Sequence record: MK817115.1
Length of the DNA: 64,000 nucleotides
Strand: one strand, 5' to 3'
Shown: in pieces, positions 1 through 64,000 of the stretch
How positions within the stretch are numbered: the first letter of the stretch is position 1
Layout: every line of letters starts with the position of its first letter
Notes under the pieces: generated by a model
The model's database searches: none
Told to the model about the DNA's origin: nothing
Seen by the model: only the letters and a program-made list of their open reading frames with translations
Program-made: the position numbers and the translations under genes

Positions 1-37
1 CTTTTAGGTGTGCACGAATTTCAGCTAGAGATTTCAT
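1..37 (-). CDS. N-terminus of probable gp32-like single-stranded DNA-binding protein (partial, runs off left end)
   Basis: ATG at 37-35 with AAGGAAG upstream reads MKSLAEIRAHLK, matching the MxSLAEIRA start I recall for gp32-like SSBs of this phage group; preceded by two promoters. Only 12 codons visible. Confidence 0.6.
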   Translation of the reverse strand, partial: MKSLAEIRAHLK

Positions 38-124
38 ATATATCTTCCTTGATTTTGGGTTTCTTTGTTATTTGTTAATTGGCTTCAATGTTTCAGAAAC
101 TTCATTGTTCCTTCAACGTTTTAC

Positions 125-152
125 ATTATAGCACAGGTTTTTATACTGTCCC
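125..152 (-). promoter_or_regulatory. GGGACA-N16-TATAAT promoter (putative middle class)
   Basis: Minus strand GGGACA gtataaaaacctgtgc TATAAT upstream of the SSB-like ORF. Confidence 0.75.
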
Positions 153-164
153 ATATTTTTTTAA

Positions 165-5422
<5,258 letters not shown>

Positions 5423-5431
5423 TCATTGATA

Positions 5432-5459
5432 ATTATAGCACATCTTGAATCACTTTCCC
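5432..5459 (-). promoter_or_regulatory. Variant middle-class promoter GGGAAA-N16-TATAAT
   Basis: Minus strand GGGAAA gtgattcaagatgtgc TATAAT; same spacing and GTGC extension as the GRGACA class. Confidence 0.55.
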
Positions 5460-5465
5460 AGATTT

Positions 5466-5537
5466 GATAAATAATATCATAGAAATTCATTAAATATCTC
5501 AGTAAATTTAAATGCTAGTGATATTTTTTGATAAATA
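5466..5537 (+). promoter_or_regulatory. Two late promoter boxes GATAAATA (5466-5473, 5530-5537)
   Basis: Both precede the 199/229-aa paralogue pair. Confidence 0.6.
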
Positions 5538-5583
5538 ACTTTAAGCAGGATATACCTGCACAAAATTTGACAAGGAGATTTTC

Positions 5584-6183
5584 ATGAGTCTTAATTCTTT
5601 TAACCGTAACTATGGTATGTCTAGCGTTGCTCGCGAATGGTGGGGTGGTAATAACGGTTTCGTTACCATCGTAATCGATCTACCAACTGATGTTGAACTA
5701 GGTACTACCAAAGTTACTTCTGACGGTTCTGATGTTCAAGCTGAAGCGTATCAAACTGCTCTAAGTAATGCTCAATATAACCTATTCATGGTTACCCAAC
5801 TACTACAACAACGTGCAGTTCTAGTTACTACCTCTCTACTAGCTCTTGATTCAGAAGTTGTTATTCCTGCTGATTTCAAAAATGCTAATCCAAACGTAGT
5901 TGCGTTCGGCACTAGTGGTGCTGATGTAGCAGGTGGTGCTAATTCTGTTGCATTGACTTTCATCTGTGAACGTCAAGACGTATTTAACAAGCAAGAAGTT
6001 CGTCCTGGTTCAGCATGTCCTGCTCCAGTTGATCCAACTGTTGACCTAGCTAAGTCTATCGCTCAAGCTAAAGTTTTCCGTACCAAAACTTTCGTAAGTC
6101 AAGGTACTGATGGTGTTGGTGATGCAGGTGCATCTACTGCTGTAGCAATTAAAGTACGTGCTGCTCTTCCTGTTCAACTATAA
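5584..6183 (+). CDS. Probable abundant virion protein, paralogue 1 (199 aa)
   Basis: AAGGAG RBS, late boxes upstream, codon bias like the major capsid gene; shares QQRAV and TF-x-x-ER-x-x-VFNK motifs with the next ORF. Confidence 0.8.
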   Translation: MSLNSFNRNYGMSSVAREWWGGNNGFVTIVIDLPTDVELGTTKVTSDGSDVQAEAYQTALSNAQYNLFMVTQLLQQRAVLVTTSLLALDSEVVIPADFKNANPNVVAFGTSGADVAGGANSVALTFICERQDVFNKQEVRPGSACPAPVDPTVDLAKSIAQAKVFRTKTFVSQGTDGVGDAGASTAVAIKVRAALPVQL

Positions 6184-6197
6184 TAGGAGGATAGATT

Positions 6198-6887
6198 ATG
6201 TCATATACTAATACTTCTTTTGAACGTATCAATGGTTATTCCTTTGAACGTATTCTAGGTTACTTTTGTGGCACTAACGCCCTAGCATCCATTGCTATCA
6301 GTAAGCTAGGAGACGTAAACGTTCTAGTTACTGGTGCAGTTTCTTCTTATGCTGGTCTACAACGTTTTCTAAACACTGATATTCCAGAAGAAATTCTAGC
6401 ATATCTAAATGATAAAGGTATCAAACGTATTGATGGAACTGCATTTGTTCTTGGCACACTAGAAGCTGATTACAATGCATCTTATGCAGCACAAACTAAC
6501 GTTAAACGTATTGTCGATGTTGTTCAACAACGTGCGGTTATCATCGCTACCTCTAACATCGCAGGTAATGGTCTTGAAGTATTTCCAGTTACTGGTTTCA
6601 CCAACGCACCTGATGGTGTATTGAGTGCAGGTTCAGTTAGTATTGCTGATGCTTCTGTTGTTACCTTCCTAGTTGAACGTGCGGGTGTCTTTAACAAAGA
6701 TCTTAAATCACCACAAGGTGTACCAAGTACTGAATCCGAAGAAGGCCGTCTACTAATTGATGATCTAACTGGTGTTCCACTACTTGCTAAAGATGGTGTT
6801 ACCGAAGTTTACCTACGTTCCCAATCTGCTGATGCAGCAGGTGATTTCGGTGTTAAACTTTTCCAATACATCCCAGCATTGGTTTAA
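6198..6887 (+). CDS. Probable abundant virion protein, paralogue 2 (229 aa)
   Basis: AGGAGG RBS; VQQRAVIIATS and VTFLVERAGVFNK match paralogue 1 (LQQRAVLVTTS, LTFICERQDVFNK). Confidence 0.8.
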   Translation: MSYTNTSFERINGYSFERILGYFCGTNALASIAISKLGDVNVLVTGAVSSYAGLQRFLNTDIPEEILAYLNDKGIKRIDGTAFVLGTLEADYNASYAAQTNVKRIVDVVQQRAVIIATSNIAGNGLEVFPVTGFTNAPDGVLSAGSVSIADASVVTFLVERAGVFNKDLKSPQGVPSTESEEGRLLIDDLTGVPLLAKDGVTEVYLRSQSADAAGDFGVKLFQYIPALV

Positions 6888-6895
6888 TATTTTTC

Positions 6896-6929
6896 AAAAG
6901 AAAAGGAGAGCATTTGCTCTCCTTTTTTT
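6896..6929. terminator. Bidirectional intrinsic terminator
   Basis: A-run, GGAGAGC-attt-GCTCTCC, T-run, at a convergent gene junction. Confidence 0.85.
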
Positions 6930-6934
6930 ATATG

Positions 6935-7660
6935 TTATCTATATGAACGAAATCCTTCAGGCAAACCAGGTAGCTTGTCTAATCCTTCGTTCGCACTCAC
7001 CAGCTTTGTGTCGTAATCATCACTGAAATCATCCGTAGCAAGTTTACGCCCCAAGTCTCTCACAAAGTTATCGATAATTTCTTCTTCATCATTTCCTGGA
7101 TGACCTTCAGCTTTCAACTTTTTCCAGAAATATTCATTATAGTCAAATACAAACTCAACTTCATTAGTTTCAGGATCAAGAACAACATCCAAATCAATCC
7201 AAGGTTCTTTACGAAGTGTGTATATTTCCTTAGAATATTCACTTTGTGTGATTTCATCGTAACGATATGCAAATTCAATAGCCTTAAGCCTTTTTTCATC
7301 ACCTTCTGGCATTAACTCAATGATTTCCATATCATATTCTTTTTCTGTAATAACTCCAATACTTAGTTTTGCATCAAGAACTTTAACATCATACTGTTCA
7401 CGAGTAATTTTAGAATATTTTAGTTCAACATCAAGTGCAGCAATTAGATATTCCAAATCTCCAATTACGCTATATTTCTTTTTAATATCCAATTGGGCCA
7501 CTTCAACTTCATATGGAGTTAGATATGTCAATTCAGCAACTTTCATATCAGCTTCATAATCATCATTGTAGTAGTATGCTTTAGCTATCTCTTTTGCCTT
7601 TCCAGAAAGTCCCCAGTGAGCAGGGACCATCCAAAATGGAATAAATTTCTTTTTAGCCAT
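6935..7660 (-). CDS. Hypothetical protein (~241 aa)
   Basis: Intact ORF; ATG at 7660 (MAKKKF) overlaps the groES stop, suggesting translational coupling. Confidence 0.8.
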   Translation of the reverse strand: MAKKKFIPFWMVPAHWGLSGKAKEIAKAYYYNDDYEADMKVAELTYLTPYEVEVAQLDIKKKYSVIGDLEYLIAALDVELKYSKITREQYDVKVLDAKLSIGVITEKEYDMEIIELMPEGDEKRLKAIEFAYRYDEITQSEYSKEIYTLRKEPWIDLDVVLDPETNEVEFVFDYNEYFWKKLKAEGHPGNDEEEIIDNFVRDLGRKLATDDFSDDYDTKLVSANEGLDKLPGLPEGFRSYR

Positions 7661-7952
7661 TTTTCTTACCAAAAATCTCTTCGATTTTCATTACATAATA
7701 TGTATCTTCACCGCCACCAAGATCTTCAGTCAGTGGTGTGTTCAAAGATGAACGACCAAACACAACCATATCACCTTCTTTAATATTATGTTCTGCAAGT
7801 TGTCCGTTCGGAAGAATTTTACCTGGACCAACGGAAATTACCATCCCAATACATGGTGGTTCAACATTACCTAGAATAATACCACCAGTACTTTTATTCT
7901 GTGCTTCAATTTGTCGAACAAGAACGTAATCATTAATCATTTTAATTTTCAT
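7653..7952 (-). CDS. groES: GroES-like co-chaperonin
   Basis: MKIKMINDYVLVRQ...KSTGGIILG...GMVISVGPGK...IKEGDMVVFG is a Cpn10 signature. Start placed at 7952. Confidence 0.9.
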   Translation of the reverse strand: MKIKMINDYVLVRQIEAQNKSTGGIILGNVEPPCIGMVISVGPGKILPNGQLAEHNIKEGDMVVFGRSSLNTPLTEDLGGGEDTYYVMKIEEIFGKKNG

Positions 7953-7953
7953 A

Positions 7954-8160
7954 TCAGTAACCTCCAGTATTTGCAAACCATTTTCCACGGAAATAAAGAT
8001 TAGCACCCTTATCACCTGGAGTGAACACTTCCAACTTCATAGTTTTTTCACCATTACATTTAGGACAATCATGAGGTTCATCACGATTTGCAATTTTAAC
8101 AATTTTTTCCATGCTATGTTTGCATTCTTCTTTTTCACAACGATATGTATATAATGGCAT
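7954..8160 (-). CDS. FmdB-type zinc-ribbon protein
   Basis: MPLYTYRC-x4-C...CPKC pattern. Confidence 0.8.
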   Translation of the reverse strand: MPLYTYRCEKEECKHSMEKIVKIANRDEPHDCPKCNGEKTMKLEVFTPGDKGANLYFRGKWFANTGGY

Positions 8161-8216
8161 TTTGTATTCCTTTACTTTTTAAATCAAACTAATTTGGGGA
8201 ACATAGTGTTCCCCGT

Positions 8217-8224
8217 TATTTATA
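8217..8224 (-). promoter_or_regulatory. Late promoter TATAAATA
   Basis: Exact T4 late consensus upstream of the Zn-ribbon/groES operon; followed by hairpin 8196-8214. Confidence 0.7.
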
Positions 8225-8956
8225 TTAGCAGCCTGTTACGTAAAATTTGTATACTGCAATTCCAGTATCTAGTGTTACATTTAGCATACCAGTTTTAGTA
8301 ATACCAAGTGATACTGATTCGGCATTAGATACGCGAGATAATGCTTGAAGTACGCGATCAATATTATAACCAAAACCAAGACCTAATTCACCTTCAGTTT
8401 TAGAAAAAGCTAGAGAACCAACGTGGTTACTTTTGTTTTTCTCACCAACGTGAAAGTATAGGGTGTCGCCTTCAGTATACGGAGTTACAAGAGAACTAAA
8501 AGATTTAAATACACCAGAAAAACTCTTTAGTTCCTGAACTTTTGCTGCACTAGGAATAACCTGTACGTCATATGGTTGTTCATGAAAACGTGGTTGAACT
8601 GGAATAAGTTTTTCAGCTTGTACCATAAATGTAGTGCTTGCATCTTCAGATTTAAATGCCAGACTTTTAACTGAACCATCTTTAACATTTGATGTGATTG
8701 TGGTTCCTTCGGTACTGTATGTTTTTAGAGACATTAGACCCTGAAGAAGACCTAGATTACCTAAGCCAAAACGACCCTGAACTTCAGGAACATCTTCTTT
8801 AGTATATGCTCGCATTACAAGAGTTCGGTCATCTGTGTACGCTTCTAGATATACACGTTGTCCTTCACCACGGTCTTCACTGCTTACTGCAATACAAGAG
8901 AAGTCAATACCACTGGTTGTGTTTACGAGGTCACGTAGTACGTTGCGTAGATCCAT
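8225..8956 (-). CDS. Probable sliding clamp (gp45-like)
   Basis: 243 aa, clamp-sized, near the DNA polymerase; GRFGLGNLGLL resembles clamp-annotated proteins I recall from this group. Not confirmed by profile search. Confidence 0.55.
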   Translation of the reverse strand: MDLRNVLRDLVNTTSGIDFSCIAVSSEDRGEGQRVYLEAYTDDRTLVMRAYTKEDVPEVQGRFGLGNLGLLQGLMSLKTYSTEGTTITSNVKDGSVKSLAFKSEDASTTFMVQAEKLIPVQPRFHEQPYDVQVIPSAAKVQELKSFSGVFKSFSSLVTPYTEGDTLYFHVGEKNKSNHVGSLAFSKTEGELGLGFGYNIDRVLQALSRVSNAESVSLGITKTGMLNVTLDTGIAVYKFYVTGC

Positions 8957-9020
8957 TATATAATTCTCCGTTTTATTTGTTAATCAAAAAATGTTTTTAT
9001 GTAAGATTACTACAAGCACC

Positions 9021-9048
9021 ATTATATCTCAAAAATGATGCTTGTCTC
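9021..9048 (-). promoter_or_regulatory. GAGACA-N16-TATAAT promoter
   Basis: Minus strand GAGACA agcatcatttttgaga TATAAT upstream of the clamp-like gene. Confidence 0.7.
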
Positions 9049-9057
9049 AATTTTTTA

Positions 9058-9357
9058 TCAGTATTTTGTATTCCAACGTTGAAGATAAGGCTTATCAATT
9101 GTAGAACTCATGCCAATTTTATCTCGTAATTTTTTCAAGTCTTTTAATGTATGTACATCATCGACAAAAACAACTTTACGCTTTTTCACAAGAGTGTAAA
9201 CATCAGCAATCTCTCCGTCAACTTCCACTGAACCAGTGCGAGTAAAACCCGCACCAATTAGAACTACTTCTTCATCATTATCATATGCTAGTACAGAATT
9301 AATGATACCATTACCTTCTAATACTTCACCAATACGCTTATATATATTACTCATCAT
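9058..9357 (-). CDS. Hypothetical protein (99 aa)
   Basis: Intact ORF in the polymerase operon, overlapped by the upstream small ORF. Confidence 0.7.
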   Translation of the reverse strand: MMSNIYKRIGEVLEGNGIINSVLAYDNDEEVVLIGAGFTRTGSVEVDGEIADVYTLVKKRKVVFVDDVHTLKDLKKLRDKIGMSSTIDKPYLQRWNTKY

Positions 9358-9496
9358 TTTTACCTTGTAATGAAGTCCATTCTACATATTTTTCCCATGC
9401 CTCATTTACACTTTCTTCAGTAAGATTCAACATCTCATTAGTGAAAGTATCGTTTACTTCGTCATAGTTTAGTTCAATTTCATTTACAATAACCAT
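9347..9496 (-). CDS. Small acidic hypothetical protein (49 aa), not in the ORF track
   Basis: TAAGGAG RBS, ATG at 9496; MVIVNEIELNYDEVNDTFTNEMLNLTEESVNEAWEKYVEWTSLQGKNDE; fills the gap after pol. Confidence 0.7.
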   Translation of the reverse strand: MVIVNEIELNYDEVNDTFTNEMLNLTEESVNEAWEKYVEWTSLQGKNDE

Positions 9497-9507
9497 ATTA
9501 TTACTCC

Positions 9508-12500
9508 TTACCAAGTGAAGAATCCATTGTTTACTGACGCAGTACTTTTTTCATGAATACCAATATCCATATCCAAAATACCAAAAATATTCTCTAATTT
9601 TTTAGTTAGAACAATCTCTTCCATTTTTTCAGTATCAAATGGTAGTTCCAAGAACCATTCTGGAAGATACTCAACACAGTCAATTGGATAACCAACAGCT
9701 TTAATTCCCATAGGATTATCTTTTAAGTTACAGACAATTACTTTTGTTCCATCCGTTACTTCTGGTACAGATTTATCATCATAAACTTCACGTAGACGGT
9801 TCCATTGGATACCAGCAAGAACGTGACCAACTTTACACTTACCAGTTAGCTGATATTCAGCCTCTAAATTAGTGTAGTTTTTTACAGTTTTTGGTGAACC
9901 TTTTTCATGTACAGGCATATCCTTAAATACGTCCTTAAACTCACGTACACGCTGTTTTAGCTGTTGTTCACTCTCACCTACCAGTAATGCGATTAGAGTC
10001 TCTTCTAGGAAGTTCTGGATGTATTTTGGCGTGTCTGAGCGTTTAATTTCAAGACCCATCGCTTTGATTTCACCTGGTTTACCATCAATATCTTTACGGA
10101 ACCCATCTTCCCAGTACTTCAGAATTGCATAACGTTTTTTCTTCAAGAATAGGCCACGCGAACCAACCATCTCAAGGTCTGCACCAACAATCTTACCTTT
10201 TTCAATACCAGTGTTGAACATCTCATGCATAAATGATGGGAAAGATTCACCAACTTCTTCACCAATTTTAATATACATATCAACAATCTCTTCTTTAGAT
10301 AGATTATATGGAATACCTTGTTCTTTCAGATAATGAGTTACACTAAAGTAAACTGAGTCAGTATCACCATAAATTACTGAACCACCTTGGTGGTTATATA
10401 CACCAGTAGTAATTTCATTGATACGACTTGCCATATGTTTGGTCATAGAACGTCCAGTTAATGTTACGGATTGACCTAAACGTTTGTCAAAAAAACGAGA
10501 ACCTTTGTTCAATAGTGCACCATATAGACTGTTTAGAAGAATCTTACGAATCTGTTGGTTCTGTTTCCAGAAAGCACTACGTTGTTTGAAGTAATCTTTT
10601 TCTTCTTTAGGACAGAAAATACGACCATCTTTTAGTACTAATCCGTTTTCTACAATCAACTTAGCAACTTCATCCCACTGTCCTTTACCAATTTCTTTAC
10701 GAAGTAAGTATACAGGATCATTATCATGAATATTAGTTCTAAACATTGTACCAGGGGTATAGTTTGATAGTAGTGGTTCAACTTTTTCATAGCCATTAAA
10801 CTCCCAACCATCAGTATACATATGTTTGTAGTCAATGACCATTTTTTGCTGTGCTTTACGTTCAGAATACCATTGAGTTAGAATGTCAGGAATTACACCA
10901 GACTTAGACTTATCAAAAAGTGTTCCGTTTGCACTAAGTACAATAGTACTATCTTCTGCAAAAATAATATCATATAGCTCTTTGCCCGTTGCTTTAAAAG
11001 AACTCCCATCTTCTAAATCAACAATCAATGTTTCTTCTGACTTTTCATGAACCATTGTAAATTCAACAGCAGCAAATAAACCATGCCATGCCGCAGTCCA
11101 ATCTGGTTCAAATGATTTAGATTTAGATTTGTTCTTCTGTTCTTGGATTTTAGCTGCAAGATACGCATCGGTGTAATCTTGACGTAATTGACCAAGAATA
11201 CATTCAGTACTCATACCCAAAGTACGTAGAACAGTAGGGTAAAGAGAGTTAAAGTCAGTACACCCAAGGTCACTTACAAGTCCTAGTACTGGATCTTGTA
11301 CCCATGCACCTGCTGCTTTTGCACTAATTTTCTCATCTTCATCTTCACCATCTTCACCATAATATTCCATTTCTGGATCAAACTCAAGATCATCTTTCGG
11401 TGCTTTGTTGAAAACAACTTCACCACGAGTATGTGCTAAGTTGATAATAGCAGTGTCGATTAGTGCTACTGAACCCATTGTTGTACTGATAAGTACACAT
11501 TCTTTGTGTGCAAGTCGATTGTGTAGGTTGATATAGTCACATTTAGCATCAATCTTTTTAAGAAGAATACTATCCTGTTTAGAATAACGCAAGAAAGTAA
11601 TGTAATCCTCTCTGTAAAGTTTATCCAATGAACCTTCATAGGATACTTTATTTTCTTTAGTTACTTTTTCAGCAATATAATCTAGTTTATAAGATTGTTC
11701 AACTTGACCAGCATGTTTCTTATACAAAGCCAAATAATCAAGATGGACGCGACCTACCAGATCATATGTTTGAACAGTTTTACCAAAGTTGTCTGCTTCA
11801 CGTGAATTTGGTTTTTTATTCCATAAACACCAACGAGCAGTTGTTGCTTCATTGAAGATTTTTTTAGTTCGATTGATCATATATGGAATATCAAAGAATT
11901 CACTATTCCATCCTGAAATAACATCAGAATCATCAATTAAACTAAAGAATTCCATAAACATTTCCTTTTCGTCTGTATATAAAATTACAGTACTGTTAGG
12001 ATCGTTTGTTTCTTCATTTAGTTGGCGAACAATATCTTGTGCTTCATAAATTTCCATATCAGCAGGTGGTAAAGTAAGTACATAATCCTTTCCAGTCCAT
12101 GATTGATATAGAGAAATAGCGGTTACTCGGTTAAACGGGTCTGATGGTGGAGCATAACCAAATTTCTTATGGAAATCAGTCTCGATATCGAAGAACACGA
12201 TGTTCAAATCGGGTGAACCTTTTCCCATATATTCTTTAGCTAATGTTTTAAATGTAATGTTACAGTCACTTTCAAAAATACGTAGACCTTCACTTTTGTG
12301 TTGCTCTACACTTTTATTCATTTGAGCTTGAGTTTGAAACTCAAAATGTTTAGCCATTGTACCATAAACAGTTTTATGTGTTCCTTGTGGGGATTCAACA
12401 TAATATTCATATACTGGATCTAATTCGCGTAGAATACGTTTACCATTCTTACGTTCAACTACATGAAGAATATCACCAGTACGTTTACGTTCCATATAAG

Positions 12501-12513
12501 CATCGATATACAT
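9508..12513 (-). CDS. gp43: Family B DNA polymerase (gp43-like)
   Basis: Exo motifs DIETD, GWNSEFFD, YSKQD; polymerase motifs DFNSLYP, KILLNSLYG, YGDTDS. Confidence 0.97.
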   Translation of the reverse strand: MYIDAYMERKRTGDILHVVERKNGKRILRELDPVYEYYVESPQGTHKTVYGTMAKHFEFQTQAQMNKSVEQHKSEGLRIFESDCNITFKTLAKEYMGKGSPDLNIVFFDIETDFHKKFGYAPPSDPFNRVTAISLYQSWTGKDYVLTLPPADMEIYEAQDIVRQLNEETNDPNSTVILYTDEKEMFMEFFSLIDDSDVISGWNSEFFDIPYMINRTKKIFNEATTARWCLWNKKPNSREADNFGKTVQTYDLVGRVHLDYLALYKKHAGQVEQSYKLDYIAEKVTKENKVSYEGSLDKLYREDYITFLRYSKQDSILLKKIDAKCDYINLHNRLAHKECVLISTTMGSVALIDTAIINLAHTRGEVVFNKAPKDDLEFDPEMEYYGEDGEDEDEKISAKAAGAWVQDPVLGLVSDLGCTDFNSLYPTVLRTLGMSTECILGQLRQDYTDAYLAAKIQEQKNKSKSKSFEPDWTAAWHGLFAAVEFTMVHEKSEETLIVDLEDGSSFKATGKELYDIIFAEDSTIVLSANGTLFDKSKSGVIPDILTQWYSERKAQQKMVIDYKHMYTDGWEFNGYEKVEPLLSNYTPGTMFRTNIHDNDPVYLLRKEIGKGQWDEVAKLIVENGLVLKDGRIFCPKEEKDYFKQRSAFWKQNQQIRKILLNSLYGALLNKGSRFFDKRLGQSVTLTGRSMTKHMASRINEITTGVYNHQGGSVIYGDTDSVYFSVTHYLKEQGIPYNLSKEEIVDMYIKIGEEVGESFPSFMHEMFNTGIEKGKIVGADLEMVGSRGLFLKKKRYAILKYWEDGFRKDIDGKPGEIKAMGLEIKRSDTPKYIQNFLEETLIALLVGESEQQLKQRVREFKDVFKDMPVHEKGSPKTVKNYTNLEAEYQLTGKCKVGHVLAGIQWNRLREVYDDKSVPEVTDGTKVIVCNLKDNPMGIKAVGYPIDCVEYLPEWFLELPFDTEKMEEIVLTKKLENIFGILDMDIGIHEKSTASVNNGFFTW

Positions 12514-12542
12514 CGTTTGTATTCCCTTACGTTTATTAAGTT

Positions 12543-12570
12543 AAAAAGAAAGCCTCCGTCATTGGAGGCT
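12543..12570 (-). terminator. Intrinsic terminator between dsbA-like gene and DNA polymerase
   Basis: AGCCTCC-aatgac-GGAGGCT then TTCTTTTT on the minus strand. Confidence 0.65.
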
Positions 12571-12592
12571 ATTTAATATATTTTAGTACTAA

Positions 12593-12895
12593 TTAGTAAT
12601 CATCTGCTTGTGGAAGATTATTAGTAACACTAAGAATAGTTTCGATATTATCGAGTTTATTTTGTTTGTCAAAGTAATCACCTTTGTACATACGTTGTGC
12701 AGCTTGTTTGATATCAGATGCATCGATACCAAGTTCATCAGAAACACTAGAAACAAAATCAGATAAGGATGCTTTGGTATCATCAATGAAAGTTAGTTGT
12801 ACAACAATGTTGTTAAGTGCGTCACCGAGACGTTTACGTTGTTCATCGTTTAGATCACGAATTTCAACTTTAACTTCTTTTTTAGATTTAGCCAT
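12593..12895 (-). CDS. T4 DsbA-like dsDNA-binding protein
   Basis: ELGIDASDIKQAAQRMYKGD resembles T4 DsbA ELGVDGKMFNRLLALYHKD. Start at 12895 behind GGAG. Confidence 0.55.
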   Translation of the reverse strand: MAKSKKEVKVEIRDLNDEQRKRLGDALNNIVVQLTFIDDTKASLSDFVSSVSDELGIDASDIKQAAQRMYKGDYFDKQNKLDNIETILSVTNNLPQADDY

Positions 12896-12958
12896 TTTGT
12901 ATTTCTCCATGTGTGTTTTCAAAAAATGTCACCTCACCACAATCGGTGAGATGACTTA

Positions 12959-12986
12959 ATTGTATCACGTCTTTACGTGTTGTCTC
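12959..12986 (-). promoter_or_regulatory. GAGACA-N16-TACAAT promoter
   Basis: Minus strand GAGACA acacgtaaagacgtga TACAAT. Confidence 0.7.
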
Positions 12987-13500
12987 ATTTTTTTTCCGGT
13001 TTAACTGGAAATGAAAATGTTTTCTTGATCATGTCTGCTGGTTTGATTGAATTCAATTGCGTTACATAATCTTTCAATTTTACAAACAATACAGCTTCTT
13101 CATCAGTTGCTAACTCAAGATCCATAGCAGTTTTTAAGTGTCCAAGTTCTTGAATTGCAATGTATTTCAAATTAGATAATTCATTTTTTAGGCGTTCAAT
13201 TTTTTCTTCTTTAGTTTCAATATAGTCATGAATAGTATTTCCATCGTAAACCATACCATAAAGTTTGTTAATATCACCATCATATTCAATTTCAGAAACA
13301 CTAAAACCTAAAGGTACTAGATCATAAATGTTATATGATGCTGAAACAATTAAACCGTTAATATCATACATAAATTTTGCTTTATTAATGTCAAACAATT
13401 CACGAGATTCATACCAATCCATACCTTCATCGGACATCATATACAAAGAATTAGGATTACCACCTTCTTTTTCATACATCTTAAAATTTGTTAGTTGCAT
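12985..13500 (-). CDS. Tail fibre assembly chaperone (Tfa-like)
   Basis: LYMMSDEGMDWYE...YDINGLIVSAS...LVPLGFSVSEI is typical of Tfa; follows the fibre gene. Start at 13500 behind AAGGA. Confidence 0.8.
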   Translation of the reverse strand: MQLTNFKMYEKEGGNPNSLYMMSDEGMDWYESRELFDINKAKFMYDINGLIVSASYNIYDLVPLGFSVSEIEYDGDINKLYGMVYDGNTIHDYIETKEEKIERLKNELSNLKYIAIQELGHLKTAMDLELATDEEAVLFVKLKDYVTQLNSIKPADMIKKTFSFPVKPEKK

Positions 13501-13510
13501 TACACATTCC

Positions 13511-15121
13511 TTATTGTTGACGTACTGTTTCCCAGTTACCATTTATTTGCATTTGAACATAGCGATAACTAATTCGTTCTAAGTGAGTGCCTGAACTACC
13601 ATTAACAGAAATCCATACGCCATCCATAAATGCACCTTCTGGTGTATATGTCCATGAAGAATCAGGTATTTTACTTGTTTCAATACGTGCACTCAAACGA
13701 ATACTTTGTACGTTATTAGTACTAATTTGCAAAGTAACGTTGCCACTAGCATCAGCAGCAGTACCGTTAATTGAACGAACAATATTTTTACCACCAACAG
13801 TAGCTGAGTTGTTAGAAACAGTTAATGATGGAGCAGCTAAAGTACCAGAAGAGTTTACAGTAACTTCTGCTCCACCGGAACGTAATCTCAATGTATTATT
13901 TGAAGAGTTATGATACACTGCCGCACGCTCACCACCGCTTGCGTTACGGAAATATAGAACTAATGATGTATCATTTGACTTAATTGACGCACTGTTTGCA
14001 ATAGTCAATGAACCAGTCATTGTATCACCAGTTTTTAGTACATAACGAGTGTTTGCAACTTTTTCACTCAATGCGACGTTAGATTCAGCAATGTTATATA
14101 GATATGCAACGTTAAAGTGTTCCACATCAATGTTACTAATACCATGATAGTGTGGTTGGTTTCCACCAAGTGTGTTAGTGTTTCCACTAAATGAGTGAAT
14201 GTGGTCTGGTGCTTCGTTAATGTTATTGATTACAGTTGGTATACCGTTATCATTACTTGAAGTTAACGCATTTAGACCACTACGGTCCATACCTTTTAGT
14301 GCTTGACTATGACCATGACGACCAGCAGCCCCTGTGGTCCCACTAAAACTAAATGAGTGTGATGGTAATTGGGCAACACTTAATACTGTGCCGCTAATAT
14401 TACCGCTACTACCAATAACACTATCAGTTTTAGTTACACCTGATGTGGATATCCCTTTTAAGTACGCGTTTTGGTTAAGGTTTGGTACTTGTTTGGTAAT
14501 TGTACCATTTTCCCCCTCCCATTGCCACCACATACCATCAGCAAAACACCAACCGTCAGACGTTTTCCACGGAGCACCTTGTGAACCGTTTCTCCCACTT
14601 TGTCCATTCGATTGTCCTGACATTTGTTCACGTATACTAGCAACAGATTGACCAGAAGTCAATGAATATTGTGTAATAGCACCTGGTTTAAGTGAAGTGT
14701 AAAGACCAGTTGGACCAGAACCACCACTAGAAGCAGTAGGGAATACAATGTTTAAGTTTGTTCCACTAATACTTGCACTAGGAACAGTACTACTACTGTA
14801 TGTTACACTTTCTACTTTTAAATTTAATTTTCTGTTTACTTCATCTAATGAAATTCTAATTGGTTCCAAAATAGTATCAGTATCGTATACTGCAATCCAA
14901 CTTGTACCGTTATGATACTTCAAAACTAATTCGTTTCGATCAAAAACCATTGCACCTTGTTCACCAGTAGGTAACGTTTGTACTGGTATAATAACTGATG
15001 ACGAATTAAAACGAATAGGTCTTGGGTTAGTTGGTGTACCACCAAGCACTATTAGTTCTAAAGATCCATTAGCACCAGTACTGGTCATTGTATCCAATGG
15101 GTTATTAAAACTTATGCTCAT
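13511..15121 (-). CDS. Tail fibre protein
   Basis: Collar-like GWCFADG...VPNL, YVLKTGDTMTGSL repeat motif, C-terminal YRYVQMQINGNWETV typical of enterobacterial fibres paired with Tfa. Confidence 0.85.
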   Translation of the reverse strand: MSISFNNPLDTMTSTGANGSLELIVLGGTPTNPRPIRFNSSSVIIPVQTLPTGEQGAMVFDRNELVLKYHNGTSWIAVYDTDTILEPIRISLDEVNRKLNLKVESVTYSSSTVPSASISGTNLNIVFPTASSGGSGPTGLYTSLKPGAITQYSLTSGQSVASIREQMSGQSNGQSGRNGSQGAPWKTSDGWCFADGMWWQWEGENGTITKQVPNLNQNAYLKGISTSGVTKTDSVIGSSGNISGTVLSVAQLPSHSFSFSGTTGAAGRHGHSQALKGMDRSGLNALTSSNDNGIPTVINNINEAPDHIHSFSGNTNTLGGNQPHYHGISNIDVEHFNVAYLYNIAESNVALSEKVANTRYVLKTGDTMTGSLTIANSASIKSNDTSLVLYFRNASGGERAAVYHNSSNNTLRLRSGGAEVTVNSSGTLAAPSLTVSNNSATVGGKNIVRSINGTAADASGNVTLQISTNNVQSIRLSARIETSKIPDSSWTYTPEGAFMDGVWISVNGSSGTHLERISYRYVQMQINGNWETVRQQ

Positions 15122-15152
15122 GTATAAATCCCTTTATGATTAATATATACTA

Positions 15153-15160
15153 TATTTATT
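15153..15160 (-). promoter_or_regulatory. Late promoter box AATAAATA
   Basis: ~30 nt upstream of the fibre gene. Confidence 0.55.
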
Positions 15161-15161
15161 C

Positions 15162-15488
15162 CTATAGCAAGTCGTTATCCATATCATCCCACACAGAATC
15201 AATGATGTTTGCTGCTATCTTTTTAGACATTTTAAACCACTCCGTGTTTGGTTGTCTAGTTGCATTCATTTGTTTAAGCCTTTTATGTATCTCTTTTTCA
15301 GCTAAACGTGCGTCTTCAAAGTGAACTTCATGATAAACTTCAAAATCACGAAACGGGGTAGCTGTCTGATACGTTCTCAAACGCTCTGTCATTTCAGATT
15401 TAGAAGTGAAACCAATCTTAACATAGTCAGGCCATGCAGAGTTTATTATAACATAACATATCTGTGACATAGATTCAATCTCCATCAT
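15162..15488 (-). CDS. T5orf172/GIY-YIG-like domain protein
   Basis: CYVIINSAWPDYVKIGFT...ERLRTYQTATP...AEKEIHKRL...EWF. Confidence 0.8.
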   Translation of the reverse strand: MMEIESMSQICYVIINSAWPDYVKIGFTSKSEMTERLRTYQTATPFRDFEVYHEVHFEDARLAEKEIHKRLKQMNATRQPNTEWFKMSKKIAANIIDSVWDDMDNDLL

Positions 15489-15509
15489 TAATATGGAGAT
15501 ATTTATCTA

Positions 15510-15869
15510 TCAACTAATAGTGAATTTTAAACCAATATCAATTAAACGTTGAAAAGGATTATGTGGCTGAAATTCCGATGGTTCTTGTGCAATGTTTAGC
15601 ACAGGAGCATCAGAATGCAGCACCGACATACGTTCTCTATAATGATCGATGTATTCTTCATACAACATATCTTCAGTATGTGTATTAAGTATATCTTCTA
15701 TGAAAGAATCTAAACTATAATCCAATCTATCATCATTATAATACAATGTTTCAGTGGCTTCATCATATCCAACTAACGTACCATAAGGAACATTTATTTC
15801 TATATTTGAGTACTGACTCTTTAAGTACTCTTCTCTATTAAATTTGTATACAGTTAACATCCGTGTCAA
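15510..15869 (-). CDS. Hypothetical protein (119 aa)
   Basis: Intact ORF with AAGGAG RBS. Confidence 0.7.
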   Translation of the reverse strand: MTRMLTVYKFNREEYLKSQYSNIEINVPYGTLVGYDEATETLYYNDDRLDYSLDSFIEDILNTHTEDMLYEEYIDHYRERMSVLHSDAPVLNIAQEPSEFQPHNPFQRLIDIGLKFTIS

Positions 15870-15883
15870 CTCCTTTAGATTGT

Positions 15884-16981
15884 TTACTTAAAGTTATTTA
15901 CAATTTTCAGTACAGATTTTAGATACTTTTCATCAAACGTTTCAGTAAATCCTGACGGCAACTCTTCAGTACTTACTACTCCACTTTCAATGTATTTCTT
16001 TATGAACTTTTCCAACAATAATGGTTGATTGCCATCCTCAAAGTAACGTTCTACCAGTACTTCATGCTCGAACTCAGAATTGCGGCTTTGTTCATTGACA
16101 CGGCGTTTCATATCACCTGTAATTCCATATTTGTACACCGTCTTATCATTATTAGTTAATTTTTGAACATAGAAATATCCAGGTTTTGATGGTTGATATC
16201 CATATTCCCCACATGATGGACATCCTTTACCAGCCATATGTGCTTTTGGTTGTTGGGAGAAGACACCATGAGTCGGACATACAATATCAATATAATTCTC
16301 GCTTAAAGTATATTCAACCAAGCTATAATCATACTTATGGTTATGGATAGGCGACACAAGTTCAATGAAACGTTCAGTGCTTCTTCCACCTTTACCAGAA
16401 CATGTACCGCAGCCAGTTTTACCCTTCAATAAAGTTTGGGCTGAAACAGTCCATTCGTGTTTACCGCGTGTACAGTATACGGTAACTTCCGTCTTATTGT
16501 TAACATATTTGGTATTTGGAAATTCAAACGCATTGCCATAGTTTTCTTTTACTTTTGCGATGAATGATTCAGTACTGTATGCTTCATTTTTATTACATAC
16601 AGGACAGCCCTTACCAGAAAGAAATTTGTTTGGTGTAATTTCAAAGTAATCGTTATGTTCTTCATCAGTGCAGAATAGTGTTACTTTTGATATAGCGTTA
16701 GTGTAATTTAGTTTATCAAATTTGAATTTATCTTTACCAAATTTAGTTTCTACAGTACTGATGAATGTGTCGTTGTTTGAACGCTGTGACATGTTTGAAT
16801 AACATGATGCACATGTACATGCAATGTGACGAAGTGCAGGTTTGGTGTTTTCTTTCCCACACTTGTTACATTTTACTGTTGTTTTACTTGCCTTGAATAC
16901 TAAAGTACTGAAGTCAAATTCTCCATACTTAGCAGTCATTTGGTTGATAAACTCGTCTTTGTTGATACTTACGTTTGGCAT
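15884..16981 (-). mobile_element. Free-standing putative homing endonuclease (CxxC repeats plus GIY-YIG-like C-terminus)
   Basis: Repeated modules ending GCPVC, GCGTC, GCPSC; C-terminal YFYVQKL...YKYGITG...RR...LEKFIK; own canonical sigma70 promoter. Confidence 0.7.
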
Positions 16982-17013
16982 AATTCTGTCTCTATGTTTG
17001 TGTGTATGTGCGT

Positions 17014-17042
17014 ATTATACATAACCAAAAACATCATGTCAA
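17014..17042 (-). promoter_or_regulatory. Consensus sigma70 promoter TTGACA-N17-TATAAT
   Basis: Minus strand TTGACA tgatgtttttggttatg TATAAT. Confidence 0.85.
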
Positions 17043-17052
17043 TGTTTTTAAT

Positions 17053-17078
17053 AAAAAAAGGGACTCCGAAGAGTCCCT
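17053..17078 (-). terminator. Intrinsic terminator of major capsid gene (UUCG loop)
   Basis: AGGGACTC-TTCG-GAGTCCCT followed by a T run on the minus strand. Confidence 0.9.
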
Positions 17079-17121
17079 ATTGTTTTTAATTTCTTGATTA
17101 AATCTTTTAAATCGATTACAA

Positions 17122-18297
17122 TTACATGAAAGTAACGTTTTTGATAGCGATTTTGCTGTAGTAGTCAGCAGCGTTACCAAGAGATGAAGTACTGTCGGTC
17201 AACTGTACATAGCCATATCTGGTTAGAAAAGTTGTAACGAGTTCCCCAGTGTTAGGGTCCATTACAGTACCAGAAGCCATTAGTGGGATGTATGGGCAAT
17301 AGAATACACCAGCATCAGTTTCCGCATTACCTTTATAACCAATTAGAATATCTTCTGCATCACTAGCATAGGTATCAACGAAAATACGCATAGTGCTGTT
17401 TAGAGTACCTACAAACTTAACGTTAGTTGGTGCTTCGAAAGTACCTTCAGTGGTACGTGCAAAGCTAGAAGTAGTAGCAGATTGTAGAATGGTTAGTGCA
17501 GTTGGGGAAACAACAGCCCAGTTTGCAGCACCACGCTTAGTACGACGAGCAACTTCGTTTGCTTGACGGTTAATTAGAGTTGCTAGAGCAGCGTGCTCAT
17601 CACCAACGAAGGTTGCAACACCAGTAACTTTAGATTGGTCATAAGTTACAGCAGCAGCACCAGGTAGTGCACGTAGACGGCTTAGTAGCTCTTGGTCGAT
17701 TTCTACAGTAACTTCTTGAGCGATTGCAGCCATTAGTTCTGCTTCAACGTCAACACCATGTTGGGATTGAGCATCTTGTGCAGATTCAACAGTCCAACGT
17801 GCAGATAGACGACGAGATTTCGCTTCAACAGTTTCACGTAGAATACGGATGTTAACGCGACGACCCATAGTACCTTCTAGTTGGCTAGTAGGAGCAGCTT
17901 GTGGGTTGCTATTATCCGCATTTAGATCACCAGAGTAAGATTTAGCGATTTTGTATGGAGAAAGCATTTCTTCACCAGCGATTACACCAGGTGCGTTATC
18001 AGCATATTGTACACGTAGGGTGTGGATCTGACCAACTGGACCAGTCATAGGTTGAACACCGATGATTTCGTTAGCAATAACGGTTGGCATTACACGACGC
18101 ATAATTGGTAGAATCACTTTGTTTAGAGTAGCGATGTTACCAGCGGTAGTTGCACCAGAAGTTGCGGATTCAGTTAGCATAACTTTACGATGGTTATCAA
18201 GAACAGTTTCCATTACAGACTTACGAGTACCCTGTAGACCTTCAACTAGTTTCTCTTTTACTGCTACCCATTTGGATTCATTTAGTAGTTGTGACAT
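17122..18297 (-). CDS. gp23: Major capsid protein (gp23-like)
   Basis: IANEIIGVQPMTGPVGQIHTLR, VEAKSRRLSARWTVESAQD, GVFYCPYIPL, TRYG motifs. Confidence 0.97.
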   Translation of the reverse strand: MSQLLNESKWVAVKEKLVEGLQGTRKSVMETVLDNHRKVMLTESATSGATTAGNIATLNKVILPIMRRVMPTVIANEIIGVQPMTGPVGQIHTLRVQYADNAPGVIAGEEMLSPYKIAKSYSGDLNADNSNPQAAPTSQLEGTMGRRVNIRILRETVEAKSRRLSARWTVESAQDAQSQHGVDVEAELMAAIAQEVTVEIDQELLSRLRALPGAAAVTYDQSKVTGVATFVGDEHAALATLINRQANEVARRTKRGAANWAVVSPTALTILQSATTSSFARTTEGTFEAPTNVKFVGTLNSTMRIFVDTYASDAEDILIGYKGNAETDAGVFYCPYIPLMASGTVMDPNTGELVTTFLTRYGYVQLTDSTSSLGNAADYYSKIAIKNVTFM

Positions 18298-18342
18298 TAT
18301 ATATCTCCTTAAAGATGTTATATTCGTTTTTCAGTATGATAT

Positions 18343-18350
18343 TATTTATA
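18343..18350 (-). promoter_or_regulatory. Late promoter TATAAATA
   Basis: Exact consensus ~45 nt upstream of gp23. Confidence 0.8.
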
Positions 18351-18388
18351 GAACTGAAAAATTTGATTATTAAAATGCTTTAAAATGT

Positions 18389-19504
18389 TTATTTTTTATT
18401 GATACCTGAAAGAACATCGAGTTCTTTTAGGAATGCCATATCGTCAGCGGTCATTTCTTCGCTTTCAACAATAGCCTGACGGTTGCCAGTGATTACTTTA
18501 CCTTCTGCAAGAGTTTTCTTAGCGGAAGACTGAACTGCTTGACGAGTGGTAGCAGATTCATTTACTTTAGTACCGTTAAGTACTGACTTATGGTACTTGC
18601 TGAAATCTTCTTTAAGCTTTTCAGTAGGTGAAGTAGCTAGAAGGGATTCCATAATTTGTTTTTGCTGTGCCGTTAGTGGTTTTACTAGTTCAGACATAAT
18701 CGCATTACGTGCTTGTGCATCTTCCATAATACGTAGTTTGGTTTTAGCAGCTTTAACGGCATTAGCAGTTTCATGTAGTTCTTGCTTAACTTGAGCAATT
18801 TCATCTTCTTTAGATTTAATTGATTCAGTTAGGGAACGTAGCAATGAGTTTTCATTAAATTGTTTGACATTAAACTCTTGAGCAAATGCTTCAAAGATTT
18901 TACGACCAAACATATTTTGTTTTGCTTCCACTAGATCTTGTTTCAACGCATATAGATTCTTCTGAGTGGTTTCTGCAATATATTTAGCAGCACTTTCAGA
19001 TGTACGTTTGATGAAGTTATTACGAGCTTCAGCAATTTGACGTGAACCTTCAGCAAGTAGTTTAACGCGAGTTTCTACTAGTTGGCGTTTTTCAGTGTGG
19101 AATTCTTTTAGCTCTTCTGCTAGGATACCGTTAGAAAAATTAACGAATTTACCCATGCATTCATGAAGATGCTTACGTTCTTTACGCATTTGTTTAACTT
19201 CTTCAGCCAAAACAGAGTTTGAAAACGCAGAGAAATTGCTTAGTGTTTTACGTAGAGTTACACGATCTTCAACGAGACGTTTTTTCTCTTCATATACAGC
19301 ACCCATTTCTTCAGCAATGACTTGAGTAACCATAGTGTTCAAACCTTCGGTTAGTTCAGCCAAATCTTGCTGATAACGGCCTTTCATTTCTTCACGCATC
19401 TCTGCGGCTAGTGTATTCTTTTCTTCATTCCATGCTTCCTGAATTAGCTGTTTTGCCTCATCAGAAAGAGATGATTCTTTTAGAAGCTTTTCTAATTTAG
19501 ACAT
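18389..19504 (-). CDS. gp22: Prohead core/scaffold protein (gp22-like)
   Basis: Coiled-coil, Glu/Lys-rich 371 aa between the protease and major capsid genes. Confidence 0.8.
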   Translation of the reverse strand: MSKLEKLLKESSLSDEAKQLIQEAWNEEKNTLAAEMREEMKGRYQQDLAELTEGLNTMVTQVIAEEMGAVYEEKKRLVEDRVTLRKTLSNFSAFSNSVLAEEVKQMRKERKHLHECMGKFVNFSNGILAEELKEFHTEKRQLVETRVKLLAEGSRQIAEARNNFIKRTSESAAKYIAETTQKNLYALKQDLVEAKQNMFGRKIFEAFAQEFNVKQFNENSLLRSLTESIKSKEDEIAQVKQELHETANAVKAAKTKLRIMEDAQARNAIMSELVKPLTAQQKQIMESLLATSPTEKLKEDFSKYHKSVLNGTKVNESATTRQAVQSSAKKTLAEGKVITGNRQAIVESEEMTADDMAFLKELDVLSGINKK

Positions 19505-19551
19505 TCGTTCTCTCCTTTAAGTACTGAAATATCTGTACTTCAACATACAGA

Positions 19552-19559
19552 TATTTATA
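19552..19559 (-). promoter_or_regulatory. Late promoter TATAAATA
   Basis: Exact consensus upstream of the gp22-like gene. Confidence 0.75.
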
Positions 19560-19570
19560 TTTTTAAAATG

Positions 19571-20194
19571 TTAACCTTTTAATTTCTTGAAAAAATCGTA
19601 TATTTCAGAATCTAAATTATTTACTTTTTTAGATTCAGTGATTTTTTTAGAACTATTACAAGGTGATCCGTACTTACTCATCAGAGATTCAAATACCGCT
19701 GTTGGGTATGCTTCTGGAGCACTAGGTTGAGCAACAATATCAATAGTGATAATTTCAAAATCAGAAACTATTCCATTATAATCAACGTTACCGGAACCGC
19801 GAGAACTTACACCAAGTTTTACACCAGCCTCTAGCATTTTACGGATATTCTGACCATGTGCAGTATCAAGTAGTTTGATTTCTGCCATACCATTAGCACC
19901 TTCCATCCAAACCTTAGTAATCATTGCTGCTACACGGTCTAGGTTAATAGTTAGTGTTTCTGGATGGTCACATTCAACAAGAATGCTTTCACCTTTAGCT
20001 AAACGCTGGTTCATGTTATTTACTGCCCTTGTAATTTCAGATAAAGGGTAAATTCTCTCGTTCAAATTTCGTTGGTCGGCTTGAATAGCAATACCACGAA
20101 GATAGCAGTCACGCCCACCAAATCCATTATCACGATGTTCCAAAACAACTTTAGAATCATTGAATGAAGACCATTCACGAATCATACTACTCAT
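19571..20194 (-). CDS. gp21: Prohead protease (gp21-like)
   Basis: QRNLNERIYP, ECDHP, GVSSRGSG, DIVAQPSAPEAYP motifs. Confidence 0.95.
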   Translation of the reverse strand: MSSMIREWSSFNDSKVVLEHRDNGFGGRDCYLRGIAIQADQRNLNERIYPLSEITRAVNNMNQRLAKGESILVECDHPETLTINLDRVAAMITKVWMEGANGMAEIKLLDTAHGQNIRKMLEAGVKLGVSSRGSGNVDYNGIVSDFEIITIDIVAQPSAPEAYPTAVFESLMSKYGSPCNSSKKITESKKVNNLDSEIYDFFKKLKG

Positions 20195-20214
20195 AATGAT
20201 CTCCTTTCAGATAT

Positions 20215-21063
20215 TTATTTTAGTTTAGGTTGTGCTTTGCTTAGTGGTGATTTAGAATTAGATGCAGTAGTTTTTGGTGCTTTAACATCTTTCATTTCAC
20301 CGCGAGCATTTTTACCAAGATCTAGGCTATCTTTTGGTAGAACAGATTTATCATCTAGGTCTAGTAGTGGTGCTTGGTCAGTTTTCTTAGCGAATTTAAC
20401 TGGCTCTGCTCCTGCTACTGGAGATTTAGCTTCTGGTGCTACTGGAGATTTGGAATGAGTGCCAGCTTTTTCTTTCTTATCAACTGGAGCAACTTTTTCT
20501 AGTTTGAAGGATTCACCGAATTTTTCATCGCCGAATTCAACATCAGCAAATTCGTCGTCACCGTCAACACCAACTTCTTCTTCGCTATCTTCTACTTCTT
20601 CTTCAGAATCTAGATCAACTTCACCGTCACCGATTTCATCAAACATTTGTTGTAGGCCACGGAAAGCATCTTGGATTGATTCCCATTGGTCTTCGGAAGG
20701 AACATCAGCATCAGCTTTCACTTCAACGTCAACATCGTCTTCACCGTCACCATCTGCATCAGCAGAGAATTCAACTTCTTCTTCTGCACTTTCATCTTCT
20801 TCACCAAGGGTGTATTCGATTTCAGCATTTAGACCTTCGTCTGGTTGTACATCAAAATCTTCGTCAAGCTTTTCTTCATCTTTGACTTTAACTTCGACTT
20901 CACAATCTTCATCGTCGTCTTCATCTTCCATGCTTTCTTCTAGTTGTTTGTTAATTTCTTGAGCTTGCTCAACGAAATACTTACGCATTTTTTTATCAGC
21001 AATATCTTGTTCGCCATTTGCAAACGCCGCAATTGCTTCTTGTAGTAGTTTTAAATTCGCCAT
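20215..21063 (-). CDS. Highly acidic prohead core-like protein
   Basis: Long D/E-rich centre and K/P-rich tail; lies between portal and protease. Start at 21063 behind GGAGG. Confidence 0.75.
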   Translation of the reverse strand: MANLKLLQEAIAAFANGEQDIADKKMRKYFVEQAQEINKQLEESMEDEDDDEDCEVEVKVKDEEKLDEDFDVQPDEGLNAEIEYTLGEEDESAEEEVEFSADADGDGEDDVDVEVKADADVPSEDQWESIQDAFRGLQQMFDEIGDGEVDLDSEEEVEDSEEEVGVDGDDEFADVEFGDEKFGESFKLEKVAPVDKKEKAGTHSKSPVAPEAKSPVAGAEPVKFAKKTDQAPLLDLDDKSVLPKDSLDLGKNARGEMKDVKAPKTTASNSKSPLSKAQPKLK

Positions 21064-21164
21064 TATATCCTCCATAGATATATTACATTCGTATAAAGTA
21101 TGATATTATTTAGTACTGAATAAAATCGCCTTTTTTAAAAGCTTTAAAAAGTGCGATTTTCGAT

Positions 21165-21392
21165 TTACATTAACCCAGAACCGTCACCAGTTGGTGCAGC
21201 GGCATAAACAACTGCAACCACATTTTTGCGGCGTTGTTCTTCATGTGCTTTAAATTCACGGTACTTTCTTAAGTTGTTTAATACTTGTAATGTTAGTTTC
21301 GGTTTTCTGGAATCAGTAATTTTATATACGTTCTGATCATCTTCAGGGTCGTACATTGAATCACTGCTAGATTCAAAGATGTCCTTTAACAT
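21165..21392 (-). CDS. Small conserved head-module protein (75 aa)
   Basis: AAGGAG RBS; DSRKPKLTLQVLNNLRKYR; CATAAATA box at 21457-21464. Confidence 0.75.
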   Translation of the reverse strand: MLKDIFESSSDSMYDPEDDQNVYKITDSRKPKLTLQVLNNLRKYREFKAHEEQRRKNVVAVVYAAAPTGDGSGLM

Positions 21393-21465
21393 TTGATCTC
21401 CTTGAAATATGCATTATAAATGAGGGTAAAAATAAACCCTCATTCTTATACACTGTTATTTATGT

Positions 21466-23205
21466 TTAAAAAGAATTGCCTAAATTATTAGGGTCGAAAC
21501 CACCACTTCCACTCTGTTGCTCTTGGTATTCGGCATCAGCACTTTCCAAATTACCTTCTCCATCAATACCAAGATCCATTCCAGGATCATTTGGAGCATC
21601 AATACCAACAGACTGCAATCCTGCGGAATCTTCTTCACCACCAGAAGGTTGGGAACCATCTTGTGGATTCTCTTGTAACCACATTTGTTCATTCTTAACA
21701 ATATCAGCTTTAGAAAAGCCCATTTTTTCAAGAATTGTTTGTTTCGCCATATAAGGCAAGTCATTAAGAGGAAGATATGTATTAATTAGTTTAGCATCTA
21801 GTTCAGCTTTACGATAAGAAGCTAAGTTAATAGGTGGATTCATAATAACTTCAAAAGATGAAGTACTAATGTTATATCCATTTTTAACCATAAATCTTTT
21901 GAATTCAGCATCAAAATGTTTTGCAACTAAACGTTGATAACGCATACATTGATTATTGAATCGCAATTCACTTGCCATAGCTTGTGTAGCACCATCACCA
22001 AATAATGAAACACCACCATCATCTGGACCTTGTGGTAGATATGAAGCTGGTATTTGAAGACCACGAATCAATTTATTATTGAAATAACGTAAGTCATCAA
22101 TTTGTCCTAAGTTATCACCGCCTGGTAATGTTTGAACATCTGAACCACGACCTTCAGAAGTTTGTGGGAAAAAGTAGTCTTCTAAAATGCTTAATGGATT
22201 ATACGCTGCATCCATTAGTGAAGTACTTCCACCTTTGTTTGAAGGTATTCTACGCTGGTGGATTTCATTTTTAAATCTTTCAACATAAGCCATCGCTTGG
22301 TGTGCTTGCATATCACCAACATCAATTTTAAATACACGACGCTCAGGTGCACGTTGTACACGATAAATTATGATACTATCTTCCAGAAGTTCTTTTTGCT
22401 TATAGACTTTAAATACGTCCTCAAGTATACTAGTACCAAAAGGCCATACCCCATCTTGTCCTGTATTTAGCGTTAGATGAATTACGTGTTCTGCACCAAC
22501 AGGAATAACGTCTAATTGACCGTTAGTACTGAATGGATCAGCAGTATTTCCTTGACTTGTAAAACCAGATGCACCACCCGCAGCTACTGAACCACCACCA
22601 CCCATTGTTGTCGGAATAGCTCCTGGATAAGCGGTTTTATCAAATCCTACTTGAAGGTTACTAAAAACTTTATCTTTCAAATTTAATGATACGTCACGTA
22701 TATAATAAATTACTGGTGTTTTACCAGTGGCTTCGTTAACAAATACTTGCTCAACATTTTTGGGACTTACCCAATACCAATCGAATGTTTCTGGATCTCG
22801 AATGAAAAATTGATCACCATATTTCAGAAGACCACGCACAATTTCATACATTCGTGTTTTAAAATCATTTTGTTCAGTCCATGCATCTAAACGATCTTCA
22901 ATAGTAGTTACTTCAGTATCACCAATATCATCTTTATATTTGATTTTATATGGTAAACCAAAATCTTCAGTACTTTGGGTACAAAAGTCAGCAATTATAT
23001 TCAATGCAGTTCTAATTTCAGGATCTTGGTCCATTTGCTCATACTGACTATAACGCTCAGTACGGTTTGCCAATCCATTATATACAACAGGAAGATAGGA
23101 AGCGAAATTTGTTTTCGTTCCTGTTGATTTATTGCTATTACTGGACTGATTCGGGATGGTCGATAGTTTAGACCTTCCCACTGTCATATGTCGTTTCCAA
23201 CTCAT
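21466..23205 (-). CDS. gp20: Portal protein (gp20-like)
   Basis: LEDSIIIYRVQRAPERRVFKIDVG, EDYFFPQTSEGRGSDVQTLPGG, YFNNKLIRGLQIPASYL. Confidence 0.96.
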   Translation of the reverse strand: MSWKRHMTVGRSKLSTIPNQSSNSNKSTGTKTNFASYLPVVYNGLANRTERYSQYEQMDQDPEIRTALNIIADFCTQSTEDFGLPYKIKYKDDIGDTEVTTIEDRLDAWTEQNDFKTRMYEIVRGLLKYGDQFFIRDPETFDWYWVSPKNVEQVFVNEATGKTPVIYYIRDVSLNLKDKVFSNLQVGFDKTAYPGAIPTTMGGGGSVAAGGASGFTSQGNTADPFSTNGQLDVIPVGAEHVIHLTLNTGQDGVWPFGTSILEDVFKVYKQKELLEDSIIIYRVQRAPERRVFKIDVGDMQAHQAMAYVERFKNEIHQRRIPSNKGGSTSLMDAAYNPLSILEDYFFPQTSEGRGSDVQTLPGGDNLGQIDDLRYFNNKLIRGLQIPASYLPQGPDDGGVSLFGDGATQAMASELRFNNQCMRYQRLVAKHFDAEFKRFMVKNGYNISTSSFEVIMNPPINLASYRKAELDAKLINTYLPLNDLPYMAKQTILEKMGFSKADIVKNEQMWLQENPQDGSQPSGGEEDSAGLQSVGIDAPNDPGMDLGIDGEGNLESADAEYQEQQSGSGGFDPNNLGNSF

Positions 23206-23216
23206 TATTTTCGTCC

Positions 23217-25421
23217 TTAACTGTTTCTCTCACCTTGAGTGTTTTCAGAGATAGTTCTTAGATAGTTATTTGTCTGTTGCACGGCAGATAGAGATTGCTC
23301 ATTAACATCAGCAAGTTTTTTAAGTAACTCTTTCATGTCTTCTGATATTGTGGCATTATTATTAGCATTTGCCATACTACTACCACTATTTATCATCGCT
23401 TTCATGGCCTCATAATCGTCCGGTTCAGCTTGAATTGGTGGTTCATTTGGACCCCATGCTGATTTATCAAAAGTTTTTGGAGTTATGGTAACATATGGTG
23501 CAACATGTTCAGATTTTTCGATTCTCGCAGTTGCTCTTGGCTTATTTTCAAGACCACTACTAATAAGTTTTTCAGCAACTGATTCATCAAGGGGTTTTGG
23601 TTGTTTAAAGTTTCTACTTGAATTCCATTTTAAAAAACCATCAAATGAACTAGAAATATAATCACCAAATGAATTCATTTTTTCTTCAAAATAATTATTA
23701 ACTTTTTCTGCACCATCGGTAACAGAATTGTTTTCTACTTTTACTTTGTCGTCTGATCCACCAAACCAACCTTTAACAGAATCCCAAAGTTTACCAGGAA
23801 GATCCATTAGGTTATTCATAAAGCTATCAAATGCTTCTGAAACTTTATTATATCCACTACCAAAAATTTCAGTACCTAACCCTTCTAACCACTGCTCAAA
23901 CTCACCACCAATCCTATCCAAATACGCAACTGCATCTTTCGCAATAGGAACCAAACCAAAACCATCAAGTGCTAACTCTCCGATAAATTCCCATGCACCA
24001 TCAGTACGGTCTGCAATATCAGTAAGGTAATCCGCAATAGAATTTTGTGTATCTGCATACATTTTATTAAATGGTTCAGTAAATTCTTTACTAATCCATC
24101 TATTGAATCTATCAGTGAATTGTGTTAGTTTATCTGCTGGTTGACTCTTAGGATCATTAATCGCAGCTTCCATATCAAGTAGTTGTTGGTTGAAGGTTGC
24201 TGCCGTAGTGTTTCCTAATTGTATCTGATTTAATAAATCTTGCTTTATTAGTTCTTTGTTCTTTTTAACAAATTCCAATTGTTGACGGCGAATTTCTTGT
24301 GAATCAGTAACACCACTACGTACCAAGTTCTCACCTAAATCAGCAAATTGGTTCAGTACTGGAGTCAATAAATCATCTGGTACTCCACCAATAGTTAAAC
24401 GATGTGAAATTAAACGTAGAAAATCTGCACCAGCATCACCCATACTGGCAGCAGCTTCGTTAAATGCTTTTGATGTTGCAACTGCTGCTTTACTAGATAA
24501 TCCAGAATAGTTTTGTAATGCGATTTGCATTGAACGTGTGTCTAATGATTTATCTAAGTTTTGTGTTTTATTTAATAGTGCATCAACTGACTCACCCATA
24601 CTTTTACTGAACTTAGTCATACTCATGATAAACTGTTCAGTACTTTTTGCTTGATCCATACTACGTAACATTTCTCTTCCACCAAATTGCTTTTGGAATT
24701 TAATATTACGTGCAGTTAAATCAGTTAATGTTTTTTGAGAAACACCATATAAACCTAATTGATTTTGTGCTTGTTGCACAGTACCCAATAATTTACCAAA
24801 TGTAGAAACACCATCACCATATGCACCATCTAATTGTGCAACAACGGCACTATGAGTTTGTAATGCTTCACCAAATGCATCAATACTCATCATTGATGCA
24901 CCAGCACCTTTTAATATGGAGCCGTAACCTTCAGATAGAGCGACACCAGCACTGTTTATTCTATTATAAACTTCAAGCTGTGCATTTAACACATTATAAA
25001 CTGCTAAACCAGCGTCAGCGACCAATTTGAATGCAGATGCTGCTGCACCAACTGGACCTGGGATCATTGCTAATGAACCAGCAAATGAAGATGCACTCAT
25101 TCCTAGTGAGTTTACAACATTGCTAACGTTTGCAGACGTACTCATCATAGTTTTGCCGACATTCGATACTTCAGATGATAATGATTTGAATATTTTTCCA
25201 AATTCTTTACCATCATCAGCTTTGTTATTTGTTCGAGAGCCACGGTTTCCAGTACTTGATGAATTACTTCCATTACGTTTTCCACTTTTAGAACCGGATT
25301 TCTTTCTATCATTTTTTATATTTTCAGCCAATAACTCACGAATAGCACTCAAACTATCGTTGTTATCTTTAGTTTGATTAACCAACTGCTGGAGTAGGTA
25401 ATCACTTGTATTTCCAGCCAT
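23217..25421 (-). CDS. Probable tape-measure / gp29-like hub protein
   Basis: 734 aa, predicted helical, Ala/Gly/Ser-rich; divergent from the gp26/gp51-like pair; CATAAATA box at 25454-25461. Confidence 0.6.
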   Translation of the reverse strand: MAGNTSDYLLQQLVNQTKDNNDSLSAIRELLAENIKNDRKKSGSKSGKRNGSNSSSTGNRGSRTNNKADDGKEFGKIFKSLSSEVSNVGKTMMSTSANVSNVVNSLGMSASSFAGSLAMIPGPVGAAASAFKLVADAGLAVYNVLNAQLEVYNRINSAGVALSEGYGSILKGAGASMMSIDAFGEALQTHSAVVAQLDGAYGDGVSTFGKLLGTVQQAQNQLGLYGVSQKTLTDLTARNIKFQKQFGGREMLRSMDQAKSTEQFIMSMTKFSKSMGESVDALLNKTQNLDKSLDTRSMQIALQNYSGLSSKAAVATSKAFNEAAASMGDAGADFLRLISHRLTIGGVPDDLLTPVLNQFADLGENLVRSGVTDSQEIRRQQLEFVKKNKELIKQDLLNQIQLGNTTAATFNQQLLDMEAAINDPKSQPADKLTQFTDRFNRWISKEFTEPFNKMYADTQNSIADYLTDIADRTDGAWEFIGELALDGFGLVPIAKDAVAYLDRIGGEFEQWLEGLGTEIFGSGYNKVSEAFDSFMNNLMDLPGKLWDSVKGWFGGSDDKVKVENNSVTDGAEKVNNYFEEKMNSFGDYISSSFDGFLKWNSSRNFKQPKPLDESVAEKLISSGLENKPRATARIEKSEHVAPYVTITPKTFDKSAWGPNEPPIQAEPDDYEAMKAMINSGSSMANANNNATISEDMKELLKKLADVNEQSLSAVQQTNNYLRTISENTQGERNS

Positions 25422-25509
25422 AACATTCCCTTTTAATAGATGTATTATAGAAATATTTATGAAACTATAGAGAATATAAAAATTAGTTTAATTTAATCTT
25501 TTTTAGTCT

Positions 25510-25517
25510 TATAAATA
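25510..25517 (+). promoter_or_regulatory. Late promoter TATAAATA
   Basis: Exact consensus upstream of the gp26-like gene. Confidence 0.75.
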
Positions 25518-25551
25518 CTAAAACACATTTATTACATGGAGATTTAATAAA

Positions 25552-26388
25552 ATGGCTATGAATCCACTTGCTAAGTACACTAAAATTGAAGAGATCAGTA
25601 CTAAGTTAGTTACAAACGGCGTTATTCCTTATAAAGAAGGAGTTCTAGGTCCAAAAGGTGTCAAATGTGGAGTTTGTGCACGTAGTGCACGTGATGAAAT
25701 GACACTTAATACCCCCGATATGTTACTAAACGGAGATGCAGTATCCCGTGTTATTGAAAACTGTGTTCCTAATGTAATTGACGCTGATGAGTTGTATGTA
25801 AATGACGTTGAAATGCTTCTTATTGCTATTAAAGTTGCTTCTAAAGAAGAAACATATGATATTAACGTTGTATGTCCTGAATGTGAAAAAGAAGGTCGAT
25901 TTGAACGTAATCTATCATATCTTCTTGAAACTGCACAAGCATTTGAAGAAATCCCATCAATTGATTTAGATAATGGACTACGTTTAGAATTTAGACCACT
26001 GACATGGAAAGAATATTCATCGTTTGCTGAACGCATGTTCAGTGAGCAGCAGAAGACTAAGTTTCTTGAAACTGCTGATATTGATAAAGATGAAAAAGTA
26101 AAAATATTTTCTGAAGTATTTGAAAACATGGCTCAACTTAACTTCGATATGATTGGTGGAGTTATTGCAAAAATTATAACACCAGATGGTGATGAAGTAG
26201 TTGAAAAAGAATTTATTAATGAATGGCTTGGACAACAATCGAAGGGAGTACTTAAACTAATTCGTGAAAAAATGGATGAAGTACTTGAAATTGGTGTATC
26301 TCATAGTATGGAAGTAGAATGTGATGGATGTAATCATCAATGGGAAATTGATGGACTAAAATATGATCCTAGTCATTTTTTCGAGTAA
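25552..26388 (+). CDS. gp26: Baseplate hub assembly protein (gp26-like)
   Basis: MAMNPL..., ARDEMTLNTPDMLLNG, DVEMLLIAIKVAS, CPEC and CDGC zinc pairs. Confidence 0.8.
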   Translation: MAMNPLAKYTKIEEISTKLVTNGVIPYKEGVLGPKGVKCGVCARSARDEMTLNTPDMLLNGDAVSRVIENCVPNVIDADELYVNDVEMLLIAIKVASKEETYDINVVCPECEKEGRFERNLSYLLETAQAFEEIPSIDLDNGLRLEFRPLTWKEYSSFAERMFSEQQKTKFLETADIDKDEKVKIFSEVFENMAQLNFDMIGGVIAKIITPDGDEVVEKEFINEWLGQQSKGVLKLIREKMDEVLEIGVSHSMEVECDGCNHQWEIDGLKYDPSHFFE

Positions 26389-26597
26389 TGCTTCTCCAGT
26401 CATCTCCTGAAGAAATACAAGAAGTACTGAAGGAGATAGAACTGAATAAGTCAGAAATCAAAAATGCACTAATGGAATGTTCTGTATATATGGATAACAT
26501 TGACTATGGAACACTCCTTAATATGCCATTAATAGATAGAGACTTATTAGTTAAGTCTTTTAATAAAAAAATTAAAAAACAAAACGAGAAGCACTAA
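26388..26597 (+). CDS. gp51-like hub/tail assembly chaperone segment
   Basis: TAATG overlap with the gp26-like stop; DYGTLLNMPLIDRDLLV resembles the gp51-type SLSELENMxPWER motif. Confidence 0.6.
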   Translation: MLLQSSPEEIQEVLKEIELNKSEIKNALMECSVYMDNIDYGTLLNMPLIDRDLLVKSFNKKIKKQNEKH

Positions 26598-26608
26598 TTT
26601 TCATATAG

Positions 26609-26634
26609 CCAGCACATTGTTGCTGGTTTTTTTT
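26609..26634 (+). terminator. Intrinsic terminator
   Basis: CCAGCA-cattgt-TGCTGG followed by T8. Confidence 0.85.
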
Positions 26635-26853
26635 GGTTTTAAACTACAGAATTATTTGAATTGAATTATGAAAGGATTAATTTTAATATTATTGGATTCA
26701 TCTAACTCATTTCATTCGTTAGCTGAAGAATATTCGTTACTACGTAACTCATATTCATTTAATTAAATTAATTATAAAGAACTTTAAAAGATTTAATACT
26801 TGACGGGATTTGTTGAGGACATTTTCATCCCCCCGCAGGGGAATGAAGACAAT

Positions 26854-27307
26854 AAAAAAGAGACAATGAAGTCTCTATTTCTTGACGCTGATGGTTTCAG
26901 CATTTATTGTATTGCGAATTTCTTAAAAATATATTAAGAACGAAAGCGGGTTGCTCTGTTTCTCTCTATCGCAGTCATGTGCAACGGTCGTCAGTCTTAA
27001 TCATCCTGACACTCACCTGAAAGTCTATACAATCAAACTTCAGGCTGTTTATTAAAATCACTTAATAAACTCCCTTAGCAAATCTGGTAAGGTGCGATCC
27101 TTATATGTCTATCTAGGAACTCTCTGTATGCTTATCGGAGTTCTTTATTGAGCCGCATTGCCGTGAGGGGTTCAAACTATGCCCACATCTAACGGGTTTC
27201 TTTTGCTCATCGCACTGTTGAACTGCTCATCTGCCATCTACATTTTCGATAGGATCAGGTTCTAATTTATATGCATTTCTGCATTCAACAGGATTGTCAT
27301 TACTACA
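26854..27307 (-). ncRNA. Candidate ~450-nt structured non-coding RNA
   Basis: No ORF of 60 aa or more; own promoter (27314-27341) and terminator (AGAGAC-ttcatt-GTCTCT-T run, 26854-26876); many hairpins and a 7-bp long-range pairing. Confidence 0.6.
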
Positions 27308-27313
27308 ACAAAC

Positions 27314-27341
27314 ATTATAGCACAAACTTTAAAGTTGTCTC
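27314..27341 (-). promoter_or_regulatory. GAGACA-N16-TATAAT promoter reading into the non-coding region
   Basis: Minus strand GAGACA actttaaagtttgtgc TATAAT. Confidence 0.75.
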
Positions 27342-27395
27342 ACTATTTTTATAAAAATATTCATTAAGTACTTAAAATATTGCAAATAACTAATC

Positions 27396-27403
27396 TATAA
27401 ATA
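27396..27403 (+). promoter_or_regulatory. Late promoter TATAAATA
   Basis: Exact consensus upstream of the endonuclease VII-like gene. Confidence 0.7.
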
Positions 27404-27433
27404 TTTTGATAACAAATAGTTTGGTGAGGAATT

Positions 27434-27925
27434 ATGAAAAAAAGATTAAAAGATAGTAAGGATGCTGCAAACTATCGAAACGAATTGCTAAAGAAACAAA
27501 ATGGAATAGATCCTATAATTAAAGAACCAATAACTAAACCAGTACTGGATCACTACCACTATGGTAACCAACATTGTAGACAAGTTCTTCAAAATGAAGT
27601 CAATGCTTGGGAAGGAAAGGTACAAAACAGCTTCAATCGATATATGAAGCACTTAACTGATAAACCATTATATGAGGTACTCAGAAATCTTGCTGATTAC
27701 TTAGAGCGTAATAACAGCATTCCTGACGATGAACAAGTTATACATCACACTGCACTAACTGTGGATGTTAATAAGTTTAAAAGGCTTCCAGCAACACAGC
27801 AAAACGCGATTCTGGAAGGGTTAGGAGTTGTCCCTGGTAGTAACACTACTGCTCGTGTAAAGCAAGCTAGAAAGCTGATTAAGGACGGTAAATTAAATAT
27901 GGTTGATATAAAAAAAGGGAGCTAA
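27434..27925 (+). CDS. gp49: Endonuclease VII-like Holliday junction resolvase (gp49-like)
   Basis: KQNGIDPI...VLDHYH...RQVL...NAWEGKV follows the LDHDH...RGLL...N.xEGK pattern. Confidence 0.8.
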   Translation: MKKRLKDSKDAANYRNELLKKQNGIDPIIKEPITKPVLDHYHYGNQHCRQVLQNEVNAWEGKVQNSFNRYMKHLTDKPLYEVLRNLADYLERNNSIPDDEQVIHHTALTVDVNKFKRLPATQQNAILEGLGVVPGSNTTARVKQARKLIKDGKLNMVDIKKGS

Positions 27926-27935
27926 GGCTCCCTTT
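27911..27935. terminator. Bidirectional terminator
   Basis: AAAGGGAGC-taag-GCTCCCTTT at a convergent junction. Confidence 0.75.
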
Positions 27936-27943
27936 ATCTTTAA

Positions 27944-30091
27944 TTAGAAAACATCGTCAAGGGTTGCATATTCAACAGTACTGAAACCGTCCTCTTTAAC
28001 AACTTTGAGGATTTTTTCAGTCTTAGATAGTAACTCTTCTCTGTGGGAAATAGCATAAACGTTCTTACCACGTACAGCAGCCATATCTTGGAAGATAGAC
28101 CACACACGTAGAACACCACTTGAGTCAAGACCTTGGTCAATCATCTCATCAATGATAAGAATATTAATACTTTGGTATAATGACTCATATGTATCACGGA
28201 AAGCACAAGATAATGCGATGTTTACCCTTGTACGCTCACCTCTACTAAGCTGTTTATAGTCAAAGTACTGTCCACTCTTCTCAATTTCAACACTCAAATC
28301 ATTCAAAAACACAACATTATGCTCAGAACCGCACATATCGATATAGTACTGAAGTCGTGTATTCAAATATGAGATATTTTGCTCAATAATACGTTTACGG
28401 ACATAAGAATCCTTGTTTAAAAGTAATTTAACCAAGAAATCTTGGTGATTTGACATTTTATCAAGATTATTATAGTCGCTATAATCGATTGGTACTAAAG
28501 AATCAGTCTTCAGGGTATTAATTTGGCTAATAAATGTGTTAGTAGTCTTCAATTCACGATCTAATTGCTGTGATAATGAATTTACAGTCATTTCTAACTC
28601 TTTAACTTCATATTTGTTTAATGTATCTGGAACTTCCATTAGTTCATATGAGTTAAGTTCATCATATGATGACATAAGTTCATTTGCATAGATGTTTATT
28701 TGTTCTTCTTCACTCTTTCTGACCAATTCTTGAAGCTTATGTTCATGCATTTGTGCTTCTGAAAGTGTATTATAATATGTCACGGGCTTAGGTGGCATAT
28801 CAAAAATCTCAATACTATCAATTTCTTGAAGTAATGTTTCAATTTCAGAAGAAGAACTATCAATTTTAGCTTGAAGATCATTAATAGTACTTTGGATTTT
28901 GTCTTTAATTGAAGAAGTATGTTCGTTATGTTCTAATTCAGACATACAAAGTGGACATTTGCTGTTTTCAACTGTTGATAATTTGTCAATTTCAGCATTA
29001 ATTGAACATTCATATCCTTTTAAAGCTATTTTTAGTGAGTTTAGTTTTTGTTCTTTGAAACGTTTTTGGTTATTATTCTCTTTTAGAATACCCTCTAACT
29101 GTTTCCATATCTCCAACTCATTATGATTTTCCAATTCTGCACTAATATCAATAGTTTTTAGCTTATCAATGCTTAGATTTAATGCTCTTTTAGATCTTTC
29201 AAGTTCACGGTCATATGCATCAAATTTTAAAGCCAACTCTTGTACACGGCGTTCGATTTCCCCACGCTTTGCGTTATGAATAAGAGCTTTCTCTTTTATA
29301 TCAGCAGCTTCATAGAGGTCATTAAAGTCTAAAGTTTTATATATATTCAACTCTTCATTTAACTTAGATACTCTATTATTTTTATCAATTTCAAACTGGT
29401 TTGCCTGTTCTTGTAGTGTCTCAATACTTTTTTGAATACGTTCATTACTTGCAGCTACAGTTTCATTTTTGAACTTTTCTTGTTCGGCTAAACGTTTAGT
29501 ATCCTTATACATCTCCTTTAGCATTTCAGCTTTTTCCGTCAACTGTGTTATTCCAAGAAGTTCTTCTATCATATCACGTTGTTTTTGTGTGGATAAAGCT
29601 AAGAAAGGTTCAACGTTAGCATTCAGTACTACAATATGTTCAAATAATAATTGAGATATACCAAGAATTTCATTCAAATCTTCTTGTGTGTCTTTCTTTT
29701 CTCCCCTTGATTCATCTTCAATTTTATTATCTTTCCCTAAAGTAACAAAATTGAAATACGTGGGACTTCTCCCACGTTCAACCAGATATTGTACACCATC
29801 TTTTTCAAACTCTACAACTACTTCACAATTTTTGCCATTAGTTTTATTGACTAGGTTCGGAATTTTAATATCATTACCAATACTTTTACCAAATAATCCA
29901 AAAACTAATCCTTGAATAATAGCACTTTTCCCTACACCATTTCGACGTCCGGTACTGTCACCACCTTCAATAACTGCATCATTATTTTGACCCAGTACTA
30001 ATGAAATGTCAGAACCATTCAATTCAATTGATTGTGGTGCATTACCAAATGAAAAGAAGTTCCTCATAGATATACGTGTAATGTTTAGCAT
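27944..30091 (-). CDS. gp46: SbcC/Rad50-like recombination ATPase (gp46-like)
   Basis: NGVGKS Walker A, coiled coil with CPLC hook, LSRGE signature, IIDE Walker B. Confidence 0.95.
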   Translation of the reverse strand: MLNITRISMRNFFSFGNAPQSIELNGSDISLVLGQNNDAVIEGGDSTGRRNGVGKSAIIQGLVFGLFGKSIGNDIKIPNLVNKTNGKNCEVVVEFEKDGVQYLVERGRSPTYFNFVTLGKDNKIEDESRGEKKDTQEDLNEILGISQLLFEHIVVLNANVEPFLALSTQKQRDMIEELLGITQLTEKAEMLKEMYKDTKRLAEQEKFKNETVAASNERIQKSIETLQEQANQFEIDKNNRVSKLNEELNIYKTLDFNDLYEAADIKEKALIHNAKRGEIERRVQELALKFDAYDRELERSKRALNLSIDKLKTIDISAELENHNELEIWKQLEGILKENNNQKRFKEQKLNSLKIALKGYECSINAEIDKLSTVENSKCPLCMSELEHNEHTSSIKDKIQSTINDLQAKIDSSSSEIETLLQEIDSIEIFDMPPKPVTYYNTLSEAQMHEHKLQELVRKSEEEQINIYANELMSSYDELNSYELMEVPDTLNKYEVKELEMTVNSLSQQLDRELKTTNTFISQINTLKTDSLVPIDYSDYNNLDKMSNHQDFLVKLLLNKDSYVRKRIIEQNISYLNTRLQYYIDMCGSEHNVVFLNDLSVEIEKSGQYFDYKQLSRGERTRVNIALSCAFRDTYESLYQSINILIIDEMIDQGLDSSGVLRVWSIFQDMAAVRGKNVYAISHREELLSKTEKILKVVKEDGFSTVEYATLDDVF

Positions 30092-30099
30092 ATAGTCCC

Positions 30100-31131
30100 T
30101 TATAACGATCTGTAAATTTGGATTAGAAGATTTTTATCAAACATGGGTGAGTCAATTTCCATAATTTGCTGCAACACAATCTCATCAACTGATTCAGTAC
30201 TTTCAAAACTAACACCATCTTCAATTAATTCTGCGATACTTTGCTTGCTCGTTACAACATTAAACTCTCTAATGTTGTAAAGTTTAGTAAATGTATCACG
30301 AATAAAACTAATCTCATCTGTTGTTATTGATATATCAACTTGAACTTTTGATATTGTATTATCTTGAAGATAATAACCAGGATCAGTTAACAATTCTGAA
30401 AGTGTAAATGTTCTATATTTTGGTGCATGTTCCCATGATTTGAAAATAGGTTCTTTACCATGTTCAAGGATCATTACACCTCTTGCATCATCCCATGTAT
30501 CGGAAAAATTATGTGGAAAACAATTACCAGTATAAACTACACGAGTTCCTTTTGAAGTTGTTTTTGACTGCCTTTTATGAAAATGTCCACTAAAAACATA
30601 CTCACAACCACCAAAAGAACCTTCTGTTTCTTTTCCATGATCAGGCATTTCTACCATCTTGTTAAGCAAGTAACCTGGTAACTCTAAGTGACCAAAAACA
30701 TACTTACTTTTTAGTTGAGGTAACAACTTATATTCATCTTCAATCATAAATGGAATGAAAGTACAATCATCAAATGTTGTAATTTCATTAATGAATTCTA
30801 TATTTTCATAAACTTGAGCCATATTGATACTTGTTATATCACGTTTGTTTTTATGATACATATCATGGTTGCCTACTAAAAAATATACTTTTTCAAAATT
30901 ATCATTTAATAATTGAAGAATTTGTAAACCATAGTTTAGTGTTTGGATATTGATATTACTTCTATTATGAAAATAATCTCCCATAAAAACACAAACTTTG
31001 ATATTATTTTTTTTAGCTACCTCAATCATGAATTTAATGAAGTTTAAACAATCTTCATTGTGTTGCTTGCTGTTATTCTTTAAACCTAAATGAATATCAG
31101 TGAATGTAATTGCTTTATCAAACAGAGCCAT
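30100..31131 (-). CDS. gp47: SbcD/Mre11-like nuclease (gp47-like)
   Basis: FTDIHLG, MGDYFH, VGNHD, FGHLE, FSGHFH phosphoesterase motifs. Confidence 0.95.
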   Translation of the reverse strand: MALFDKAITFTDIHLGLKNNSKQHNEDCLNFIKFMIEVAKKNNIKVCVFMGDYFHNRSNINIQTLNYGLQILQLLNDNFEKVYFLVGNHDMYHKNKRDITSINMAQVYENIEFINEITTFDDCTFIPFMIEDEYKLLPQLKSKYVFGHLELPGYLLNKMVEMPDHGKETEGSFGGCEYVFSGHFHKRQSKTTSKGTRVVYTGNCFPHNFSDTWDDARGVMILEHGKEPIFKSWEHAPKYRTFTLSELLTDPGYYLQDNTISKVQVDISITTDEISFIRDTFTKLYNIREFNVVTSKQSIAELIEDGVSFESTESVDEIVLQQIMEIDSPMFDKNLLIQIYRSL

Positions 31132-31957
31132 CTTCATTTTTCCTTTCAATCATGTTCAATTCAATTTCAATTTGACGTGTATGTGATGGCGTAAAGCCAT
31201 GCATTTCAAGTAAATCATCACGTATATTTCGAACATTTTTCTCACTATTCAATATAGAACGAAAACTATTGTTTACGAATGATGTATAGTAAGAGAAAGG
31301 ATTTAGCTGAACTGCTGGTTTATCTTTTTTATAAAGAATGCTCTCTTTAAAGAGAAGTGCGTTTTTAACTAATTGTATTCTTGCATCACCCATCATTTCA
31401 TCTAAGTATGTATAGTTTCTGTAATTAGATTTGTGTGAGATTTCCTCTGCAAGTTTAATGAACATCTTCCCAAGTTCATTTGTAATTTTACCATGAACAG
31501 TACTGAATTCACCAGTTTCAAGGTCGCCTTTCCAGTGAGAACGACAAACTTCATAGAGAATACCTTCATTATCTACAATATAATGCTTGAATGGTTCAAA
31601 GTTAACTCTAGTATCTGGTGGAATATGTTCATCTGTAATAACACGAATAACAACTTCATCAATTGGAACGTCAGTGATAACTAAATTGTGTTCATCTGCA
31701 TATTCTTTAGCTTTTTTAGCACTCATATTTTCCTTTTCACGAATACTATCAAGCATTTCATTGTTCAGTCGTTTAATTCGTGCTGCCTTAGCTTTTTCTA
31801 GTAACTCAGCAGTAATTTCTGACTCATGAAAAACAATATAATCATACATACTATATGATTTGTCTAATAACCAGCAATATGAAATTTTACTTTTTTGTAT
31901 TTCACGAAGTAAATCAGCATTATTGAGATACTTTTTACGCTTTGGTCTATTTGTCAT
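31118..31957 (-). CDS. gp55: Late-transcription sigma factor (gp55-like)
   Basis: YLNNADLLREI, LGKMFIKLAEEIS..SNYRNYTYLDEM, NPFSYYT; many TAAATA boxes before structural genes. Confidence 0.85.
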   Translation of the reverse strand: MTNRPKRKKYLNNADLLREIQKSKISYCWLLDKSYSMYDYIVFHESEITAELLEKAKAARIKRLNNEMLDSIREKENMSAKKAKEYADEHNLVITDVPIDEVVIRVITDEHIPPDTRVNFEPFKHYIVDNEGILYEVCRSHWKGDLETGEFSTVHGKITNELGKMFIKLAEEISHKSNYRNYTYLDEMMGDARIQLVKNALLFKESILYKKDKPAVQLNPFSYYTSFVNNSFRSILNSEKNVRNIRDDLLEMHGFTPSHTRQIEIELNMIERKNEDGSV

Positions 31958-32014
31958 TGTATTTTACTCTCCATGTTTAAATCCAATAGGTACAATCCTT
32001 GTACCATCAATGTT

Positions 32015-32042
32015 ATTATAGCACCAAAAAGCAGTTTGTCCC
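32015..32042 (-). promoter_or_regulatory. GGGACA-N16-TATAAT promoter for gp55-47-46
   Basis: Minus strand GGGACA aactgctttttggtgc TATAAT. Confidence 0.75.
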
Positions 32043-32045
32043 ACG

Positions 32046-32053
32046 TATAAATA
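32046..32053 (+). promoter_or_regulatory. Late promoter TATAAATA for the baseplate operon
   Basis: Exact consensus, 3 bp from the divergent gp55 promoter. Confidence 0.75.
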
Positions 32054-32088
32054 CATCAAATGTTCCCTTATTATGGAGAATCAAAAAG

Positions 32089-32820
32089 ATGATTGATCGT
32101 AGAATTCGATTACGACCTAAAGCCGCAGGTGCTAACTATGTATATGGTGATTTTGGAGATAGCTCCGAACCAACTCTACTTTCGTTTCTGCGTCCAACTA
32201 ATGGGTTGGTTTGGACTGTAACACCAACAATTACTGAACAAAGGTCAATTCAGTATGAAACACAGTCCCCTATACATACTAACAGTAACTATAACAACTA
32301 TAAGAACACTACTAATACAGTTTTCACGATTCAGGGTGAATTTTATGCGAATACAGCAGCAGAAGCTATGTATGCGTTGGCATGTGTTCATTTTATACGT
32401 TCTGTTTCGTTGATGGATTTTGGTAGACAAGCTGCTTCGGCTAATAACCCCGAACTCGCAATTGCAGGTGCACCACCACCAATCTTACTTCTAAGTGGAT
32501 ATGGTCGTTATACATATAATGATATTCCTGTTATTTTAAAATCTTATAATTTTACTTACCCAAATGATGTTTCTTATATTCAAGTTCCGTTGAATAGTAG
32601 CGATAGTACTTTTAATTTATCCGACATGGATAGTAGAAAATTCTTCGAACAACTTAGAAGTACTGGATATATGAACCCACAAGATGAAGTTTGGGTTCCA
32701 CAAAAAATCTCAGTTATGTTACAACTTGAAGAACAACCAACATCGGATTATATGACTAAAACGTTCAACCTCAATGCATTCAAACGTGGTGAACTATTAC
32801 GTAAAGGAGGATTCATTTAA
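32089..32820 (+). CDS. Baseplate tail-tube initiator (gp48/gp54-like)
   Basis: APPPILLLSGYG...DIPVILKSYNFTYP resembles tube-initiator proteins; position before the LysM-like and hub genes. Start at 32089 behind GGAG. Confidence 0.65.
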   Translation: MIDRRIRLRPKAAGANYVYGDFGDSSEPTLLSFLRPTNGLVWTVTPTITEQRSIQYETQSPIHTNSNYNNYKNTTNTVFTIQGEFYANTAAEAMYALACVHFIRSVSLMDFGRQAASANNPELAIAGAPPPILLLSGYGRYTYNDIPVILKSYNFTYPNDVSYIQVPLNSSDSTFNLSDMDSRKFFEQLRSTGYMNPQDEVWVPQKISVMLQLEEQPTSDYMTKTFNLNAFKRGELLRKGGFI

Positions 32821-33134
32821 TGTCCAACTATAGTCAATACTCACCTTACGCTAAGGTGAAACAAACATGGTATCTTGGGTATACTTTACCACGTGATATT
32901 GTTCCGGCTGATACTGATGATTTTTATGAGATCCCATTGAAATATGAATATCAACCTTGGCGTTTAGCATACGAAATGTATGGTAATGAACGCTTATATT
33001 ATATTTTCGCATTGTTAAATCCAGACATACTAGGAGAAGATCCTATATATAATTTTAAAAGTGGAGTAACAATTAGAATACCAGCAAATCAAAGAGTACA
33101 GAATTATCTTAATGGTACTCGAAACATAGGCTAA
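32820..33134 (+). CDS. Baseplate wedge protein (gp53/LysM-like)
   Basis: PWRLAYEMYGNERLYYIFALLNP...GVTIRIP. Confidence 0.75.
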   Translation: MSNYSQYSPYAKVKQTWYLGYTLPRDIVPADTDDFYEIPLKYEYQPWRLAYEMYGNERLYYIFALLNPDILGEDPIYNFKSGVTIRIPANQRVQNYLNGTRNIG

Positions 33135-33145
33135 TGGAGTAACGT

Positions 33146-35395
33146 ATGGCAGATTTACGAAGTACAGTTGATAATTTTCAAAATGATATTACAAGTATTA
33201 CTGGTAAGGCTAAAACCACCACATCTAATGCACTTGATAGTTTGAAAGCTACAGCAAATACATTACAAAATGATGTAAAAACTATTACAAAAAATAATTA
33301 CAAAGCAAATGTAAGTAATGTAGTATCATTACCAAAACAAAGTGCTAGTGTTGATCAAGTTTATGAAGATCTCGATTTAAGTCAGTTTGTAATACCGTAT
33401 GACAATAAATTATTGAAATATGATAACCCAACTTGGCACTTTTGTTTATTTGCCTTAGATAAAGATGATTTTAAAAACTTTTGGCTTTACCCAGATGCAG
33501 AAGTGCAACGACATGTGATATCAGAAAGTGGTGTTACTGGCAAATATAATATCACTAGTGTACAAATGACACAAGCTGGACCTTCAACACCAGGAATGAC
33601 AACAAACTATTGTTTTAATACAGCAGTACTTAATATGTCTGAAAATAATAGTATGAGTCTATATGATGAATTAATTTCGTTAAGTAACAAACTTAGATAT
33701 CATAAATTTATGGACTTGCCATTGATCTTGGAATTAAAGTTTATTGGCTTTAATAAAAATGGAATACCTGAAATTATCCCAGAAACAACAAGACGCTGGT
33801 CAGTTAAAATTAATAGTGTTACTGCAAGTGCTTCACAAAGTGGTAGTACTATGATGTATACTATGAACTTAGTTCATAATAGAGCAGCTTTAGTTGATAA
33901 CATTGAATGGACCTTAAAAGAACCATTCAATTGTACTGCTGAAAACTTTGGTGACTTCTGTTTTGATTTAGAAGATAAATTAAATCAGATGGCTGACCAA
34001 CAATATGGTTATCTTAGATATAAATTTGGTGAATTATCCGAAGGTAAATTTTTCGAATTTAAAGTAGCACCAGATTTGCAAGATTTGTTTATAAACTATG
34101 ATTCTAAACAAATGGCAGAGGCCGGAACAACTAAAAGTGGTGCACAAGGTTCTAAAAACTTTTCATGGAACCCAAGTACTCCTATATCTCGAATTATTGA
34201 TGACGTTATTGATACATGTACTGTACAAGCCGATGATAGTACTAGTGTGCGTCAATTTGTAAACATTATACCAGTTAAACAATACGTTGGTTTTGATAAT
34301 TATCGTAATACTTCTGTTTATAAAGTAATTTTTTATATTGTTAGATTTAAAATAGGTGATATTGTTCATGAATCGGATTTACAACCTGAAAATTTCACAT
34401 TTGAGTACTTTTTTGAGAACGCAGAAAAATACGTAGATCCTAATGATCAAAAACCAAAAATAAACATGAAAACTTATAATTATCAATTTAGTGGACTTAA
34501 TAGTGAGATACTTGATTTGGATTTGAAATTTGATCAGCAATTTTTCGTAGCCACTACACGTAACCCTGGTCCGATACAAGATGTAGCGAACCATGCAGGT
34601 ACACATACATCCCAAGAACTCAATATTCAAGGTGTACAATACAATAGTATACCAGACGCATGGGCAAAAACAAGTGATTTACGTGTAACTCGTGATTTAG
34701 GAGGGATGTTAACACAAGCCCAACAACAATTGTTAACTGAAGTTGAAACTTTAGCAAAAAATCAAATGCAGGTTGGTAACGCAGAAGAACAAGACCGTTA
34801 TAATAACTATCAAGTCAATGTTTTACCTCAATATATTGAAGATTATGTAACCACTTATGAAGAAAACGATGGTGGCACTGATGGTGTTGGTCACCGTTAT
34901 GGTGAAGTGTTCACAATGCCAACCGAAGCAACTAACAATGAAACAACTTTATCCGCTTCGTTAAACGATAACAGCAGCACATATGAAATGGATAGACGTA
35001 AAATACGTGACAACTATTACAATAGACCTTTTTTGTGTAAACTCGATATGCGTGTAGTAGGCGACCCGTACTGGTTAGGGTGGAGTGATTACTCTTACTT
35101 ACAATATCTAGAACAAGTAATTAATGGTGAAGATATGGAAATTAACCCAGATGATTATCATGTAGCAAATTATATAACATCTGAAGCGTATCTATTACTA
35201 AAATTACAACCAGTAATATCAATAAATGATAACACTGGTGTTTTGGATATTAATACACCAACCACATTTAACCAAACAATTTATCGTGTTAATAAAATTG
35301 TTCATGATTTTGGTGCAGGTGGTTCTTTTACACAACAAATTCAAGCTGCAATTGTAATTCGTGCACTCAAACGTCACGATAGTATAGTTGATTAA
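33146..35395 (+). CDS. Baseplate hub protein (gp27-like position)
   Basis: 749 aa directly before the spike gene; C-terminal LDMRVVGDPYWLG and YRVNKIVHDFGAGGSFTQ typical of hub proteins. Confidence 0.6.
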   Translation: MADLRSTVDNFQNDITSITGKAKTTTSNALDSLKATANTLQNDVKTITKNNYKANVSNVVSLPKQSASVDQVYEDLDLSQFVIPYDNKLLKYDNPTWHFCLFALDKDDFKNFWLYPDAEVQRHVISESGVTGKYNITSVQMTQAGPSTPGMTTNYCFNTAVLNMSENNSMSLYDELISLSNKLRYHKFMDLPLILELKFIGFNKNGIPEIIPETTRRWSVKINSVTASASQSGSTMMYTMNLVHNRAALVDNIEWTLKEPFNCTAENFGDFCFDLEDKLNQMADQQYGYLRYKFGELSEGKFFEFKVAPDLQDLFINYDSKQMAEAGTTKSGAQGSKNFSWNPSTPISRIIDDVIDTCTVQADDSTSVRQFVNIIPVKQYVGFDNYRNTSVYKVIFYIVRFKIGDIVHESDLQPENFTFEYFFENAEKYVDPNDQKPKINMKTYNYQFSGLNSEILDLDLKFDQQFFVATTRNPGPIQDVANHAGTHTSQELNIQGVQYNSIPDAWAKTSDLRVTRDLGGMLTQAQQQLLTEVETLAKNQMQVGNAEEQDRYNNYQVNVLPQYIEDYVTTYEENDGGTDGVGHRYGEVFTMPTEATNNETTLSASLNDNSSTYEMDRRKIRDNYYNRPFLCKLDMRVVGDPYWLGWSDYSYLQYLEQVINGEDMEINPDDYHVANYITSEAYLLLKLQPVISINDNTGVLDINTPTTFNQTIYRVNKIVHDFGAGGSFTQQIQAAIVIRALKRHDSIVD

Positions 35396-35408
35396 GGAAT
35401 AAAATATT

Positions 35409-38072
35409 ATGGCAGATACAAGTAAAAAGTATGCACAACAGCAGTTGGGTCGTTTTGACCCATCTTATCCGCAGTTAGCAACTGTTATGGATAACAGAGA
35501 TCCAACTAAATCAGGAAAACTGAAAGTTTGGATACAAGGTTCTCAAAGTGATAAAAACTCAAAAGAATCATGGATAGAAGCATCTTACATGTCTCCTTTT
35601 GCTGGTAAAACACCAGGTATTCCAAGTGCTGATGCATATGGTCAATATCCAAAAGGATACGGTTTTTGGGCAGTACCACCAGACGTAGGGTGTACAGTTG
35701 TTGTAATTTTTGCACAAGCCCGTACATTCCAAGCATATTGGATTGGTTGTGTATATGACCAGCGTATGAATACTATGGTTCCAGGTATGGCAACTGAAGT
35801 AAGTAATTATGGTGGAACTGATATGCCACTTCCTGTTACTGACTATGATCGTAACACTATCACTACCGATATGCAAGACAAATATGCTAACGTTCCAATT
35901 ATCGCAGGTCTTAAAAAGCAAAACCTTTTATATGACGAAGAAGCTGGGTTGGCGAATCGTAGTAGTACTCGACAAACCACCAGTACTGTATATGGTATGT
36001 CTTCGCCACGTGGTAATAGTTTTATTATTGATGATGGATATACTGAAGAGGAATTAACAGCACCAACGTGGGATCAAGACCCAGATGGATATCAAGATAC
36101 ACAATTTAATAACCCAGTAAACGATACACGTGTTGGTTCTCGTAAAAATGAAGGTGTCGTAATAAAAACACGTAGTGGTGCACAACTTCTTTTATCAGAA
36201 GCTACTGGTGATGTTCTTTTAATTAACCGTGATGGCACTGCACGTATAAAATTCACTGGTGAAGGTGATATTGACATGCACTGTGATAAGAATATTAATA
36301 TTCGTGCTGGTCAAGATATTAATATTACTGCTGGACGTTCATATAATATTGAAACCGGACAAGATTTCAATGCACGAGTTGGTGCAAATACTAAATTAGA
36401 TCTAATTGGTGCTCTTGATGCAAAAGTTGGTGGACAAGTTGTTGTTAATTCTGGGGCAGACCTTCGTTTAGTTACGGCTGCATCATTACGTATGCAAAGT
36501 GGTAGCAGTACTGATATTACGGCTGGTTCAAATGCTTCTATTTCTGCCGCAACATCTGCAAACCTAATTGGATCATCATCAGCAATTATTAGTGGTGGTG
36601 GTCAAACATTAACAGTTAATAGTGGTGGTAATAGCGGTACTGCTGAATTTACTGCACCAAACTTTAGAACACCATCTGCTGGTCTTAATGAACACATTCA
36701 TGATATCGCTGCATGGGTTAACGCTGAAAATCATGGTAGTTATGTTGAACCACCAAGACAAGGTGGTGGAAGTGGTTCTAGTGAATCACCAGTACAACCA
36801 CAACCAGCAAATGATGTATCACCAGAATTACCCGTAGCACAAGACACTGAAGCTGTTCAGTTTGTTAACTATACATCAGAAACTGAACAAGTTCAATCAC
36901 AAGATTTGATGACATCTGATCCTGGGATGACTGGATATAGTATTACATATGAAGGTTTACATATGTTAATGCCATGTAGCGGTACTATTCGACAATATGG
37001 TTACTGGGGGAAAGGTGTTCCAACACAAAGTGGAGGAAAGGCAGACCGTTCAGGTTGGGAAATACAATGTAAAGGTGATGTAGTTGCACCAGATGGTGGT
37101 GTGGTAGTAATTACTAATGGTGCTCTTTTAATACAACATAAGTCTGGATATAAATCTATTTTTTATAATATTCAATCTGATTTATTAAACAAAGATGTTG
37201 TTCAAAAAGGTCAAGTTGTTGGAAAAGCAAATGGTGTCATACAGTTTGAAATTCGTGTTACATCAGCAAATGTTCTTGGATTCAGTGGTTCTGTTGACCC
37301 AGGATTATTTTATGCTTCACAAACAGGAACAGGGTCTGATGCGGCGAATAAAACATTAATTGGTGGTCAAGCAACTAATCAATCTGCTCCAAAAGCAGTT
37401 GTACAACCTTCAGTTGATAGTGATGAATTGGTAGTTACAACAAAAATCAAAACGATAGGTACTGGATATTCTCAACGTGGTTCTCGTCATGTGCCTCGTA
37501 GGAGAAGAACACAGAGAAGTGGAGCTTCAACAACTCCGGTGGAGCAACCTACCTATAATATTGGAAATGTTGATAAAACTGCAATCGATTGGAAAGTTGT
37601 TCCAGGTGATGCACAATTTATTTCTGAATTAAAAGAATATGAAGGTACATTACAATACCAACAAGCAAAAGGATATTATCGTAATGGTAAATTCTGGCGT
37701 TATTTGGATAGTCGTGGGTATCCAACTATTGGTTATGGTCACTTAATTATTAGTGGTGAAAACTTTTCAGATGGAATAACTGAACAGCAAGCCAACGATA
37801 TGTTAGTTCGTGATAGTAGTAAAGCTATATATGATGCTAAATCAATTTATGCTTCATACAACATGAAAACACCTTATTTGGCTCAACAAGTACTATGCCA
37901 AATGGTATTCCAGATGGGTAAAGGTGGGGTACTTAAATTTAAAACTATGTTGTCTGAATTAGCTAAAGGTAATTATAAACAAGCTGCTGCTCAAATACGT
38001 AATTCAGCTTGGTATCGCCAAACTACTCGCCGTGCTGAGTTAATGGCTCGTCGTTTAGAGGCATGTCAATAA
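35409..38072 (+). CDS. gp5: Central spike (gp5-like) with M23-like and lysozyme domains
   Basis: N-terminal OB fold (DNRDPTKSGKLKVWI, PPDVGCTVVVIF), beta-helix repeats, HIH motif, M23-like segment, C-terminal EYEG...YLDSRGYPTIGYGHL. Confidence 0.85.
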   Translation: MADTSKKYAQQQLGRFDPSYPQLATVMDNRDPTKSGKLKVWIQGSQSDKNSKESWIEASYMSPFAGKTPGIPSADAYGQYPKGYGFWAVPPDVGCTVVVIFAQARTFQAYWIGCVYDQRMNTMVPGMATEVSNYGGTDMPLPVTDYDRNTITTDMQDKYANVPIIAGLKKQNLLYDEEAGLANRSSTRQTTSTVYGMSSPRGNSFIIDDGYTEEELTAPTWDQDPDGYQDTQFNNPVNDTRVGSRKNEGVVIKTRSGAQLLLSEATGDVLLINRDGTARIKFTGEGDIDMHCDKNINIRAGQDINITAGRSYNIETGQDFNARVGANTKLDLIGALDAKVGGQVVVNSGADLRLVTAASLRMQSGSSTDITAGSNASISAATSANLIGSSSAIISGGGQTLTVNSGGNSGTAEFTAPNFRTPSAGLNEHIHDIAAWVNAENHGSYVEPPRQGGGSGSSESPVQPQPANDVSPELPVAQDTEAVQFVNYTSETEQVQSQDLMTSDPGMTGYSITYEGLHMLMPCSGTIRQYGYWGKGVPTQSGGKADRSGWEIQCKGDVVAPDGGVVVITNGALLIQHKSGYKSIFYNIQSDLLNKDVVQKGQVVGKANGVIQFEIRVTSANVLGFSGSVDPGLFYASQTGTGSDAANKTLIGGQATNQSAPKAVVQPSVDSDELVVTTKIKTIGTGYSQRGSRHVPRRRRTQRSGASTTPVEQPTYNIGNVDKTAIDWKVVPGDAQFISELKEYEGTLQYQQAKGYYRNGKFWRYLDSRGYPTIGYGHLIISGENFSDGITEQQANDMLVRDSSKAIYDAKSIYASYNMKTPYLAQQVLCQMVFQMGKGGVLKFKTMLSELAKGNYKQAAAQIRNSAWYRQTTRRAELMARRLEACQ

Positions 38073-38084
38073 ATATTTTAGTAC

Positions 38085-38092
38085 TATAAATA
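38085..38092 (+). promoter_or_regulatory. Late promoter TATAAATA
   Basis: Exact consensus upstream of the stand-alone lysozyme. Confidence 0.7.
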
Positions 38093-38108
38093 AAACGAGG
38101 ATATCTTT

Positions 38109-38597
38109 ATGAGTAAATGGGAAATTAAAAATACAGATGAGCAATTTTTTAAGGAAATTAAAGAATTTGAAGGAACTATTGCTTATCAGAAAAAACTTGG
38201 TTATTTTAAAAATGATAAGTTTTGGGTATATAAAGACAGCTTAGGTCTTGATACTATTGGCTATGGTCACCTAGTTTTACCTGGTGAAAATTTCAAGAAT
38301 GGTTTAACAGAAGCACAAGCTGACCAACTTCTTCTTAAAGATGCTCAAACTGCGTACAATGATGCAAAATCAATTTATGAACAATTTGGTATGACCGCAC
38401 CTGTACAGGTTCAACGTGTATTATGGTTAATGGTATTCCAAATGGGAAAAACCAAAGTTTTGAAATTTAAAAAAGCAATGACCGCATTAGGTAAAGCTGA
38501 TTACAAAACTGCTGGTAAAGAATTGCGTGATAGTACATGGTATAAACAAACCACTTCACGAGCGGAAAAGATGGCACGTATCGTTGAATCCGTATAA
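38109..38597 (+). CDS. T4-type lysozyme (endolysin or virion lysozyme)
   Basis: EFEG...YKDSLGLDTIGYGHL, MVFQMG, DSTWYKQTTSRA; E/D/T catalytic pattern present. Confidence 0.9.
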   Translation: MSKWEIKNTDEQFFKEIKEFEGTIAYQKKLGYFKNDKFWVYKDSLGLDTIGYGHLVLPGENFKNGLTEAQADQLLLKDAQTAYNDAKSIYEQFGMTAPVQVQRVLWLMVFQMGKTKVLKFKKAMTALGKADYKTAGKELRDSTWYKQTTSRAEKMARIVESV

Positions 38598-38612
38598 TAA
38601 AGGAAATAGACA

Positions 38613-39008
38613 ATGGCAGTTGTTTTTAAAGGGTTTTCTACCCCTGTAGTTGGTAGAACTGAAACATTGTATGATAGTGAATTGGTTCGCCAAGATTTAA
38701 TGAATCATTTCAATACAAAAAAAGGTGAACGAGCATTTGATGCTGACTATGGGTTTATTGCATGGGATTTGCTATTTGAATTGGAAGGTTATAATACTAT
38801 CAACCTTTTAGAAGCAGATGCCCGTAGAATAATTAGCTTAGACCCACGTTTAAATCTTAAAAAATTACAAATTTCAAGAATAGAATATGGATACCAAATG
38901 AATATTGTATTACAGTACGTAGTATTGGACGCATTAGAAGAACTTACTATAGTATTTGATGCAAGAAGTAATAATCGAATGGCAACATATTCAGTTTCGT
39001 CTTTATAA
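38613..39008 (+). CDS. gp25: Baseplate wedge subunit (gp25-like)
   Basis: LVRQDLMNHFNTKKGERAFDADYG...LLFE...DPR. Confidence 0.9.
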   Translation: MAVVFKGFSTPVVGRTETLYDSELVRQDLMNHFNTKKGERAFDADYGFIAWDLLFELEGYNTINLLEADARRIISLDPRLNLKKLQISRIEYGYQMNIVLQYVVLDALEELTIVFDARSNNRMATYSVSSL

Positions 39009-39012
39009 TTAT

Positions 39013-39040
39013 AAAAGCACTCTTCGGAGTGCTTTTCTTT
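39013..39040 (+). terminator. Intrinsic terminator (UUCG loop)
   Basis: GCACTC-TTCG-GAGTGC followed by TTTTCTTTTT. Confidence 0.85.
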
Positions 39041-39109
39041 TTGAATAAATATTTCTATATATAATTCCCAGTACTGATCTAGTACTTTACTGATTTAAAG
39101 GAATAAATT

Positions 39110-42100
39110 ATGTCACAACAAAAAAGACAGTCTAATTTATATAGTGGTGAGGATTGGACTCAAGTATATGAAAGTTTTTATAAAATCAATCTAACAGCTT
39201 ATGATTTCGATACTATCCGTCAGAGTATGATTGATTATCTACGTGCAACTTACCCAGACTCATTCAACGACTGGATCGAAAACGACCAGTTTATTTTTAT
39301 TTTAGATACGATTTCTATGCTAGGTCAGAACTTGGCATTTCGTATGGATTTGAACACACGTGAAAACTTTTTAGATACTGCAACTCGTCGTGCATCAGTA
39401 CTAAAACTAGCTAAAATGATTTCTTACTCACCACGCCGCTCATATCCAGGTCGTGCAGTTGCTAAATTAACCGAAATTAAAACAAACCAAGATGTTCGTA
39501 ATAGTTTTAATGAATCATTAAAAGATAAAATCATTCGTTGGAATGACCCGATGGATGCTAACTGGTATGAAAACTTTATTCTAGTAATGAACAGTTCATT
39601 TGTCAGTACTAACCAATTTGGTAATCCAGTCAAGCGTATTGATGTTAATGGTGTCTCCCGCCAACTATATCGAATGAACACCATCCCAATGACAGCACCC
39701 AGTATTCCATTTGTTGCAACTGTCAATGGTGAATCTATGACATTTGAAGTAGTGAATCCTGATATTACGTCTGTTGGTGTTGAAGAACGACATCCAGAAC
39801 CACAAGAGCAAAAATATATTGTTTATCAAAATGATGGTAATGGATTTAGCTCACCAAATACTGGGTTTTTTGTATATTTCGTACAAGGTACATTGACATA
39901 TCAAGATTATCAATATGCTATCCGTGAAGAGAACCGTATACAAGATATTAACGTTGATAATATCAACGAAACTGATGTATGGGTTCAAGAAATAAATGAA
40001 GATGGTATTGTTCGTACCAAATGGACAAAAGTTCCATCAATGGAAAGTATTGCATATAACACTGTTAATCGTCAATTAAAAACAATTTTTGCTGTTACTA
40101 CTCGTGATAAAGATCAAATAACAATTAAGTATCCAGACTCAAGAAGTGGTGTTGTTCCCCGTGGGACGTTCCGTGTATGGTATCGTGTTAGTAATGGTAA
40201 AACATATAACATTAAAACTTCTGAAATTCAAAATAAAAGCGTAAAATATACATATCGTACAAAAACACAGTCAAGTTATGAATCTAGTACATTGGATATA
40301 CGTTTTTCATTACAATATGAGTCCGACCGTGCACAAAGTGCAGAGACTATTGAGCAGATTAAAGCACGTGCACCACAAATGTACTATACACAAAACCGTT
40401 TTGTCAATGGTGAAGATTATAATATTGCACCACTTAGTTTAGGCAATACTGTACTTAAATCTAAAGCTATTAATAGAATTTATAGTGGACAATCAAGATT
40501 TATTGATATTAATGATCCTACTGGTAAGTATCAAAATACCGATGTTTTTAGTGATGATGGTGCATTATATCAAGAAAACACACAATTTAATAGGTCATTA
40601 TTACTACCAACTACAAAAACAAATGCTAGTATTGTTATTGACAATATTCAACCATTGATTGGTGAAAATGCGGTAATACAACGTTACCAAGCGTTTCCAT
40701 CAAATACAATTGGTATTGAAATACAACAAGCATGGACTCCGGTATACAATTCAAATTATACAACTAACACATATGGTAGAATTTTGGGTTCATCTGGTAC
40801 AGTTTATGGTTCATATCAGGTTGGTACTCTAATTAAATTTTCTAATTCTGGAACTACTATATGGGCTAGTGTAGTTAGTGTATTGGATAATGGATTTTAT
40901 GTACTGAGTACATCGGTTCCAAGTGGAATGCAAGCCATAGAGTACATTTTACCATATAGAACTAGATTTAACTCGGTTGAAGTTCAAGCAATTTCTGCTA
41001 TGCTAGATAAAAAAACTGATTTTGTTATTGTACATGACAAAGAAACGACATCATGGGTTCCTATTGAAGTAAGTACCAATGATGATACTATTGTATATAA
41101 TGGCAATGAAGTTTTAATTATAATTAATGTAAAATATACAGCAGAAACTTGGGAATTTGATGCTAACGGTATTGAATATATTTTTGTGGGTGGAGAAAAA
41201 GTAAGATTTTACTTTGTATCATCTAAAAAAATTACTGATATTAGTACTGGTACAGTTCAAAGTGATAAGATTGAAATTTTATCATCTAACACTACTAGTA
41301 GTAGTAATTCAGGATTGACAAGTAATATAGATTTTCAAATTTATGACACAATTCAACAAGAGAATGGCTATCTAGATGGTTCTCGTGTTATTGTTACATC
41401 TAGGAAAGTAGATAGTAATGGTATACCATTGGAACCAAACCAATTTAAAGAAATTGTTCCTACTTGGACTGGAACCGATGCATTAAAATATGGTGGTATT
41501 TTGGTATTTCAGGAAAATAGTGATTTCACTATATCAGTACTGTCGTTACCAAATGATACCTTCACACTTCTTGATTCATCGTGGTCTTATACAATGGAAC
41601 AAGCCTTGGCAGAGCCGAATGCATATAAAAGAACTGAATTTGTTAGAAATAACGCAATTCGTTCAACCACATTGAGTGGATTATATAGTAAAGGTTCTGG
41701 ATTTTTAGTTGGTTTTAACTATGATGGTAAATATTATTTTATTGAACAAACAGTTGGTAATAACAATGATCGTTTAGGACAGCTAATTAGTAATTTAACT
41801 TATTCCGATGATACTGGCACTGTTAGTCCTGAATTGGCTTTTTATCGTGCAATTAATAACATGGGAACTAATGCTGACGAGAATCAGAAGCTAGATTATT
41901 ATGGATACAAAGATGTTACTTCACAGTACACTGTTAAAACTAATGCACGTACTAGTATAGACTTCCATTGGAAACACTATGCACCTGACGACAATCGCAT
42001 TGATCCTAGTAGAACAAACTTAATTGATATGTATGTATTAACCAATTCATATAAAACTGAAGTTGACGTTTGGTTGAAAAATAATGCTGTTGGTAGTATT

Positions 42101-42571
42101 CCTAAACCACCTACATCGGTTGAATTGAAAGATATGTTCAAAGATGTTGAACAAAAAATAGTCATTAGTGATAGTATTATTTGGCATAGTGCTGAGTACT
42201 TACCTTTATTTGGCAACAGTGCTGCTGAAGATTACAAAGCTGATTTTAAAGTAGTGAAATTACCAAACAGCACAATGAGTGACGATGAAATTCGTCAAAA
42301 TGTTATAGCATTAACTAATGAATACTTCAATGTTGACAACTGGGATTTCGGTGAAAGTTTCTATTATACTGATTTGTGTACTTACATACACTCACAGTTA
42401 GGTAGACATATTAGTACCATTGTTATAGTTGCACAAAATCCAAATTCAAAATTTGGCTCTCTATTTGAAATCCCTTCACGTTCAGACCAAATATTTTTGA
42501 GTACTGCATCTGTTGAAAATGTTCAAATTGTTAACTCACTAGCTAAAAGTAATATTAATATCGGTTCTTAA
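39110..42571 (+). CDS. gp6: Baseplate wedge subunit (gp6-like)
   Basis: YDFDTIRQSMIDYL, ENFLDTATRRASVLKLAKMISYSPRR, ETIEQIKARAP...QNRFVNGEDY. Confidence 0.9.
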   Translation: MSQQKRQSNLYSGEDWTQVYESFYKINLTAYDFDTIRQSMIDYLRATYPDSFNDWIENDQFIFILDTISMLGQNLAFRMDLNTRENFLDTATRRASVLKLAKMISYSPRRSYPGRAVAKLTEIKTNQDVRNSFNESLKDKIIRWNDPMDANWYENFILVMNSSFVSTNQFGNPVKRIDVNGVSRQLYRMNTIPMTAPSIPFVATVNGESMTFEVVNPDITSVGVEERHPEPQEQKYIVYQNDGNGFSSPNTGFFVYFVQGTLTYQDYQYAIREENRIQDINVDNINETDVWVQEINEDGIVRTKWTKVPSMESIAYNTVNRQLKTIFAVTTRDKDQITIKYPDSRSGVVPRGTFRVWYRVSNGKTYNIKTSEIQNKSVKYTYRTKTQSSYESSTLDIRFSLQYESDRAQSAETIEQIKARAPQMYYTQNRFVNGEDYNIAPLSLGNTVLKSKAINRIYSGQSRFIDINDPTGKYQNTDVFSDDGALYQENTQFNRSLLLPTTKTNASIVIDNIQPLIGENAVIQRYQAFPSNTIGIEIQQAWTPVYNSNYTTNTYGRILGSSGTVYGSYQVGTLIKFSNSGTTIWASVVSVLDNGFYVLSTSVPSGMQAIEYILPYRTRFNSVEVQAISAMLDKKTDFVIVHDKETTSWVPIEVSTNDDTIVYNGNEVLIIINVKYTAETWEFDANGIEYIFVGGEKVRFYFVSSKKITDISTGTVQSDKIEILSSNTTSSSNSGLTSNIDFQIYDTIQQENGYLDGSRVIVTSRKVDSNGIPLEPNQFKEIVPTWTGTDALKYGGILVFQENSDFTISVLSLPNDTFTLLDSSWSYTMEQALAEPNAYKRTEFVRNNAIRSTTLSGLYSKGSGFLVGFNYDGKYYFIEQTVGNNNDRLGQLISNLTYSDDTGTVSPELAFYRAINNMGTNADENQKLDYYGYKDVTSQYTVKTNARTSIDFHWKHYAPDDNRIDPSRTNLIDMYVLTNSYKTEVDVWLKNNAVGSIPKPPTSVELKDMFKDVEQKIVISDSIIWHSAEYLPLFGNSAAEDYKADFKVVKLPNSTMSDDEIRQNVIALTNEYFNVDNWDFGESFYYTDLCTYIHSQLGRHISTIVIVAQNPNSKFGSLFEIPSRSDQIFLSTASVENVQIVNSLAKSNINIGS

Positions 42572-42578
42572 TATAACG

Positions 42579-42602
42579 GGCGTTCTTCGGAACGCCTTTT
42601 TT
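42579..42602 (+). terminator. Intrinsic terminator (UUCG loop)
   Basis: GGCGTTC-TTCG-GAACGCC-T6, immediately followed by a CATAAATA late box (42607-42614). Confidence 0.85.
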
Positions 42603-42650
42603 ATATCATAAATAAATCAAATGAATGAACGAATTATATGGAGTCCAAAA

Positions 42651-45600
42651 ATGACTAATAATTTTAAGTTTCAACCTACACAGATGGCTGAAGCAGTACA
42701 GAAGAAGCTTTTTATTAAAAGATTGCCTGAGTGGATGCAAGGCTTAGAAGATATTCAAAAAGTCAGTGATGATGTTATTCAACAATGGTTTAATCCGGCT
42801 GAAAACGAATTAGTTGACGGCTATATTGGTGATATGGGTTCTCCTGCCGCTGCTGGTAATATCTTCTTACATGAAAGTACTGTAGCACGTCAACTTTATC
42901 AGTTGTCCACTGCTTACGTCTCAAAAAATGATGATTCGACAATTCGTTCAATTCAATTTTATGATGATCTAGTTGGATACATGAATCATTATGGAGCACT
43001 AACCGATAATGAAAGCCGTTTGTTCAACGGTAAGTTTTATGCATGGACTCCAGCTATTAACCCAAATAAAATGAACAATTTTAGCTCATATCTTTGGGAT
43101 ACTAAAAACTCTTATAATATTACTTCACCTGATTACATTGTAATGGAACGTGGAGCACTTAATGGTAATACATGGTCACTACAAAACTTTTGGTATACTT
43201 TAGGTGAAACATTAGAAGATGGCTCAATATTAACTGAAGAATTAATGCAAGATTCACGTTTTATTCGTGCACGTGCACCAATTATTGAATATAATAAAAA
43301 TATTGAGCTAATTAACTACGGTACAAAATTCCGTGGAACTGTTGATCTGTTCTCTGATATTATTAAACCTGAAGATATCGTTCAAAAAGATATTAATAGT
43401 GGTATACGTATTGATGGTATTATTCCGCAAGATGGAATGCGTATTCTATTCACCAGTATTGGTAACAATGGTGAAAACAATAGAATTTATAATGTATATG
43501 TGAAAAAAATGCAAGATGGTACTCGTGTTTATGGTTTAGCACTAGATCCAGAAGAAGAAACCGAATCACGCCCAAGTGGTGAACCTCAAGATGGTGATGT
43601 TGTTCTAATCACTAAAGGTAATGAGTATGGTAATAGTTCTATGTACTGGAATGGATCTTTGTGGGTTCGTGCACAATCAAAAACTAGTGTTAACGTATTC
43701 CCTAAATTCCAACTTTATGATCGTAATGGTATCAAACTTGACAACAGTACTACATATCCATCAAGTAACTTTAAAGGTTCAGAGTTGTTTGGTTTTAAAA
43801 TAAATTACAACTATGCAACTGATAGTGTATATGGATATAACATTGAACTTGGTGATTATAATTATTACATTTATGAAAACTTTTTACAATCCCAACGTTA
43901 TACCTATGACCATCTTGGAAAAGAAGTTGAAATTGATGGTTTATACTATTATAACATTATTGATGAAAATAATGAAATGAATCTTCAAACCGATTGGGTT
44001 CGTTCAGAAGAGTACTCTAAACAATTTGTAAAACAAACTCCACAAGTCCAACGTACTGATATGTATCGTGTATTCAGTACTGTTTATGATATGGAAGTTT
44101 TTAAAGAACCAGTTGATGGTATGTATGCATATGTTATTGAAGTTGATAGAACATATCAGTACTATAAAGCTGACCGTGAAACTTATCTAGATTGGCATCC
44201 AATTACTGGTGATGGTGTTCAGATTGTAAAATATGACCATACATTCGAATTGGCACAAAAAGTTTTAGATAATGATTCTGATATTATTGAAGTTGTGGTT
44301 GATGGTGTTGATGTGTCCAAATATACCAAAAATGTTTCAAAAGGTCAAGTACAAAGCATCACTCTAGATAGTACTGTAGAATTGGATGAAGATTCTGTTA
44401 TTCAAATTAGAACTTATAGCAGTACTGTAACTCCTAATAAAGAATTAGGTGCATATGAAGTTCCAATCAACCTACAAAATAACCCATATAATTCTAATAT
44501 TATATACATTAACCAAGGTGACTACACTTTACATTTTCAGGATATTATTCAAAAGAACATTACACGTGGTTCTTCTGATGATTTCAATGACTATGAAGAA
44601 CGTTTGGCTAAAGGATTGGTTAATAATGGCGTAGGTACTAAAATTATCCAAAATGAAGCATCTATGCTTCCATTGATGGCACATACTGCAAATGAAGATA
44701 TTGATTTGTTTGAAGCAACTATGTTTATGCAATCTGAATATTTTAGATTCATTAATAAATTTAATACACAAATGCTTCGTATGTATGATGAAAATCCATC
44801 AGACTTTTTACAAAATAGTGCTGCAAACATTGTTGATGCAATTTTAACTACTATTAATATGGGACGTGATAGTTCATTCCCATTCTATTATGATAATGTT
44901 GGAAGTACTTCTGGATTCATTCGTGCATTTATACCACCAACACCACAGTTCTTAGGTATTCTTCAAGCATATGTACCAGAAAAAGCGACATTCCTCACTG
45001 CTGGTAGTAAACCAAGCTGTTATAACATCAGTCATACTGGTATTATTTCCAAAGCATACCGTGTTATCAATGGTGTTGATAAAATGGATGATGTTGTATA
45101 TGAATTAGAAAATAGAATTTTTAATAGTATTGATAATAAATTCAAAGATGTTGATTACGTACCAGTATTGAATAGTGATGACCTTTTCCCTACACCATAT
45201 TTCACTAAAACTGAATATAGTGCTGAAGAGAAACAAACATTATTACTACGTGGATACATTAACTTCACCGCAACTAATGGTATCAGTAATAGTACACATG
45301 ATTATGATCCTAACAATTGGAGAACTTGGAACTATACTGGCACTTATTATGTAGTTAATGGTCAAAGTACTGAAATTCCTGCACGTGGTTCATGGCGTGC
45401 CATTTACACTGACCAATATGGTACATATCGCCCAGCTACCCATCCGTGGGAAATGTTTGGCTTTACACAACGTCCAACTTGGTGGAACCAAGAATACGAA
45501 CCAACGGCTGTTCAAGTTGGTGAACGTGATAGTGATGTTGTATATGTATATGAAGCACTTGTTATGAATGAGCAAGGTGATTTAGTTCCTAGTGGTCTTT

Positions 45601-48600
45601 GGGATATTGACGGAACTATTGGAGATAGCAGTACTGGAACTATTTTATTTGGTGATCGTCGTGGTCAATATGACAAATATAAAAGATTTGGTGTACAGCC
45701 ATTCAAAATTACAAAAACTGGAAATAAAACATCTTCTGGTATTGATATTTGTGTGGTTGAATATATTGCACCTGAAATTTTAGGTTTAGTGTCTGGATCT
45801 TTAAATCATAGAGCAGAACCTTGGACATATGGTGATATGGGTGACATGGAATTTACATACATGAACACTACATTGTTTGCATATGACCAAATGATGCTTT
45901 TGTATAAAGCTAAACCAGCACAATTTGCTAACTATTTCTGGGATACCCGCAACGATAACTTAAAAGAAGTATTCACTGATGGTTCACAATTCCTTTATGG
46001 TGATACACGTAAGCGTATTAATTTTGATAAAAATACAGTAGTTCATGGTGAAAATAGCACAAGAACAATTGGTTATCAAATGTTTGTAAGTGACCATTTG
46101 ATGTATCAAAATAAAAATATTACCACCAAGTATGGGGATGTAGTTCGTTCTTCTTATATAAATGTTGGTCATAAAATTGGAGGATTTACTAAAGCAGATC
46201 AGCTAACATTCAATGCTAAATCTTTCGGTCTTATTTCACAAGAAAACCAAACCATTGGTCTTGTTCGTTCTAATAATATCCGTGATGAGCAAATGAGTGC
46301 GATCAAAATTACTTGGAATGGTAGTGCATATCAGATTGATGGATATGATCTAGTTGGTGCTAAATTTAAATATAAACTTCCAGTAAAAAATGGTAGAAAA
46401 GTAACTCTTAAATTGGAAAACCGTAATGTTGTTCATTATAATGAATGGAAGTCTGAAGCTTCAATTGAATATGGTAAAGTTTTCAATAGTTACCAAGAAG
46501 TTTATACTTTTATTTGTGGATATGGTGAATATCTTAAAGAACATGGTTGGATTTTTGAAGATGTAAATGATAGTGGTGCTCAACAAGATTGGAACACTAT
46601 TGCTAAAGATTTCGTGATCTGGAGTCAGAATTCTCTAGTAACTGGTGAATTTATTTCTTGTACCCCAAGTGCTGCAAACGCTAAATTTGGGGCAGACTTT
46701 GGTTCAGTACAATCTATTACGCAAAATAATGGTGGTGTATGGTCATTACTTGATGATAATAACCAAGGTATTCGCCAATATGAAATTGAAACTTCTCGTA
46801 TTGGAAATATCTTCACTGTTAGAACTTTAGAATCTAATAAACGCATTGCATTGATTCGTTTAAGTTTGTGTTCATATGAACATGCTGTTATTTTTGATGA
46901 TAAAACTATTTTTGGTGATTACATTTATCAGCCAACATATGGTTCTATTCAAGAACTAATTAAAATGTATGGATATATTACTGGTTCATGGACTGGTCGC
47001 CTACAAGCTCCTGGATTTATTATCTTGGAAGCTGGAACACTACCATCATTTGAAAAATTAGTGTCGGATTTCCAACATTATTATGATAGTGAAACTCCAG
47101 TAAGTGATGTACAATTACAAGAGTTGTCAAACCATTTGATTGGTTATCAATCTCGTGATTATCTACAGCGTATGATTAGTAGTGATGTTAGTCGTGTTGA
47201 TTTCTATAAAGGATTCATTCACGATAAAGGTACTAACCAAGTTTTAGAACGTGTACTTCGTGTTTCTAAATCATATGACACTGATGAATATAAAGCATTA
47301 CAAGAATGGGCATTTAAAATTGGTACATATGGTAATATTGATGGTAAGAAAAACCTTCAATTTAAACTAATCAATGACCAATTTAAACAACAACCTCAAA
47401 TGGTTTCTTTTGATGTAAATGCAACTTCAAATGGTAATGGTAATCATATTGTATACTTCGGTGAGCAAGGTAAAGATCCTCGTTGGATTACACGTCCAAA
47501 TGGTAAGTTCTCATTCCCAATGCGTAGTGGAAGAAGTGAAAACATCCAACTTCCAGATATTGGTCCAGTAACATTGGATGAAGTATCGTACACAACAAAA
47601 GATTTCAGTACTGCATATAATGACCGCATAACTTATACTAATGGTAAAGGTGAAAATCCTGAATCTGTGTGGATGTTTAAAGACGGTAATGGTTTGTGGA
47701 ACATTTTTGAATTGGTTGATACTAATGTACAAATGGTTTCTATAACACCTATTGAAAATACCGATGTGTATGCTGAACAATTTTGTAAAGTAACTTTAAC
47801 TGATAATGTACCACTTGAAGATGGTGATTATTATTATTTTGTTGATGAAACTAACTTTATGCCAGATACTTTAACAGTAGAAAGTCAATATTATACTGCT
47901 GGTTCTGATCCTAAAGTTATGGTAGTTCCATTTGACACTTCTATTGATATTGAATTTACTGATCCAGATACACGTCCACGTTTGTATCGTTATGTATCAC
48001 GTTTTGCCAGTACTGATGAACGTCAAGCTTACATTGACAAGAAATATAGTTTTAAAGCACCACAAAGTACTTTATTTGATCGTCCAACGACATATGATGA
48101 ACGTACTAACATTACTGAGCTATATCTAAACGTTTATGACCCAATTAATGGTGTTATTCCAGGTGCGGCTATGCAAAACGTAACATATACTTCACCAGTT
48201 GATCCTGCACAGTATAATAGTAATGGAGAGTTAATCCAGGCTTGGGGTGCTGATAAAGTTGGTCAAGTATGGTGGAACACTAGCACTGCATTTTATTTGG
48301 ATTATACTCGTGCAATTTATGACGCAGACGGTAATGTTGATATTGATGCAACCAATGAATACAAACGTTACAACTGGGGCCGTTTGTTACCACATAGTAC
48401 CATTGATGTGTTAGAGTGGGTTTGTTCACCAGTTGAGCCATATAACTGGGACAAATACTGTAAAGATGTTGCTAAGAAAAACAAAAATAATACTATGTAT
48501 CTACCAAGTGGAACTGCACTTGAAGATAATTATAGTACATTTTTGGAATATGATAGTTCAACTGATAGTTATGTAACAAAATACTATTTCTGGGTACGTG

Positions 48601-51600
48601 ATACAATTTATGTACCACCACTACATACCAGAACGAAATCATGTACTGACATTGCTCGTATTATTAAAGATCCAACACAGCTAAACATTCCTTGGTTCGC
48701 TCCAATAAATGAAAACTCGTTTATTCTTAGTAATATGCAATTTAAAGTGAATGATGATACCAGTATTTTAACTGTTTCTTATTACATGGATAGTACTGAA
48801 GTTGTTAAACATGACCAGTATCAACTATGTAAAGAAGGTGACAGCTATAACTTTAACCCACTAATTTGGGATTCAATGTGGAACTCACTAATTGGTCAAG
48901 AAACAACTGAATCAGGTTCTGTGATTAATTTATTATATCCAGATGTTGATAACGGTTTAGGATCAAACAAAACTTGGTTCCAAAATGTTATAGAAGCTCG
49001 TAGAAACTTTGTAGAAAGTGCTAATAATTATTATAGGTCACAAAACATAACCACTAATAGTGTTGTTATGGAAGATGTGTTTAATGTTAAAACCACTGAA
49101 GTTAACCCTAATGAAGTTTCTTTCCGTGTATTGTCTTACAATAATGAATTAGTTATTGCAGTTGAAAGTGATAAATTTAAAGAAAATGACGCTGTTATTT
49201 TAAGTACTAGTGGATATCTACCAAATCCATTAACTTCTAGTGCTGTTTATTTTATTCACTTCGACGAAAATGGATATATTCAGTTAATGAATAGTCCAGC
49301 AAACGCGGGTAGTGTTGTTACTATAACGTTAGAGAACAAAGGTGAGGGACAACATAAAATGATTAAACAATCTGATTATGTTGAATCACTAGGAACTTCA
49401 TTAGACATGACTCAGTACTGGTCATATGCTGATTGGTATGATGTTGGATATGATAGTAACACGACTTATACTCAAGAGTCAAGCTTAGAAGATGCTAATA
49501 CTAAAAACTACCAAGTTGGCGATATTATCAGAGTTACCGATAGTGAAAACATTTGGACATTGTATATTAAATCACAATCACGCGATTCAATTTATTGGAA
49601 AGCGATTGGTCGTGAAAACAGTACAGTTGAACTCAATGATATGCTTTACGCAGATTATAGTGTTCATAATGATAATGGTTCACTAAGCAATCGTGAAATC
49701 AACGTTCGTAAAGCACTAGCTTTACTCAAAAATTCTTTCGATTTACATCAAAGCGAAATTGTTTTTGATATGGTCAAATATGTACATGTTGAACAAAGTG
49801 TTGTGGATTGGGTATTTAAAACATCATATATCTATATTGTTGGTTTGGAACAATCATTAGTTCAAAACTATTCAAACGATAATTTGATTAATCAAATTGT
49901 TGAATATTTTGAAGAAGTTAAACCTTATAGAACTAAAATTCGTTCACAAATAGAGCAAAAGACATCTGATGATGATTTAATAAAAGGTCTATGTAATGAT
50001 TTAGATCCTAATGGATATATTTTCGTTGATGGTTCTTGGATCAAAACTGAAAAAGATATTTGGGATTATGAGTACGCTCAATTTAATGAAATTACCCAAA
50101 AATGGGAACAGGTAGGTTCACTACCAAGTGATTTCGTTACACCAAATAGAAGATTCCAAGAAATTGATATTATTATGCATTATGATAATATTCAGTGTAA
50201 ACCAAATGAAGATTTGGCAAGCATAAATGAATTAGTAAGTGTTAATAACAAATATCAATCCAATGAAAAGGATGCTGTTAGTAACTATGAATTACAACGT
50301 TATATATATTCTTTCCCAGAATATAGTGAAGAAACTTTCGATCTTCTTATTGCTTATCAAATGCAAATCTACTATCCAGAATTGGATGTAACACTAGGAA
50401 CAGCATATGGCGTTAACCAGTGGTATAAAGACCATGCGGAAGATTTAGAAGCAACTGATGAATTCACTGCTACATTGGAACGTGTTTATAAAGAATCAAC
50501 GCATAACGATATGTTTACTGACCTTAGACAATATGTTCAGTATAACACATTGGCAAACCGTTTGAAACTTTATAAAGATATAAGTGATGAGAAAATTCAC
50601 GATGAAGTTGGATGTGGATTTAGTGGACTTACTTATAATGACAATCCTAGTACTAGACTTCCATTAGGCTTTTCTTCTAGTAATGATTATAACTATGGAT
50701 ATTTTGAAATAAGCAGTGAATTGTATCAAAAATACATTTCATTAATTAAAGATAAAAATCCTGACGCATCAGACTATGAAGTAAAAGTTAAACTTGAAGT
50801 TGAGTATGGTGTATATGTTTATCGTTATGATGAAGTAGGTGGTGATACCCGTTTCTATACTGATGCTATTCACGTATTAGCAGGTATGAGAGGGTTATTC
50901 GACAAAGACGCTACTGATAAGTACGAAAAAGCTGAAGAGATTCTTAGTAAGACCCCAATTGATATCTATGCAATTACAATGATTCCACGAAAATATGTTT
51001 ACTTAAATGTTAACGGTGTATATCAAAGTATACCTGATGAACAAAGTATTGATGATTTCATGGAAGATTATTTTATCACAAATGGTGAAATGGTTGAACT
51101 AGCTGAAATAAATCTTGATGATTTACCACTAGATCAAAATAATCCAATGTATTCTGATTATCAATATATACTTGATAGTATTACTGAAGCTAAGTACTTC
51201 AATGATATGAATGCATTTGATAACCTAGCATTGGAATCTCAAACTTCTTCAATAAAATGGGAAGTTAAAGATGATGAAGTTGATCCTTATATTGTGGATA
51301 TATCTGACATAAACCCTTCTGGGCGTGATGTAGGTCAAATTAGATTTACAGTTGATGGATATGGGTTTGACAATGTATCTCTTGTACAATTACGTGATAA
51401 CAGCAGATATCAAACTGAAGGTATGGCAATTATCAATCCATATAAACATACAGAAGCAATTGTAAGTATTCCTTCATATGCTAAGATTGAAAATGATATT
51501 AATAAAACAACATCGAAGTTTGATGAAAAATATTTCTATCGTGTGAGATCTATTAATAGCTTAACTGAAGCAGAAATAGTTGACAATGACCTATCTGATG

Positions 51601-52622
51601 GTGATAAGGTGATGATTTTCACTCCTGATGGTGAAGATTTTGTGAGATATCAAAATCACACATGGGAAACAATCTTGCGTGTATCTAACATCAAAAACAA
51701 TACAACTCCGATCCTATTCACTGTAAGAAATACAGGTAAGGAAACGATTGAATTGATTGATGAGAGTACTGGTGCAGTTCTCCGTTATGATAACATCACT
51801 CTTGCACAACAAAATGAGCCAGTACAGCCTCTAGCATTGAACATTGTTCGTGTTAGAACATTTGCTGACCCTGAATTTGTCAAGAATGGTATTAAATTGT
51901 ATGAACAAAATAGAAATTACACCATTGATGTAATTAATTATGATGTTTTCTACGATACTACTTTAAATGGTGGTAAGTACAATGACGGAATAACACCAGA
52001 TGACGTTGACGTTTGGATAATCTCCAATGAAATATTTGATGTTGATGGAATTACTATCGATAACGGTTATAACTTACCAATTACGGGTGCGGGAGTTCTT
52101 AGTGAATTGGCAAGAACTAAAATGACTGATAGTTTAGAAATCAACGTTATCGAATATGATTCAAGTGTTATTCAACCGTTTAGAAATAATGAAGGGATAT
52201 GGGTTTATGGATTCCCAATGGTTGACGGTATGTATATCGGTGTTGTTGGTGGTACTGTTACTAACATCACAACCATTAGTGAAGAAAATACAACCTATGT
52301 TTCTCAACCTAAATCAATAAGTCCTTATAGTATTAGAAATAATGTTTTATCCGGTTCAGCCGCGAACATGAATGATATTATATCGATTGGATATGAAAAA
52401 GTTGAAGTTAGAAATGCAAATAATTTACTCCGTGGTGTAATGTATAGTGCAGAACATGATTTTAAACTTAATACCACATATTCTTTCAATGGAATTAATT
52501 TAGGTAATTATGATATGTTAAAACGTTACACACAAAATAGTTACACTATAGATCTTTCAGTATACACTGATAGTCTACAAGTTAGTGGTAATGATATTAA
52601 AAATATATTATTAGTTAAGTAA
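42651..52622 (+). CDS. Giant (~3,323 aa) structural protein, probably gp7-like baseplate wedge
   Basis: Uninterrupted ~10-kb ORF directly after gp6, with late box and GGAG RBS. The gp7 role is inferred from position only. Confidence 0.75.
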   Translation: MTNNFKFQPTQMAEAVQKKLFIKRLPEWMQGLEDIQKVSDDVIQQWFNPAENELVDGYIGDMGSPAAAGNIFLHESTVARQLYQLSTAYVSKNDDSTIRSIQFYDDLVGYMNHYGALTDNESRLFNGKFYAWTPAINPNKMNNFSSYLWDTKNSYNITSPDYIVMERGALNGNTWSLQNFWYTLGETLEDGSILTEELMQDSRFIRARAPIIEYNKNIELINYGTKFRGTVDLFSDIIKPEDIVQKDINSGIRIDGIIPQDGMRILFTSIGNNGENNRIYNVYVKKMQDGTRVYGLALDPEEETESRPSGEPQDGDVVLITKGNEYGNSSMYWNGSLWVRAQSKTSVNVFPKFQLYDRNGIKLDNSTTYPSSNFKGSELFGFKINYNYATDSVYGYNIELGDYNYYIYENFLQSQRYTYDHLGKEVEIDGLYYYNIIDENNEMNLQTDWVRSEEYSKQFVKQTPQVQRTDMYRVFSTVYDMEVFKEPVDGMYAYVIEVDRTYQYYKADRETYLDWHPITGDGVQIVKYDHTFELAQKVLDNDSDIIEVVVDGVDVSKYTKNVSKGQVQSITLDSTVELDEDSVIQIRTYSSTVTPNKELGAYEVPINLQNNPYNSNIIYINQGDYTLHFQDIIQKNITRGSSDDFNDYEERLAKGLVNNGVGTKIIQNEASMLPLMAHTANEDIDLFEATMFMQSEYFRFINKFNTQMLRMYDENPSDFLQNSAANIVDAILTTINMGRDSSFPFYYDNVGSTSGFIRAFIPPTPQFLGILQAYVPEKATFLTAGSKPSCYNISHTGIISKAYRVINGVDKMDDVVYELENRIFNSIDNKFKDVDYVPVLNSDDLFPTPYFTKTEYSAEEKQTLLLRGYINFTATNGISNSTHDYDPNNWRTWNYTGTYYVVNGQSTEIPARGSWRAIYTDQYGTYRPATHPWEMFGFTQRPTWWNQEYEPTAVQVGERDSDVVYVYEALVMNEQGDLVPSGLWDIDGTIGDSSTGTILFGDRRGQYDKYKRFGVQPFKITKTGNKTSSGIDICVVEYIAPEILGLVSGSLNHRAEPWTYGDMGDMEFTYMNTTLFAYDQMMLLYKAKPAQFANYFWDTRNDNLKEVFTDGSQFLYGDTRKRINFDKNTVVHGENSTRTIGYQMFVSDHLMYQNKNITTKYGDVVRSSYINVGHKIGGFTKADQLTFNAKSFGLISQENQTIGLVRSNNIRDEQMSAIKITWNGSAYQIDGYDLVGAKFKYKLPVKNGRKVTLKLENRNVVHYNEWKSEASIEYGKVFNSYQEVYTFICGYGEYLKEHGWIFEDVNDSGAQQDWNTIAKDFVIWSQNSLVTGEFISCTPSAANAKFGADFGSVQSITQNNGGVWSLLDDNNQGIRQYEIETSRIGNIFTVRTLESNKRIALIRLSLCSYEHAVIFDDKTIFGDYIYQPTYGSIQELIKMYGYITGSWTGRLQAPGFIILEAGTLPSFEKLVSDFQHYYDSETPVSDVQLQELSNHLIGYQSRDYLQRMISSDVSRVDFYKGFIHDKGTNQVLERVLRVSKSYDTDEYKALQEWAFKIGTYGNIDGKKNLQFKLINDQFKQQPQMVSFDVNATSNGNGNHIVYFGEQGKDPRWITRPNGKFSFPMRSGRSENIQLPDIGPVTLDEVSYTTKDFSTAYNDRITYTNGKGENPESVWMFKDGNGLWNIFELVDTNVQMVSITPIENTDVYAEQFCKVTLTDNVPLEDGDYYYFVDETNFMPDTLTVESQYYTAGSDPKVMVVPFDTSIDIEFTDPDTRPRLYRYVSRFASTDERQAYIDKKYSFKAPQSTLFDRPTTYDERTNITELYLNVYDPINGVIPGAAMQNVTYTSPVDPAQYNSNGELIQAWGADKVGQVWWNTSTAFYLDYTRAIYDADGNVDIDATNEYKRYNWGRLLPHSTIDVLEWVCSPVEPYNWDKYCKDVAKKNKNNTMYLPSGTALEDNYSTFLEYDSSTDSYVTKYYFWVRDTIYVPPLHTRTKSCTDIARIIKDPTQLNIPWFAPINENSFILSNMQFKVNDDTSILTVSYYMDSTEVVKHDQYQLCKEGDSYNFNPLIWDSMWNSLIGQETTESGSVINLLYPDVDNGLGSNKTWFQNVIEARRNFVESANNYYRSQNITTNSVVMEDVFNVKTTEVNPNEVSFRVLSYNNELVIAVESDKFKENDAVILSTSGYLPNPLTSSAVYFIHFDENGYIQLMNSPANAGSVVTITLENKGEGQHKMIKQSDYVESLGTSLDMTQYWSYADWYDVGYDSNTTYTQESSLEDANTKNYQVGDIIRVTDSENIWTLYIKSQSRDSIYWKAIGRENSTVELNDMLYADYSVHNDNGSLSNREINVRKALALLKNSFDLHQSEIVFDMVKYVHVEQSVVDWVFKTSYIYIVGLEQSLVQNYSNDNLINQIVEYFEEVKPYRTKIRSQIEQKTSDDDLIKGLCNDLDPNGYIFVDGSWIKTEKDIWDYEYAQFNEITQKWEQVGSLPSDFVTPNRRFQEIDIIMHYDNIQCKPNEDLASINELVSVNNKYQSNEKDAVSNYELQRYIYSFPEYSEETFDLLIAYQMQIYYPELDVTLGTAYGVNQWYKDHAEDLEATDEFTATLERVYKESTHNDMFTDLRQYVQYNTLANRLKLYKDISDEKIHDEVGCGFSGLTYNDNPSTRLPLGFSSSNDYNYGYFEISSELYQKYISLIKDKNPDASDYEVKVKLEVEYGVYVYRYDEVGGDTRFYTDAIHVLAGMRGLFDKDATDKYEKAEEILSKTPIDIYAITMIPRKYVYLNVNGVYQSIPDEQSIDDFMEDYFITNGEMVELAEINLDDLPLDQNNPMYSDYQYILDSITEAKYFNDMNAFDNLALESQTSSIKWEVKDDEVDPYIVDISDINPSGRDVGQIRFTVDGYGFDNVSLVQLRDNSRYQTEGMAIINPYKHTEAIVSIPSYAKIENDINKTTSKFDEKYFYRVRSINSLTEAEIVDNDLSDGDKVMIFTPDGEDFVRYQNHTWETILRVSNIKNNTTPILFTVRNTGKETIELIDESTGAVLRYDNITLAQQNEPVQPLALNIVRVRTFADPEFVKNGIKLYEQNRNYTIDVINYDVFYDTTLNGGKYNDGITPDDVDVWIISNEIFDVDGITIDNGYNLPITGAGVLSELARTKMTDSLEINVIEYDSSVIQPFRNNEGIWVYGFPMVDGMYIGVVGGTVTNITTISEENTTYVSQPKSISPYSIRNNVLSGSAANMNDIISIGYEKVEVRNANNLLRGVMYSAEHDFKLNTTYSFNGINLGNYDMLKRYTQNSYTIDLSVYTDSLQVSGNDIKNILLVK

Positions 52623-52623
52623 T

Positions 52624-52658
52624 AAAAAAGGAGAGCATAATGCTCTCCTTTTCTTTTT
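52624..52658. terminator. Bidirectional terminator
   Basis: AAAAGGAGAGCA-taa-TGCTCTCCTTTT at a convergent junction. Confidence 0.85.
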
Positions 52659-54947
52659 TTATACTAGTGCTTTATCTACAGCTTTGGTACGTTTCGGCTT
52701 AATACCGATTTTACCATCAATAACATCAAATGTAATGTTACCACCATTCACAAGTGAACCACACAACATTTCTTTAGCTAGTGGTACACGAATGTTTTGT
52801 TCAATGGTACGTTTCATTGGACGTGCACCCATACCAACTTTTACCCCATTTTTCGCAAGCCATTCACGTGCAGCTTTTGTCAATGTAACTTTAACATTAC
52901 GGTCTTTGACTTGTTCATTCAAACCACCCATGAACTTATCAATGATGCTGTCAATAGCTTCACTGCTTAGGTCTTTAAACGTAACGATACTATCAATACG
53001 GTTAATAAACTCTGGTGGCAAGAATGCTTTAATTGCCTTGTCCTGTGCAGTGTCACTACCGCTCATACCAATGCTACGCTTTGTTGAATCAGCCGCACCA
53101 AGGTTTGTAGTCATAATAACAGTTACGTTATTAAAATATACAGTTTTACCTTGAGAACCAGTCAGACGACCTTCATCCAAAACCTGTAGGAAGGTTAGTA
53201 GTACTTTACGATCTGCTTTTTCAATTTCATCAAGTAACAGTACTGCATTAGGGAACTGCTCAATTTTATCCAACAGTAAACCGTTACCAGAATCATGACC
53301 AACATAACCTGGAGGTGAACCAATTAGTTTAGAAACAGTATGTTCTTGAGAAAATTCTGACATATCAAAGCGAATGAGTTCCGCACCAGTTGCGTCTGCT
53401 AATGCTTTGGTAATTTCTGTTTTACCAGTACCAGATGGTCCAACAAACATAAATGCACCCTGAACACTAGATTTGTCACGCAGTCCTGCACGAGCTACCA
53501 TCACGTTATCAACTAATTTTTGAATAGCTTCCTCTTGACCGTATACACGTGAGCGTAGTGCATCTGGTAGATTACGCATACGATCACTTTCAGTACATGC
53601 AACCACGTTGATATCCAAATTGGCAATACCAGCAACAACTTCTTGAATCAAATTGGCAGTAATAAGCTTACTATTGTTGTCACGTGAACGAACTTTAGCC
53701 GCAGCAGCATCCATTAGATCAATTGCTTTATCTGGGAAGTGCTTATTCTTCAGGAATTTATCACTGAGAGAAATTACAGCATCCATTGCATCAGATGTGA
53801 ACTCAACATTATGGAATTTTTCATACGTTGGTTTCAAACCATTAACAATTGCACGAGTTTCATCAATTGTCGGCTCAACTACGTCAATTTTCATAAAACG
53901 ACGAGTTAATGCACTATCTTTCTCGATATTTTTACGATATTCATCATATGTTGTTGCACCAATTACACGAATCTCACCACGTGAAAGTGCTGGCTTAAGC
54001 ATATTGCTCATGTCCATAGAACCATTACTTGCGGAACCAGCCCCAACCATAATATGAATTTCATCAATGAAAACAATAGTATTTTCACGTTTCTTTAGTT
54101 CTTTTAGCAAATTGTCGATGCGTTCTTCAAATTCACCACGATACTTAGTACCAGCAGTCAATGCACCAACATTTAGTGAAAGAATTTCAACGTCTTTTAG
54201 GTGTTCAGGTACGTTACCATCAGCAATAGCTTGTGCAAGCCCGTCGATGATTTGTGTTTTACCTACACCAGCTTCACCAGTGAGAATAGCATTCTTTTTG
54301 GTTTTGCGAGCAAGAGTCTCAATCAATGCAGACAATTCTTTCTGGCGACCAATCATAGGATCTAGTTTGCCTTCTTTTGCAAGAGCAGTTAGATTCGTTG
54401 TATAGTCTTCCAAACCTTTTTGTTTAGATGATTGCTGCTGTTGGGCCACTTTTTTATCTCCAATCGGTTCGTCATTAATACTTTGTAAGTTGATACCCTT
54501 ATCAAGTGACTCAACGTGTTTCTGTAATGCACGTGCAGCTTCAGTACAGCTAACACCTTCTTCTTTTAACGCAGCTTCTAGTGCTGTGTTAGGGAAAGAC
54601 AGACATTCGAATAGAACAAAATATGCATCAATCGAAAAATCATCACTTTTTAGTTGTTCAATAACTGATTTTTTAGAAAGCTCATGTACAACGCGATTCA
54701 CTAGAAGTGAAGTTCGATTCGCGTCTTCATCTTTAACACTTTTTGGTGCATGTGGAACTGTTGTATTTTTAAGATAGTTCATCAGGCGGTTGTGCAGTTT
54801 GTCTGCATCAATGTTCATATCTTCAAATACGTTCTTGATGCTATCAATAGTCAGTACTGTGGCACTTACGTGGTCAATAGTCAAGAATGTATGACCTAGA
54901 GATGTTGCCAGTTCGTCGCTTTTTTTGAACAATTGAGTAAGATTCAT
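52659..54947 (-). CDS. clpA: ClpA-like Hsp100 AAA+ ATPase
   Basis: Two AAA modules ([12 protein letters not shown]; [12 protein letters not shown]), [10 protein letters not shown], no ClpB-type M domain, KRSIGM loop. Start at 54947 behind AGGAG. Confidence 0.9.
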
Positions 54948-54987
54948 GTATTCTCCTATGTGATTCACGTCACTCTAATTAATAAAC

Positions 54988-55015
54988 ATTATATCACATT
55001 CTTACGGTTTGTCTA
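54988..55015 (-). promoter_or_regulatory. TAGACA-N16-TATAAT promoter
   Basis: Minus strand TAGACA aaccgtaagaatgtga TATAAT upstream of clpA. Confidence 0.7.
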
Positions 55016-55057
55016 CAAGGTAAATAAAGATATACCCGATTTATTTTGGAGACAATC

Positions 55058-56551
55058 ATGACATATAGAATGTGGAAAAAAGGTAGAACCAATGATTACA
55101 AGTTCATTGATTCTGCCATTGCTGAACAATACAACATTGGTGGAGTTGACATGTGGCTTTATGCATATGTCGGTCCAAAACAAGTTGCTGACAACACTGA
55201 CTTATCCTATGGAGGTGATTATACATCTTCAGGATCAGTTGTGTCAAGTATTGGCGATTTAATTTTTGGTGACACACCAAACAGAAACTACAACCTTGAA
55301 GCTATCACACTTAGTTGTGTCTATCAAGTTCAAGAAGCAACTCCAGACTTGAAAATCCCAGGATTGTTCTTTAATTTCAACACTATGGACATCACAATCC
55401 ATTATAATACAATGATGCAGCGTTTAGGTAGAAAAATCATGCCAGGGGATGTGATAGAACTACCAAATTTACGTGATTTTGATGTATTGGGTAAAGATAC
55501 AGGTCTAAACCGCTTCTATGTCGTCCAAGATGCATTTCGTACATCTGAGGGATACTCGGTTACGTGGCAACATCACATTTATAAACTTAGAGTTAAACCG
55601 CTAACCGACTCACCTGAGTACTCCGATTTACTCGGTAACAATAATTATCCTGATAATCCAGATGACCCTAATAATGGTAATGGAAATACCGATGATGGTT
55701 CGTCGGAAAACAGTAACTATGGCAATGAAATGGATATCATGAACCGTATCATCATGCAAGCTGATGATGAAGTACCCTATATTCATTATACAAATGAACA
55801 TTTGTATGATGATCGACCTGATACAGTAGATTTATCAAAATATATGCTTAACGGTTATGATTTTCCAGAAGAACCTGCCGATGGAATGTATTTTTTGAAA
55901 AAAACATACCCAGTACTCAAAGAGTTTGTTAATGATACATGGATTTCTGTGGAAGTCAAGCGTGGAACCATCTTTCCCAGAAAACCAATGGATGGTGACT
56001 TCTTCTTTAAAGAAAATGACGCAGATGTGACAGGTTATACGTTGTATCAATATGATAAAAGTGCTAAAAAATGGTTAAATTGTGATGTAGAATATACTAC
56101 CAGTGATGTTCCACCAGAAGATGTGGAAGATTTTTGTATTTTTTATAAAGAACCACACATTTATCAGTATAATGATGACAAGTGGGGGGAACCAAAGGTA
56201 ACTTATGTCAATGAACCATTCACGTCCAATTGTGTATATGGTAATATTGATTCGCAACAAGATTATCGTCCTAAAATTCCACCAGCACGAGGTACAGTCC
56301 CTGAAGGAAATATGTTCCCAACTGATGCAGTAGATGGTGACTATTTCTATCGCACCGATTATACTCCAGTTACGTTATGGGAATTCAATGCAACTAAGAA
56401 TTCATGGGTTATTTTTGATTATGGTGGAAGAAAACCGTGGGAAGGTGCAGACTTAGCACTTACACAGTTTGTAAATAGTGATAACAAAGTTCCATTACAT
56501 GACGCAGTTAAACCTAATACTGTTTATCGCATACATAAGGACACAGAATGA
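55058..56551 (+). CDS. gp14: Neck protein (gp14-like) with C-terminal extension
   Basis: DLIFGDTPNRNY, LGRKIMPGDVIELP; adjacent to a gp15-like gene; GGTAAATA box at 55019-55026. Confidence 0.65.
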   Translation: MTYRMWKKGRTNDYKFIDSAIAEQYNIGGVDMWLYAYVGPKQVADNTDLSYGGDYTSSGSVVSSIGDLIFGDTPNRNYNLEAITLSCVYQVQEATPDLKIPGLFFNFNTMDITIHYNTMMQRLGRKIMPGDVIELPNLRDFDVLGKDTGLNRFYVVQDAFRTSEGYSVTWQHHIYKLRVKPLTDSPEYSDLLGNNNYPDNPDDPNNGNGNTDDGSSENSNYGNEMDIMNRIIMQADDEVPYIHYTNEHLYDDRPDTVDLSKYMLNGYDFPEEPADGMYFLKKTYPVLKEFVNDTWISVEVKRGTIFPRKPMDGDFFFKENDADVTGYTLYQYDKSAKKWLNCDVEYTTSDVPPEDVEDFCIFYKEPHIYQYNDDKWGEPKVTYVNEPFTSNCVYGNIDSQQDYRPKIPPARGTVPEGNMFPTDAVDGDYFYRTDYTPVTLWEFNATKNSWVIFDYGGRKPWEGADLALTQFVNSDNKVPLHDAVKPNTVYRIHKDTE

Positions 56552-57891
56552 AAATAGATTATTATTATGACGGTCAATTTCGCAGAGTACTGAAACATCT
56601 TATCAGAGTTTTTGGTGAATTTCAAGTACAAAATGGTATTGATGCTAATGGAAACCCAAAATACAAAAAGGTTCCATGTCGCTATGCCGATATTTCAAGA
56701 ATGGCAGCAGCAATTATAAATGGGAATAGTGAAAATGTTCTCCCATCAGCACCTATAATGACCATAAGTGTTAATCAACTAAAGTTGGATCGTAAAAATA
56801 TTCGTTCTAATGCCAACGAAACTATAGTAATGGGGTCTAACAAGTCCCCTGCTATTAATGAGTACACAAAAGATCTTGACACACAATACAAAATTGTAAG
56901 ACATAACCCAGTACCTTGGACTTTTACGTTTGATTTGAATATTTGGGTAACTCAAACTCAAACTAAAATGGAATTATTCGAACAAATCTCAACTTTGTTT
57001 GCACCTAGTATACAACTTCAATTATCTGATAACCCGTTAGATTGGACATCGCTTAGTGATGTTGAACTAATAGATTGTCAGTTTTCTACTCGTGGTTTTC
57101 CACAAGGAACTGACCCAGATTTGGATATAATGGTTTTAACATTTGAAACGACAATATGGTTTTCTTTACCAGCTATTGTTGAAAAACCAAAATTAATCCA
57201 ACAGATTACTACAAATATTAAAGGTGCTCGTGACGAATTTGATTTTGAAATGGGAAATTATTCAGATATAATAACAGATGTTTTTACACCCAAGAATTTA
57301 TGCATTAAAGTTGAAGAAATTACTAATTCCAAGTATAATTTACCTGATACATACCAACTTACCTTGGTTAGCCAATCGCTATCTGCGGTTTCTCCCAACG
57401 GTGGAATATATTCATGGGAAAAATATCTTAAATATCTAGAACCAAATTTTGATGACAAAAAAGTAGGGATTAAATTTCAACAATCTATTGAAGAAGACAA
57501 CCCACTAAAAGGTCATATAGCGTCGTATGGTGAAAATGAAGATGCCAACAAAATTATAGTACAGCTTGATAATACCAATTATACTGTTGATTACACTATA
57601 CATGGGTTTGTGCAGAAAGATTCAGTACTTTCAAGTGCATTACCTGAACAATATTATGTAAATAACAGTATACATAACATCATTTATAAAGAAACCGAAA
57701 TCCCATCAAATTATTTGTTTAAAATTACAAATGATGGTGCACAATTAATTGATCCATCTACTGTACGAAATTACATTTATAATAAAGAAGACAATGGTTA
57801 TTATAGATATAATGACAAATTTAAATGGCATAAAAGTATCATGCCTGTGTATCGTCAGGGATATTGGAAAATAACTTTCACTGACAAATAA
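56548..57891 (+). CDS. gp15: Tail terminator / sheath stabiliser (gp15-like)
   Basis: YYYDGQFRRVLKHLIRVF...KKVPCRYAD, PVPWTFTFDLNIW, ELFEQISTLFAPS. Confidence 0.8.
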   Translation: MKIDYYYDGQFRRVLKHLIRVFGEFQVQNGIDANGNPKYKKVPCRYADISRMAAAIINGNSENVLPSAPIMTISVNQLKLDRKNIRSNANETIVMGSNKSPAINEYTKDLDTQYKIVRHNPVPWTFTFDLNIWVTQTQTKMELFEQISTLFAPSIQLQLSDNPLDWTSLSDVELIDCQFSTRGFPQGTDPDLDIMVLTFETTIWFSLPAIVEKPKLIQQITTNIKGARDEFDFEMGNYSDIITDVFTPKNLCIKVEEITNSKYNLPDTYQLTLVSQSLSAVSPNGGIYSWEKYLKYLEPNFDDKKVGIKFQQSIEEDNPLKGHIASYGENEDANKIIVQLDNTNYTVDYTIHGFVQKDSVLSSALPEQYYVNNSIHNIIYKETEIPSNYLFKITNDGAQLIDPSTVRNYIYNKEDNGYYRYNDKFKWHKSIMPVYRQGYWKITFTDK

Positions 57892-57904
57892 AGGAGGTGT
57901 TGTT

Positions 57905-58369
57905 ATGAATGAAGCGGTTGGTGCTATATTTTTATCAAAAAGTACTGGACATATGATGTTAAACTTGCGTTCTGAAAGAAGTACCTATTCTAACAACTGG
58001 GCATTTGTTGGTGGAAAGCTTGAACATAACGAAACACCACTACAAGGTCTGATGAGAGAAATTAAAGAAGAGTTGGGCAACTCAATACCTAACATTATTG
58101 ATATTATACCGTTTGATGTATTTTGTACAAAAAATGGTAAATTTAAATATTATTCATTTGTTATTGTAGTTGAGAATGAATTTGTACCAACTTTAAATCA
58201 TGAAAGCTCTGGTTATGCTTGGGTTAGAATTGGTTCTTGGCCTAAACCATTACACCCTGGTGCTAAAAATACTTTACTTAACACAAACTTAATGAAAGAT
58301 TTTTACTCACTATGGGAAAGTATACGTGAAGGTACACAGTTTGTCAACAGTTTACCATATAGATATTAA
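57905..58369 (+). CDS. Nudix hydrolase
   Basis: Nudix box GGKLEHNETPLQGLMREIKEELG. Confidence 0.92.
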   Translation: MNEAVGAIFLSKSTGHMMLNLRSERSTYSNNWAFVGGKLEHNETPLQGLMREIKEELGNSIPNIIDIIPFDVFCTKNGKFKYYSFVIVVENEFVPTLNHESSGYAWVRIGSWPKPLHPGAKNTLLNTNLMKDFYSLWESIREGTQFVNSLPYRY

Positions 58370-58372
58370 AAC

Positions 58373-58398
58373 AAAAAGGAGCCGTGTGGCTCCTTTTT
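58373..58398. terminator. Bidirectional terminator
   Basis: AAAAAGGAGCC-gtgt-GGCTCCTTTTT at a convergent junction. Confidence 0.85.
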
Positions 58399-59499
58399 TT
58401 ATACTCCAATAATCGGAATACCTGTAATATTTAACAACACGGATGCTTGTAGTTTAACGGATTCACCAGCAGTTAGATTACTAATGCTACCATCAACTCG
58501 AAAACCTAAATTTTTATTTGAGTTTAGAGAATTGATAACCCAATTTTCATAATCAGCTTTAGATGTTCCATTAGGATTTGGGATAGATGGATCTACACCA
58601 TTAATAACAATATTTACGTCCCAGTTTGGGCGACTACTGGTAATAACATCTTTTATGGATTCTAATTGTGTAATCCTACGTGGGTCTGGCATTTGACTTG
58701 CCCCCACCGAACCAGGAACAAAAGTTCCTTGATTATCTACATAAAATTGCCCTTTTATAAAAAAGGTTTTTGAATTGTATGGAAGAGAAACTATCTCACC
58801 AGAAGAATCATTTACTTCTCTAATCATAATTTTTAATTCATAGAAATAGTTGCTACCAAATTCAAAGACACCAGTACCATTAGTTAATGTTGTCCAGTTA
58901 TTTGTATCTACTTGTGAAGTACCACCTAAGTTAAAATACGCAATTGGTTTAGTACTATTACTTTGTGTGAACTCTATATATTTTTTACCATTATCATAGT
59001 TAATATCTAATAATGATGAATACTCTTTGTTTTCTGGTCTAGATGTTTGAATTTCACGCCATTCTTTGTTTTTCATTAACACACGAAGAGAATCACCGTT
59101 ACTAGTTAATACCATACGACCCATAACACTATTTTCACCATCAGGCACTGTGTTAAAAACAGTAATCATAGGGATAGACGCCCACTCAGCTTCACTTACC
59201 ATATCAGCAGGTTGTCTAGCATTATCAACTAATGATATCAATAACTCACCAGTACTACCAGTGTTTCTATACCAAAGTTGACCATTGACGTTGCCACGTG
59301 GTGCAGATGCTGAACTGAAATTTTCAACTAAATGTAAAAAGTTTTCATTCCATGCTTGACCGTAACTTACTTTATTTCTACCAACTAAATTTAACGGAAC
59401 TGGGTTACTTCCGGGCTGGTTTGGTCCTAAAATAACATTATTTGGAATGGTAGCATAAACACTACCATTACTTCTATAAATTGTATAATTAACACTCAT
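58399..59499 (-). CDS. Probable baseplate/fibre-attachment structural protein
   Basis: N-terminal LNLVGRNKVSYGQAWNENFLHLVENFS...GQLWY, a segment I recall in baseplate-associated proteins of this group. Confidence 0.6.
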   Translation of the reverse strand: MSVNYTIYRSNGSVYATIPNNVILGPNQPGSNPVPLNLVGRNKVSYGQAWNENFLHLVENFSSASAPRGNVNGQLWYRNTGSTGELLISLVDNARQPADMVSEAEWASIPMITVFNTVPDGENSVMGRMVLTSNGDSLRVLMKNKEWREIQTSRPENKEYSSLLDINYDNGKKYIEFTQSNSTKPIAYFNLGGTSQVDTNNWTTLTNGTGVFEFGSNYFYELKIMIREVNDSSGEIVSLPYNSKTFFIKGQFYVDNQGTFVPGSVGASQMPDPRRITQLESIKDVITSSRPNWDVNIVINGVDPSIPNPNGTSKADYENWVINSLNSNKNLGFRVDGSISNLTAGESVKLQASVLLNITGIPIIGV

Positions 59500-59511
59500 T
59501 ATATGTCCCCA

Positions 59512-60120
59512 TTATTGTAATTGTACACGAACTGTGTATTTAATTTGTAAGACACGGTTTGCACTTTTCTCAACTGGGTGAAAAATGATATGGGTTAAAG
59601 GAATACCACTATCGCCATCCGTGTATAATCCCAATTCATCAAACACATAAGTTCCATCCATGCTTGTCCCTGAGCTTACACCTTGGTCGGATGGTTCACC
59701 TAACCCTAGAGTACAAATACATACAATATCAGTATAGGACTGTCCTGGTATATGTACAGTTGTAATATTATTGTATTGTGAATCAATACCTGCCGTAATT
59801 CGTGGGTTGATTTTTTTCAAATATGTTTGTGAATACAAACCACCAAATGATGTAACACGTGGTTTTTTATAAGTAACACGACCAGTACTTAAAACTACTG
59901 TACCACCATTACCAAAACGCATCTCGCTAATAGAACCAATAGGAATACCAGTACTGTCTTGATTATATGCTAACGCATTAGCAATGGCAGTACTCATATT
60001 TTCAGGGTGAATAGCGTTAGATTTATCTAAAACGATTTTTTGATTTGATGGATCAGTAACGTCAGTAATTAGGACATGACCTTTAACAAATAGTTTTGGT
60101 TGTTCTGTTTCTAATTTCAT
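59512..60120 (-). CDS. Probable baseplate protein (202 aa)
   Basis: KGHVLITD...NAIH, FGNGG, FDELGL, THIIFHPVEKSANRVLQIKYTVR resembles fibre-anchor/baseplate folds. Confidence 0.6.
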   Translation of the reverse strand: MKLETEQPKLFVKGHVLITDVTDPSNQKIVLDKSNAIHPENMSTAIANALAYNQDSTGIPIGSISEMRFGNGGTVVLSTGRVTYKKPRVTSFGGLYSQTYLKKINPRITAGIDSQYNNITTVHIPGQSYTDIVCICTLGLGEPSDQGVSSGTSMDGTYVFDELGLYTDGDSGIPLTHIIFHPVEKSANRVLQIKYTVRVQLQ

Positions 60121-60129
60121 TTCTAATCC

Positions 60130-60627
60130 TTAGTAGTTAATTAAAATTTGTTCTAACTTCCCAGCTAAACTTTTTTGGACATCTGATGGATACTTACTAA
60201 TATAATCACGGTCTATACCAACTTTAAGGTAAGTAAAATTACCAGTTACTGTTTCAGCAAATGTTCCGGTAGTTCCTTGTTGTCTAATTAAATCCCCACC
60301 ATTTGGATTTAAAATAACCATATCAGTAAATTCAAGATAATAATTACAACTTTCAGTGAATTTAATTGGAAACCAATCATCATCAGTAGGATTACTAGCT
60401 AATGTAGCTAATACATAAATTCTACCAATAAAATTACGTAGTGTAAATGAAATAGTATGTAAACCTGTAGTACATCCATAGTAGCCACCACTTGCGAGTG
60501 GTAACGTTTGTTCATTCCAGTGATAATCCAAGTTAGCTGGATACCAGCTATCAGATTCAGGAAAATCTTGCCATGAACCATCTTTTGTTTTTCTTCTGAA
60601 GAGAAAGTCTTTTGATCTTAATGCCAT
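60130..60627 (-). CDS. Conserved hypothetical late protein (165 aa)
   Basis: GGYYG..TGLHTISF...NFIGRIYVLATL...DWF; AATAAATA box at 60660-60667. Confidence 0.7.
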   Translation of the reverse strand: MALRSKDFLFRRKTKDGSWQDFPESDSWYPANLDYHWNEQTLPLASGGYYGCTTGLHTISFTLRNFIGRIYVLATLASNPTDDDWFPIKFTESCNYYLEFTDMVILNPNGGDLIRQQGTTGTFAETVTGNFTYLKVGIDRDYISKYPSDVQKSLAGKLEQILINY

Positions 60628-60737
60628 TGTTTAAGCCCTTTTAGTAGTGAACTTTCATTTATTTATTAATGATAACGAAATGTATTTTGTACTGATAAAT
60701 ATTGGTATATGACATTAACTCATACAAGGGAAATATT

Positions 60738-61865
60738 ATGACAATTTCATTTAACAATGGGTCCAGTGGTTCATGTAATAACTCCGGCATCAAAAGTCTA
60801 GTTATTAATGGTGCTGGGCATTTAATTGTAACCTATGCAGATAACACAATTCAAGATTTAGGTCTTGTTGTAGGACAGAATGGCGAGAATGGTAAAAACT
60901 TTTATCCTAATGAGATTGGTTTTGAAATTCCTTCCGAACAATTTAAAGTTGGTGAACCACTTGGGTGGTGCTACTTAAGCTTGGCTAACAATACCAGTAC
61001 TCTATACTTTAAATCAAATGATGCACAAGATCCGACAAGTACATGGATTAGTGTTGAGTTTGGTAAAGGTGATACGGGTGAAGCGGGTAAGCCGTTCCAC
61101 ATTGATAGTGCTGGAACTACTTTCCCAACAACTGGTCTTTTTGATAACTATACATTTTATAATACTCAAGATGGTAAACTTTATTTCTATCAAAGTGTAA
61201 CTGCTACTTGGAGTGATGGTATACCTTTCCGTGGTGAACAAGGTCCGCGTGGTCGTTTCCATATTGATAGCAGTGGTGATCAATTTCCAAGTATTGAAAA
61301 TCTTCCAGTTGATTATTGTTTTTATAACAACACTGATGGAAAACTATATTATGTTGATGAAGTAACTACAACTACCCCTCCTTCAAAAGAGTGGAGTGAG
61401 GGTATTCTATTCCGTGGTAAAGAAGGTCAGCAAGGTATTCAAGGTATACAAGGCGAACCAGGTGCACCAGGTAAAGATACAATTTCTATTAGAAATACAA
61501 TAGATAGCTCATGGACTAACGCACTATTAGTTATTGGTACGTGTCCTGCTGGATATGTAGTTTCTAATATTGATGTAAACGTTATACAACCTTATTCTCT
61601 TCCTGTAACTGATATGTTTGTACGTTTTGGTGGTGAAGCACAAGAAGATATTGGTGGGACTGTAATTGCACCAACTTCCTACTTTGATATCAATCGTCAG
61701 ATGCGTTTTATTGTTAATGAAACTAATCATGCAGCATCCGATGTTGATGAAATTATTTCATGTGTATTCAACGATTCTGTTAACAACAGTCCTTATGGAA
61801 AAATGGAAATTATTTGTACTCTTTCATGGCAAGCTCCTATCCAACCGATTCAAGATAATATTTAA
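60738..61865 (+). CDS. Collagen-like fibre-associated protein
   Basis: GXY runs (GEQGPRG; GKEGQQGIQGIQGEPGAPGKD) separated by two ~45-aa repeated modules; GATAAATA box at 60694-60701; start at 60738 behind AAGGG. Confidence 0.75.
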   Translation: MTISFNNGSSGSCNNSGIKSLVINGAGHLIVTYADNTIQDLGLVVGQNGENGKNFYPNEIGFEIPSEQFKVGEPLGWCYLSLANNTSTLYFKSNDAQDPTSTWISVEFGKGDTGEAGKPFHIDSAGTTFPTTGLFDNYTFYNTQDGKLYFYQSVTATWSDGIPFRGEQGPRGRFHIDSSGDQFPSIENLPVDYCFYNNTDGKLYYVDEVTTTTPPSKEWSEGILFRGKEGQQGIQGIQGEPGAPGKDTISIRNTIDSSWTNALLVIGTCPAGYVVSNIDVNVIQPYSLPVTDMFVRFGGEAQEDIGGTVIAPTSYFDINRQMRFIVNETNHAASDVDEIISCVFNDSVNNSPYGKMEIICTLSWQAPIQPIQDNI

Positions 61866-61879
61866 GGGAGGATGTCATA

Positions 61880-64000
61880 ATGGCAGTATTTTCTAATTTT
61901 GAAGGAACTATGCAGCCCAAATTCATATTGGGGAAAAAAGGTGCTTCAATAAATTTTATCAATGATTCAGTTTCTATAAAAGATTATCTAGGAGAACAGT
62001 TCCTACCACTGAAGGTAGGAACTTCATCTGACCCTAATTCAGCAGTTAACGTAAAATATCTTGAAGATAACCCTAATGCATTATTTGGTGTTGTACCCCC
62101 TACCGATGATGTAGGAAAGAACAATAATACGTATTTTCAAATTGATGAAGATGGTATTGTTGATATTTTTGCAAAAAGTAATGGTACATGGGTAAAATCA
62201 TTATACATTAATAAAAAAGTTCTATCCAGTAAAAATGGTGGCGATTTCATCGGACTTATTACTGGAGGTACAGTTCAACAGGCCCAGTTTTATATAACAC
62301 CAGAAGAATTTGGTGCTAAAGGTGATGGCGAAACTGATGACACTGCTGCTGTAAATTTATGTGCTGCTTATGCTAAAGAAAATAAAATCCAAATTCAGGC
62401 TGGTGGTAATTACCGTATCAAAACTGCAATATACCTGGAAGATGTAACTTGGTTTGGGGGAACTATTACTGGTAATGGTGGTACTATGGTATCCGTTATT
62501 AATTCCCAAATACAATTTGCAACACTTACTGGATGTTATTTAAAATTCTTCGGTGGCGATGGTAAGTTTTATTTTAATAAATTTATAAACATCACAAGTA
62601 CTGCTGCATTTTTAATGCAAGGTATGACACAACCAGGAACAATAGATTTTTGCTTTAATGAAATGACCCAATGTAAGTATGGTGTTCTTCAACAAGGTAC
62701 TGGTGAGAAAATGAAGGTTGGTAGATATTCATATAACCACATACATGATATATATGGTGATGCAATTGAACTAAACGTAATTAACTCACATTATCCTGAT
62801 GGTTTTGTGATTGAAGGAAACGTAATTGAAAACGTTGATGGTTCTAACGCTCCAATCCCACTTTCAAACTGGGGCATTGGTATTGGCGTTGCTGGTTCTG
62901 GTCCTTATGGTTTAGATGCACCAGATACACAATATGTCAGAAACTTTGTTATTAAAAATAACAGACTATATAATGTTAGACAATGTATCCACGTTGAATT
63001 AGGAATGGACTTTAAAATACTTAATAATGAAGTTTATCCATCATCTTTAGTTTCTGTTGGTACTGGATTAACCACTGCTGGTGTTATAACTTATGGTTCG
63101 AAAGAATTCATTATTGATGGGTTGACTGGTCATTTGCTTAATGATCCTTCTATCACAAATAGAATGGTTTCAATAAACTGGGGTGTAACTTCTGGTCGTT
63201 TTGCTGGACCACCTAGAAACTTTAAAATTTCTAATCTCTATATTCCAGAGTCTTCTATACTTGTTTATACTTCCGGTTCTGATAATTGGTTAAATAATAC
63301 AGAATTGAGCAATATCACCTGTTCTAAAATCCTTTGGCGTGGTTTGCCATCATCATCTAAATTTAGTGATATTAGAACTAAAGAATTAGATGTAATTGGT
63401 CAACACCTCTCTACCGAAGGCGAAGGTGGTGGTATCTATACTCGCTCTAAATATACTTATACTAATTGGACTAACTGTGTTGTTCAAGATGATTGTAATG
63501 TTTCAAAATATAGTTTTTCTAAAATGTATGTAGACAGAATAGACCAATCATCTAATAACTTTAAAGTTACAACTGCAATCGATGGTACAGGACACCGTGG
63601 CCCAGTACTGATACCTGTAGTTGAGCAATATTATATTCCATACGATACTTTTCCTGGGGGACGCTATTTCTCTGAAGGCACGATTATTCATAAACAATCG
63701 GGTGGAAAATATATTGTAACTGTTGGTGGTTCTTTTTTCGGAAAATATGACACAATTAGACAAACGGTAGCAGGACAAACATACATAGAAGCATTGGGTG
63801 TGTCATGGGGTGAAAACCAATATGCAAAAGCTGCTGGTACTGAGATCATTATATCCGGTGCTGGTGAAAATGGTGGTGATTTGAGAACGTATATAACTCG
63901 TGCAGTGTATGTTGTAAACAACGTATATAGAATTGATATTGCAGATCCTATCATAACAGCAACTGCCGCTGGTGCAGCATTAAAAGCTGCCCAACCCGTA
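61880..64000 (+). CDS. WcaM-like beta-helix tailspike, probable colanic-acid depolymerase (partial, 707 codons, runs off right end)
   Basis: Not in the ORF track. GGAGG RBS; FGAKGDGETDDT beta-helix start; YGVLQQG, GDAIELNV, NWGIGIGVAGS, VRNFVI, RQCIHVELG parallel the WcaM segments YAILRQG, GDAIEWNV, NWGIGIGLAGS, VKNFVV, RQLIHVENG. Confidence 0.85.
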   Translation, partial: MAVFSNFEGTMQPKFILGKKGASINFINDSVSIKDYLGEQFLPLKVGTSSDPNSAVNVKYLEDNPNALFGVVPPTDDVGKNNNTYFQIDEDGIVDIFAKSNGTWVKSLYINKKVLSSKNGGDFIGLITGGTVQQAQFYITPEEFGAKGDGETDDTAAVNLCAAYAKENKIQIQAGGNYRIKTAIYLEDVTWFGGTITGNGGTMVSVINSQIQFATLTGCYLKFFGGDGKFYFNKFINITSTAAFLMQGMTQPGTIDFCFNEMTQCKYGVLQQGTGEKMKVGRYSYNHIHDIYGDAIELNVINSHYPDGFVIEGNVIENVDGSNAPIPLSNWGIGIGVAGSGPYGLDAPDTQYVRNFVIKNNRLYNVRQCIHVELGMDFKILNNEVYPSSLVSVGTGLTTAGVITYGSKEFIIDGLTGHLLNDPSITNRMVSINWGVTSGRFAGPPRNFKISNLYIPESSILVYTSGSDNWLNNTELSNITCSKILWRGLPSSSKFSDIRTKELDVIGQHLSTEGEGGGIYTRSKYTYTNWTNCVVQDDCNVSKYSFSKMYVDRIDQSSNNFKVTTAIDGTGHRGPVLIPVVEQYYIPYDTFPGGRYFSEGTIIHKQSGGKYIVTVGGSFFGKYDTIRQTVAGQTYIEALGVSWGENQYAKAAGTEIIISGAGENGGDLRTYITRAVYVVNNVYRIDIADPIITATAAGAALKAAQPV

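Follow-up and report, generated by a model that had tools for sequence, protein, structure and literature searches.

The analysed window is a stretch of 64,000 nucleotides (record MK817115.1) that is, at the locus described here, 100% identical to Escherichia phage PBECO4/phAPEC6, a RaK2-like jumbo myovirus. On the plus strand, ORF1 (25552-26388) encodes a gp26-like protein of 278 aa, an inferred baseplate-hub assembly chaperone. It matched PF12322 (T4_baseplate, gp26/gp51 family) with E=3.2e-24 and 86.3 bits, against a Pfam gathering cut-off of 24.5, and phrog_150 with E=1.6e-34. Protein alignments revealed four conserved cysteines (C108, C111, C257, C260) and an invariant C-terminal Phe-Phe. 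An AlphaFold model of ORF1 reached a pLDDT of 95.4 and a pTM of 0.90; its fold was not compared with PDB or BFVD, and the structure of the downstream extension was not predicted. Other than PF12322, no Pfam, NCBIfam or PDB sequence hit was obtained for ORF1, either with the sequence or, for PDB, with its profile, and none of the known Phage_TAC families was detected as a homologue. A TATAAATA motif at 25510-25517 (+), 35 nt upstream of the ORF1 start, is a candidate T4-type late promoter. This reading is inferred from the T4 late-promoter consensus and from a gp55-like late sigma gene in the window, while the motif itself is not enriched in the window (7 found versus 10.7 expected).

ORF1 ends with the codons CAT (26374-26376), TTT (26377-26379), TTC (26380-26382), GAG (26383-26385) and TAA (26386-26388). 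Thus, a slippery heptamer T_TTT_TTC lies in ORF1 phase at 26376-26382 (+), one codon before the stop. The -1 frame is open from 26373 to a stop at 26595-26597, and the extension counted from heptamer base 7 (26382-26597, +) comprises 71 codons and matched phrog_18291 with E=1.7e-36. Within it, public records annotate ORF2 (26388-26597, +; 69 aa, hypothetical protein), whose ATG at 26388-26390 overlaps the ORF1 stop (TAATG). We found no clear Shine-Dalgarno sequence before this ATG, only a GAG two nt upstream. Neither Pfam nor NCBIfam gave a hit for ORF2, and a PDB search with the extension profile gave nothing significant. An intrinsic terminator-like hairpin plus T-run at 26607-26636 (+) directly follows the stop of the extension, ends the two-ORF transcription unit and is also annotated as a terminator in the UE-S1 record. 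Rfam and ARAGORN found nothing at or near the site beyond sub-threshold, terminator-like hits. The observation made in the sequence-only reading, a T-TTT-TTC site from which a -1 slip leads straight into the downstream ORF, is correct, including its position.

The same reading had placed the pair next to the probable tape-measure gene and called the second ORF gp51-like, and both details are weaker. The divergent neighbour (23217-25421, minus strand, 734 aa) is a virion structural protein (phrog_14121), and its linkage is conserved in jumbo relatives. It was detected in virions of phAPEC6 as gp231c (79.7 kDa), in CBB as CBB_251 and in PA5oct. The RaK2 and vB_Ec-M-J records call it tape-measure-like. 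However, searches of Pfam, PHROGs (E up to 5), NCBIfam and PDB gave no evidence for a tape measure, so that a tape-measure or hub function is only inferred. The likeness of ORF2 to T4 gp51 is weak for this phage, but solid for the equivalent pieces in T4-like relatives, as detailed below.

In-phase heptamers alone are not rare in this AT-rich genome. The 41 ORFs of at least 150 aa in the window hold 78 in-phase X_XXY_YYZ heptamers, 9 of them T6N, but among these only the one in ORF1 opens into a -1 frame that runs at least 30 codons past the stop of its ORF. Conservation of the heptamer and of the frame in relatives had been put forward in advance as the test of the frameshift reading, and we examined both. 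All 20 named relatives, down to 23-28% identity, keep the heptamer in phase and an open -1 frame of 57-79 codons past a stop whose position varies by 1-12 codons, while the +1 frame is closed within a few codons. The same was found in 67 of 67 analysable IMG/VR jumbo-type contigs and in 80 of 80 cyanophage-type contigs. A broad T4-like alignment was too divergent for such a locus scan, but a narrower one worked. Pooled, all 172 related loci (151 unique ORF1 sequences, down to about 23% protein identity) carry an in-phase slippery heptamer in the last 20 codons and a -1 extension of 57-82 codons. Since the arrangement recurs in about 180 independent sequences from isolates and metagenomes across several virus families, a chance juxtaposition or sequencing artefact is contradicted by the comparative data.

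We next asked whether the nucleotides themselves are under selection. The heptamer is the only invariant run in the DNA alignment, and it is conserved in 150 of 151 unique relatives. The codon supplying heptamer base 1 is one of 12 codons for 10 amino acids, yet it ends in T in all 150 T-type heptamers (Ser appears as both AGT and TCT), with a joint probability over 37 representatives of about 1e-16. Five loci use A_AAT_TTT instead, and each follows a codon ending in A (GTA, ATA or ACA). Synonymous-site conservation and this covariation within the heptamer support selection on the nucleotides, although Phe-Phe is also invariant at the protein level, so that part of the T-run conservation could be protein-driven.

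An alternative without recoding is that ORF2 is made only as a separate 69-aa protein by termination-reinitiation at the TAATG overlap, and that the T-run merely encodes the conserved Phe-Phe. In favour of this, the window has the overlapping ATG at the third codon of the extension, 49 of 151 relatives have an ATG within the first four codons of the extension, often as an ATGA overlap, and Vibrio phage D528 has lost the heptamer and keeps an ATG at a TAATG overlap. However, the extension is conserved from its first codon (R..LL..PEEI), while the first ATG lies more than 10 codons in, or is absent, in 77 of 151 sequences. PA5oct and RsoM2USA have no start codon within 120 nt of the ORF1 stop, and RaK2 has one only about 70 nt downstream. 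Protein-level selection cannot explain a T at the third base of the preceding codon for 10 different amino acids, nor its switch to A together with an AA in the next codon. In addition, T4 gp26, which has no extension to reach, spells its Phe-Phe TTC TTT. Reinitiation as the sole mechanism is therefore unlikely. The caveat of the sequence-only reading that the overlap also allows re-initiation nevertheless remains valid for this particular phage, where a separate product made by translational coupling is possible and may coexist.

To look for a stimulator, we predicted RNA structure downstream of the heptamer. A hairpin at 26397-26444 (+) in the window (MFE -16.6 kcal/mol, z=-2.28) is a candidate, but it starts 14 nt after the heptamer, which is further than usual, and is not conserved in shape among relatives. 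RNAalifold on 16 sequences found no consensus structure, and only lineage-specific hairpins exist. The 60 nt downstream fall in the lowest MFE decile of the phage's own ORF1 windows in 19 of 44 representatives. These results bear on a second alternative, transcriptional slippage, in which RNA polymerase adds one extra U on the T-run of a subpopulation of mRNAs. One added U would give the same product, the T6 run is lengthened to T7-T9 in RsoM2USA, XacN1, phiM7 and about 10 IMG/VR contigs, and a conserved RNA stimulator is lacking. On the other hand, six Ts is shorter than the runs usually prone to polymerase slippage, a topic covered by a review (Atkins et al. 2016, PMC5009743). The A_AAT_TTT class has only a T5 run (four of its Ts within the heptamer) yet keeps the X_XXY_YYZ form and the same extension. 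Base 7 is C in 141 of 151 sequences, which limits the run length, and stable downstream structure is enriched in many lineages, as expected for ribosomal pausing. We thus consider transcriptional slippage unlikely.

The feature is shared by T4-like phages, including T4-like cyanophages, KVP40-like phages, S-BM1, ValKK3, Aeromonas phage 65 and phiM7. There the extension is the small ORF annotated gp51, and the ValKK3 piece matched phrog_634, 'baseplate hub assembly catalyst', at E=3.5e-21. T4 itself is the exception, as it has no heptamer. Its 249-aa gp51 is a gp26 paralogue, matching PF12322 over residues 1-201 (E=7.7e-55), and its C-terminal tail matched the extension pieces, with phrog_634 over residues 147-246 (E=8.2e-24) and hhalign over residues 208-241 (P=2.5e-4). 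T4 gp51 thus carries the extension in frame, which shows that the long form is a real functional protein. PF12322-like clusters number 1,288, and none of the top 150 family representatives carries an in-frame C-terminal extension. For the jumbo phages the link is less certain: the window's piece matched only phrog_18291, and hhalign of the jumbo pieces gave P 0.018-0.028 against T4 gp51 and 0.001-0.003 against the T4-like pieces, all aligning the same motif, so that homology of this phage's extension to the tail of T4 gp51 is neither secured nor dismissed by these scores.

Gene order and virion content were examined as further features of lambda-type chaperones. In the window, the pair does not lie between tail tube and tape-measure genes, but between the divergent 734-aa gene and a non-coding region followed by the endoVII gene. 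In ValKK3, phiM7 and S-BM1 the order is a tail-tube-family gene (phrog_45), gp26, the extension and a large protein, which resembles the lambda order of tail tube gene, G, T and tape-measure gene. Since only the large protein of ValKK3 gives a weak TMP hit (phrog_58, E=5.9e-5), gene order does not settle the comparison. ORF1 and ORF2 are not listed among the phAPEC6 virion proteins although the neighbour gp231c is, and in PA5oct the neighbour is flagged as found by MS but the ORF1 homologue is not. A T4 review lists gp26 and gp51 as hub assembly chaperones and states that gp51 is not in the particle. However, the CBB GenBank record labels the ORF1 homologue a 'structural protein', although it is absent from the part of the CBB paper's virion table that we examined, and the evidence on absence from virions therefore points both ways. 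Searches of the openly accessible literature, which leave out subscription journals, found no description of this frameshift, and the phAPEC6 and CBB papers do not mention one. The efficiency of this heptamer in E. coli was not found in the text of Sharma et al. 2014.

Taken together, these results are best explained by a programmed -1 ribosomal frameshift, and we hold this explanation with high confidence. In this view, most ribosomes translating the gp26-like gene read through T_TTT_TTC and stop two codons later, giving the 278-aa short form. A fraction would slip back one base, with both tRNA-Phe re-pairing on TTT TTT, and continue for 71 codons in the -1 frame, giving a long form of about 348 aa and roughly 40 kDa whose extra C-terminal domain corresponds to 'gp51'. 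By analogy with lambda G/GT and with the genetics of T4 genes 26 and 51, the two forms would act together as non-virion chaperones in assembly of the baseplate hub and tape-measure complex. The shared gp26 domain would hold one partner and the extension would recruit another, in a ratio fixed by the slip frequency. Our analysis establishes the site, its phase, the open frame, their deep conservation, the nucleotide-level selection and the existence of an in-frame long form in T4. That the slip is ribosomal, how often it happens, and the chaperone role with its partners are inferred, as no protein, ribosome-profiling or reporter data entered the analysis and neither the frameshift product nor a need for it in a fixed ratio was measured. 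The proposal of the sequence-only reading, a G/GT-type -1 frameshift fusing the gp26-like and gp51-like ORFs, is supported, and the conservation test that it named is passed strongly.

If correct, the frameshift would be the long-missing equivalent of lambda G/GT in the T4 superfamily and its jumbo relatives, with the short and long forms of one PF12322 chaperone jointly loading the tape-measure or hub complex. T4 and its close kin would be the derived exception, having replaced the frameshift by gene duplication and fixed the two forms as paralogous genes 26 and 51. This broader reading, which we regard as somewhat more likely than not, would make the two-form chaperone principle universal among long-tailed phages and would explain why 'gp51' is a stub of 31-60 codons in cyanophages, KVP40-like and phiM-like phages. 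It suggests roles for two long-enigmatic T4 genes, described as a 'hub assembly chaperone' and a 'catalyst', as the short and long forms of one chaperone. The data also correct annotation, since in more than a hundred public genomes and contigs the extension is either not called, truncated at an internal Met, or labelled as a tiny 'gp51' or hypothetical protein. Furthermore, about 180 sites with three heptamer classes and within-heptamer covariation provide a natural data set for models of bacterial -1 frameshifting.

The closest described systems are the lambda G/GT tail assembly chaperones and their counterparts in other long-tailed phages, such as P2 E/E+E', Mu and others (Xu, Hendrix and Duda 2004; Atkins et al. 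2016, PMC5009743). As in these, two ORFs overlap with the second in the -1 frame, a slippery heptamer lies a few codons before the first stop, a short abundant product is accompanied by a rare C-terminally extended one (here predicted), the products appear not to be in virions, the genes are linked to a tail-tube-family gene and a large, possibly tape-measure-like gene in T4-like relatives, and the arrangement is conserved despite very low sequence similarity, with a downstream ORF that often lacks its own start. In contrast, the protein family is unrelated, namely PF12322, a roughly 280-aa alpha/beta protein with a four-Cys motif, the T4 homologues act in baseplate-hub assembly, the jumbo phage pair is divergent from a virion protein gene, and an ATG allows possible separate translation of the extension. 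The review states that G-T frameshifting is conserved in long-tailed phages 'except T4'. The present data indicate that the T4 superfamily does have such a frameshift, in an unrelated protein family, and that T4 proper has replaced it by gene duplication. Compared to T4, ORF1 belongs to the same family as both gp26 and gp51; gp26 corresponds to the short form, and gp51 has the domain order predicted for the long form. However, T4 encodes the two forms as separate, divergently placed paralogous genes. The gene after T4 gene 26 in the -1 frame is gene 25, which has its own ATG, and T4 is also annotated to make gp26' by internal initiation. Full-length separate gp51 genes occur in about 1,375 phage records, mostly from enterobacterial, Acinetobacter and Aeromonas hosts. 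Finally, the E. coli dnaX tau/gamma frameshift likewise uses tandem -1 slippage on an X_XXY_YYZ heptamer to yield two forms of one protein in a set ratio, but there the shifted product is the shorter one and the site has strong flanking stimulators, whereas here the shifted product is longer and no conserved stimulator was found.

To place the finding in context, we first compared the 2-kb region surrounding it with public records. This region was 100% identical to Escherichia phages PBECO4 and phAPEC6 and 99.6% identical to 121Q (genus Asteriusvirus, RaK2-like jumbo myoviruses). Public records annotate 25552-26388 as 'baseplate hub' and 26388-26597 as 'hypothetical protein', and none of the records we fetched joins the two. 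ORF1 (25552-26388, 278 aa) matched PF12322 'T4_baseplate' (E=3.2e-24) and phrog_150 'baseplate hub'. Its last codons are CAT TTT TTC GAG TAA, which places an in-phase T_TTT_TTC heptamer at 26376-26382, the stop codon at 26386-26388 and an ATG at 26388. That is, the slippery site described in the sequence-only reading is present as claimed. The -1 frame is open from 26373 to 26597, while the +1 frame closes after 7 codons. In the window, and in a minority of relatives, a -1-frame stop codon (the TAG inside CCT AGT or CCT AGC; 26370-26372 in the window) lies immediately upstream of the heptamer, so that the -1 frame opens only 3 nt before the slip site. Any earlier accidental shift would then terminate at once. 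In-phase heptamers as such are common in this AT-rich DNA (78 in 41 ORFs of at least 150 aa), but only this one leads into a long -1 frame beyond the stop.

A TATAAATA motif lies 35 nt upstream of ORF1, and a terminator-like hairpin with a T-run (26607-26636) follows the extension. The two ORFs therefore form one short unit. TATAAATA is the 8-nt T4 late-promoter consensus and may be read as a T4-type late promoter, although the motif is not enriched in the window. Between the terminator and the endonuclease VII gene, a stretch of about 500 nt (26781-27280, plus strand) contains no ORF of at least 50 aa, yet it is 69-78% identical in EJP2, 7t3, XbC2, CBB, Serratia BF, Yen9-04 and GAP32, whose flanking gp26-like proteins are only 52-60% identical. 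RNAalifold on 8 sequences gave 112 pairs, 38 of them with compensatory double changes and many with G-U intermediates on the plus strand. This region is probably a large structured RNA, but it had no Rfam match at E up to 1, and no tRNA or tmRNA was found.

Conservation of the heptamer and of the reading frame in relatives had been proposed in advance as the test of a frameshift. We fetched the locus from 20 named phages (Asteriusvirus, RaK2, 7t3, XbC2, CBB, Serratia BF, Yen9-04, GAP32, Vibrio 2.275.O, Phosso, Atu_ph07, PA5oct, RsoM2USA and SCTP-2), with protein identities to ORF1 ranging from about 98% down to 23%. Nineteen have T_TTT_TTC and one has T_TTT_TTT, always in ORF1 phase. The ORF1 stop lies 1 to 12 codons further on, and the -1 frame stays open for 57-79 codons past it. 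In a DNA alignment of 16 of them, the only invariant run is the six Ts. In the record of Escherichia phage CMSTMSU, flagged UNVERIFIED, the gp26-like gene is split into two ORFs by one frame break, which looks like a possible homopolymer or assembly error. The -1-frame pieces align from their very first codon (consensus R..LL.S.PEEI...), well upstream of the ATG that annotators chose in A4, 7t3, CBB, GAP32 and SCTP-2. PA5oct and RsoM2USA have no start codon within 120 nt of the ORF1 stop and RaK2 has none for about 70 nt, and in those three records the extension is not annotated at all. In addition, a scan of IMG/VR with the ORF1 alignment gave 68 loci, of which 67 could be analysed. All 67 have an in-phase heptamer 1-11 codons before the stop and a -1 extension of 58-75 codons, while the +1 frame is mostly open for only 2-7 codons.

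We then asked whether selection acts on the nucleotides and not only on the encoded Phe-Phe. Over 172 loci (151 unique ORF1 sequences; 37 representatives at 60% identity or less), heptamer bases 1-6 are T in 150 of 151 and base 7 is C in 141 of 151. The codon that supplies base 1 is CAT, CGT, AAT, AGT, TCT, TAT, GAT, CTT, GCT, GGT or GTT, which covers 10 amino acids, with Ser in two codon families. Using each gene's own third-position T share, the joint probability of that T over the 37 representatives is about 1e-16. Among 197 family proteins, 13 lack the C-terminal Phe-Phe, and we fetched DNA for eight of these. Four have A_AAT_TTT preceded by GTA, ATA or ACA, as does the IMG/VR contig L052, two have T_TTT_TTA, and two keep only a T_TTT tetramer, while all eight have a -1 extension of 63-75 codons. 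The switch of base 1 from T to A together with bases 2-3 is the covariation expected of tandem tRNA slippage, and it is expected neither of protein-level selection nor of homopolymer stuttering. In one locus (L184; CP092417.1, assembly GCA_023716865.1, positions 501-1564), a gp26-like gene with a 71-codon -1 extension and only a T_TTT tetramer sits in a bacterial chromosome of 7.2 Mb, followed by a gene for a protein of 687 aa. This could be a prophage-like or tailocin-like element, or a contaminant contig.

The first ATG of the extension is within four codons in 49 of 151 sequences, as in the window, but it is more than 10 codons in, or absent, in 77 of 151. We found no consensus RNA structure downstream of the site. 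Individually, however, 6 of 10 tested sequences fold with z of -2 or lower, and the 60 nt downstream fall in the lowest MFE decile of the phage's own ORF1 windows in 19 of 44 representatives, where about 4 are expected. In the window the predicted hairpin is at 26397-26444 (-16.6 kcal/mol, z=-2.28).

A weak tblastn hit led us to T4-like phages, where the feature explains 'gp51'. In cyanophage S-BM1, gp26 ends AGT TTT TTC GCG TAG, and the -1 frame runs 62 codons further, covering the small ORF annotated 'T4-GC_12 gp51'. Aeromonas phage 65, the KVP40-like ValKK3, Sinorhizobium phiM7 (T_TTT_TTT) and Xanthomonas XacN1 behave the same way, and in ValKK3 and phiM7 the downstream ORF is annotated 'baseplate hub assembly catalyst'. 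Eighty of 80 cyanophage-type IMG/VR contigs have T_TTT_TTC one codon before the stop, preceded by AGT, TCT, GCT, AAT or GGT, and their extension has a median of 61 codons. There are exceptions. Vibrio phage D528 has no heptamer and has an ATG at a TAATG overlap. In the record of Stenotrophomonas phage IME-SM1 the extension homologue lies in the +1 frame and there is no in-phase heptamer, which may be real or may reflect a homopolymer miscall or assembly error.

T4 itself differs. Gene 26 ends with Phe-Phe spelled TTC TTT and has no heptamer, and the overlapping -1 ORF is gene 25, which has its own ATG and starts at the gene 26 stop (TAATG) without any slippery site. T4 gp51 (249 aa, divergent from gene 26) matched PF12322 over residues 1-201 (E=7.7e-55) and phrog_150 (1e-87), and is therefore a full-length gp26 paralogue with an extra C-terminal tail. 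The T4 record used (KJ477684.1; locus 1216-1965, minus strand, and 2016-3040, plus strand) does not annotate gene 51 at all. The tail of T4 gp51 matched phrog_634, the family that the ValKK3 -1 piece hits at 3.5e-21, and it also matched the T4-like -1 pieces by hhalign (residues 208-241, P=2.5e-4). Thus, T4 carries in one reading frame the domain order that the frameshift would create elsewhere. Full-length separate gp51 genes occur in about 1,375 phage records, mostly from enterobacterial, Acinetobacter and Aeromonas hosts. For the jumbo phages, the likeness of the extension to gp51 is only suggestive: hhalign gave 0.001-0.03, always on the same N-x-S/M-P-x-E-R motif, and these pieces hit phrog_18291 rather than phrog_634. 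None of the top 150 of 1,288 family clusters has an in-frame C-terminal extension, and the stop after the slip site is therefore universal in this branch.

With regard to function, the predicted structure of ORF1 is confident (pLDDT 95.4, pTM 0.90) and shows a mixed alpha/beta fold with four conserved Cys (C108, C111, C257, C260) in two CxxC-like pairs. A zinc-ribbon-like site is likely, but it is not described for T4 gp26 in the review we read. These Cys attract misleading automatic names: the record of Yersinia phage fHe-Yen9-04 calls the protein a 'Lead, cadmium, zinc and mercury transporting ATPase', and JGI calls homologues 'ribosomal protein S27E'. ORF1 has no sequence relative in the PDB and no Phage_TAC hit; its fold was not compared with solved structures. 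A T4 review lists gp26 and gp51 as hub assembly chaperones and states that gp51 is absent from the particle (PMC3004832), and the phAPEC6 virion proteome lists the 79.7-kDa neighbour but neither ORF1 nor ORF2. One GenBank record already labels a gp51 homologue 'tape measure protein assembly chaperone'. In T4-like relatives the gene order is a tail-tube-family gene, gp26, the extension, then a large protein. The chaperone role and its partners are therefore reasonable inferences, not results.

The sequence-only reading had placed the pair next to a probable tape-measure gene. The neighbour, of 734 aa, is a conserved, divergently linked virion protein of a size that could suit a tape measure for a tail whose contractile section measures 94 nm, but none of our searches identified it as one. 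The large virion-protein gene (about 620-1,070 aa) stays next to the gp26-like gene across very distant jumbo phages (Vibrio phage 2.275.O and our loci L008, L012 and L019-L021). It is usually divergent, but in the Vibrio phage it lies directly upstream on the same strand. This conserved linkage hints at a functional tie.

Taken together, the analysis supports the earlier interpretation of a -1 frameshift joining the two ORFs. A conserved programmed -1 frameshift is very likely, although experimental proof is missing, and a G/GT-like chaperone function is plausible. We found no description of a gp26/gp51 frameshift in the literature searched, which covers few subscription journals, so that a prior description cannot be excluded. 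Atkins et al. state that G-T frameshifting is conserved in long-tailed phages 'except T4'. The mechanism and logic are those of lambda G/GT, whereas the protein family is different and the T4 homologues act in hub assembly.

Follow-up and report, generated by a model that had tools for sequence, protein, structure and literature searches.

A large, multiply pseudoknotted and apparently undescribed RNA family in RaK2-like jumbo phages and bacterial chromosomal islands

To our knowledge, bacteria and phages have few large RNAs with elaborate conserved folds, and those found so far have each either led to new biology or remained a well-known puzzle. Two other kinds of RNA resemble the RNA described here in layout. 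ColE1 RNA II and the T4 oriF/oriG transcripts start at a host-polymerase promoter and combine a structured transcript of several hundred nucleotides with a G-run and AT-rich DNA downstream. In lambda nut and HK022 put, an RNA element with a hairpin and a conserved box is found just 3' of an early promoter and before a terminator. Among jumbo phages, RNA-seq of the Pseudomonas phage PA5oct identified the non-coding RNAs ncRNA002 and ncRNA004 (PMC7318152).

The locus described in this study lies in a window of 64,000 nucleotides from sequence record MK817115.1; positions below refer to this window unless a phage record is named. Along the stretch used as query, the window shows 100% identity to Escherichia phage PBECO4 (NC_027364.1, Asteriusvirus, 348 kb), and the PBECO4 record position equals the window position plus 278129. 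Analysis of the locus revealed a gap of ~800 nt bounded by a 69-aa ORF (26388-26597, plus strand), which is downstream of the baseplate-hub gene, and by the endonuclease VII gene (27434-27925, plus strand). Between 26597 and 27434 no ORF of at least 90 aa occurs and no longer gap of this kind exists in the window, in agreement with an earlier note on this DNA that had singled it out as the only long ORF-free gap. The RNA copy located here is antisense to both neighbouring genes and no gene lies downstream of it. The annotation of phage G17 leaves the gap empty and that of UE-S1 shows only a 'repeat_region' without a gene; in several of the other records matching the window RNA, three to four hypothetical proteins are annotated across the match. 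T4-like replication and recombination genes adjoin the RNA in the window.

On the minus strand, positions 27341-26640 make up a single self-contained unit that specifies a non-coding RNA belonging to a new family. The RNA had been placed at 26854-27307; its core indeed lies inside these limits, but the conserved unit continues to ~26640, i.e. ~210 nt past the terminator. A scan of the minus strand recovered the promoter that had been read as GAGACA-N16-TATAAT (27314..27341). It is of the sigma-70 type, with GAGACA as a -35-like element, a 16-nt spacer and a TG-extended -10 element (TG-n-TATAAT, 27319-27314), from which the transcription start is inferred to be near 27307. The layout G(G/A)(G/A)ACA / TGnTATAAT is kept in aligned copies. 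The scan also found the intrinsic terminator that had been claimed (26854..26876, minus strand), consisting of a 6-bp AGAGAC/GTCTCT stem (26876-26859), a 6-nt loop and a U-run. This terminator is weak, with a short stem containing only three G-C pairs. The stem covaries and is 90% paired in 41 copies, and the terminator is absent from the 94-kb and 195-kb PBECO4 paralogues and their relatives. Since the terminator is weak and missing in some paralogues, read-through is allowed and cis roles stay possible. With promoter and terminator in place, and with a genomic context that differs between paralogues, the RNA gene is autonomous. The proposal that it is expressed with the replication genes is not demonstrated: the promoter is of an early host type and the orientation is antisense to both neighbours.

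The GC content of the RNA (0.38-0.40) exceeds that of its immediate flanks (0.27-0.30), as had been noted, but is no higher than that of nearby coding DNA. Folding of the 453-nt minus strand gave -109.8 kcal/mol versus -95.2 +/- 5.0 kcal/mol for shuffled sequences (z = -2.9), and none of 100 shuffles was as stable.

A total of 41 non-redundant homologues were used for the alignment. Two viral-contig pattern scans together with nhmmer yielded 29 of these, and one genome-contig and one metagenome-contig pattern scan supplied the remaining copies, at least 12, which serve as examples and not as a census; the gapped-pattern scans of genomes and metagenomes returned mostly chance matches among the matches listed. 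Comparative analysis revealed a structured RNA core of ~430 nt (26881..27307, minus strand), whose limits are the inferred transcription start and the last base of Box1, a short repeat described below. The core folds into two domains with ~19 conserved helices, of which four are pseudoknots, contains many invariant unpaired nucleotides, and is supported by covariation in 29-41 homologues, by the folding energy and by the absence of a coding signal.

RNAalifold analysis of 29 copies predicted 78 pairs, 51 of which showed compensatory double changes. In 41 copies, the helices show standard pairing at about 85-100%, and controls with the 3' partner shifted by one or two columns at 20-50%. In an APC-corrected G-test over 103,740 column pairs, the proposed base pairs accounted for 21 of the 25 top covarying pairs (0.02 expected) and for 42 of the top 100 (0.085 expected). 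The helices P2, P3 and P4 and the pseudoknot PK1 together had 99.0% paired cells compared with 80.9 +/- 0.8% in shuffles (0/500) and 26-46% in slid controls, and both sides change in 14 of their 20 pairs. The figure of 99.0% comes from a model-fitted alignment, that is, one fitted to the structure, and is biased in its favour. Pairing statistics for the pseudoknots were obtained with custom scripts. Covariance model R1 carries the RNAalifold structure with GUUGC/GCGAU, for which GCAAC is the better-supported partner; R1 was used for searching only. Helix cells contain 228 G.U against 73 A.C combinations, and this excess of G.U over A.C identifies the minus strand as the transcribed one.

The 5' domain (27088..27291, minus strand as for all elements of the core) is 83-100% paired versus 20-50% in slid controls. 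It is composed of P1 (27291-27284/27222-27215), the GAAA-loop hairpin P1a (27283-27272), P2 (27258-27231), P3 (27209-27205/27153-27149), P4 (27195-27192/27164-27161), which encloses a variable hairpin, P5 (27143-27117) and P6 (27103-27088). The pseudoknot PK1 (27226-27224/27214-27212) encloses the 3' strand of P1 and is 100% paired; its middle pair occurs as UA in 18, AU in 11 and CG in 11 copies. A tertiary 3-bp pairing, PK3 (27158-27156/27107-27105), is 98% paired, shows a change from G-C to A-U in its centre pair, and ranks 12th of 101,025 column pairs.

The 3' domain (26906..27079) is 88-100% paired. It begins with the invariant junction GCUAAGGGAG (27079-27070), followed by P8 (27070-27047), P9 (27044-27016), P10 (27011-26989), P11 (26985-26981/26954-26950), P12 (26973-26969/26917-26913), P13 (26966-26962/26946-26942) and P14 (26940-26920). 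P11 crosses P12 and P13 and thereby forms a pseudoknot. Pairs of P9, P10 and P12 are among the top-scoring column pairs. The pseudoknot PK2 joins AUUGUAU in the P9 loop (27033-27027) to AUACAAU (26912-26906) and is 99.6% paired in 41 copies. All seven of its pairs change on both sides, and each paralogue has a separate matching 6-7-mer. Long unpaired stretches that are invariant or nearly so include CGAAAAUGUAG, CAGAUGAG, GAAACCCGU, CACGGCAAUGCGG, GAUAGACAUAU and CGACCGUU...GAAAC..G....ACCCGC. An optional hairpin module, varying by copy, is present at the tip of P8 and/or P14.

Among eleven stems named in the earlier note, nine are conserved with compensatory changes in the 41 homologues. These are CTGTTGAA/TTCAACAG, GTTTATTAA/TTAATAAAC, GAACTC/GAGTTC, CCTTA/TAAGG, CCTGAA/TTCAGG, GTCAG/CTGAC, GTTGC/GCAAC, TTCTTAA/TTAAGAA and the terminator stem. 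The other two are not conserved: the long-range GTGCGAT/ATCGCAC pair is 51% paired, which is control-like, and GCTGA/TCAGC is 22% paired in that register. What had been taken for a GCAA tetraloop belongs to a 7-nt bulge that separates two helices. The larger claim, a large, ornate and apparently undescribed RNA on the minus strand with its own promoter and terminator, is strongly supported by covariation in 41 homologues and by the G.U excess, and is backed further by the absent coding signal and by the lack of any Rfam or literature match.

The core ends with Box1 (AUCAGCGUCAA, 26882..26892, minus strand), the first copy of a direct repeat A-Y-C-N-CGUCA-R. After every copy of the RNA there follow a C4/G6 3' hairpin with a 9-bp stem, UUCAUUCCCC-UGCG-GGGGGAUGAA (26824..26847, minus strand), and a conserved 3' box, CCUCAACAAAUCCCGUCAAG (26799..26818, minus strand), with Box2 (26811-26800) inside it. 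Within the 264 kb of PBECO4 that were checked, hairpin and 3' box are confined to the four RNA loci, and on this ground the 3' box was ruled out as a promoter motif of general use in the phage. Box2, the final ten bases of the 3' box, repeats Box1, and the letters of the two boxes agree at four variable positions in 41 of 41 copies. Parallel changes of the two boxes include three in the RaK2 lineage; within PBECO4, one paralogue has the ACC version and the other three have AUC. A complementary partner for Box1/Box2 was looked for and none was found. On the opposite strand, Box1 and Box2 read as -35-like hexamers and promoter-like sites occur at Box1.

A downstream conserved module (26640..26798, minus strand) contains an AT-rich stretch together with two hairpins (26736-26748 and 26702-26722 in plus-strand coordinates) whose loops and flanks bear ACGAA-type motifs. 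It follows most copies, the chromosomal ones included. The second hairpin stem covaries (CATTC/GAATG, CAATC/GATTG, CATAC/GTATG, CTAAC/GTTAG). In the window the module ends at a bidirectional terminator of the neighbour gene (26607-26628). In many copies a same-strand gene begins ~20 nt past the downstream hairpins. The genes found downstream of copies are unrelated: an ADP-ribosylglycohydrolase, hypothetical proteins, or none.

Sensitive BLASTN against the phage collection matched the RNA region in 72 phage records, all of them RaK2-like jumbo phages, with identity to the window RNA down to about 67-75%. The recorded hosts are Escherichia, Salmonella, Klebsiella, Erwinia, Yersinia, Serratia, Cronobacter, Pectobacterium and Xanthomonas. 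BLASTN found four to five matching places per phage genome and two in the RaK2/K64-1 group. In PBECO4 the four paralogues occupy record positions 37965-38506, 93655-94126, 195097-195545 and 304919-305474, the last being the window copy, all on the record minus strand. They share 66-80% identity with one another, have different gene neighbourhoods and lie in a single orientation; co-orientation of all copies seen per genome was observed in five genomes. Covariance model R1 recovered exactly these four loci in 264 kb of PBECO4, and for the stretches 200-278 kb and 342-348 kb the figure of four relies on the number of places per record given by BLAST. The Munch and GAP32 orthologues keep the endonuclease VII / baseplate context, with no downstream gene and with a bidirectional terminator following, and the best matches in RaK2 and Serratia phage BF lie in contexts that differ from that of PBECO4. 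These observations indicate that duplication of the RNA predates the genera.

The family had been taken for a phage RNA, and it does occur in phages, but it is also found outside them, in bacterial chromosomal islands. Of 5,426 complete E. coli genomes, two (LR-29-1 and EEC_W5) contain a single full-length copy. Its identity is 70% with the window copy and reaches at most 80.6% with any sequenced phage copy, and every part of the unit is retained, its own promoter included. The island of ~10.7 kb is located between ffs and ybaA in both genomes. It encodes a tyrosine integrase split by IS3, unknown proteins, a DuOB/DUF488/mSLOG-DUF4326 set, which is the PADLOC candidate PDC-M45, and a resolvase, and ATCGATCGTT repeats, three in number, are close to the RNA. 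At least three further sequences have the RNA in integrative islands, namely a Buttiauxella MAG, one further genome-contig record and a 232-kb metagenome contig. In these three the RNA converges on a CI-like HTH/S24 repressor gene with a Cro-like neighbour. Among the non-E. coli elements the integrase is of the tyrosine type in one and of the large serine type in another, and the cargo on the 232-kb contig includes a Kiwa defence pair. For the proteins encoded next to the RNA in the islands, no function could be assigned with Pfam, PHROGs, PADLOC and NCBIfam, and the plasmid collection contained no match to the RNA. The E. coli island proteins have no PBECO4 homologues except for the generic DUF4326 domain. 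Because of this, and because intact promoter-bearing copies occur in E. coli and Buttiauxella islands, the partner of the RNA is probably not phage-specific.

The family is apparently undescribed. Rfam 15 gave no family at gathering score across the whole window, nothing inside the RNA in six other copies, and, at E up to 10 between 26400 and 27600, only terminator-type sRNA matches, all outside the core. Rfam 15 families without a match include ROOL, GOLLD, OLE, raiA, RNase P, tmRNA, group I/II introns, 6S and HEARO, and small ribozymes and riboswitches likewise did not match the RNA. The novelty proposed earlier therefore withstood the search with covariance models, and no account of the element was found in the literature. 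Consistent with the earlier statement that tRNA, tmRNA, RNase P and intron hallmarks are lacking, ARAGORN detected no tRNA or tmRNA gene in the window. A group I/II intron was ruled out, since the RNA is free-standing: it is located between complete genes, antisense to both, with its own promoter and terminator. A cis-regulatory leader or riboswitch of a consistent gene was also rejected, as no gene follows the window copy and the genes downstream vary by copy.

Our preferred explanation, to which we assign a probability of about 45%, is that the RNA is an abundant, early, trans-acting stable RNA that engages a host factor, or that forms an RNP or RNA assembly. This is an inference. The sigma-70 extended -10 promoter is positioned to drive the ~430-nt core, and several co-oriented genes with strong promoters would provide dosage in the manner of stable-RNA genes. 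Such a layout suggests that the RNA is needed in quantity, which favours a trans-acting role. Through its compact knotted fold the RNA may bind, or sequester, a factor that uninfected enterobacteria already contain, and so act as a sponge in take-over or anti-defence or as an RNP scaffold. The RNA might also self-assemble, which is conceivable because PK2 could be intermolecular. The presence of intact promoter-bearing copies in uninfected bacteria points to a host component, or the RNA itself, as the partner, and this again favours the trans-acting reading. Against it stand the lack of expression data for any member and of an identified partner. A sponge or scaffold in its simple form also leaves the 3' extension and the identity of Box1 and Box2 without a role, and the island copies could equally act solely during phage infection, as decoy or hijack.

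It is possible, although we consider it unlikely, that the unit is an origin module, in which a host-polymerase transcript acts in cis as primer or R-loop RNA in the style of ColE1 RNA II or T4 oriF/oriG. The downstream G-run hairpin, boxes, AT-rich stretch and repeat-bearing hairpins would then be the DNA part, and islands would keep a copy for replication. This proposal would fit the dispersal of four or five co-oriented copies over a genome of ~350 kb with T4-like replication and recombination genes adjoining, and it would fit the unit-specific non-coding module, with its G6 run, AT-rich DNA and ACGAA-type repeats, that always follows the RNA. Promoter-like sites on the opposite strand at Box1 and the retention in islands of the whole unit, beyond the core alone, also speak for it, as do the three ATCGATCGTT repeats nearby in the E. 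coli island, among whose proteins no replication gene is recognisable. However, it is not obvious why a primer RNA should need four pseudoknots and dozens of bases that are invariant yet unpaired, most copies have a terminator between the core and the proposed origin DNA, the AT-richness is ordinary for intergenic DNA of PBECO4, and neither initiator sites nor replication data are known. A role in transcription in cis appears improbable. Here the RNA would be a processive antiterminator (put/nut-like) or a large leader governing read-through past the terminator, the nascent RNA altering its own polymerase or switching structure. The order of promoter, structured RNA, weak terminator, hairpin and box agrees with such a role, and so do the same-strand gene shortly after the hairpins in many copies and the paralogues without a terminator. 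The island unit converges on the CI-like repressor gene, so that read-through would be antisense to the repressor. The window copy and its Munch/GAP32 orthologues, however, run into a bidirectional terminator with no gene beyond it, the downstream genes of different copies are unrelated, and the size and fold complexity are far above those of known antiterminator RNAs.

A more doubtful explanation is a self-processing or formerly mobile ribozyme-like RNA in which Box1 and Box2 are processing, ligation or recombination sites around a cassette of ~80-100 nt. Letter identity of the boxes in 41 of 41 copies, their parallel changes in the RaK2 lineage and their distinct versions among the paralogues of one genome would be explained in this way. 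Ribozymes typically have knotted folds and invariant junctions, as this RNA does, and the unit is found in unrelated mobile contexts. Yet no ribozyme or intron model matched, there are no cleavage or ligation data, and paralogues occupy syntenic sites across genera, which excludes recent mobility. The most sceptical explanation, that no RNA gene exists and that the region is a decayed protein gene, a set of unannotated small ORFs or a DNA-level repeat, is very improbable. It can cite the automatic annotation of small ORFs in several records and the 'repeat_region' of UE-S1. Against these, no reading frame is conserved across the homologues (the longest stop-free run is 45-147 codons, in an inconsistent frame), and the variability of the RNA has no lag-3 periodicity, its autocorrelation declining steadily (0.47, 0.40, 0.30, 0.13). 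The compensatory changes and the tolerance of G.U, specific to one strand, count equally against a protein gene or a repeat.

Beyond the trans-acting RNA that we prefer, a wider interpretation can be offered only tentatively. It holds that the RNA represents a new class, large, with multiple pseudoknots and perhaps catalytic or self-assembling, which virulent jumbo phages and defence-carrying islands have in common; the phage would depend on four to five specialised paralogues, and the islands would exploit or jam that dependence. If so, the single island copy would be a hijacked origin or signal, or a decoy, the phage-island conflict at the RNA level would have no described precedent, and the self-identical Box1/Box2 would mark a new processing or copying mechanism. 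The family appears tractable, as it occurs in cultivable E. coli phages (Sharanji is recorded with host E. coli K-12 MG1655), with four natural variants per genome and enough sequence diversity for a confident secondary structure. Its counterpart in host islands that also carry anti-phage systems (Kiwa, candidate PDC-M45) hints at an RNA on the line of phage-host or phage-satellite conflict. For annotation, units of ~800 nt in 72 jumbo-phage records, now blank or filled with spurious small ORFs, would gain an identity.

Comparison with described RNAs revealed partial likenesses in each case. The PA5oct ncRNA002 and ncRNA004 are likewise ORF-free transcribed regions, of 450-620 nt, in a distantly related jumbo phage (PMC7318152), and ncRNA004 has a C-run/G-run hairpin at its end followed by a GAGTT...ACGAA motif resembling the window unit. 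Homology to the PA5oct RNAs is not significant (best nhmmer E = 0.016 over 43 nt; nothing with covariance models R1 and R2), and they are therefore not counted as members. The window unit shares with ColE1 RNA II and T4 oriF/oriG a host-type promoter, a structured transcript and downstream G-run and AT-rich DNA, and with the T4 origin transcripts the occurrence of several dispersed copies in a T4-like replicating genome. Unlike those systems, it has no demonstrated origin, a terminator between core and downstream DNA, and a far more constrained fold. As in lambda nut and HK022 put, the RNA is situated between an early-type promoter and a terminator, with a hairpin and a conserved box, but it is five to ten times larger and the window copy has nothing downstream to antiterminate into. 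The likeness to ROOL, GOLLD, OLE and raiA covers a length of several hundred nucleotides, many helices and pseudoknots, conserved unpaired positions, an own promoter and terminator, location in phage or mobile DNA, and an unknown function. The loop-to-tail pairing of PK2 could be intermolecular, as in ROOL/GOLLD-class oligomers (PMC12286853). Unlike these four RNAs, the family has no sequence or structure match to their Rfam models and no adjacent tRNA genes; it is distinguished by four or five diverged paralogues per genome, by a conserved 3' extension with a repeated box, and by its residence in Enterobacterales jumbo phages and islands.

Comparison of the 41 non-redundant members of the RNA family revealed a direct repeat, A-Y-C-N-CGUCA-R, present once at the end of the core (Box1, window 26892-26882) and once 3' of it (Box2, window 26811-26800), both on the minus strand. 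At the four variable positions of the repeat the two boxes carry the same letters in every member (41/41), and the letters differ among paralogues within one genome. A complementary partner for the Box1/Box2 repeat was looked for and not found. Read on the plus strand, each box resembles a -35-like hexamer.

Beyond the boxes lies a conserved downstream module (window 26640-26798, minus strand) consisting of an AT-rich stretch and two hairpins with ACGAA-type motifs (plus-strand coordinates 26736-26748 and 26702-26722). Covariation between family copies was found in the stem of the second hairpin. Since a gene starts no more than about 20 nt past the module in other copies, the module could act as a shared leader, encode another small RNA or provide origin-like repeats. 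The 69-aa gene has a strong bidirectional terminator (window 26607-26628), which also delimits the module on the opposite strand. Elsewhere in the window, a single plus-strand ORF of 3,333 aa occupies 42621-52622.

The 94-kb PBECO4 paralogue (L051:44150-44229) and members of its group in L015 and L032 contain a terminator-like hairpin with a U-run between promoter and core, which suggests attenuation at the extreme 5' end in this group. The A3/A4 family alignments show that the tip of P8, of P14 or of both helices carries, depending on the copy, an optional inserted hairpin some 35-50 nt long, bearing UACAAU and GUCC-AAAAUU motifs (examples L050:38072-38209, L004:1739-1875 and L005:1396-2044).

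Chromosomal islands also carry the RNA. The ffs-ybaA interval of E. coli LR-29-1 (NZ_AP027515.1) houses a roughly 10.7-kb island (L390:4958-15302), found likewise in EEC_W5, which contains one intact RNA unit (about L390:8900-9640), an integrase split by IS3, unknown proteins, a candidate defence set (DuOB/DUF488/mSLOG-DUF4326) and three ATCGATCGTT repeats (L390:9975-10025). Islands in a Buttiauxella MAG (L192:896-7118), a 232-kb metagenome contig (L346:3733-14625) and a further genome-scan record (L241:6361-7830, displaying the RNA and repressor only) have in common a core of RNA, CI-like S24 repressor, Cro-like protein and 286-aa unknown protein. The integrase is of the tyrosine type in the Buttiauxella island and of the large serine type in the metagenome island, where KwaA/KwaB (Kiwa) are also present.

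Among known systems, the optional P8/P14 insert resembles the peripheral elements of large ribozymes. A distantly related phage, Pseudomonas phage PA5oct, has the RNA-seq-supported ncRNA004 (618 nt, L149:817-1500); no homology to the family core was detectable. This ncRNA terminates in a C-run/G-run hairpin, and after it comes a GAGTT...ACGAA motif similar to the module of the PBECO4 RNA unit.
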